IMG/VR virus record: IMGVR_UViG_3300032212_000105
Span: 1 to 33,779 of that record
Origin: a virus
Taxonomy: Duplodnaviria; Caudoviricetes
Length of the DNA: 33,779 bases
Direction: 5' to 3' (one strand)
Under the pieces are notes generated by a model. The model worked only from the letters and a program-made list of their open reading frames with translations, was not told the DNA's origin and did no database searches. Of the stretch, positions 1 through 33,779 are shown one piece after another (position 1 is the first letter of the stretch; each line of letters opens with the position of its first letter). Both the position numbers and the translations under genes were made by a program.

Positions 1-278
1 TAGAAAGATGGGATGAACTAGAGCAAAAACAGGCTGAAACACCTGAGCAACTAATGGCCCGCGCGTTAATCTCTGCTCAATCTGTGATAGATGATAAAAG
101 CCGCCAACTAGAACAAGCAAAGCCAGCCATTGAGCTGCATGAAACGATTGTTAATGATGATCACACTTTATGCATGAGAGATGCCGCCAAGAAATTACAG
201 GTTAAACCTAACAAGTTTATGGAATGGCTACGACAAGCCAAATACATAACGGCCAGCAATATGGCATATCAATCTAAA
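1..278. repeat. Terminal direct repeat, copy 1 (circular overlap)
   Basis: Matches 33502-33779 except for 6 substitutions at 128, 134, 155, 164, 167 and 168. Confidence 0.97.
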
Positions 279-434
279 ATAGATGCGGGCTATATGGTTT
301 TAAGCACCACTGAACACAACGGCAAGCCGCGCACCAGCACCAGAATAACAGGCAAGGGGTTTGCCCACTTTGGTAAAAAGATGGCTGAATTAAGGTTCTC
401 GAATCCTAGCCACGATGTATTTTATAAGGGGTAA
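1..434 (+). CDS. C-terminal part (ANT/KilAC domain) of Rha-family antirepressor spanning the circular junction
   Basis: In frame with the ORF from 33255 through the repeat; AKPAIELHETIV..TLCMRDAAKKL..KFMEWLRQ..TRITGKG resembles the ANT/KilAC domain. Confidence 0.85.
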   Translation, partial: ERWDELEQKQAETPEQLMARALISAQSVIDDKSRQLEQAKPAIELHETIVNDDHTLCMRDAAKKLQVKPNKFMEWLRQAKYITASNMAYQSKIDAGYMVLSTTEHNGKPRTSTRITGKGFAHFGKKMAELRFSNPSHDVFYKG

Positions 435-437
435 AGC

Positions 438-623
438 ATGAAATTAGATGGAGATAAGCTGTTAAAAGATATTGTTTCGGCTAGAGCTAAGCTGGTTAAA
501 GAAGGCAAAGATCATAAACGCAATAAAAATGGACTTGCCGCAATGGCATGTCTTGATCAAGCAATAGGATTTTATGAAGTCTGGGAAATGATCGAATCAG
601 GCGATTACACAATAAGCGAGTAG
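438..623 (+). CDS. Hypothetical protein (61 aa)
   Basis: ORF directly after the antirepressor, purine-rich RBS. Confidence 0.7.
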   Translation: MKLDGDKLLKDIVSARAKLVKEGKDHKRNKNGLAAMACLDQAIGFYEVWEMIESGDYTISE

Positions 624-672
624 TAAGATACAATCCACAATCCGGCTATAGCAAGCGCCTTAAGTATTGCTA

Positions 673-709
673 AACCCTAGCCTCTGTCACCTGATACGCT
701 AGGGCTTTT
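673..709 (+). terminator. Intrinsic terminator of rightward antirepressor operon
   Basis: CCCTAGC...GCTAGGG stem followed by CTTTT. Confidence 0.6.
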
Positions 710-739
710 ATGTGTTACCATTCCTGATATGTCATACAT

Positions 740-762
740 AAAAAAGCCGCTGTTATGCGGCT
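740..762 (-). terminator. Intrinsic terminator of convergent leftward operon
   Basis: Minus strand AGCCGC-ATAACA-GCGGCT-TTTTT. Confidence 0.7.
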
Positions 763-913
763 ATAGGTCCTTATCTGCTTCTTTTGCTCTGTCGTGATCT
801 ACTTTAAATCGGTACGCATCTAATATGAATTGAGTTGTATTTGGTTTAAATAGCGCCCATATTGCTGCGACTTGGAACAAAAAATACTGCTTAAATCTAT
901 TTACTTGCTTCAT
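761..913 (-). CDS. Hypothetical protein (50 aa, not in ORF track)
   Basis: MKQVNRFKQYFLFQVAAIWALFKPN...DKDL*; starts just after the stop of 917..1144. Confidence 0.6.
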   Translation of the reverse strand: MKQVNRFKQYFLFQVAAIWALFKPNTTQFILDAYRFKVDHDRAKEADKDL

Positions 914-916
914 CAC

Positions 917-1144
917 TCACCCCTCTTTAGCTTGTTTTAGTATTTCTGATATATGGTCAAAGAATTCCTCGCTACATGAATAATTATCGCACGCGCTAGT
1001 CAATGCTAAATCCAAAGCCTCAACCAGCTTGTCGTGGTTGTTAATTGCGTGGACAGCTGCTACCGTCTCATCATAGTGGTCGGTCACAAGATTGTTTCGC
1101 CCGCGCACATCGACTGGTAATTCAAACACATCACTCATTTTCAT
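917..1144 (-). CDS. Hypothetical protein
   Basis: Coupled ORF; AVHAINNHDKLVEAL motif is common in phage accessory proteins. Confidence 0.75.
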   Translation of the reverse strand: MKMSDVFELPVDVRGRNNLVTDHYDETVAAVHAINNHDKLVEALDLALTSACDNYSCSEEFFDHISEILKQAKEG

Positions 1145-1440
1145 TATTCACTCTCCAGTTGTTTGATTAGTTCGTCAGTCATCAATATGGAAACTTCGCA
1201 ATAAGCCTTGTTTTGTTCGCTATAGTGATGACCAAAAGACTTTCCGTGTGCGCTAGACATAAAGCCCTGCAAGGCCTCACCTGCAAGATTTTGACGGCGA
1301 CTCTTGCGTATTAGGTCGTCTAGCTCTACATCTCCGCTCTCAGGGATTAATAGGGATATACAAGCTTGTTCTCGCTTAGTTAATCCGTCCTCACAAGCTA
1401 CGCCTGTAATTGGCATGGCTGCATCGTCTAAATTACTCAT
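1144..1440 (-). CDS. Hypothetical protein
   Basis: GLTKRE...ALQG motif of a common small phage protein type. Confidence 0.75.
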   Translation of the reverse strand: MSNLDDAAMPITGVACEDGLTKREQACISLLIPESGDVELDDLIRKSRRQNLAGEALQGFMSSAHGKSFGHHYSEQNKAYCEVSILMTDELIKQLESE

Positions 1441-1442
1441 TC

Positions 1443-1760
1443 TTATTTCTCGCTTATTAATTGTTTTAGTTTGTCAGTAGCAGAATAGACACCAGAATTA
1501 ATAGAAACACGCCTTAAATCGCCCGTCCTGCTGTCTTTTGCTAGTCCGTATGTTGTGGCCATTCCAACACGCTTAAGCCATCCACGGGCCTTTAACCCGC
1601 TTATGGCGTATGTAATTGATTTTACATCTCTATCAAAAAAATCGGCTATTTCATTCGTGCTTATTTCTTTGCGGGTTAGTAGTAGCATTTTAATACCTAC
1701 ACCTAGCGCGCCTTTTATTTCGTTTCTTGCCATTGCTCGAATTAGTGTAAGTTCAGTCAT
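1443..1760 (-). CDS. Putative winged-helix DNA-binding protein
   Basis: STNEIADFFDRDVKSITYAISGLKARGWLKR HTH pattern. Confidence 0.65.
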   Translation of the reverse strand: MTELTLIRAMARNEIKGALGVGIKMLLLTRKEISTNEIADFFDRDVKSITYAISGLKARGWLKRVGMATTYGLAKDSRTGDLRRVSINSGVYSATDKLKQLISEK

Positions 1761-2080
1761 TTTAAAAGCTGATATTCAGGCGAATTAAATGCGTGCTTGC
1801 AAAATCCGTTTACAGCTTTCTCTTCGTAAAAATACAGCTTCTCACCTGTTTTAACGTGTAGTAAATTTGTGAAAACCTTGCTCTTAACCGATACATCGGA
1901 AACAACATACATTCCGCAAGCATCGCCTATTTGATATTCAAGTTTTGACTTCCTTAGCTCTTGCGCCTTGTGTATCCTTTCGTTGCTTTCTATCATGGCG
2001 GTAATGAACATTACCATGGCGATAATCATAATAAAGCCAAAGCCTATCGCTATCTTTGCTGATTTACTATCCATTTTCAT
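1757..2080 (-). CDS. Hypothetical membrane-anchored protein
   Basis: N-terminal hydrophobic segment IAIGFGFIMIIAMVMFITAMI. Confidence 0.7.
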   Translation of the reverse strand: MKMDSKSAKIAIGFGFIMIIAMVMFITAMIESNERIHKAQELRKSKLEYQIGDACGMYVVSDVSVKSKVFTNLLHVKTGEKLYFYEEKAVNGFCKHAFNSPEYQLLK

Positions 2081-2133
2081 TCCTCGCTTATTCTTGCTAT
2101 AGTTAAAAAGTTCATTTCTCGCTGACTTGAGCT

Positions 2134-2168
2134 AGCCCGTCTGGAATCCTCACCGGACGGGCTTTTTT
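2134..2168 (+). terminator. Intrinsic terminator facing antisense to local genes
   Basis: AGCCCGTCTGG...CCGGACGGGCT-TTTTT. Confidence 0.6.
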
Positions 2169-2248
2169 ATTTAAATCGCACCCCTGAATCCACCTTAATA
2201 AAATACTCCCTTACTTGGTCAATACTACGCTTATGCGGGCCTCGTCCT

Positions 2249-2581
2249 TTATTGTGCTTCATGCGCCTTTTTACCCTGCTTATACTCTAGAGTTTCAGGT
2301 ACATCCTTTGACACATAAAATACCTTGTCGATCATATCTCTAGCGTCACGGGCCAACTTATAATGCCTAACCTGACCATGGTTAAAGAAAACCACCAGCT
2401 CGCGGTCTATGAGTCGCCTTAGCTGGTCCTTTACTATCGGTGGTGTGTTCTTTGTTATTGTGGCCAAATCACCACTGCCAGCACCTCCTATGTCGTATAA
2501 GGTCAGTAATAAACCTAAATTCTTAACGGATAGTCTAGGATATAGATTGCCTATTTGAATCATCTTTTCAGGTAGTGTCAT
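2249..2581 (-). CDS. Putative MarR-like winged-helix regulator, divergent from cassette array 1
   Basis: LLLTLYDIGGAGSGDLATITKNTPPIVKDQLRRLIDRELV wHTH pattern. Confidence 0.6.
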   Translation of the reverse strand: MTLPEKMIQIGNLYPRLSVKNLGLLLTLYDIGGAGSGDLATITKNTPPIVKDQLRRLIDRELVVFFNHGQVRHYKLARDARDMIDKVFYVSKDVPETLEYKQGKKAHEAQ

Positions 2582-2623
2582 TTTCTCGCCTTTTGGTTGG
2601 TTTTAAATATATTAATTAAATAG

Positions 2624-2652
2624 TTGTTTTTTGTAAATAGTTAATATAAGTT
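2624..2652 (+). promoter_or_regulatory. Candidate sigma70 promoter reading into cassette array 1
   Basis: TTGTTT-17 nt-TAAGTT in an AT-rich divergent intergenic region. Confidence 0.4.
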
Positions 2653-2666
2653 AATAGGCGTTGAGA

Positions 2667-2728
2667 GAATAACCCAATGCTTAGCTGTATTAGCAGCGCG
2701 AGTGCCTGACTAAAGTGAATTGTTATTT
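2667..2728 (-). mobile_element. attC-like site A1 (62 bp)
   Basis: Minus: AAATAAC-AATTC-ACT[T]TAG[T]CAG...CTA-AGC-ATTGG-GTTATTC; R''/R' cores, 5-nt spacers, bulges on L'' arm. Confidence 0.75.
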
Positions 2729-2963
2729 TTGGGGTGAATGAATGAGTGATAAAGTGCATCAATCAAATAAGAGCGAATATCAAATTAGAATTGATGGAAA
2801 GCCTGTTTATTTTCCGCATTCTGTTGACTCATATGCGCTAGATAAATATGCCGAACTCTGCGCTAGCAATCCTGATTGTTATGTAGATATTGTGAGTGTA
2901 AGTACTGAGATTATTTTATCTCAATTTGAATACCATCAACTTAAGCGACATTTTGAAAAATAA
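2673..2963. mobile_element. Integron-type gene cassette 1 (ORF inverted relative to attC)
   Basis: Ends GTTATTTTT (2722-2730) and AAAAATAAC (2956-2964) are complementary over 9 nt. Confidence 0.75.
2742..2963 (+). CDS. Hypothetical protein, cassette cargo
   Basis: 73 aa ORF whose TAA forms the TAAC core of site A2. Confidence 0.8.
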   Translation: MSDKVHQSNKSEYQIRIDGKPVYFPHSVDSYALDKYAELCASNPDCYVDIVSVSTEIILSQFEYHQLKRHFEK

Positions 2964-3016
2964 CCACGACATAAACGGTTGCGCTTTATGCAATCCGTTT
3001 GATGTTTTTGTTAGCT
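2958..3016 (-). mobile_element. attC-like site A2 (59 bp)
   Basis: Minus: AGCTAAC-AAAAA-CAT[C]AAACGG[A]TTGC-loop-GCAA-CCGTTT-ATG-TCGTG-GTTATTT; canonical geometry with two extrahelical bases. Confidence 0.9.
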
Positions 3017-3474
3017 GAATAATTTAATTAAGGAAAAGGAATATGGCAACACTTGGACTAGCTATCTCGATAGCAGCAGATGCATTTAAAGATACAACAG
3101 ATAAAGGCGGCAAGCCGTACATTCTTCATTGCTTGCACGTTATGAATAAATTGAAATATGAAAACGATGAAGAGCTGATGATTGTTGGTGTGTTGCATGA
3201 TCTAATTGAAGATACGTTTTATACAATCGAAGATTTAACAGAGATGGGTTTTTCTAAGCGCGTAACCACATTGATTAATTTATTAACGCATAAAGAAGGC
3301 GTTGATTATATGACGTACATTGAGCAGATAAAAAGCAACAGTGGATGTGCGGTAAAAGTAAAAATGCAAGACCTGCGACACAACAGTGACATTTTAAGAA
3401 TGAAAGGGTTGCGCGAGAAAGACTTTAAGAGGCTTGAAAAGTACCACAGAGCTTATAACTATTTAGCCAGCTAA
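2964..3474. mobile_element. Integron-type gene cassette 2 carrying HD hydrolase
   Basis: Ends GTTAGCTG (3010-3017) and CAGCTAAC (3468-3475) are complementary over 8 nt. Confidence 0.8.
3043..3474 (+). CDS. HD-domain hydrolase, small alarmone hydrolase/Mesh1-like
   Basis: DKGGKPYILHCLHV, GVLHDLIEDT and VKMQDLRHN motifs of the RelA/SpoT-type HD domain. Confidence 0.8.
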   Translation: MATLGLAISIAADAFKDTTDKGGKPYILHCLHVMNKLKYENDEELMIVGVLHDLIEDTFYTIEDLTEMGFSKRVTTLINLLTHKEGVDYMTYIEQIKSNSGCAVKVKMQDLRHNSDILRMKGLREKDFKRLEKYHRAYNYLAS

Positions 3475-3521
3475 CAAAGAGTTCAGCGGCGCGTAGCGTA
3501 CGACTGAGCGAGGTGTTATTA
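3469..3521 (-). mobile_element. attC-like site A3 (53 bp)
   Basis: Minus: TAATAAC-ACCTC-GCTCAG[T]CG[T]ACGC-TAC-GCGC-CG-CTGAAC-TCTTT-GTTAGCT. Confidence 0.8.
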
Positions 3522-3534
3522 ATGAGGATAAGAT

Positions 3535-3669
3535 ATGACATTCAAAAGAATAGGCGGCGTGTGGATAGCATGGTGCAGTGTAAATAAAGTGCCATTCGTG
3601 GCTTTCGGTCAATCTATATGGCAGGCTTCACATAAGATGAATATACAAATTAGCGAGTACTTAAAATGA
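3535..3669 (+). CDS. Hypothetical protein (44 aa, not in ORF track)
   Basis: GAGG RBS; MTFKRIGGVWIAWCSVNKVPF...EYLK*; ATGA overlap with next gene. Confidence 0.65.
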   Translation: MTFKRIGGVWIAWCSVNKVPFVAFGQSIWQASHKMNIQISEYLK

Positions 3670-3917
3670 CCTGCGGATACCCTGAAATTGCGATTATGTG
3701 TCGTGAGCTTTCAATAGTAAAGAATGGCAAATATAAGGCTGATTTTGAATACTGCTCTGATACGGATAGGCTTACTATAAGGGCTTGCAATCGAGATGAG
3801 TCCTATAGGTATGCTGACCTATTAATGCATGAGGATATCTGGCTTAGCGGCCCATCATACAACCCAGACGAGCTGCAACAATGCGGCTTAAAGCTAGCAG
3901 ACCTTTTAAAAAACTAA
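3666..3917 (+). CDS. Hypothetical protein
   Basis: Coupled ORF. Confidence 0.7.
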   Translation: MTCGYPEIAIMCRELSIVKNGKYKADFEYCSDTDRLTIRACNRDESYRYADLLMHEDIWLSGPSYNPDELQQCGLKLADLLKN

Positions 3918-3944
3918 GGCAACCACAAAAGCAAGGAAGGCAAC

Positions 3945-4148
3945 ATGATTCACCTAATAGAAGCATTACGCGAAAAACTTGAAGGGCAGCCAGTTGCTCT
4001 AGCTATTTTGGCAGAGATTAACGAAGAGATTGTGGGTCAAAATGACAGAGAGGGTATTTACAAGCGCAAGATTAAGGACTTGGAAATAGGCATGGACATG
4101 GCAACGGAAGAGTTAAGAGCTTATCAGGTGCTGTCTACTCATGAGTGA
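3945..4148 (+). CDS. Hypothetical protein
   Basis: AAGGAAGG RBS, helical ORF. Confidence 0.7.
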   Translation: MIHLIEALREKLEGQPVALAILAEINEEIVGQNDREGIYKRKIKDLEIGMDMATEELRAYQVLSTHE

Positions 4149-4314
4149 TCGCAAACAAACTATAGTTGCATGCCTTGGGGTTGCAGTACTTATCTTCTCT
4201 ATAGTATTTACTTATGAAAGAGGGTTTAAAGAAGAGCAGGTAAAGCTAACACCAAAGTATGACCAATCAGGGCAGGTAAAGAAGGCTTGTGAAAGGTTTA
4301 TAGCTGCTAATTAA
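4141..4314 (+). CDS. Small membrane-anchored protein (57 aa, not in ORF track)
   Basis: MSDRKQTIVACLGVAVLIFSIVFTY...FIAAN*; ends at site A4. Confidence 0.6.
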   Translation: MSDRKQTIVACLGVAVLIFSIVFTYERGFKEEQVKLTPKYDQSGQVKKACERFIAAN

Positions 4315-4364
4315 TTAACATAACGATACAGGGCGCTTGCGTCCCTGTGATCACCGTGTTATTT
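4313..4364 (-). mobile_element. attC-like site A4 (52 bp) at the holin stop codon
   Basis: Minus: AAATAAC-ACGGT-GAT[C]ACAGGG[A]CGC-AA-GCG-CCCTGT-ATC-GTTAT-GTTAATT; canonical geometry. Confidence 0.9.
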
Positions 4365-4742
4365 CCCGCCCTTAACATTAGCGTAACTTACACCAAAGCT
4401 TGCGCTAATGATTAACCCAAACGATGCAGATATAGGCATAAATAAATCTGTTATTTTATCTGTTACTTCAGCTACTGCGTTTTGATTCCCGCCGCTTGGG
4501 ACGTACCCAAAGAACTCTAAGGTTAATAAAAACAACGTAAGTACAAGGTATATGGTATAAAGCATCGTAACCCTATCAGATAGATTGCGGCGCATTAATC
4601 CATTAGGGTCTAGGGCTTTAACTATCAAAGCCTGAGCCTCTGCTTTTTCCTTATTTGTCTCGATCCATTCCGTGGCAATATTCTCAATAGACTTGAAAGT
4701 ACCGCCGCTGAATATACCTGCAATTGATTTAAAGAAGCTCAC
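4359..4742 (-). CDS. Putative holin
   Basis: Two hydrophobic segments, directly downstream of lysin candidate. Confidence 0.65.
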   Translation of the reverse strand: MSFFKSIAGIFSGGTFKSIENIATEWIETNKEKAEAQALIVKALDPNGLMRRNLSDRVTMLYTIYLVLTLFLLTLEFFGYVPSGGNQNAVAEVTDKITDLFMPISASFGLIISASFGVSYANVKGGK

Positions 4743-5221
4743 TTTACACCCTCATCTTTAATTGTAATAAATACTTTTTCACCTGACTTAATCGCGCCGT
4801 AAACTTTAGGGTAAAGGTCTTTATAAGCCTGTGTAGATCGGCCAATAGTCCCACCACCATTACGAGTATCAATAGTACAGCTATAGCCAATAAGAGGACA
4901 TCCGCTCGTATCGTCATCATTATTTCCTATGTGCAGATAACAATAAGTAAAATTAGGCACTCCTGTTATCCATAACATGCCATTATGATTTATGTCATGA
5001 TGTCTAGAGTCATACTTGTTAGCCATTGGAGAGCCTAGCCTAAGCTTAATCTCATAAGTGCCAGAAGGTATTCTAGTCTCATCCGCTACTTTTTCAGCTC
5101 GCCTTTCATCTTCGCACGTATAAGCAAACAAATACTCGTGAACACCTTCCCCAATACATAAGCGGCCAATAGTGGAATCTGTACCGCCGCTGTCTCTGTA
5201 GACGGTTAGAATCACTTCCAC
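4739..5221 (-). CDS. DUF5675-like putative endolysin
   Basis: STIGRL, TRIPSGTYEI and LHIGNNDDDTSGCPLIG (H..GC) motifs. Confidence 0.7.
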   Translation of the reverse strand: MEVILTVYRDSGGTDSTIGRLCIGEGVHEYLFAYTCEDERRAEKVADETRIPSGTYEIKLRLGSPMANKYDSRHHDINHNGMLWITGVPNFTYCYLHIGNNDDDTSGCPLIGYSCTIDTRNGGGTIGRSTQAYKDLYPKVYGAIKSGEKVFITIKDEGVK

Positions 5222-6237
5222 TTTCCTATGGCGATGTAGCCAGCCTCAGCCATGCCCGTAACTGCTGTATTTGCAAACAATCTCAAAATAACCCCTGTGT
5301 TAGTTATAGCATCTGGTGTCATCCATGCAATACGACCCGGTACACTCCCTCTTCCACCAACTTCTGGGGCAGAAATAAATGCGGATGGGAATGTCATGGT
5401 TAGCTGGTCAGAGAAATTCGTACCATCGACAACCGCTGATAAGTTAACTGCTAGGGAGATTGACCCTGTGCATATCATCACTCCATTAGGGTACTGCCAA
5501 AATTCTCCATCAGAATTTGACCCACTAGTAATATTTGAAGCCCCCCATATGTCTCCATCAGCATTTAAGGAATCAGTAATCAATACTCTGTCCGGCGTTA
5601 AGTCTGTCGGAGAGGTTTGAATATCACTATAAGCGGCAGTTCCAAGCCCTAAATCTTCTGGAAAAATCCATACTCCAGAATCATAAACTTTAAATCTATT
5701 ACTAACAGTATTCCAGTAAAGAGAACCTTCATTAGGGGGGTTGCCCTGATCATCTACCGTAGGATCACTTGAAAACGCACCAAAATATCTATTAACAAAA
5801 TCGGTATATAAAGCCCCAGTGTTTGACTCGGCAAGTTCGGCGGCAGCCTGAGCATTTATTGCCCCGGTTTCCGCTGCCATTGCATCTGAAGCTGCTTGTT
5901 GAGCGGTTGTTGCCGCATTGGCATCACTCAAATCATAGACAGGCATGTAAGAAAGTTCAGCGCCGTTATTATCCAAAACAACAATCGAATAAGTATCACT
6001 ATCGACCCCGTAAAGAACGCCGTTTGTTGTTTGATCAAATACGCCATTTGAATCTAAAGGCTGGGGGTTCTCTGCCTCTATCAATAGATTCGGATCAGTA
6101 TAGATTGTTTTAAGAGTTGCCGGATTATCAGCATCTGGCTTGACATTTGCCACGCCAAATACAACCGACCCACCGGAAACAAACTTTCCATTAGCTATTA
6201 CTGCGTAATTAATTGGTGCTGTTATAATGTCAGCCAT
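5212..6237 (-). CDS. Tail fibre with P22 tailspike-like head-binding N-terminus and gp53-like C-terminus
   Basis: MADIIT..NGKFVSGGSVVFG..NPQPLDSNG; Ala-rich linker; EGSLYWNT; WQYPNGVMICTG..TFPSAFISAP. Confidence 0.7.
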   Translation of the reverse strand: MADIITAPINYAVIANGKFVSGGSVVFGVANVKPDADNPATLKTIYTDPNLLIEAENPQPLDSNGVFDQTTNGVLYGVDSDTYSIVVLDNNGAELSYMPVYDLSDANAATTAQQAASDAMAAETGAINAQAAAELAESNTGALYTDFVNRYFGAFSSDPTVDDQGNPPNEGSLYWNTVSNRFKVYDSGVWIFPEDLGLGTAAYSDIQTSPTDLTPDRVLITDSLNADGDIWGASNITSGSNSDGEFWQYPNGVMICTGSISLAVNLSAVVDGTNFSDQLTMTFPSAFISAPEVGGRGSVPGRIAWMTPDAITNTGVILRLFANTAVTGMAEAGYIAIGKWK

Positions 6238-8267
6238 TATTCCTCCTCTGCAACAGCGCTGGTTGATGCTCCAGCACCTGCCGCTAACGCCGTTCTAGTT
6301 GGTGAAAGTGTTGTTATGTCTTTTAATTTTGGAGATGCTTTTAATACAGCTCTATTATTAGAATCCAGCGTTACCGTATCAATAATAGCTCTAAATAAAG
6401 GGTTGTCTCTAACTTGATCTGTAAGTGTTTTCACAGCTTGCGCGCTTGGGCCAAGCCCTTGCTGAGTCCCTCTTACTGGCTCTCGAAGCCTTGAAACCTT
6501 AATCAAGTCCTTGAGGAATTTATTTTCCTCTGGCGAAAATAAGACCTTCAGTTTATTTTCTCCAATTGAGCTTATTGCTCGCTCAAGCTTATCCCTACTC
6601 AATGCTTTAAGGCCTTGAGCGTCCTCTGGTCCTATAAAGGCTTTATCTTTTATCTTTTGAAGAGTATCCGCTCTAAGGTCGTTAAAAGCCTGCTCTCCAG
6701 TCTCGCTAGTTGATATATAGTCTTTCAGTTGCTTTAGATCATCTGCGCGCCAAGACTTACCAAAAACAACCTTATCGGTCATCTGGTCAGGGTCTATCTT
6801 ATTCTCTAATACATCTCTAACTATATTATTCTTCCTGCTGTCGAACTTTGACACTTTAGCTCTTGCAAGTTCTTTCTCAAAATTACTTTTTGCCTGTCTA
6901 GCTTGCTTATACACATCCTCCCCGGCCGCTCTAAATACATCATCATCTAAAGCACTCTTAAGGTCTCTTAAGACTGAATTACCATACGAGTTAGAAGGAT
7001 CATAAAGCTCATTCATGAGCTTTCTAACATCTTCAGCAGTGTCATTGTCTATCCGGCCTTTTACCTTCATGTTTTTATCAAGCACACCTTTTGATTGAAG
7101 GTCGCCAACTACGGCCTCTATATTGCCTCCTGTCCTTCTATTTGCTGGCGCAAGCTCCTTTAGCTTTTCGGATAAAGAGTTAAATTTAATATTTTTTTCA
7201 TCTGGCGACGCATCTCTGGCAATCTTATATAGGTTGGTTATTTCCCTATCTAAGGAGGTAGCCTTGTCTGCAACGGCGTCTATCACCGTGTTTGTATCTG
7301 TTGATAAATCACCACTAGACCCTCTTATAACACTATCAAACCTAGTTGATAGAACCTGTTCTTGACCTTCAATCACATCCCTAACTGCTCCAGATGTTTT
7401 AGCCGCTTCTTGCTGCGCCTGAAAATCTGCTGCATCCCTTGTAACTTGTGCTCTTGTTGGCTCAATCCCTTGAGACCTTAAAAATGACTGTCTTGCCAGT
7501 TGATTAGGGTCAATACTTCCAGCCGGAACACCAGACTCCTCTAGCACATCAGCATAGGTAATACCTGATCCATCCAAGGCATCTTGAAACTCTTTTGTAG
7601 GAATTCCAGCATCATCAACTATGTTTGTCTTTGGGCTTTTCCCCGTCAATCTACGAAAAAGCTTACTGCTAGTGCGACGCAGGCTAGGCAAGCCCAACTC
7701 AAGAGCACCGCCTGTAATAGCGCCCAAGCTCGCCGCCCCAATTGCTTCCAAAGGGGTTGCCCCTTCTCCTCTTGCAATAACTCCACTCTCACCCCCTGCT
7801 AGTCCGCCCGTAAGTGCGACTCTTCCTGCCGCCGATTTAATTGGGATTGATCCAAGCCCAACACCAAGGGGAACGAACGGCGCCGATTCCCCAAGTATTT
7901 CCCCCCCCTTTGCTGCCAAAGGGTTAAGCTCTGCTAGCTTACCATATGACTCACGCTCACTCTCGCTGGGCTGGTCAGCAATACCTAGACCCCTGCCAAC
8001 GGTTGTAAAACCTTTGCCCATTCCTATTAAAAATGCCTCTGGACCACTAATACCCTCTAGGATTTCGCGCTGCTCTGGCGGCATGGATGACAAAATTCTC
8101 TCACGCTCACTCAGTTGGCTTTCTCTGATTTCTAAAGCTTTTCGCGCTCTTGGTGATGCCCCTCTAGGCTTATCCTTAGGAACCTCAACTTCTAAAGAGG
8201 CGCTGTCAATAAATAGGTTTCGCCCATCAGAAGAAACAGACTCCTCTGAGAATAGATTTCTAGCCAT
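6237..8267 (-). CDS. DNA ejection/internal virion protein
   Basis: 676 aa, Gly/Ala-rich hydrophobic segment, third gene in the P22-like ejection-gene position. Confidence 0.6.
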   Translation of the reverse strand: MARNLFSEESVSSDGRNLFIDSASLEVEVPKDKPRGASPRARKALEIRESQLSERERILSSMPPEQREILEGISGPEAFLIGMGKGFTTVGRGLGIADQPSESERESYGKLAELNPLAAKGGEILGESAPFVPLGVGLGSIPIKSAAGRVALTGGLAGGESGVIARGEGATPLEAIGAASLGAITGGALELGLPSLRRTSSKLFRRLTGKSPKTNIVDDAGIPTKEFQDALDGSGITYADVLEESGVPAGSIDPNQLARQSFLRSQGIEPTRAQVTRDAADFQAQQEAAKTSGAVRDVIEGQEQVLSTRFDSVIRGSSGDLSTDTNTVIDAVADKATSLDREITNLYKIARDASPDEKNIKFNSLSEKLKELAPANRRTGGNIEAVVGDLQSKGVLDKNMKVKGRIDNDTAEDVRKLMNELYDPSNSYGNSVLRDLKSALDDDVFRAAGEDVYKQARQAKSNFEKELARAKVSKFDSRKNNIVRDVLENKIDPDQMTDKVVFGKSWRADDLKQLKDYISTSETGEQAFNDLRADTLQKIKDKAFIGPEDAQGLKALSRDKLERAISSIGENKLKVLFSPEENKFLKDLIKVSRLREPVRGTQQGLGPSAQAVKTLTDQVRDNPLFRAIIDTVTLDSNNRAVLKASPKLKDITTLSPTRTALAAGAGASTSAVAEEE

Positions 8268-9277
8268 TATTTACCTCCGAGTCTATCAAGGACCTGCTTT
8301 CTTGTTAGGTTATTGGCTTTCATTGTCTCAGCTATATCAGCCTCTGTAACGCTCCCATATTCAGGATGAGTAATTACTACGGTCGAAACCTCTTCTTTCA
8401 TCTCAGGCGTTTCTTTTTTATAGACGCTTTCGTACAATCCACCAGACTCAAGACTCATATCTTCAGCCGCTTTTCTTCTTCTAGACCGCTTGGCTAAAAT
8501 CTGGTCCTTAGAATCGCCAACTACAGGAAAGAACTCCCTATATTTTCGCTCAAATTCGTCTTCACCTATTGCCGCGCCTGACTCTTTTCGAAGTTGAGCT
8601 GTAACAAAGTCACTGGCTGCAGTTGCATATCTCTGCTCTTCAGGGGATGCCAATCTATTAGCCGCCTCAGACATAACCCCGGTTCCGCCAGAAATAAAGG
8701 GTATTACTCGGCTTGTAGGGTCTATTTCCTGCTCAAGCGAATCTAACTGATTAGCAGAGTCAAACATTCTACGAGCGAATGCCGCTGTCTTTTTCTGCCC
8801 CTCGGACGCTGAAGCAAGCGGGCTAGATTTTGATTTTTTAGTCTCTATCTCTACGGCTAATTTATCAGCAGCTGATTTATCTTCTATAAGTTCACTCTCA
8901 AACTCACCTGTTTTTCTGTCAAATACTTTAAATCCAGTTTCAAAAGGCACCGCCTGATACCTAGTTCCTCCAACTGAATTAATTGAGCTTTTTGTTTTTT
9001 GCACATCAAAAAACTTTTGAACAATATCAGGGGACGAAGTAAAAGCCTGAGCCACAAGCGCCTCACTCTTTTGAGGGTCTTGCTCGGCAACAGCTTGTTT
9101 TAAAAAATTAGCCGCCTGAGCCTCTTTTGCAGATGCAGCTGTAACCGCCTCTCTATTCTGTCTAGCTTGATCAGCTTGACTATAAGCCTGATAGCCAGAG
9201 GTTAGAGCGCCTGCAAGCCTTTCAAATCCAGAGGGTTGTCTAAGTGCTGCAATTTGCTGAAGTGTTGGAAAAGCCAT
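8267..9277 (-). CDS. DNA ejection/internal virion protein
   Basis: Synteny; LRKESGAAIGEDEF motif seen in podovirus internal proteins. Confidence 0.6.
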   Translation of the reverse strand: MAFPTLQQIAALRQPSGFERLAGALTSGYQAYSQADQARQNREAVTAASAKEAQAANFLKQAVAEQDPQKSEALVAQAFTSSPDIVQKFFDVQKTKSSINSVGGTRYQAVPFETGFKVFDRKTGEFESELIEDKSAADKLAVEIETKKSKSSPLASASEGQKKTAAFARRMFDSANQLDSLEQEIDPTSRVIPFISGGTGVMSEAANRLASPEEQRYATAASDFVTAQLRKESGAAIGEDEFERKYREFFPVVGDSKDQILAKRSRRRKAAEDMSLESGGLYESVYKKETPEMKEEVSTVVITHPEYGSVTEADIAETMKANNLTRKQVLDRLGGK

Positions 9278-9278
9278 A

Positions 9279-9974
9279 TCAACCTCCTATGTAAGCGCCT
9301 GCTAACGGTGCAAATGGCGCTAGCTGGCCAAGCAGCCCACCCTGATTCATGCTTGCAGCACCTAATTGTAAATTAGCTACATTACTAAGGCCAGTATTAA
9401 CACCTTGATTTAATGCGCTCTGTGCTTGCAACTCAGGTCCAAAAGTCTGAAATCCTAAGTTTGTTCCTTGGGTTAGATTACTCAAGGCTTGATTGTAAGC
9501 ATTAGTACCATATTGACTTCCCATTTGCATGGTTTGCCTTGCTAATCTATCTTGAGTGCCGCTAGAGCCTAATGTTCCGGTTGCAGCCGCAGACTGAAGA
9601 AGCTGGCTGGTAGCCTGATCTTGAAGAGCCTGATACTCGTCACCAGCTAGATAATTTTGAATAAAACCAGTTCTAGCCTCTGGGGAAAGCATTTCTGTAA
9701 GCTGAGGCAAAAACTCCTGTCCAGCCTCTCTATAGGGCTGAAGCGCGGCTTGGGTATCTCCATATTGCTCCCTCAGGAACTCTATTTGCTCCATTTGAGC
9801 GGAAGCTTGATCGGCTATTTGCTGCTGCAACGCCTCAGCCTCTTCCTCTCCGGTTAGCTCACCCCATGCATTGGTTATAGGGTCTTTTTGTACTTCATAC
9901 AATCCACCCGTGGCAAGGTTGGTAAGCCCTGTCGATGTGGTCGGGTCTAAATCACTTAAACTTAAATCTCCCAT
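9279..9974 (-). CDS. DNA transfer protein, P22 gp7-like
   Basis: LQPYREAG and SAAATGTLGSSGTQDRLA resemble gp7; synteny. Confidence 0.7.
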   Translation of the reverse strand: MGDLSLSDLDPTTSTGLTNLATGGLYEVQKDPITNAWGELTGEEEAEALQQQIADQASAQMEQIEFLREQYGDTQAALQPYREAGQEFLPQLTEMLSPEARTGFIQNYLAGDEYQALQDQATSQLLQSAAATGTLGSSGTQDRLARQTMQMGSQYGTNAYNQALSNLTQGTNLGFQTFGPELQAQSALNQGVNTGLSNVANLQLGAASMNQGGLLGQLAPFAPLAGAYIGG

Positions 9975-10437
9975 AATCCCCTCGCAGTAATCCTATTGTT
10001 ATTAAATTATGTAAGTTTCCATCCTTCAAGAAAGACTCCCGCTTCTCTCCTTCAATAATGAATCCTAGCTTTTGTACAAATTTTATCACATCTGGGTAGA
10101 TAATAGGTATATTAGATTCTATTCGGTTTATTAGTGGGTCTTTAAATAGATTGTCTAGCACCTGATTAGAGAATATTCTTGCATACCCTCTATACTTTTT
10201 TTGTATGTTAATGTGTATTTCTATGGTCGTTTTTGTGACTTTTTTAAGCGATATAAAGCCAGCTGGATTACGCCCCTTAAAGCAGCCTATATAAACAAAG
10301 TCATTGGGCATTATTGTTAGGCTTACCCCATCCTGAAGTATTCTGCTTTTTAATTCGTCGTCCAGTAGCTGGAAAGCATTCTCGCCAGATATGGCCTTAA
10401 GGAAGCACTGCTGCCGGGTCGAATGAAGCTCCGTCAT
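9952..10437 (-). CDS. GNAT-fold protein at the P22 gp14 position
   Basis: IEIHINIQKKYRG and KLGFIIEGEKRESFLKDG acetyltransferase-like motifs. Confidence 0.7.
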   Translation of the reverse strand: MTELHSTRQQCFLKAISGENAFQLLDDELKSRILQDGVSLTIMPNDFVYIGCFKGRNPAGFISLKKVTKTTIEIHINIQKKYRGYARIFSNQVLDNLFKDPLINRIESNIPIIYPDVIKFVQKLGFIIEGEKRESFLKDGNLHNLITIGLLRGDYGRFKFK

Positions 10438-10732
10438 ACAATCTTCTCCATTTATCTACACCCCCAATAACAGTAGCCTCGTAAACCCCGGATGATAAAA
10501 ACAATAATCCTAGCTTATCCAAAGGCAGCGGGGGAAATACTTTACTACCTCCAACTTCAATAGAGTCGTTTTCATTTAAAACGCTGGGGATTTTATTTAG
10601 ATCATTCTGAATCGACTGCAGCCAATTGAAAAACCTAAATAAATCAATAGTGCTTGCTGAGGAATTGCTTATTATCTCAGCTACTTTGTTTAGCTCATCT
10701 GTGGTAAGGGAGTTCCTACCTATATTCTCCAT
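10397..10732 (-). CDS. Hypothetical virion-module protein
   Basis: Between gp10-like and gp14-like genes. Confidence 0.65.
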   Translation of the reverse strand: MENIGRNSLTTDELNKVAEIISNSSASTIDLFRFFNWLQSIQNDLNKIPSVLNENDSIEVGGSKVFPPLPLDKLGLLFLSSGVYEATVIGGVDKWRRLYDGASFDPAAVLP

Positions 10733-12255
10733 TAATAACTACCCTTAGTAATTCTAGATAATAGCTTAAGTATTCTTGTCGGATAAGGGTTTATAGTCCT
10801 TAGCATTACAGTGAAAGCCTGTGTAGCGTACCCTACACCAAGAAATCTAGTCTCTTGCTTGTAATTACCTGAGAGACCAATAGAGCTAGACCTCTCGGAA
10901 TCAAATGTATTACCAAAATCATAAGATACTGATAGATTTATTTTAGGCTTAGGCCAGTCACCCTCATTAGAATTAAAGTCGACTTCGCACATAGGCTGCA
11001 ATTCACTGATTAATAGTCGGTCATTGGCGTTATTGTATGGCGACGTAATCACAGTCCTCTCAACTAAATCCCCAAGTTCTCGACCTGTTGAGTCATCCTC
11101 TAGCCCTATATAAAATCTAGCTGTAGGGCTTAAATCTTCCACTTGATCCCCAACGAAAATAGTATTTCCGCCATCAGATACAGCCCCTATAAACTTCCAC
11201 CTGTTATCGCCATTGGTTATGCGCTCATGCCAAACACCTGTTGACGAGTCATATATGTATGTAAATGAAGCTCCCCTTACACAAAAGAAGTAACGACCCT
11301 TCTCACTAAAGGTAAATACTCTAAATGAGCTGTCATCCTGATCTAGTTGGTAATCTATGTCCGGAGTGCTAATCGCTTGAGCTGAACCTCCATTTAATAC
11401 ATAGACTCTATTCTTACCACTATCCTCTCTACCTACAAAGGCAACCGTTCCCTTGTATCTAGCTTTTGAGTTAGCGCTATTGAATACATTCTCATACAAC
11501 CCGTAATCAATAGTCCCTACTTGCCTATAAGGGATGTCAACTGATTCTGTTATCTGGTAAATATAGGTTTTAGTTTCTGCGAACACGTAGAGGCTATTAG
11601 ATACAACTTCCATCCCTTTAAGCTGTTCGTTGTTTGTATCAGGCCTAAAGAAATCCAATGCATTCGGATCAGTCCCGCCAAGTGAAGAGTAGTAGACAGC
11701 GTTCTCTGTGGAAACTTGATTATTAAACAAATATAAAAACCTACCTCCAAAATAGGCAACATCTATAAGGCCTGCATTAGATGTCCCCATTATAGTTTCG
11801 ATATCAATAGCGGTACTTGCTAGCGAGCTATCAATAACATAGGCCCTGTCCCTATTGTTGTTTGAATAGCTAGACCCCACTAGAACTATATCTGCTCCAT
11901 TTGTAGCGAACCGACCCTCAAATGCGGTGCCGGGGACCGTTCCTCCCCCTGTAGGTGTTGGAGCTAAAGTTAAAACCCCAGATACAGAAATGCCGTTATG
12001 TCGGACTATGTCATTACCCACGGAGAATAAAGCAAGACCATTATCATTAAAGACCTGACTGGATATAAGCCCAGAAAGATAGGTTGACCTATAAGAGTTG
12101 TTAGTATTGCTTTGGGTTATACCTGTGCTCGGCATTAGCGAGAATTGAGATAAGGCCCCAGAGTCAGAGCCTGTAGGAATAAAATTAATGCAGCGGCGGT
12201 CGCTATTTTTTTGACTCTCGCCACTATAGAAGCCGTTAAGTGGTAGTTCCTGCAT
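10732..12255 (-). CDS. Tail hub/DNA stabilisation protein, P22 gp10-like
   Basis: 507 aa beta-rich protein; DVAYFGGRFLY, TYIYDSSTGVWHER, LSVSYDFGNTF. Confidence 0.8.
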   Translation of the reverse strand: MQELPLNGFYSGESQKNSDRRCINFIPTGSDSGALSQFSLMPSTGITQSNTNNSYRSTYLSGLISSQVFNDNGLALFSVGNDIVRHNGISVSGVLTLAPTPTGGGTVPGTAFEGRFATNGADIVLVGSSYSNNNRDRAYVIDSSLASTAIDIETIMGTSNAGLIDVAYFGGRFLYLFNNQVSTENAVYYSSLGGTDPNALDFFRPDTNNEQLKGMEVVSNSLYVFAETKTYIYQITESVDIPYRQVGTIDYGLYENVFNSANSKARYKGTVAFVGREDSGKNRVYVLNGGSAQAISTPDIDYQLDQDDSSFRVFTFSEKGRYFFCVRGASFTYIYDSSTGVWHERITNGDNRWKFIGAVSDGGNTIFVGDQVEDLSPTARFYIGLEDDSTGRELGDLVERTVITSPYNNANDRLLISELQPMCEVDFNSNEGDWPKPKINLSVSYDFGNTFDSERSSSIGLSGNYKQETRFLGVGYATQAFTVMLRTINPYPTRILKLLSRITKGSY

Positions 12256-12344
12256 TATAAATCCCGGTTAGTGCATTACTTATATCTAAATGATAACAGA
12301 TTAAATTATGCAATAGAAATAAGTACACACTTTGGCCAGTATAA

Positions 12345-12962
12345 TCAGATTCTCGTATCCAATATAGCATCCAGCTCTAACTGAGTAGTGGCGGCGTCTA
12401 TCTCTGCCTCTAGTAGCAACTGGCTTTTACTCAGGTCTGTATTAGGCGATACAGAAGTATATATGTATTCCATGCGGTGCCTTACGTCATCATCTAAAGC
12501 AGAAGCCTCTAGTGCGTTCATCATTGGCACACCTCCATTAGTGATAGTAGGTATGATCTGAGGCGCTTCTCCCGGATTCTCCGTTAACGAATCAGCCACT
12601 GTATGATAAAAGCTAAGCTCTTCTTTTGAGTTTTCAACAGGGAATACACCAAATATGCCAGTCGCCGTAGTATGCCCCAGACCCTGCTTAATAAGGTCAT
12701 TGCTTTTATCGGACACTTCATTCTTTCTAGCTTGCTTATTAGCTTGCAAGGTTCCGACAAGTGACTTGGCTACAGCTGTATCACACAAGGCCTGTAATGC
12801 ATCTGTGGTAATAGTAATTAATGTACTTCCTGTGGGTGAGTCTCCAATATACTCAGAAATACAGGTCATAATACTTACACCCATATCCACACCCTCACTC
12901 TCCAACGAACCATAAAGCGTTTCAGCGCTATAAATTTCTGCTGTATAGTTATTCTGCGCCAT
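12345..12962 (-). CDS. Hypothetical acidic protein, possible fibre partner or chaperone
   Basis: Coupled to 12962..14377; C-terminal EIDAATTQLELDAI resembles tail-assembly-associated domains. Confidence 0.6.
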   Translation of the reverse strand: MAQNNYTAEIYSAETLYGSLESEGVDMGVSIMTCISEYIGDSPTGSTLITITTDALQALCDTAVAKSLVGTLQANKQARKNEVSDKSNDLIKQGLGHTTATGIFGVFPVENSKEELSFYHTVADSLTENPGEAPQIIPTITNGGVPMMNALEASALDDDVRHRMEYIYTSVSPNTDLSKSQLLLEAEIDAATTQLELDAILDTRI

Positions 12963-14377
12963 TATCTTAGCTCCTCGATAAATATTCTTAAATTGCTTAT
13001 TTCAGCAAGCGCCCCGCCAAAACCATTACCGCGACCGAACCTTACCTCTAGATTGTGATTTCCTGTAGATAGGGAGTAGTCAATAGTTTTAGACTGATAA
13101 TAATTATTCCTAGTATCCTTTGGCTCTATATTTGATTCGTTATCAACAAGAATCCCATCAATAAATAATCCTAATATTGTACTTCTATTAGTAGCTGTGT
13201 TTGATGATTCAAAGCTTATGGTTATTTTTACATCCTCGAACGGGTAATTAATCACCTCAGAAATAAGCGTTTGTGGGTTAAAGAAGTAAGTCGCATTAGT
13301 TGAAGATGTCCCCAGCTGCTTAAACACAAAAGTCGGGTGACTATTATCTACATACTCTTGAGTAGCTATACTGGTTAAGGGGCCCTCTTGTATTAACTGG
13401 GTTAAGTAAGGAAAGAAATCCGAACCAGCCTGTATGCCCTGTAAATGCATAGCATCGGCTTTTATTTCTATATCTATTTGCTGGCCAGATTCCAATCTAA
13501 ATGGGACTGTCCCAATATTAAATACACCAGTAGTGCTAGGCTCCCTACTAATAAAATCAATAATATTATCACCCGCAATAAAGTCTAGCCCTCCCTCATT
13601 TGAGTCCCAAGCCGCTCTATCTGGAATGTATCTTATTACTGTTCCGCTTGCTGTGTCGGTAACTCTAGAGGTCACATTTGGCATTGCCTGAGAAGCCCTA
13701 AACGTCACCTGATTTGTTTGCCTTATGTTAGGCGGTGTTACACCACCGACAATAGAGAATAGTAGTGGATTATCAATTGCTATATCCGAATCATTTGGGT
13801 TAAGAACATTAAAAAACTCAGTGCCGAGATTTACATAGTCAGGAATCATCGAGCCTGTTTCGTCAAAATCTGCTGTTAATGCAAAGCCTCGCTTATCTGT
13901 AATGTTTCCAAGTACAAGTAAATCCTCGCCACCTTCTGATAAGGTAGCAGCCGCACCCACATTGATAGAACCAGCCGGAACGTTGATTGACTTGTCAAAT
14001 GTCCACTCTGAAGAAACATTATCAACCGTAGCGCCTGAGTAGACTAATTTGGTATTTGTCAGGTCTTTCATTGGTACTTGATATGGGGTCAAGTCATCTA
14101 TTACCGAAGAACCCCCGCTTTCAATACTTACAATTGATTCGCCATTAGATTGGATTTGACCTCTAAAAAAACCATCTGAGCAATTACATTCAATTATACC
14201 TCCGACCCATCCATCAGAGTTTGTCATAGGTCCGTCTATCTCAATGAAGCGAGACTGACCAAAGTAACCTGAAACCTGAACCTCTGAAATAGTGTCATTC
14301 GTCTCGTAGACGTATTTATTGAATATACCTCTAGCCTGTAGAACGCTACGGTCTAATTTAAACTGATTGAAAGCCAT
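12962..14377 (-). CDS. Putative virion appendage (head fibre/decoration-like)
   Basis: 471 aa beta-rich; N-terminal YVYETNDTISEVQVSGYF; lies in morphogenesis module. Confidence 0.5.
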   Translation of the reverse strand: MAFNQFKLDRSVLQARGIFNKYVYETNDTISEVQVSGYFGQSRFIEIDGPMTNSDGWVGGIIECNCSDGFFRGQIQSNGESIVSIESGGSSVIDDLTPYQVPMKDLTNTKLVYSGATVDNVSSEWTFDKSINVPAGSINVGAAATLSEGGEDLLVLGNITDKRGFALTADFDETGSMIPDYVNLGTEFFNVLNPNDSDIAIDNPLLFSIVGGVTPPNIRQTNQVTFRASQAMPNVTSRVTDTASGTVIRYIPDRAAWDSNEGGLDFIAGDNIIDFISREPSTTGVFNIGTVPFRLESGQQIDIEIKADAMHLQGIQAGSDFFPYLTQLIQEGPLTSIATQEYVDNSHPTFVFKQLGTSSTNATYFFNPQTLISEVINYPFEDVKITISFESSNTATNRSTILGLFIDGILVDNESNIEPKDTRNNYYQSKTIDYSLSTGNHNLEVRFGRGNGFGGALAEISNLRIFIEELR

Positions 14378-14514
14378 CCCTAAAGCACCTAGTTAACGTG
14401 AAGGAATGTAAAGGAACCCCCGAAGGGGCATTATGTGAAGGTGTGAAGGATTGGCCGCGACCAAAAGTCCAGACCCTTCACAATCTGAACACATTTATTT
14501 TAAATCACTTTTGA

Positions 14515-15297
14515 CTATGATGATACAGAGTCTTGCAAATCCCTAGAGTTTTGTGGGCTATTGGGGAAAGCTTCGTACTGAGCCTCATCTTGAATAGTCA
14601 ATGTCCAAGGGTCGCCAGTGTATCCTGATATAGTGAACCTATACTGAAAGATGTCAGAGAATATTTCCTGTTTAGTTAATGCGACTAAATCAACTGTTGC
14701 GTGTTCCTCCCAGTCTATAAAATCATTGCGCCTATACTCAATTTTTACCTGACCATCAGACACGGCTCCATTGATTGAAAATGTAAGTCCATGCCTTCCG
14801 TCTTCGCGAACAATTGAATCTATAACGTAAGTTGTGTTAACGAGTTCAAGCGGATACTGATCCTGCCTTGTTCTTGTGTAATTCTTAGCTTGATTAGTAT
14901 AGTAGTGATCCCACTGGTAGCCACGCTTATTATTGCCAGACCCACGAGGGAATCGGTTAGGCCTATGCCAAGTAGGGTTTTGTATAGTTTCTCTAGCCAG
15001 TAATTGGGTGCCTGATCTAACCTGACCAGCTAACATAGGGTCGATTGGGATTCTTAAATTAGCCGCCAGCCTTTGAGCTAATAAAGCTATGATCGCAGAA
15101 TTAAACTTTCGGTCAAACCCCGCATCCTCAGAAAGGCTTGAGTTATTATTATAACCAACCTCGGTGCCTTGACCTCGAAGCTCGTACATTAAATCTTGCA
15201 TTTCTTCAAAGCCACTATTGATCAATCGGCCTTCAACGTTTCCACTGATTCCGATTTTCTCATACGCGCGCTCAACTATCTTATTGTTCGTCGCCAT
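14515..15297 (-). CDS. Head-tail adaptor, P22 gp4-like, with C-terminal extension
   Basis: IVERAYEKIGI, AIIALLAQRLA and RFPRGSGN motifs. Confidence 0.75.
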   Translation of the reverse strand: MATNNKIVERAYEKIGISGNVEGRLINSGFEEMQDLMYELRGQGTEVGYNNNSSLSEDAGFDRKFNSAIIALLAQRLAANLRIPIDPMLAGQVRSGTQLLARETIQNPTWHRPNRFPRGSGNNKRGYQWDHYYTNQAKNYTRTRQDQYPLELVNTTYVIDSIVREDGRHGLTFSINGAVSDGQVKIEYRRNDFIDWEEHATVDLVALTKQEIFSDIFQYRFTISGYTGDPWTLTIQDEAQYEAFPNSPQNSRDLQDSVSS

Positions 15298-15610
15298 CAG
15301 TTAAACCAAGCTCTTTTTTGAGGGTTTTGATTCTCTTTGTCTCCCAGCCTTCTATGCCGGAGTCGCGTGCAGCTGTACGCACCTCGTTAACGCTAAGCTT
15401 GCCGCTTTTATTCGTATCAACAGATTCTTCTGTAATCTCTTCAAATTCAGCATCAACCGCTTCAGGATTTTTGCTTCGCTCAAGTATAACCCAAGCACAG
15501 TCCCAGCCATTAGCTTTATATTCTTCAATGTCGCTATCAGCAACAGTAACAGAATCAAGCTTAATGCCTTGAAACTTAATATTCTTACCAAGTCTATATA
15601 AACGTTTCAT
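15281..15610 (-). CDS. Hypothetical protein downstream of coat gene
   Basis: IEEYKANGW and C-terminal small helical domain. Confidence 0.7.
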   Translation of the reverse strand: MKRLYRLGKNIKFQGIKLDSVTVADSDIEEYKANGWDCAWVILERSKNPEAVDAEFEEITEESVDTNKSGKLSVNEVRTAARDSGIEGWETKRIKTLKKELGLTDGDEQ

Positions 15611-15626
15611 ATCTTACCTGTGAAGG

Positions 15627-15650
15627 AATAAAGGGGGCCGAAGCCCCCTC
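15627..15650 (-). terminator. Terminator-like UUCG hairpin after coat gene
   Basis: GAGGGGGC-TTCG-GCCCCCTT-TATT. Confidence 0.65.
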
Positions 15651-15654
15651 TTTA

Positions 15655-16938
15655 TTAGCTAATGATAAAGTTACCGTTAGCAGATGGGTTTTTATTGGTT
15701 AAACCATACCAAGTAAACAAGCGACACTTAAGAGTGAAGTCGTTGATTGAGCCTTGGTAAGCCATGTAAACCTTAGTACCCGAAGCTAGCGTTTCGCTAA
15801 TTACTTCCATACCGTCCAACTGACCTAAGTACTCAAGAGGCGCATCACCGTTGATGATCTCGATAGAGTCTTGAACCCAGAACTGGTTAGCACGAGCTGA
15901 AGTAGTGTTAAGCGCCACAACCGGAGTTCCAGAAACAATCTGCGTAGCGATGTTTGCGTAAGCTTTTTCAGCAATGGTTAGAGCCGGATCACCAGCCGCA
16001 ATAGGCTTAGGATATAGCTGCACTTCATTGCCGCTAGGCTTGCCAACAACCTTAAAGGTCATTTCTACGCCAGTGTCGGTCTTATCGTGCTCGCCCAATG
16101 CATTGATACCAGTAAACGCGATAGAGTCACCAACATTTAGGTTTGCACCTGAAACTAAGGTAATTGTATCTGAGATACGGTAATCAACAGGAAGAACCAA
16201 ACCACCAGCTTCCGTACGGTTAGCCACAGGCTTCTGAGAAACATCAACTGAAACAGTAGAGCCAGCAAACGTACTAGCTGTAATGGCTGGTAAGTAGCTT
16301 GATTCGTATAGGTTAGCGCCTGCTGTGTTATATGCAATCATGCCGTTCTTATAAACAGTCTCAGGAAGGCCATTCATGTTAGAGCGGTTGGCAACATCAC
16401 TAGACACTTTTTGAGAGTCACGGTCATTCAGGAATACGTTCAGACCTGAAGCCATGGTTTGTTGACGTTCTGACAAGATGGTTGATGCTAACTTAACAGC
16501 GTCATACCCGGTCTTGTTTACAGTGCCGTCTACAGCTTGCTCGTAATAGATTGAGCCAGTGTCTTTAACTAACTCAGCAATACGGCTGTTTTGATCCGCT
16601 GTTAAACGGTAAGCCGCAGCTTCTGCCCAGCGCTCCATAAAAGAACGGTCACGGAAATCATCGGCACGCAGCTTTTTAAGGCTGTTGCGAGGATCGCCAA
16701 GTTGTGACGGGTAAGATAATTCAATAATGTCGCCGAAATCACTATCAGTGAAATCCCAACCTTCTTGAATGCCAGCTTCTTGCTCGATTTGCTTCCAAAC
16801 CACGTTAGAAGCGTTTTGCAGCTCAACGCCTGATACATTAAAAGTATCACACAATACTGCCATTTGTTGTTGGTGCTCCAAGCGGTCTAACACCATGTTA
16901 AACATTACTCGGACTTGTTTTGCTGTATCTAAAGCCAT
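15655..16938 (-). CDS. Major capsid protein, P22 gp5-like
   Basis: 427 aa; VWKQIEQEAGIQEGWD, LRADDFRD, VGDSIAFTGI, CRLFTWYG; follows scaffold. Confidence 0.9.
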   Translation of the reverse strand: MALDTAKQVRVMFNMVLDRLEHQQQMAVLCDTFNVSGVELQNASNVVWKQIEQEAGIQEGWDFTDSDFGDIIELSYPSQLGDPRNSLKKLRADDFRDRSFMERWAEAAAYRLTADQNSRIAELVKDTGSIYYEQAVDGTVNKTGYDAVKLASTILSERQQTMASGLNVFLNDRDSQKVSSDVANRSNMNGLPETVYKNGMIAYNTAGANLYESSYLPAITASTFAGSTVSVDVSQKPVANRTEAGGLVLPVDYRISDTITLVSGANLNVGDSIAFTGINALGEHDKTDTGVEMTFKVVGKPSGNEVQLYPKPIAAGDPALTIAEKAYANIATQIVSGTPVVALNTTSARANQFWVQDSIEIINGDAPLEYLGQLDGMEVISETLASGTKVYMAYQGSINDFTLKCRLFTWYGLTNKNPSANGNFIIS

Positions 16939-16952
16939 TTTAGGCCTCCATG

Positions 16953-17951
16953 CTATTCTAGTTCATCGTATGAGATATTACGGCCTAGACGCTTTTCCAC
17001 TTCGCGCTTTGCTGCACGAAACTTAGAAGTGTCACCGCTACTTAGCAACTTATTAAGGTCGCTTTTCCAGCTTTCTGTGCCGCCAGCTGTTCCGCCTGTT
17101 AGGCCACTATCTGCCATAGGCTTGCTGACTGCATCTTTGCGGCGAATTTGAAGCTTCTGATACCCAAGTTTAAACAGTTCACGATTAGCCCCATTAGGGT
17201 TAGTTTTAGCCATTTGAAGAATTCTATGGGCTTCATGCTCATTGCGTCCTAAATAGTTCACAACAGCAACGGCCTGTTTAGTATCTTCCCCGAATACATC
17301 AGCAATAGCTGGTATTACATCAGAAGAACCTGTTAATTCTACTAGCTTACTTTCCGCATCATCAAAGCCTGAGATATTCATATCATCAGCTACGCGGTTA
17401 AAGTCATTTAAAACCTTAATATTACGCTGCTGCTGCTCAATGTACTGGTTCCGCTTTTGAGTTGTTTGAACTTGTGATGTTTGATTAGCGTTTTGAGCCT
17501 CTAATAACCAACGGTTTCCCGCCGCATTATAGGCTGCTAAAGCTTTCTCTCGATCATAGTCGTATTTACTCAAAGCATCATCAGACAAAAAGTCATTAAT
17601 ATCCGGCTGCTCTGGCGCCTTCGCTGCTACAGTTAGTTGCTCTTGCAGTGATTCAGGTACATAGCCCTGTTGCACGGCTTCAAGCTGTTTCTGTAGCTCT
17701 TCTGCTTTCTTCTTGGCTTCTCGCTTCTCAATGCGCATTTTTGCAAACGCTGCATTTGTTTGCTTATCGCCATCTCTGGACGGTTCAGGCTCTCGCTCGA
17801 CAATCTCGTACTCTTCCGCCTCTTGCGTGGATTCAACTGGCTCACCCGCCACAGGCTCCTCAATCGTATCTGGCTGATCTGTATTGGCTTCCAAATCAAC
17901 TGCTTCAGCTTCTGCTGCACCGTTATCTTGCGTCACGTCATTATCACTCAT
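16953..17951 (-). CDS. Capsid scaffolding protein
   Basis: Acidic N-terminus, NAAFAKMRIEKREAK coiled coil, between portal and coat. Confidence 0.85.
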   Translation of the reverse strand: MSDNDVTQDNGAAEAEAVDLEANTDQPDTIEEPVAGEPVESTQEAEEYEIVEREPEPSRDGDKQTNAAFAKMRIEKREAKKKAEELQKQLEAVQQGYVPESLQEQLTVAAKAPEQPDINDFLSDDALSKYDYDREKALAAYNAAGNRWLLEAQNANQTSQVQTTQKRNQYIEQQQRNIKVLNDFNRVADDMNISGFDDAESKLVELTGSSDVIPAIADVFGEDTKQAVAVVNYLGRNEHEAHRILQMAKTNPNGANRELFKLGYQKLQIRRKDAVSKPMADSGLTGGTAGGTESWKSDLNKLLSSGDTSKFRAAKREVEKRLGRNISYDELE

Positions 17952-18013
17952 GCGACTAATAGTCTCCTAGCATGGTTAGGGAAATTGTTCTCACTCTTAT
18001 GAGTGGTATGGGT

Positions 18014-18042
18014 ATTCTAACTTAGTAATGATATGTGAGCAA
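18014..18042 (-). promoter_or_regulatory. Sigma70-like promoter upstream of scaffold/coat
   Basis: TTGCTC-17 nt-TAGAAT. Confidence 0.6.
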
Positions 18043-18081
18043 ATATGTCTATTTTGGCGGACGCTTTAGTGGCCTACAGGC

Positions 18082-18107
18082 AATAAAAAGCCCCGGCTAA
18101 GGGGCTT
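18082..18107 (-). terminator. Intrinsic terminator after portal operon
   Basis: AAGCCCC-TTAGCC-GGGGCTT-TTTATT. Confidence 0.75.
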
Positions 18108-18111
18108 GTAA

Positions 18112-18390
18112 TTACTGATAAAGCTTCCTGTCAATATTTTCTTTAGAGCTTTCTAGGTATTCAAATATTGTTAAGCCGTACTCCTCTAATACGCTTTCAT
18201 TGGTAATGGCATTCACAACCTTATCGCCAACCCTTTTAAATAACCTGAAATCGAACCCCTCCAAGCAATTACGAACACGGCAAGTGAGATAGAATTGGCC
18301 TTCCTTGGCGTCCTCTTTCTTCATGCCTTCCATCTGCTCAGCCTCAAGGAACTCAATACCCTCTAGATTCTTAAGCTCTTCAGTGATCAT
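18112..18390 (-). CDS. Hypothetical protein
   Basis: ATGA-coupled to portal. Confidence 0.7.
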   Translation of the reverse strand: MITEELKNLEGIEFLEAEQMEGMKKEDAKEGQFYLTCRVRNCLEGFDFRLFKRVGDKVVNAITNESVLEEYGLTIFEYLESSKENIDRKLYQ

Positions 18391-20432
18391 ACTCTCTCCG
18401 CTACTTTAATTGCATTATCCAGCTGCTCGGTATCAACCTCTTGCAAGGTTTTTGATATATCGGCGCCGTACTTCTCAGCTTGTGCAAGCACTTGAATGCG
18501 TTTTGACTTGGCGTTCTCAGCATTGATAGCTGTATTAGCTTGATCATTCTGCGCGCTCATTACATCGGCCTGCCCTTTCATGAGTTCAGCCTTTGCTGCC
18601 ATAACCATTGGATTAGGCTGATTGGCTGCTGCCTGCTGCTTCTGCATCATGGCCATGTACTCTTGCTCATTCTCTGGTTGTCTTAGGCCTTGATCAAGCA
18701 TTTGCTGGCTAACCCATTTCTCTAGAGGAGTGTCTGTTGGAATATCCATCATATTAACTAAGGTTAGGGTTGCAACTTGACGCATTGGGTCATTAGGTGC
18801 AAGGCCGTTAATTAAGTCTCCCAGCTTGCGCTCCGCTTCCTGCTTCATATCTTGGAAGCGTGGCCCTATATCAGTGTAAACCTCTAAAGAAGCCTGAGAC
18901 ATATCATTTTCAACTGTCGGCATCCCGCGTCTATCAAAACCTTCCTTGTTAATCTCAATGTACTCTGTTGAGTCATCGTCCTTCATAATAATAACTTGGT
19001 CAGACTCATCATAAATCTCAGATGCAATGCTTAGCCAGATTTCACCATCTCGGCGCATAGCTGTGGATAAGTTGTCTTGATACATGAATGTCTGCATTTG
19101 GCTTTGAGCGTTAGCAAGTCTTAACTGACCCTCTGTAACGCCATCACTTAATGCGTTCTGGCCCACCAGTGGTGTAACCGTTACATCTTGTACGGCTTTC
19201 TCTGTCATTTGCAAGAATTGAGTCTCAGTCCCTGAAATGGTCGGTCCTTCCATATAACTGGTAATGCCTTGAGGTAATGGCTGGCCGTCATCAGTAAAGA
19301 AGTTCATTAGGTAATAAGGGTAATCGGCGTCTTGCTGGTAAAACATCTCATGACCTTTTATCTGTTCAGGAGATAAGATAGGCTTGCGTCTTGGCGTTCT
19401 GCCAACCTGATCAGCAATGAAAGAGAATGACATATTATGCAGTCGCTGAGGGTCTTTGGCTCGCCTTACCATGCCTTCCCACCACTCTTGACCTTCAATG
19501 AATCTCCAATCTCCAAATACCGGGACGATTGGGATATGCTTGCCTGCTATCTTAGTAGGACCATCTATAATACCTTGGCCGTCTAAAACGTACTTATAGA
19601 CCTCGCGCGTTTTAATTTCCTTCTTATCAACAACATCGAACCCAAAATCAGCCAGTTCAGCCAATCTTGCCTTCTGCCTAATTCCAACCGTTTCAACTTG
19701 GCCGGACGGATTGCGCAGGATAAATACCTTTTTCTTCTTTTCTTCTACCTCGTAATACTCACCAATATAGTGACGCTCTGCATGAGTCCATGGGAATACA
19801 CAAGAGGTTTCAGGTGTTTTAAATGTAGACGGGTTGCGCTCATCAGGGTCTAGGCCGTAATCACCAATAAGGTCTTTATAGCCTTCATCAGTGTACCAAG
19901 TCAGGATGCATCCCCATTTAGCGTCCGATTTATCCTTACGCTTTGCTTGTGAGTCAAAGAAAACAACGTTATTTGCCTCATGAATAGGCTTTCGAGTAAT
20001 AATCTGTTTGGTGATGGTATTGTCACCTTGGTTCTCATACTCAGTGGTTATACGCCACGCACCCAAGCCAGTACTTACTTGACAGTCAATACCAACATCT
20101 ACAGCCTCTTTCGCAGCATTGGTTCGCATAGATGCGCGATACATGCCTTGTAGAACTTCAGACAATTGCTTTTTATCTGGTGAGTTGTCAGATGGTCGAA
20201 ACTTAACAGACACCGGATTCGCTAACATCTCGCCCTTAACTTGTCTTAGCTGGCGAGTAATGATGTCAAACTGCCCTCGGTATTCATTATCCGAGTACTC
20301 TTCTAGTGTTTCATCCCATTGGTTAAAGTGCGCAAACATCCAATCATCAGCGCCGCGCTCTCTAGTGTCTTGAGTATTAACAAAAGACTTATCAACAGAA
20401 GCTTTTATTTGTACGTGCTTATCTTGCGACAT
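18387..20432 (-). CDS. Portal protein, P22 gp1-like
   Basis: 681 aa; YRGQFDII, DKSDAKW, IAGKHIPIVPVFG, GMVRRAKDPQRLHNM. Confidence 0.92.
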   Translation of the reverse strand: MSQDKHVQIKASVDKSFVNTQDTRERGADDWMFAHFNQWDETLEEYSDNEYRGQFDIITRQLRQVKGEMLANPVSVKFRPSDNSPDKKQLSEVLQGMYRASMRTNAAKEAVDVGIDCQVSTGLGAWRITTEYENQGDNTITKQIITRKPIHEANNVVFFDSQAKRKDKSDAKWGCILTWYTDEGYKDLIGDYGLDPDERNPSTFKTPETSCVFPWTHAERHYIGEYYEVEEKKKKVFILRNPSGQVETVGIRQKARLAELADFGFDVVDKKEIKTREVYKYVLDGQGIIDGPTKIAGKHIPIVPVFGDWRFIEGQEWWEGMVRRAKDPQRLHNMSFSFIADQVGRTPRRKPILSPEQIKGHEMFYQQDADYPYYLMNFFTDDGQPLPQGITSYMEGPTISGTETQFLQMTEKAVQDVTVTPLVGQNALSDGVTEGQLRLANAQSQMQTFMYQDNLSTAMRRDGEIWLSIASEIYDESDQVIIMKDDDSTEYIEINKEGFDRRGMPTVENDMSQASLEVYTDIGPRFQDMKQEAERKLGDLINGLAPNDPMRQVATLTLVNMMDIPTDTPLEKWVSQQMLDQGLRQPENEQEYMAMMQKQQAAANQPNPMVMAAKAELMKGQADVMSAQNDQANTAINAENAKSKRIQVLAQAEKYGADISKTLQEVDTEQLDNAIKVAERV

Positions 20433-22093
20433 TACCGCATCCTGTAGCTTTTAATTTTAGGAGGCATTATAGCCTGATTATTACTCATTCTAACATTGTT
20501 ACGCATTAACATCATTACACTATCTGCGAGGTTGGGAGAAGTCATTTTAAACTTATTTTTCATTTGTTCTTTTGTATAAAGCTCTATCAGGCCGTTAGCA
20601 TTTGGCTTAACTGGCATTCTACACAATTCAGCCCTTAGTTTTGGCAATGACTTAATATCAGAGCTAAAGCTTATCATCTTATCCATTGGGTACACCTCAC
20701 CCTTAACAACAGATAGATAGGTATTAAACATTCTATCTCTTAGCTCTTGATAGTATTGCGCCCTCTTGTTCTTAAAGCAGTCTTTATTTGTCTTGTTGTC
20801 TTTTGTCTCACCTGTGGGCATATAAATAGCATCAGGAAAATCTGGGCTTTCACTACCCTTATACATTGTAGTCGATATATTAAGCCCACTAAAAGAGTCT
20901 GTAGCCTGTCTAGCAAGACCAACCCCCATGCCGTCGCAATCCCATGTGTAATGATTAACACCCTGCTGAATAGCTAAACCATGCGCCCAGTCGCCACCCT
21001 CGTTTATACCGCCATCCGTCATCTCTTCAACCGAGTAAATAATGGAACCATGGCGCATTGCATAACCCTTAGAGTCTGGTCCCGTATCACTTGGATCATG
21101 AGCTGCAAACTTAGCCCCTTTAGCCCATTGTGATTCAGTGCCTATTTTCTTATGCGCATCAACACAAGCGTCAAACCATTCTGACAATATAAGGGCATTC
21201 TCAATCGAGTCATTAAAGTCACCCTCCCATATATGATCATACAAGGCTCTATCTAGATTCTCGTAATCCCATTTCCGCTCACCATCCAAGCCAGACATAT
21301 GATACCAAGGGTTATCCCTCCAATTAATATCAATGATTAGATGTATATCATCTTCATAAATACCATTAGCTCTTAATTCAGCATCAAATGGCGCTAAGAA
21401 CCTTTTTGAGAATGGATCCTCGCTAGATGCAGGGTTTACAACAAATACCATTGTTACTTGAGTTAGGTCTATTTCATTATCATCGATCTCTTCCATAGAC
21501 ATTGGCAAACCCTTCATAGGCTTATTACGTCCTGTCGGGGTTAGTATCTTAAGGGATTTCTCGGATATACTTTGAGCCTCTTCTATCCAGAAACCTTTGA
21601 AACCAAACGCTGATTTAACAGACTCAGGGTTTCTAGCTAGGCCAGCGAATGATGCCTCCGAGCCATTATCACACCTAATAGATTTCTCTGTATGGGAGAA
21701 GCCTTCCAACTCAATGCGTTTATACTCTTCAGTTAATAAGCTGTGTACAGAGTCAGCTATTGAATTCTGGTACTCCCTTAAGCAAAGCCAATTATTGCCA
21801 TTATCATGCATATCAATAGAAACATAATCACCAACACCAATTGATTTGCCTGAGCCTCGACCGCCTTTAAGAATAATAAAGCGCTTAGGTCTAGTGAACA
21901 TAGGCTCAAGCTTAATTGGAAAGTAGGCTTTTGGAGTTAAGTCCGTCTCTATGAAGATGCCATCAATTTGGATAAGCGTCTTTTCTAATGAGCCGTCGGG
22001 ATTAACAAAGCCAATAGGTGTGTTGGATAACGATGATCCGATACCAACCTGAGACTTAAGAGACTGTATCTCCTTTAGTAAAGGACTAGCCAT
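20432..22093 (-). CDS. terL: Terminase large subunit
   Basis: Walker A GGRGSGKS, Walker B FWIEEAQ, nuclease AHDPSD and SPNLADSVMM. Confidence 0.95.
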   Translation of the reverse strand: MASPLLKEIQSLKSQVGIGSSLSNTPIGFVNPDGSLEKTLIQIDGIFIETDLTPKAYFPIKLEPMFTRPKRFIILKGGRGSGKSIGVGDYVSIDMHDNGNNWLCLREYQNSIADSVHSLLTEEYKRIELEGFSHTEKSIRCDNGSEASFAGLARNPESVKSAFGFKGFWIEEAQSISEKSLKILTPTGRNKPMKGLPMSMEEIDDNEIDLTQVTMVFVVNPASSEDPFSKRFLAPFDAELRANGIYEDDIHLIIDINWRDNPWYHMSGLDGERKWDYENLDRALYDHIWEGDFNDSIENALILSEWFDACVDAHKKIGTESQWAKGAKFAAHDPSDTGPDSKGYAMRHGSIIYSVEEMTDGGINEGGDWAHGLAIQQGVNHYTWDCDGMGVGLARQATDSFSGLNISTTMYKGSESPDFPDAIYMPTGETKDNKTNKDCFKNKRAQYYQELRDRMFNTYLSVVKGEVYPMDKMISFSSDIKSLPKLRAELCRMPVKPNANGLIELYTKEQMKNKFKMTSPNLADSVMMLMRNNVRMSNNQAIMPPKIKSYRMR

Positions 22094-22562
22094 TCTGAGA
22101 GGCTATCATTTCTTTTAGCTGCTCAAGCTCTTTCTTGATAACCGTAAGCTCATCAATCTTAAGCATCTTTGAAATCGAGTCTATGAACATGTTAGCAACA
22201 TCAGGAGAGATCATACCTTGAGATGCAGCCTGAAGAACTTGGGCTGCTTGCTTATCTGGCGTGGCGTCGGCATTAAAAGTAAACTCAACCCGCTCCATTG
22301 TTGGCTTAACACTTGACCAGCCTTTGTCTGCTAAAACCTTTAGCATTTGTCCAGAGTCTTTGTCATCAATATTAAAAGCTCTCTTTGCTATATGAGAAAA
22401 GAAAGCCTCTTCCGCTTGATCCTTTGTAGGCTCACCAGTAAGTCCTGCTAGCTCTTTTACCGATTCGCTACGAATAGCGTTAAGTATTCTTGTTTTGTTG
22501 CTCTTGCCTCTTGGAGGTAGGTTGTCCCCAGCTTTAAGAGTAGTTTGATTGGCTTTGCCCAT
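22086..22562 (-). CDS. terS: Terminase small subunit
   Basis: Overlaps terL start; 158 aa; basic N-terminus. Confidence 0.65.
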   Translation of the reverse strand: MGKANQTTLKAGDNLPPRGKSNKTRILNAIRSESVKELAGLTGEPTKDQAEEAFFSHIAKRAFNIDDKDSGQMLKVLADKGWSSVKPTMERVEFTFNADATPDKQAAQVLQAASQGMISPDVANMFIDSISKMLKIDELTVIKKELEQLKEMIASQNG

Positions 22563-22602
22563 AAATGCCTTATTCCCGCCTTATTTTGCATTAATTATAC
22601 AC

Positions 22603-22627
22603 AAAAAAAGCCCTTTTACAGAGCTTT
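22603..22627 (-). terminator. Intrinsic terminator before packaging genes
   Basis: AAAGCTC-TGTAAAA-GGGCTTTTTTT, followed by TATAAT at 22594-22599. Confidence 0.6.
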
Positions 22628-22647
22628 GTAGTATTTATACTTACTGC

Positions 22648-22851
22648 CTAATGACTGATAAACCAGCCTAATCTATTTTGAATATCTAGTCTTATTTCTA
22701 GAATCTCTTTTACAGCGTTCTCAATAAGGCCTAGCTGAATCAAGTCAGACTCTAATACATTAAGACTTATTAAGGTTGCTTTCAATTGCAACTCATCAGC
22801 CGGACTATCTATAACTTCCCGTATCTCTGATAGCAGGTCGTAATGATCCAT
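22648..22851 (-). CDS. Hypothetical protein
   Basis: Coupled ORF. Confidence 0.65.
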   Translation of the reverse strand: MDHYDLLSEIREVIDSPADELQLKATLISLNVLESDLIQLGLIENAVKEILEIRLDIQNRLGWFISH

Positions 22852-23019
22852 TTAAGCCTTCTTATCTCTTCGATTCTTATCGAATGCAACATAGGCATGA
22901 ACACAAGCGCATGCAACAAATGCTATTTGTGACCAGTTATCACTAATGAATCCACCAGCGGCTAATAGCCAGTATATTGACTGGTCATTTACTATTTGTG
23001 CTTTTGTATCTGGCAACAT
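22852..23019 (-). CDS. Small membrane protein, holin-like (55 aa, not in ORF track)
   Basis: MLPDTKAQIVNDQSIYWLLAAGGFISDNWSQIAFVACACVHAYVAFDKNRRDKKA*; hydrophobic core, basic tail. Confidence 0.6.
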   Translation of the reverse strand: MLPDTKAQIVNDQSIYWLLAAGGFISDNWSQIAFVACACVHAYVAFDKNRRDKKA

Positions 23020-23021
23020 GA

Positions 23022-23477
23022 CTAATTATGGCCTTTATTGTGAAGGTTCCGGCTAATAGCGTGAACAATAGACCTATAGCTATCTGTAAAATCTCGTATA
23101 AGTCCATTTAATAATCCTTTGCCGCCATCCATTAATAAAAGTGCAATAGTTAAGCCCCAGCCTAGGTATCCTGTTATTACGCTGGTAGCCGATAGCTCAT
23201 TATACATTTGTATTAGGTCAACGATACACGCAATAGTGGCTAATATGGCCACTGTTATGGATAGATTGCATTTTTTAATGTGATTATATGAGGCTGCTAT
23301 AATAGCGAGCATGGCGTTAAGTATGCAAAAGTAGAAGTAGTTTTCTTTTAAAGTAAAACCCTGAATAACCACCAGCCACGCTAGAGCCATAATAGAAAAC
23401 GATACTACAGCCATATCCTTACGAGTAAATAAAGCGATAATCCCAACCGCTATAATATTAAGCTGCCAGACCTCCAT
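23022..23477 (-). CDS. Polytopic membrane protein
   Basis: About 4-5 hydrophobic segments; GGAG RBS. Confidence 0.75.
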   Translation of the reverse strand: MEVWQLNIIAVGIIALFTRKDMAVVSFSIMALAWLVVIQGFTLKENYFYFCILNAMLAIIAASYNHIKKCNLSITVAILATIACIVDLIQMYNELSATSVITGYLGWGLTIALLLMDGGKGLLNGLIRDFTDSYRSIVHAISRNLHNKGHN

Positions 23478-23479
23478 GA

Positions 23480-23581
23480 TTAACTCCGTTTCTTTTTCTT
23501 CTTTGTTACAGATGGATAGCTAGCGCCTGCTACTTTAGGGGCCTTCTTAATTGATTTCTTGCGAGGTTTTGTTACAGCCAT
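23480..23581 (-). CDS. Lys-rich peptide (33 aa, not in ORF track)
   Basis: MAVTKPRKKSIKKAPKVAGASYPSVTKKKKKRS*; stop abuts next start. Confidence 0.45.
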   Translation of the reverse strand: MAVTKPRKKSIKKAPKVAGASYPSVTKKKKKRS

Positions 23582-23750
23582 TATTAAATGCCTTTGATTG
23601 TTTTGCGCATTGTAGCACATCTAATTCAATTATCTTATCCTCGTAAACTGAGTTTAAGCTTGTGTATATCATATCATAAGCCGCTTTGTTCATTTTATTA
23701 GAATCTTCTACCAGCTTGTGATATGCCTCTGTGAAGCAGTTAAGGTTCAT
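23547..23750 (-). CDS. Hypothetical protein
   Basis: Coupled ORF. Confidence 0.55.
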   Translation of the reverse strand: MNLNCFTEAYHKLVEDSNKMNKAAYDMIYTSLNSVYEDKIIELDVLQCAKQSKAFNNGCNKTSQEIN

Positions 23751-23991
23751 TTCTATCCCCTAAAATGTGTTGCGAGACTTCTTCTTTCTTAGCGCCCGCA
23801 TCAATCTGCGTTTCTTCTTTTCCGCTTTTGCTTGCTGCTTCTTTTTCGTCATATTTTATCACCTTAACACATTTGAATATCTCACTACGGACATAGAATG
23901 CACCTAGCTTTTTGCATTCATCTGCTATCGCCAAATGGGCACAAACCCAGCCAGCGTACATACCAACTACAAGAGACACTATCGATTCCAT
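23740..23991 (-). CDS. Hypothetical protein with hydrophobic N-terminus
   Basis: GWVCAHLAIADECKKLGAFYV. Confidence 0.7.
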   Translation of the reverse strand: MESIVSLVVGMYAGWVCAHLAIADECKKLGAFYVRSEIFKCVKVIKYDEKEAASKSGKEETQIDAGAKKEEVSQHILGDRNEP

Positions 23992-24188
23992 CTATTATCC
24001 CCCCACCGGATAAAAAGACTAATAAGAGCGTAAATAAAGAATACAAGAATAATGACTAGACCCATAGATTGGTCATTACTTGTGATTATGTCAGGGTTGA
24101 CCCTGCACTCCTCAGTTCTGCAATCCTTGCCTTTATGTGAGAGCTTTGAAAGCTCGCTACCACCAGCTGCAATAATCACAATACTCAC
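23979..24188 (-). CDS. Hypothetical membrane protein
   Basis: C-terminal hydrophobic segment. Confidence 0.6.
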   Translation of the reverse strand: MSIVIIAAGGSELSKLSHKGKDCRTEECRVNPDIITSNDQSMGLVIILVFFIYALISLFIRWGDNRWNR

Positions 24189-24502
24189 AATCCCATCTCC
24201 TCTAATTTAATCATGACCAGTGCTTCGGATATTGCGCGTAGTGGGTTCTTTCTTTGCACTGTGTCGATAGCCTCTGAATTCACATACCCACAATCACTAA
24301 AGAACCCTACGACTAATTCATTCTCAAACGCCAATGGCATGGTTAGGTTGTAATCTGTTAGATAGTTGTAAATTTTCCCAGAAAAAACACCGTAAATCAT
24401 TCCGTCAGGGTCTTGTGATATGTAATCCCCTGACTGGTACAGCCAAATCATAGCGCGGTTAAGCTCTGTATCTGTTAGCCCTGATACGTTTATTTTATTC
24501 AT
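24185..24502 (-). CDS. NinX/DUF2591-like protein (likely start MNKINVS at 24502)
   Basis: LTDTELNRAM..NYLTDYNLTMPL..NPLRAISEALV. Confidence 0.65.
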   Translation of the reverse strand: MNKINVSGLTDTELNRAMIWLYQSGDYISQDPDGMIYGVFSGKIYNYLTDYNLTMPLAFENELVVGFFSDCGYVNSEAIDTVQRKNPLRAISEALVMIKLEEMGL

Positions 24503-25046
24503 TGCCAGTGCCCGGTGCTTTAAAGTTTGCCTGAAACATATCGTCAAACAAATCTCTCAGGTTCTGGTCTTCTGGGTCGCCATTTGTCGCCTTCATGGCC
24601 TTCTCAATAAACACATCGCGCTCGGATTTGATAGGGCGGTATCCATTAAAATGCTTGTCCGTCCATATTTTACCTTCAGCACTAAATACATTGCTTCCCA
24701 TATCATCAATACCAACATAGAAACATTTTAACCATCCCTCATTAGCGCTCTTATACTCACACCACTCACCAACCTTCGGCATATATTGCGCGGGTTCTGT
24801 TGGGCGCTTGCAATGCAATACCCAGCCCACAGTCTCATCAAGCCACAAGCACTCTTCATCCGCCTCACTTGTTGCCCCTCCCTGCCCTGCAAACTCAAAC
24901 CCGCCTAAAAACTCTTTACCACCATTCCATTTAGGGGCAGTGGTGTAGCAATAATCATAATCATTGCTCACATTCTCTTTCCACCACTGTGGGTCTTTTA
25001 ATTGCTGCTCTGTTGGCTCTGATACGTTTATTTTATTCATCCCCAA
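24495..25046 (-). CDS. Modular hypothetical protein, paralog of 25033..25497
   Basis: Shares RPTEPAQYMPxVGEWCE and RPIKSERDVFIExAMK. Confidence 0.75.
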   Translation of the reverse strand: MGMNKINVSEPTEQQLKDPQWWKENVSNDYDYCYTTAPKWNGGKEFLGGFEFAGQGGATSEADEECLWLDETVGWVLHCKRPTEPAQYMPKVGEWCEYKSANEGWLKCFYVGIDDMGSNVFSAEGKIWTDKHFNGYRPIKSERDVFIEKAMKATNGDPEDQNLRDLFDDMFQANFKAPGTGNE

Positions 25047-25497
25047 ACCTCGCGCCGTTGTCGTATAAAACCCCCATGAAATTAGGCAGGTGCATTTTGT
25101 CTTTCATCTCTCCGGTTTTCATAGCCCGCTCAATAAACACATCACGCTCGGATTTAATAGGGCGTAGATTTACACCAACACTAAATACATCTTCATGTCC
25201 ACCCACCTCTAGAACCATAATACTCTTACCCTTATATTCTAGTCGCGCCTTCTTCCAACCCCCTCCGAATATCTCAACCTCGCACCACTCACCAACCTCT
25301 GGCATATATTGCGCGGGTTCTGTTGGGCGTTCGATTACTTCAAACGAGCTTTCCCAATACGCACCGATGGTTTGCGGTTCATCCTCCATCACCCAATAGT
25401 CATTCTTAAAACTATACTCATCCTCGCCTACCCACTTTGTGTATATACCCTCAATCTTATGCGTAGCGCCTTCTGGCCATTGTTCTTTATTTGTCAT
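25033..25497 (-). CDS. Modular hypothetical protein
   Basis: WPEGATH N-terminal motif plus PxVGEWCE module. Confidence 0.75.
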   Translation of the reverse strand: MTNKEQWPEGATHKIEGIYTKWVGEDEYSFKNDYWVMEDEPQTIGAYWESSFEVIERPTEPAQYMPEVGEWCEVEIFGGGWKKARLEYKGKSIMVLEVGGHEDVFSVGVNLRPIKSERDVFIERAMKTGEMKDKMHLPNFMGVLYDNGARFGDE

Positions 25498-25518
25498 TTC
25501 TCTTTCTCGCTGTTTTAG

Positions 25519-25569
25519 TTATAACACGTTAATGACAGGGACGTGCCGCCCTGTATTGTGTTGTTATTT
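25519..25569 (+). mobile_element. attC-like site B1 (51 bp)
   Basis: TTATAAC-ACGTT-AAT[G]ACAGGG[A]CG-TGC-CG-CCCTGT-ATT-GTGTT-GTTATTT. Confidence 0.9.
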
Positions 25570-25725
25570 ACTGTCCGCCAAAAAAACAACCTCCGTTTTA
25601 CTCCCGTTTTTGTTTTCTATAATACGTGAATCTATTGGTGTAAACTTACGCCTTTGAGCGCAGTCAGTGGGCTTATACTTGTATCCACATTCTTTTTCAA
25701 CATCACAAAACATACAGTCGCTCAT
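25564..25725 (-). CDS. Small Cys-containing protein, cassette cargo (likely start MSDCMFC)
   Basis: CxxC...C...C pattern; the longer ORF-track start lies inside site B2. Confidence 0.65.
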   Translation of the reverse strand: MSDCMFCDVEKECGYKYKPTDCAQRRKFTPIDSRIIENKNGSKTEVVFLADSK

Positions 25726-25793
25726 ATCGTTTCCATAAATAACAAATAATTCAAAGTTGACGCTCGTTAAACTCACACCCTTTAATAACTGGG
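25564..25793. mobile_element. Integron-type gene cassette 3
   Basis: Ends GTTATTTA (25563-25570) and TAAATAAC (25736-25743) are complementary. Confidence 0.75.
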
Positions 25794-25799
25794 TTATAT
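25737..25799 (+). mobile_element. attC-like site B2 (63 bp)
   Basis: AAATAAC-AAATA-ATT[C]AAAG...CTTT-AAT-AACTGG-GTTATAT. Confidence 0.8.
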
Positions 25800-26048
25800 T
25801 TCTTTAAATTCCTGCTCTATTTCAGTTAATCGTAGCTTTAGTGCATTCATTGAAACCAATCGAAAGCCATCAAACACTTCAACGGGAATATTTGTTTTTA
25901 ACTCTGTTGCATGGTTGTTGTTCCACCCTTGCAGATACCCTAATTTAGAGGGTTTAGTTAATTCTCTTTCCCATACTTCAAGCTCTTTGCTTATATTGAA
26001 CTTTTCATTTTTTAGCTGTGTTGCGCGTTTAAACTGTTCGTCATTCAT
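25794..26048 (-). CDS. Hypothetical coiled-coil protein, cassette cargo
   Basis: GAGG RBS directly after site B3; stop lies in core site. Confidence 0.8.
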   Translation of the reverse strand: MNDEQFKRATQLKNEKFNISKELEVWERELTKPSKLGYLQGWNNNHATELKTNIPVEVFDGFRLVSMNALKLRLTEIEQEFKEI

Positions 26049-26105
26049 ATAAAGACCCTCAAATATAACAAAGCAATCATGCGGATAAACCGCATATTGC
26101 AGCGG
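25794..26105. mobile_element. Integron-type gene cassette 4
   Basis: Ends GTTATATTT (25793-25801) and AAATATAAC (26061-26069) are complementary over 9 nt. Confidence 0.8.
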
Positions 26106-26111
26106 TTATTC
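26063..26111 (+). mobile_element. attC-like site B3 (49 bp)
   Basis: ATATAAC-AAAGC-AAT[C]ATGCGG-ATAAA-CCGCAT-ATT-GCAGCG-GTTATTC. Confidence 0.85.
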
Positions 26112-26333
26112 AACCCGCCAAACACGGACGCCGTTTTCTACTTTGCGACCCTCAAACTTCATGCCATGAGTCGCGCCATAGCTTTGTGCTGCTGCGTACA
26201 TTGTGCTTTTAGCTGTGCTTTTAGCGCCTTTATCTAACTTGCTATCCCCAGATTCCATGCTCTCAAAACCATACACAGACGGTCTGCCGCGTTTCGGCTC
26301 TGGCATATCTACATTTTTTTCAATATCGTACAT
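26106..26333 (-). CDS. Small phage protein, possibly DNA-binding
   Basis: KRGRPSVYGFESMESGDS...GVRVWRVE motif. Confidence 0.75.
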   Translation of the reverse strand: MYDIEKNVDMPEPKRGRPSVYGFESMESGDSKLDKGAKSTAKSTMYAAAQSYGATHGMKFEGRKVENGVRVWRVE

Positions 26334-26360
26334 TTCAACCTCGTTTTAATTTATTATTTA

Positions 26361-26389
26361 ATATTATATTAATTTATTCAGTCGATCAA
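26361..26389 (-). promoter_or_regulatory. Sigma70-like promoter reading into cassette array 2
   Basis: TTGATC-17 nt-TAATAT. Confidence 0.6.
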
Positions 26390-26737
26390 ATCTATTTTAA
26401 GCTGAATATTGCCGCCTTTTGTCTTTTCGCCTTTCTTGATGATTAGCGAGTACACCTGCTCATCATCAAGCCAAAAACCAGCATGGCTAAGCGCATCAAA
26501 AGGGGCTTTGCAGAAATTGTCTATGTCGTACTTTCTAAGTGTTGGCGGGTTAATTACCATTGATACGGATAGCTTCGACTTTATTTCTTCCTCATAAAGC
26601 CCTATTTCTCTTAAGTGGTTAATAGCCTGATCCCTGTAAAGTCTGCCCTTCTTGCTTAGAATCTTTCTACCCCTAAACACCGCCCACATAGTATTAAGTG
26701 TTGGCGGGTATGGCATACTAAAATCATAATCAGCCAT
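26378..26737 (-). CDS. rusA: RusA-like Holliday junction resolvase (likely start MADYDF)
   Basis: PYPPTLN, DIDNFCKAPFDAL, WLDDEQV. Confidence 0.88.
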   Translation of the reverse strand: MADYDFSMPYPPTLNTMWAVFRGRKILSKKGRLYRDQAINHLREIGLYEEEIKSKLSVSMVINPPTLRKYDIDNFCKAPFDALSHAGFWLDDEQVYSLIIKKGEKTKGGNIQLKIDLID

Positions 26738-27074
26738 TTTGCCAGCTCTTTCCCCATGAGATAATAGACATCCAAACCGAATCAGGCGCATTCTCGCCAC
26801 CGTATTTAGACATTAGTTCGCACCAAGCTCCGGCATAATCCCCAAGCTTTTTACCTTCAATTGTTTTCTTATGGTCGCAAATTTCACAATCAGGCAACAC
26901 AAACCAATGGCCAATAAGCGTCTTATTGTGACGAAAAGTGGCACCTTTTACATGATCCACTATTGACCCTGACTCGCTATGACACCAGCAGCAAGGCTGT
27001 TGTTTAACCCAACCCTGAAACGCCTTTTCTGCTGCGTTTGGACCTCTCGTGTTTTTAGTTGCTCGCCTTTGCAT
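26730..27074 (-). CDS. Zn-binding DUF968/HNH-like nin-region protein
   Basis: WVKQQPCCWC..DHV..VLPDCEICD. Confidence 0.6.
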   Translation of the reverse strand: MQRRATKNTRGPNAAEKAFQGWVKQQPCCWCHSESGSIVDHVKGATFRHNKTLIGHWFVLPDCEICDHKKTIEGKKLGDYAGAWCELMSKYGGENAPDSVWMSIISWGKSWQNG

Positions 27075-27306
27075 CTCTCAACCCCAAATAAATATCATTA
27101 AGCCATTTATTGGCCGTTTCTCTATCCTGAGATAGATAAAGCCTTTCGTAATTCTCAGCCACTTCTGCCTGCCGCCCTTTTGGTACTTTCGACATTCTCG
27201 ATAGAATCCAGTTTCTATCTGAACGCCCTTTTTTATACTGATAAAAACGCGGATAGATAATGCCCATGTGCTGATTATACGGCTTTATTCGTCTTTGCTT
27301 GGCCAT
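27055..27306 (-). CDS. Hypothetical protein
   Basis: Coupled ORF. Confidence 0.7.
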   Translation of the reverse strand: MAKQRRIKPYNQHMGIIYPRFYQYKKGRSDRNWILSRMSKVPKGRQAEVAENYERLYLSQDRETANKWLNDIYLGLRDAKASN

Positions 27307-27689
27307 GGCACACTTACCCCGAATTTTTGCGCTATGTGGCGATTGAGAACCTCATAAATATTATTGTATTGGCTTGTATCTGCCTTGGCTGTGCTATCCA
27401 ATCCAGTCACCGCTTTTTGAATTGGTCGCCATAGAAATTCCTTTGCAGTATCTCCATTCCACGGAATATCTACTTCCTGCTTAATGGTTCGCTTCATGTC
27501 ATAGCCTGCACTATTCAAAGCATCCGCCAGCATTGATAAATATTTATGTAAAGCCCTGTTTTGTGTCGTTGTGCGAGTCTTCTTTCTCGGCTCTATGGTT
27601 ATTTCAAGATAACCGAACTCGGCCTGCATTTGATCAAGCAAGGATTTAACAGTGTCTAGGCTTTGTTTGCTGTTTACGGTTTCTTTCAA
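27285..27689 (-). CDS. NinB-like protein
   Basis: TRTTTQNRALHKYLSMLA..STAK..GVSVPWP. Confidence 0.7.
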   Translation of the reverse strand: MKETVNSKQSLDTVKSLLDQMQAEFGYLEITIEPRKKTRTTTQNRALHKYLSMLADALNSAGYDMKRTIKQEVDIPWNGDTAKEFLWRPIQKAVTGLDSTAKADTSQYNNIYEVLNRHIAQKFGVSVPWPSKDE

Positions 27690-27862
27690 TTTCCGTCCGC
27701 CCTAACTATATTATCCAAAGCCAAAACCTCTTCCAGCACTTGAAGCGCTGCCTCAAGCTGACCCTTGTTGAACTTAGCATCCCCGCTCTTGCTTCTTTTT
27801 TGATGCCTAATCATATTGTCAAGAGCTATTAGTTTTTGGACTCTTTCTTGTTTTTTGCTCAT
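27686..27862 (-). CDS. Hypothetical protein (58 aa, not in ORF track)
   Basis: GAGG RBS; MSKKQERVQKLIALDNMIRHQKR...DGN*. Confidence 0.65.
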   Translation of the reverse strand: MSKKQERVQKLIALDNMIRHQKRSKSGDAKFNKGQLEAALQVLEEVLALDNIVRADGN

Positions 27863-27882
27863 TATTTCCTCGCTTATTTAAT

Positions 27883-27935
27883 CTATAGCACAGCACACAA
27901 TAGGACACTGCGTGCCTTTGTGCTTGGTGTTATGC
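27883..27935 (+). mobile_element. attC-like site C1 (53 bp, AGC in place of AAC)
   Basis: CTATAGC-ACAGC-ACACAA[T]AGG[A]CAC-TGC-GTG-CCT-TTGTGC-TTGGT-GTTATGC. Confidence 0.7.
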
Positions 27936-28262
27936 TACATTCATCACTATATTTTCAATCACATAGAATTTATGCCAGAAAACATCTTCCCACTCTCCCG
28001 ACTCTCTTAGGGTTACCTCTGTCCAGCCTTCAGGCGGAAGCCTTAATAAATCAACATGATTTTCTATCGCATTTTTAATTAGCGAAATGTCATCTGTTCC
28101 GCCATGACCAGACAAATCAAGACTACTAGTGAACCCTGTAATAGATAGCGAATACTCACCGATAGATGGGTCACAATCACTTTCTGTCTGTATAAGCGCC
28201 TGAACATAATTTACGCTCCTATCTACCATTAATTCTCTTTCCACTGTCACACCTCCACTCAT
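27930..28262 (-). CDS. Acidic hypothetical protein, cassette cargo
   Basis: Fills the inter-site interval exactly; LRESGEWEDVFWHKFY. Confidence 0.75.
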   Translation of the reverse strand: MSGGVTVERELMVDRSVNYVQALIQTESDCDPSIGEYSLSITGFTSSLDLSGHGGTDDISLIKNAIENHVDLLRLPPEGWTEVTLRESGEWEDVFWHKFYVIENIVMNVA

Positions 28263-28306
28263 AACAAATAATTAAAAGGGACGCTTAGCGCCCGTTAATG
28301 TTGCGG
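27930..28306. mobile_element. Integron-type gene cassette 5
   Basis: Ends GTTATG (27929) and CATAAC (28260) are complementary; ORF start and stop both lie inside core sites. Confidence 0.75.
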
Positions 28307-28312
28307 CTATAC
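28259..28312 (+). mobile_element. attC-like site C2 (54 bp, GCT in place of GTT)
   Basis: TCATAAC-AAATA-ATT[A]AAAGGG[A]CGC-TTA-GCG-CCCGTT-AAT-GTTGCG-GCTATAC. Confidence 0.75.
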
Positions 28313-28501
28313 GACTTTAACTAAATACTTAAAGTCTGTATATTTATCAATCACTTCATAAGGCCCGTCAAAGCTAAAATAAATATTAATATCTAGCTTT
28401 GGCCAAGGCAGGTATTCAAACATAGCCTCCGCTACACCTTGAGCACTTACAATTGTATTTTTTCCATTTAATTCAAGGTCAGTTATTTCGTAATCTCTCA
28501 T
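28307..28501 (-). CDS. Hypothetical protein
   Basis: 64 aa; TAG stop forms the variant core of site C2. Confidence 0.7.
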   Translation of the reverse strand: MRDYEITDLELNGKNTIVSAQGVAEAMFEYLPWPKLDINIYFSFDGPYEVIDKYTDFKYLVKVV

Positions 28502-28517
28502 TTATCAATCCCTAGGC

Positions 28518-28574
28518 TGATCGCATGTTAGTGACTAGGCATTTTATAGAGTGCCTAGCTCTTAGTGGTTAAAA
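28518..28574 (+). mobile_element. Degenerate attC-like site C3 or plain hairpin after ssb
   Basis: TGATCGC-ATGTT-AGT[G]ACTAGGCA-loop-TGCCTAGC-TCT-TAGTG-GTTAAAA; spacing fits but R'' lacks AAC. Confidence 0.35.
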
Positions 28575-29087
28575 AGGAATATTCTGATCTTGTTGATTAG
28601 GAATATTATTTTGTGGCTGTTGCTGCCCATAAGCTGGCGGATGCTGCTGTGGTGCTTGCTGTGGTGGCATTTGTTGGGGCTGCTGCGGTGCTTGGCCGTA
28701 GACTGGCTGTGCTGGTGCTTGTTGTGGCGCGCCCTGCTGCTGTCCGTCCTGCTTACTGTCCAGCATTGTCATTTCATTGGCTACAATCTTGGTTGAATAG
28801 CGCTTAATGCCGTCTTTTTCGTATTCATCAGTTTTCAGTTTACCCTCAACGTAGCACTTAGAACCTTTTTTAAGGTACTTACCCATGATTTCAGCTAAAC
28901 GACCAAACGCCTCTATGCGATGCCATTCTACGCGGTCCACCTGCTGCCCTGTTTGCTTGTCTTTGTAGCCTTCGTCTGTTGCTAGACTCATACTGCAAAC
29001 CGCATTACCATTGGGTAAATAGCGCATCTCAGGATCACGACCTAATGTGCCGATAATCATTACTTTGTTTATACTTCCGCGTGCCAT
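28569..29087 (-). CDS. ssb: Single-stranded DNA-binding protein
   Basis: [30 protein letters not shown]-rich linker, C-terminal IPF. Confidence 0.97.
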
Positions 29088-29104
29088 ATTTTAAGCTCCT
29101 ATGC

Positions 29105-30079
29105 TTATCTGTATTTACTTAATTCTGATTTCATAAAGCTTCGGATTTCAGTCGAAAATACTGGCTCTGTTAATCCGTATTGCTTGTACTTTGTTGGTGC
29201 CACCCAAAGCAGGCTTTTATCATTCTCACCTTTATTTATATCCCCGTCTGGGTCGCCAGTGATTTCATCCCAATACATTACAAGGTCATGATAGCGCTCT
29301 TCTTCAAATGCCTCCCTGATTGCTATAACGCTTTCCTTGTTATCTGCGAAAGCCTGCAAATGGGTGCGCTTTGGCTCTGCCACCTCTTTCATATTGTCAA
29401 AGTCGATTCCCTCATGCTGGTTTATAACGTCAACCGCTTGAGCTACTGCTTCGGCTTTTGGCCAGTATTTATAAGCACGCTTAACTACTGTCTTTCTTGC
29501 CATTTCATCCCACCAATTAGACCATGGGCCATTTTTTGCTGATGATGCGTCCTGTATCTTTCTAATTGCCTCAACATCCATTTCCTCAGTAAGGTAGTCG
29601 CCATTTCTTGTCTTGACTGTACAATAGGCTCCAACCACCTCACCCTTTTGGCCGAACGTCTTTTGCTTGTGAATAGGCGCGCTATCAATGCCTGTGTTCT
29701 CATAATCATCATTTGCATACACAAGTTTTGCTTGCCCCCACTCAATAGCGCCTGACTGCATGGCTATATGCATTAAGCCTTGGTACGAAATATCCAGACA
29801 AACCGCCTGATTCTTACCAATGCGCCTAGGGACAAGATAGGCATGCTTTAAGGCAGGATTAAGACTGATTCCAATGGCCGCAATATTTATAATTGCATTC
29901 TGCATGCTTGCTGGATTGCCAAATGCCGCCTTACATAGAAAGTCATTTGAACTCAAAGCCTGTATTGCGAACTGACTCTCTTTCGCCCATTCAACCTGCC
30001 CAGTAGTGAGGGCATTGGAAAAAAGCCCTTCATTACTTAAAACCAAATCAGGCACTGTCAATTGATTACTCATCGTCAA
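29105..30079 (-). CDS. recT: RecT-family ssDNA annealing recombinase
   Basis: IGISLNPALKHAYLVPR, LDISYQGL, GPWSNWWDEMARKTVVKRAYKYWP. Confidence 0.9.
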   Translation of the reverse strand: MTMSNQLTVPDLVLSNEGLFSNALTTGQVEWAKESQFAIQALSSNDFLCKAAFGNPASMQNAIINIAAIGISLNPALKHAYLVPRRIGKNQAVCLDISYQGLMHIAMQSGAIEWGQAKLVYANDDYENTGIDSAPIHKQKTFGQKGEVVGAYCTVKTRNGDYLTEEMDVEAIRKIQDASSAKNGPWSNWWDEMARKTVVKRAYKYWPKAEAVAQAVDVINQHEGIDFDNMKEVAEPKRTHLQAFADNKESVIAIREAFEEERYHDLVMYWDEITGDPDGDINKGENDKSLLWVAPTKYKQYGLTEPVFSTEIRSFMKSELSKYR

Positions 30080-30338
30080 CCCCGTTAATCTTATTAATAA
30101 TGCCCTCTAAATCCGCTTGAGTAATATCTTCTTGCTCACATGGAATCTCGCTTCCATCAATCACAATCCAAGGAATAAGGTCTTCATCCGACTCATAATC
30201 TCCAAGCGTCCAGCATAAGCGCTGCAAATCATTGATAATGCGGGTCATTTGTTCCGGCTCATAATCATCATTGAAAACCGTTACTCTGTTTTTTTGGTGA
30301 TAAACAAGCTCTATTGTGTGTATTTGTTCTTTTCTCAT
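30066..30338 (-). CDS. Hypothetical protein
   Basis: First gene after promoter. Confidence 0.7.
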   Translation of the reverse strand: MRKEQIHTIELVYHQKNRVTVFNDDYEPEQMTRIINDLQRLCWTLGDYESDEDLIPWIVIDGSEIPCEQEDITQADLEGIINKINGVDDE

Positions 30339-30369
30339 TTTTCTTTCTCGCTGTTGCTATTGTCAATTA

Positions 30370-30398
30370 ACTATATAATTAATTGGCTATTTAATCAA
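30370..30398 (-). promoter_or_regulatory. Sigma70-like promoter of recombination operon
   Basis: TTGATT-17 nt-TATAGT. Confidence 0.65.
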
Positions 30399-30403
30399 TA
30401 GGT

Positions 30404-30685
30404 CTAATCAAATAAAAGCCTATGCTTAAACTCGCCCGATTTAATGCTTGTCACTGCATCCGAATAAGCCCTTGCCGCTTCCTCCTCTTCCTTGAATGTG
30501 CCTAGATGATACTGAACCTTATTGTACTTAACCCGTGTGGGGTAAACAGTCTCACCTGATTTATTCTTAACAACTGAATACCCTTTCGATGCTTTCTTTC
30601 GAATTGCCTTGGCTGGGTCAGTTACAGGTGCTTTTTCTACTGGCTTGCCTTTTAGTTTGTTTAGGTCGCTTTGTGTAAATATCAT
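30404..30685 (-). CDS. AP2-domain DNA-binding protein (likely start MIFTQ)
   Basis: YPTRVKYNKVQYHLGTFKEEEEAARAYSDAV. Confidence 0.75.
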   Translation of the reverse strand: MIFTQSDLNKLKGKPVEKAPVTDPAKAIRKKASKGYSVVKNKSGETVYPTRVKYNKVQYHLGTFKEEEEAARAYSDAVTSIKSGEFKHRLLFD

Positions 30686-30695
30686 AAAATCCCCT

Positions 30696-31010
30696 TCAAG
30701 CCCTATAGCCTTTCTTCTTTTTACACTGATTAAACCACTCATAATATAAACCATGACTATCGCAAAATGCCCACCAATCAAGGCCGCCGCCGCATCTTTT
30801 GAAGCTATGGCGAACCAAGCTAAACGCAACATCACTTAACAATGTTTTCTCAGAATAAAGACCAGCCTCAACAGCTCTTTCAGCAATTGATTTAAGCCTG
30901 CTTTTGTCTTCAATAATGTAAGGTGCAACAATAAACCCATATAAGGCTCTTGCCCTCCTTAGGCTCTTGCTCGTACGGCTGGATACCAATCTATCAGATA
31001 GCACACTCAT
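30696..31010 (-). CDS. Hypothetical protein (likely start MSVLS)
   Basis: ATGA-coupled to upstream gene. Confidence 0.65.
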   Translation of the reverse strand: MSVLSDRLVSSRTSKSLRRARALYGFIVAPYIIEDKSRLKSIAERAVEAGLYSEKTLLSDVAFSLVRHSFKRCGGGLDWWAFCDSHGLYYEWFNQCKKKKGYRA

Positions 31011-31336
31011 AAATCCGCCGCCCAATCTAAATTATTGATTCTCTCTGAAATGCTCGTTTGCTTGACGTATTCCTTTTGACTTTGAGCTATCGGTTTAATT
31101 TCCGGCTTAGCCCTGTTTAACCATGAGTTAACAAACTTTAAAACACCCCTTCTTGTTTTTCGCTTGCTTGGATTAGATACCAGCCAAGCAATCATCTTTC
31201 TCAGCTCTGTATCAACGTCTATGGACGTGTAAACCTGCTTGTACATTTGAAGATCATTATCTTGTAGCTCAAATAAAGAGCCGTCCTTCAATGGCATCCT
31301 ATAATCAGATAAGCCATTTGATACCAGTTGATTCAC
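31007..31336 (-). CDS. Stand-alone domain resembling the C-terminus of phage replication initiators
   Basis: YTSIDVDTELRKMIAWLVSNPSKRKTRRGVLKFVNSWLNRA. Confidence 0.65.
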   Translation of the reverse strand: MNQLVSNGLSDYRMPLKDGSLFELQDNDLQMYKQVYTSIDVDTELRKMIAWLVSNPSKRKTRRGVLKFVNSWLNRAKPEIKPIAQSQKEYVKQTSISERINNLDWAADL

Positions 31337-31989
31337 AATGAATTCCTTGCGCTAATTGATTCTGATTTTCTTACCTTGTTGATAGCCTTGTTAACAGCCG
31401 TCCCCATATTTGGGCATAGGTCTGCAATAATAATGACAGCCTCCTGAATCTTGGCTCTAAGCTTTAGTTGCTCTTCAGTGGCTCTCTGCCACTTATCCGG
31501 CCCATTTCCAACTCGACATTCACCAGCAATAGTTTTTGCCGCCTCCTGAGCCTTTAAGGCGCAAAACTCTTTAGGAAATTGGTTTTTTAGAGTGCTATTC
31601 ATTTGCTTAAAGGATTCGCCGGAATCGTCTCTCGCATCTAACAGCCCATCAATAACCCATTGAATTATCTTTACCTTTAATTGAGGGCTGTACCACATTG
31701 CCATATCAACGAATAAGACAGGGTGCACCCATGTTCCGCCATTCTTTCCCTTTTTCGATATTTTGGCGTCATCAGTGCCAATATTGTCAACCAAACAGAT
31801 TTCATTAATAAGCTCACTGGTCGAGTCCAAATTAAAATATGAGCCCATTTGCTTTTCAGATAGGCCGCCTCTCTCTCTTAACTCATTTCCTATTTTGTGC
31901 AGATCATTAGCGTTAAGCATTCCGCTTTTGTGGTTTTGCCTCACTGCACCTCCCATAAGCTGCCTCTCCATTATTACTGCTGTTTTCAT
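31333..31989 (-). CDS. KilA-N domain protein
   Basis: VRQNHKSGMLNANDL, KKGKNGGTWVHPVLFVDMAMWYSPQLKVKI. Confidence 0.88.
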   Translation of the reverse strand: MKTAVIMERQLMGGAVRQNHKSGMLNANDLHKIGNELRERGGLSEKQMGSYFNLDSTSELINEICLVDNIGTDDAKISKKGKNGGTWVHPVLFVDMAMWYSPQLKVKIIQWVIDGLLDARDDSGESFKQMNSTLKNQFPKEFCALKAQEAAKTIAGECRVGNGPDKWQRATEEQLKLRAKIQEAVIIIADLCPNMGTAVNKAINKVRKSESISARNSL

Positions 31990-32022
31990 TACGAATCCTT
32001 AATATTTATAAGTTGAGATTTA

Positions 32023-32051
32023 ATATTAAACATTCTTATTATTAAGGTCAA
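32023..32051 (-). promoter_or_regulatory. Sigma70-like promoter upstream of KilA-N gene
   Basis: TTGACC-17 nt-TAATAT. Confidence 0.7.
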
Positions 32052-32079
32052 CCTTATAGTATTGGCCTTGCAAGCCAAT

Positions 32080-32439
32080 TTACTGGCTTTGATTATTGAA
32101 GCAATCCCTGTAATTTATGTAAATATATAAAAGCATTTGAGCAGCTGCTTTATAAGGACTACTAACCTCTGGGCTTACAATTATCTCACCACCTATGGGC
32201 GTCCATTCACACCAATATTTGTCGCCAAGCCCTGAAGCAATAGTTATCTTATGACCAAGCGCCTTTACAAACACCGATGGCTGCGAATAAATATCAATTA
32301 TTGACAATGACGGCCCGCGATAATGCCATTCGTTATTCGTTTGGTTTTTGCTTTGCTTTATAAATTTCTTATGATAAACCCATATTAGCCCTCTATTTAA
32401 TTCCTTCTTAGTCATTAATTGCAATTGATTAAAATTCAT
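32080..32439 (-). CDS. Second NinX-like protein (likely start MNFNQ)
   Basis: MTKKELNRGLIWVY..SPYKAAAQMLL parallels the 24185 protein. Confidence 0.55.
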   Translation of the reverse strand: MNFNQLQLMTKKELNRGLIWVYHKKFIKQSKNQTNNEWHYRGPSLSIIDIYSQPSVFVKALGHKITIASGLGDKYWCEWTPIGGEIIVSPEVSSPYKAAAQMLLYIYINYRDCFNNQSQ

Positions 32440-32479
32440 CGCTTCCACTCTTTGTATTTTATTTAGACAATACTTCACA

Positions 32480-32810
32480 TTTTAGTCCTAAGGGGTGATA
32501 CCTAGGAACGCACTGTATTAAATTTTATTATCAGGTCTTATTTATCAGTGGTTTAATTTTGGTCGGAATAAAGGGGCATAGACCACGGCAAAACAAAACC
32601 GCTACACTTTTTGGGCACTACTCCAAAAGGCATCACCACATACACTGTTTTAATGCTGCTAAGCAATCGCGCCGGACTAAAGCGCATTTTCTGATAACTT
32701 GTTATTTTTGGGTCTGCGCCGTTTTTATTGTGCTGGCCGCTGGCATACGCGTTCGCACTTTAAGTGGTAACTCACTATAGATCTACAGAGATATGAATAA
32801 ATGGCAGGCA
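32480..32810 (-). ncRNA. Candidate structured non-coding RNA or origin-associated element
   Basis: About 330 nt with no credible ORF and many stems (GTGC/GCAC, GCGCA/TGCGC, TTTTGG/CCAAAA, GGTC/GACC, TCCTAGG/CCTTAGGA). Confidence 0.4.
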
Positions 32811-32811
32811 T

Positions 32812-32891
32812 AAAAAAAGGCTTTGATGTGCTATCTAGGGGTCTAAAGTAATTCGCCAGAATTCGAGACCTAAATAACACGTCAAAACCTT
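32812..32891 (-). terminator. Long leader terminator/attenuator hairpin
   Basis: AAGGTTTTGACGTGTTAT...ATAGCACATCAAAGCCTT followed by T-tract. Confidence 0.75.
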
Positions 32892-32937
32892 CTTTCAATT
32901 TAGACATTACTCATGGTTCTGGCAAACCAATATAAGG

Positions 32938-32943
32938 ATTATA
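32938..32943 (-). promoter_or_regulatory. -10 element of leftward promoter
   Basis: TATAAT 8 nt upstream of the leader hairpin. Confidence 0.55.
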
Positions 32944-33137
32944 CCCAATATTGGCACCAGTTAAACCCCTTAACTATAAGAAATATTGCTTTGCTGCTTC
33001 CATGCTTGTCCGTCTATCCACAAGCAGTTGTATTATTGACTGCCTGTGTAAACACTTTTGTATAAATATAGTAATTTATTTATTGGCCATTCAGGCCAGT
33101 CTTTGGCTCGGTAGGTCAATGGATTAAATAGGGGTTT

Positions 33138-33146
33138 TGCTATAAT
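33138..33146 (+). promoter_or_regulatory. Extended -10 promoter of antirepressor operon
   Basis: TGcTATAAT. Confidence 0.7.
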
Positions 33147-33254
33147 CAGGCTATCGGTAGTCGTGCACTGATAAAATTCTATGCTGGCAGTCTTGGGGGT
33201 TAACCTTTACCCGCACGACCATGACATAAGCCCAGCACCACTAAAGGTTTCAAA

Positions 33255-33779
33255 ATGCAATTAATCCAATCAAATAATAAAACAATGTCTAGTCGTGAAA
33301 TTGCCCATATAACAGGCAAACGACATTCGGACGTATTGCGTGATATTCGCAAAATGCTAAAAGAGCTAGATATTAACGAGCGCAATTTTGCGTCTGTCTA
33401 CATCGCAGGAAATAATGAGGAAAAGCCTCAATTTGATCTAAATCAAAATCTATCTGTCACCCTTGTTTCTGGCTATAGCGTATCAATGCGCTTTGCAATA
33501 ATAGAAAGATGGGATGAACTAGAGCAAAAACAGGCTGAAACACCTGAGCAACTAATGGCCCGCGCGTTAATCTCTGCTCAATCTGTGATAGATGATAAAA
33601 GCCGCCAACTAGAACAAGCAAAGCCAGCTATTGAACTGCATGAAACGATTGTTAACGATGATCATACGCTATGCATGAGAGATGCCGCCAAGAAATTACA
33701 GGTTAAACCTAACAAGTTTATGGAATGGCTACGACAAGCCAAATACATAACGGCCAGCAATATGGCATATCAATCTAAA
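33255..33779 (+). CDS. Rha-family regulator/antirepressor, N-terminal part (226 aa across junction; missed by ORF track)
   Basis: MQLIQSNNKTMSSREIAHITGKRHSDVLRDIRKML...LVSGYSVSMRFAIIERWDELE is a Rha signature. Confidence 0.9.
   Translation, partial: MQLIQSNNKTMSSREIAHITGKRHSDVLRDIRKMLKELDINERNFASVYIAGNNEEKPQFDLNQNLSVTLVSGYSVSMRFAIIERWDELEQKQAETPEQLMARALISAQSVIDDKSRQLEQAKPAIELHETIVNDDHTLCMRDAAKKLQVKPNKFMEWLRQAKYITASNMAYQSK
33502..33779. repeat. Terminal direct repeat, copy 2
   Basis: 272/278 identical to 1-278. Confidence 0.97.

What the first reader, a model, noticed from the sequence alone, without database searches (positions are those of the whole stretch)
2667..3521. Cassette genes are inverted relative to attC polarity, with the stop codon exactly at the crossover
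Seen: bulge asymmetry makes array 1 sites canonical on the minus strand while genes are on plus; arrays 2 and 3 are canonical on plus while genes are on minus. ORFs end precisely at the predicted crossover (2963, 3474, 25564, 25794, 26106, 27930, 28307). Known: in ordinary integrons the gene usually precedes its attC and the antisense (bottom) strand recombines. Inference: here the sense strand recombines and each unit reads hairpin-RBS-ORF-TAA, so insertion at a TAA|C extends an operon without breaking a gene. The same cassette would sit antisense to Pc in a host integron, suggesting a phage-specific cassette pool that is silent in the host.
Basis: partly seen in the sequence, partly recalled or inferred. 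Interest (0 to 1): 0.88.

Follow-up and report, generated by a model that had tools for sequence, protein, structure and literature searches.

The report
Back-to-front integron cassettes in phages
This phage carries swappable integron-type gene cassettes built back to front, with the recombination hairpin in front of the gene and the gene's stop codon at the swap point; a close relative lacks two of them at exactly that point and most other viral examples share the layout, so phages likely keep their own cassette pool, probably moved by the host's integron integrase.

Summary
Confirmed and extended. The window is a 33.5-kb podovirus-like genome with nine attC-type hairpins in three arrays and no tyrosine recombinase. 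All seven listed ORFs end at TAA|C or TAG|C. Bulge polarity puts genes on the bottom strand at six sites; it is weak at 2667 and not callable at 3471 or 27887. A 34.4-kb relative from another study lacks 802 bp, joined inside TAAC (2669/3472): upstream hairpins leave with their genes, so the unit is hairpin-RBS-ORF-TAA. With matched attC patterns, 44 of 50 viral locus clusters are inverted versus 2 of 28 bacterial. A 97-aa cassette is inverted in 13 of 15 loci and canonical in none. Two phages carry their own IntI beside inverted cassettes. Not tested: strand assay on these sites, which integrase acts, silence in the host. Phage CALINs are published (PMC9892861); nine searches found no account of the inversion. 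This scan noted the same layout earlier on other DNA. Verdict: new variant of integron cassettes.

The parts
2667..2728 (+). S1, degenerate attC-type hairpin, + strand = likely bottom strand; mobile (absent here in the relative, and its 3' arm is found in that relative's array 3)
2742..2963 (+). Cargo ORF, 73 aa, no family hit; ends TAA|C; its two ends are complementary for 9 nt
2958..3016 (+). S2, canonical attC with extrahelical G and T on the 3' arm of the + strand (bottom strand)
3043..3474 (+). Cargo ORF, 143 aa, stand-alone HD_4 (RelA/SpoT-type hydrolase) protein; ends TAA|C; ends complementary for 8 nt
2673..3474 (+). 802-bp block of two cassettes, absent in a close relative; joint lies within TAAC
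3469..3521 (+). S3, hairpin without an L-box bulge; resident acceptor site kept in the relative
3535..4314 (+). Four small ORFs with no hairpin detected between them; region conserved in the relative
4313..4364 (+). S4, canonical attC (+ = bottom) at the end of the + operon; relatives carry 255 extra letters directly in front of it; the convergent ORF 4359-4742 ends in its far arm
25519..25569 (-). S5, attC of the same family as S4 (- = bottom); resident, kept in the relative
25564..25776 (-). Cargo ORF (longest frame; likely start is the ATG at 25725); ends TAA|C; ends complementary for 8 nt
25737..25799 (-). S6, canonical attC (- = bottom)
25794..26048 (-). Cargo ORF, 84 aa; ends TAA|C; ends complementary for 9 nt; a 50% homolog elsewhere has no attC
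26063..26111 (-). S7, canonical attC (- = bottom); replaced by another hairpin in relatives
26106..26333 (-). Resident ORF, 75 aa, whose TAA|C is the upstream edge of array 2; conserved in the relative
27883..27935 (-). S8, hairpin with a GCT core in its far arm, polarity undecided by score; resident, kept in the relative
27930..28262 (-). Cargo ORF, 110 aa; a 78% homolog is also an inverted cassette, 45-54% homologs are plain phage genes
28259..28312 (-). S9, attC-type hairpin (- = bottom), crossover side reads TAG|C
28307..28535 (-). ORF 28307-28501 (64 aa) with leader but no full hairpin; absent or replaced in relatives, upstream edge near 28527-28538

Best explanation
These are integron-type gene cassettes built as a mirror image of bacterial ones: each unit runs C-hairpin-RBS-ORF-TAA, is gained and lost at TAA|C, and is likely moved by an integron integrase (IntI) acting on the folded bottom strand, which here is the coding strand. 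Shown: the sites, their polarity at six of nine, the unit and its boundaries. Inferred: IntI is the enzyme and, for this phage, comes from the host (some other phages encode one). Each array is a resident acceptor (S3, S4, S5, S8) with cassettes stacked in front of it. Because the cut leaves TAA on the upstream side, an insertion would keep the upstream gene whole and place the new gene in the phage's own transcription direction. The same circle entering a host attI would lie antisense to Pc and be unexpressed from it.
For: Empty site in a 34,423-bp relative from another study: joint 2669 to 3472, 802 skipped, the 4 letters TAAC fit both sides; the canonical model predicts a joint at the GTT ends (2724/3517) instead. 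Arrays 2 and 3 have other contents in relatives while S5 and S8 stay. 198-bp insertion exactly at TAA|C between G410 and G412. 97-aa cassette: upstream hairpin in inverted polarity and flanks changing at TAA|C in 4 of 4 viral loci; inverted in 9 of 11 metagenome loci, the other 2 lack the gene's 5' end, none canonical. Own-end complementarity of 4 or more nt beyond the core in 29 of 40 viral segments vs 6.9% of mismatched pairs, like bacterial arrays (14 of 21 vs 12.4%). Matched patterns: viral 52 inverted, 5 canonical, 3 tied of 60 loci; bacterial 2, 24, 4 of 30; after clustering 44/4/2 vs 2/22/4, Fisher p = 2e-12. 15 of 83 inverted viral sites are at least 85% like one of 35 canonical bacterial sites. 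Two viral records carry intI directly downstream of inverted cassettes. PH101 attC2 has antisense genes on both sides, and PMC9892861 reports IntI1 recombination of it with bottom above top strand.
Against: No recombination was assayed for these nine sites. S3 and S8 have no callable polarity, S1 is weak, S5 and S9 lack the canonical extrahelical base. The window has no tyrosine recombinase and the host is unknown. The 198-bp unit in G412 and the 28307 unit have no full hairpin. The relative's sequence was seen only as alignment tables, not letters. TJE1 is canonical and P12002L and PH101 are mixed. Orientation counts rest on my own scanner and gene caller (67 of 68 calls match the annotation of phage 3/49; only 29 of 37 checked genes recovered in GC-rich TJE1), on two patterns, and on loci that are not phylogenetically independent.
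Confidence: 0.8

Rival explanations
1. Ordinary cassettes (gene followed by its attC, stop codon in R''), with the polarity misread.
For: Stops in TAAC are common in canonical cassettes (10 of 34); own-end complementarity is expected under both models; S3 and S8 are ambiguous; ORF 4359-4742 meets S4 in the canonical way.
Against: The empty site joins at TAAC in front of S1 and S3, not at GTT; the 97-aa gene keeps its upstream hairpin and in most loci has no attC behind it; the same scanner calls bacterial arrays canonical in 24 of 30 loci.
Confidence: 0.04
2. The units are exchanged by the phage's RecT/NinB-type annealing between similar hairpins, or by replication slippage, not by an integrase; the attC shape is a relic.
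For: The genome encodes RecT, SSB, NinB and RusA and no integrase; upstream hairpins of the 97-aa cassette vary between copies and one is collapsed; in arrays 2 and 3 the alignments to relatives break a few to about 9 nt from the core.
Against: The cleanest joints share only 4 letters, too little for annealing proteins (recalled: tens of bases needed); own-end complementarity, with a compensatory change in L209, points to selection on the circular, folded form.
Confidence: 0.1
3. An unrecognised phage or co-infecting-element recombinase, not a host IntI, serves these sites.
For: Non-canonical cores and extrahelical bases at S1, S5, S8, S9; two phages carry their own IntI; many small ORFs of the window have no family.
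Against: No PF00589 match in the window; 45 of 48 viral records lack IntI above the cut-off; 4 of 5 tested bacteria with the S4/S5 site family have IntI; many viral sites are near-copies of bacterial ones.
Confidence: 0.06

Closest known systems
CALINs in phage genomes (Qi et al. 2023, PMC9892861; read: parts 1-4 of 7 of the text and part 1 of 2 of the supplement; figures and the Dryad annotation file not seen)
   Same: Clusters of attC sites without an integrase in tailed phages; small cargo ORFs and DNA methyltransferases; five of six tested sites recombined with IntI1, bottom strand above top.
   Different: The text I read does not remark on genes lying antisense to attC polarity. Re-examined here: TJE1 canonical, MW202573 inverted, PH101 mostly inverted, P12002L mixed. 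The paper gives no empty-site evidence.
Classical integron cassettes and attC strand selectivity (Nivina et al. 2016, PMC5027507; passages)
   Same: R and L boxes, extrahelical bases on the arm opposite the AAC, cleavage in AAC of the bottom strand, complementary ends of each cassette.
   Different: The gene lies on the bottom strand, the hairpin is its 5' leader, and the stop codon supplies the crossover. The paper treats opposite orientation as an error that blocks expression from Pc.
attG insertion and SALINs (Loot et al., bioRxiv 10.1101/2022.09.11.507474; passages)
   Same: IntI inserts cassettes at minimal GWT sites and can excise at other nearby sites; solitary attC sites arise this way and hairpins can be lost by slippage.
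   Different: Described for bacterial genomes with canonical cassettes; here the target reads as a stop codon plus C on the coding strand of phage operons.
Orientation of attC relative to replication (Loot et al. 2017, PMC5371416; passages)
   Same: Bottom strand on the lagging-strand template raises excision.
   Different: Large chromosomal arrays sit the stable way round; if phage genes are co-oriented with replication (not shown here), the inverted design would put the bottom strand on the lagging template.

Membership tests
attC site | Inverted R boxes with AAC/GTT core | tested here: met
   7 of 9 sites have AAC and GTT; S8 and S9 have one AGC/GCT arm each
attC site | L-box stem with an extrahelical base giving polarity | tested here: met
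   Clear at 6 of 9, canonical C at 4; weak at S1; absent at S3; undecided at S8
attC site | Recombination of the folded bottom strand by IntI | not testable with these tools
   Indirect only: PH101 attC2, flanked by antisense genes, recombined bottom above top in PMC9892861
Integron gene cassette | Discrete unit gained or lost at the R' crossover | tested here: met
   802-bp skip within TAAC; 198-bp insertion at TAA|C
Integron gene cassette | The cassette's own R'' and R' are complementary | tested here: met
   9, 8, 9, 8 and 6 nt for five window cassettes; 29 of 40 viral segments vs 6.9% null
Integron gene cassette (canonical layout) | ORF on the top strand, upstream of its attC | tested here: not met
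   ORFs on the bottom strand, downstream of their hairpin
Complete integron | intI gene with attI beside the array | tested here: not met
   No PF00589 match in the window; met in another phage record, G448
CALIN | Two or more attC sites within about 3 kb, no integrase | tested here: met
   Arrays of 4, 3 and 2 sites; IntegronFinder and HattCI themselves were not available

The most novel reading that the evidence does not exclude
Tailed phages run a parallel, mirror-image cassette pool on the integron machinery, and the mirror design makes new cassettes on its own: an attC lodged in a phage operon recombines with the TAA-C stop of any downstream gene, turning ordinary phage genes into cassettes. 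This would be a concrete route of cassette genesis and a phage-to-phage gene exchange system that host Pc promoters do not read.
Probability: 0.4. Interest if true: 0.92.

Novelty: new variant of a known kind. Interest (0 to 1): 0.8.

Why it matters
Integrons are seen as bacterial devices, recently as stores of anti-phage genes. Here phages appear to use the same sites to stock their own operons, with a layout that integron specialists regard as the non-functional orientation. It offers a site-specific mechanism for part of phage mosaicism, re-reads published phage CALINs, and makes the open question of how cassettes are first made (called largely unknown in PMC5371416, passage seen) testable with a simple excision assay.

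Tried and rejected
The ssb stop (28569, TAA|C) as the edge of array 3: rejected, relatives break near 28527-28538 and keep 28536-28569. Cargo more phage-like by hit rate: not shown; PHROG hits for 16 of 62 inverted viral cargo proteins (62 of 67 given; four near-duplicates and RecT left out) vs 10 of 33 bacterial (33 of 34 given); only the kinds differ, 5 DNA methyltransferases vs none. General enrichment of TAA-C at gene ends: no clear difference between phages with and without inverted arrays. Promoter and terminator scans of the arrays: promoters at shuffle level; terminator-like hits 2 vs 1.7 and 6 vs 2.7 (sd 1.7), not used. MAFFT alignment of the nine sites was uninformative. Whole-site folding energies did not separate the strands. 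Homologs of the 84-aa and HD cargo in viral contigs (1 locus each) had no attC. No plasmid match for the 97-aa or 110-aa cargo and no cultured-phage match for three other queries: weak negatives. No cross-match between inverted viral cargo and canonical bacterial cargo in the fetched loci, a small sample. My scanner found no convincing sites in phages 3/49, jenny 12G5, H188 and Saratov-12, which PMC9892861 lists. No RNA holder listed. Run X1 may be the window's source and was not counted.

Full report
Setting. The window is a whole virus record with a 278-nt terminal repeat. It encodes terminase, portal, major head protein, RecT, SSB, NinB and RusA; the best terminase matches are 40-58% identical, in phages of Gammaproteobacteria. 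There is no tyrosine recombinase (0 of 1 record for PF00589, control 14 of 14).

Observation. Nine attC-type hairpins lie in three arrays: S1-S4 in the + operon (2667-4364), S5-S7 (25519-26111) and S8-S9 (27883-28312) in the - operon. Six score 10 or more in my scanner against 0-1 in each of five shuffles. Of the eight sites with a same-strand ORF in front, seven have that ORF ending exactly at TAA|C or TAG|C; at S4 it ends 4 nt earlier. The extrahelical base lies on the arm opposite the AAC when the coding strand is folded, the mark of a bottom strand (PMC5027507, passages), at S2, S4, S5, S6, S7 and S9; S1 is weak, S3 has none, S8 is undecided. Five cargo genes have complementary ends of 9, 8, 9, 8 and 6 nt. 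That shows they are cassettes but fits either orientation, and a stop in TAAC also occurs in 10 of 34 canonical bacterial genes. A test of which hairpin travels with the gene was needed.

Where the crossover is. A 34,423-bp contig in run X2 (another study, 90-95% alike) joins 2669 to 3472, skipping 802 bases, with TAAC fitting both sides. S1, its ORF, S2 and the HD gene are gone; S3 stays. A canonical array would have kept S1 and joined at the GTT ends. Run X3 shows the same gap with unknown letters between. X2 and X3 have 255 extra letters directly in front of S4. In X2, array 2 is replaced by 344 other letters with S5 kept, and array 3 by 308 letters with S8 kept; that stretch holds an S1-type arm on the opposite strand. 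The two sites with no callable polarity, S3 and S8, are thus both resident ones. Elsewhere, two close relatives differ by a 198-bp insertion exactly at the TAA|C of an S5-type site; this unit has only a collapsed hairpin. A 97-aa gene, 88-98% identical in four viral contigs, keeps its upstream hairpin while both flanks change at TAA|C. In 11 metagenome loci (18 of 64 parts scanned) it is inverted in the 9 that show its 5' end, and canonical in none. The window's 110-aa cargo has a 78% homolog that is also an inverted cassette (2 loci, same sequence), while 7 loci at 45-54% are plain phage genes.

How general. Two attC patterns were run on viral and bacterial collections (one search covered 19 of 64 parts). 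Loci with a site passing my scanner: pattern A, 8 of 9 viral and 14 of 20 bacterial; pattern B, 52 of 124 and 16 of 28 (two unpublished loci left out). Inverted/canonical/tied: A, 7/0/1 vs 2/10/2; B, 45/5/2 vs 0/14/2. Flanking genes antisense to the top strand: 153 of 166 viral, 13 of 77 bacterial. After clustering shared sequence: 44/4/2 vs 2/22/4, with one mixed canonical cluster set aside, p = 2e-12; relatedness inflates this. In inverted viral sites the preceding gene stops exactly at the crossover in 33 of 76 cases. Own-end complementarity is as strong in viral as in bacterial arrays, and 15 of 83 inverted viral sites are at least 85% like a canonical bacterial site. So the sites are shared and the gene orientation is not.

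The enzyme. 50 of the 60 viral loci were given and 48 records searched: 3 have IntI above the cut-off; one is canonical, one tied, one (G448) inverted. G448 has terminase, portal and head genes, a separate phage integrase, and intI directly downstream of and co-oriented with its inverted cassettes; a second viral record has a 77% identical IntI in the same position, with an inverted site upstream and a conserved AAC about 40 nt before the start codon. Four of five tested bacteria with the S4/S5 site family have IntI. For the window, a host IntI is inferred.

Published phage CALINs. PMC9892861 (text parts 1-4 of 7 and supplement part 1 of 2) showed IntI1 activity on five phage attC sites, bottom above top. 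TJE1 is canonical. PH101 has four sites with top strand + and annotated genes all on -, plus one unannotated + ORF; its attC2 has antisense genes on both sides, so one inverted site has in effect been strand-tested. MW202573 is inverted and P12002L mixed. The text I read does not mention this.

Mechanism. Shown: sites, unit, boundaries, variation among relatives, phage bias. Inferred: IntI cuts the folded coding strand at AA|C; the upstream gene keeps its stop; the new gene falls in line with the phage operon; in a host attI the gene would face Pc. Speculative: because IntI accepts minimal GWT targets and excises at nearby sites (10.1101/2022.09.11.507474, passages), an attC in a phage operon could pair with any downstream TAA-C stop and create a cassette. 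Consistent with this are plain-gene homologs of the cargo and cassette ends without a following attC; no direct test was possible. Co-orientation with replication would also put the bottom strand on the lagging template, which raises excision (PMC5371416, passages); the origin was not located.

Novelty. Nine library searches found no account of a reversed phage cassette design; most subscription journals are outside the library. PMC8618304 and PMC13323075 (passages) add nothing on it. The scan's own notes report the same layout in other genomes and none for this one; I treat them as leads, not support. It works like an integron cassette system and meets the attC, cassette and CALIN tests, but fails the canonical layout and has no integrase of its own. 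Verdict: new variant of a known kind, interest 0.8.

Noticed in passing
window:3043-3474: Stand-alone RelA/SpoT-type HD hydrolase with homologs in 286 cultured-phage records; might counter alarmone-based defence (inference).
   Followed up: partly
L203:3948-4975 and L204:3937-5023: Two viral records with their own IntI, co-oriented with inverted cassettes and preceded by a conserved attI-like stretch.
   Followed up: partly
window:4313-4364; L195:1922-1964; G413 near 30108-30160: The S4/S5-type site recurs in related podovirus-like records as the last site of arrays and at the point where the late operon meets the opposite operon, with the late gene ending in its far arm.
   Followed up: partly
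G412:16341-16539; L213 near 1235; window:28502-28535: Units that start at TAA|C but have only a collapsed or half hairpin: possibly cassettes locked in by loss of the stem.
   Followed up: partly
window:27887-27889 and 28306-28308: S8 and S9 together imply an earlier single site with an AGC/GCT core instead of AAC/GTT.
   Followed up: no
window:24185-25497: Tandem paralogous stretches about 525 bp apart across three ORFs, variable among relatives.
   Followed up: no
window:28535-28558: Short hairpin right after the ssb stop, conserved in relatives, just upstream of the array 3 edge.
   Followed up: no
L007, L055, L095, L096, L108: Five of 62 inverted viral cargo proteins are DNA methyltransferases.
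   Followed up: partly
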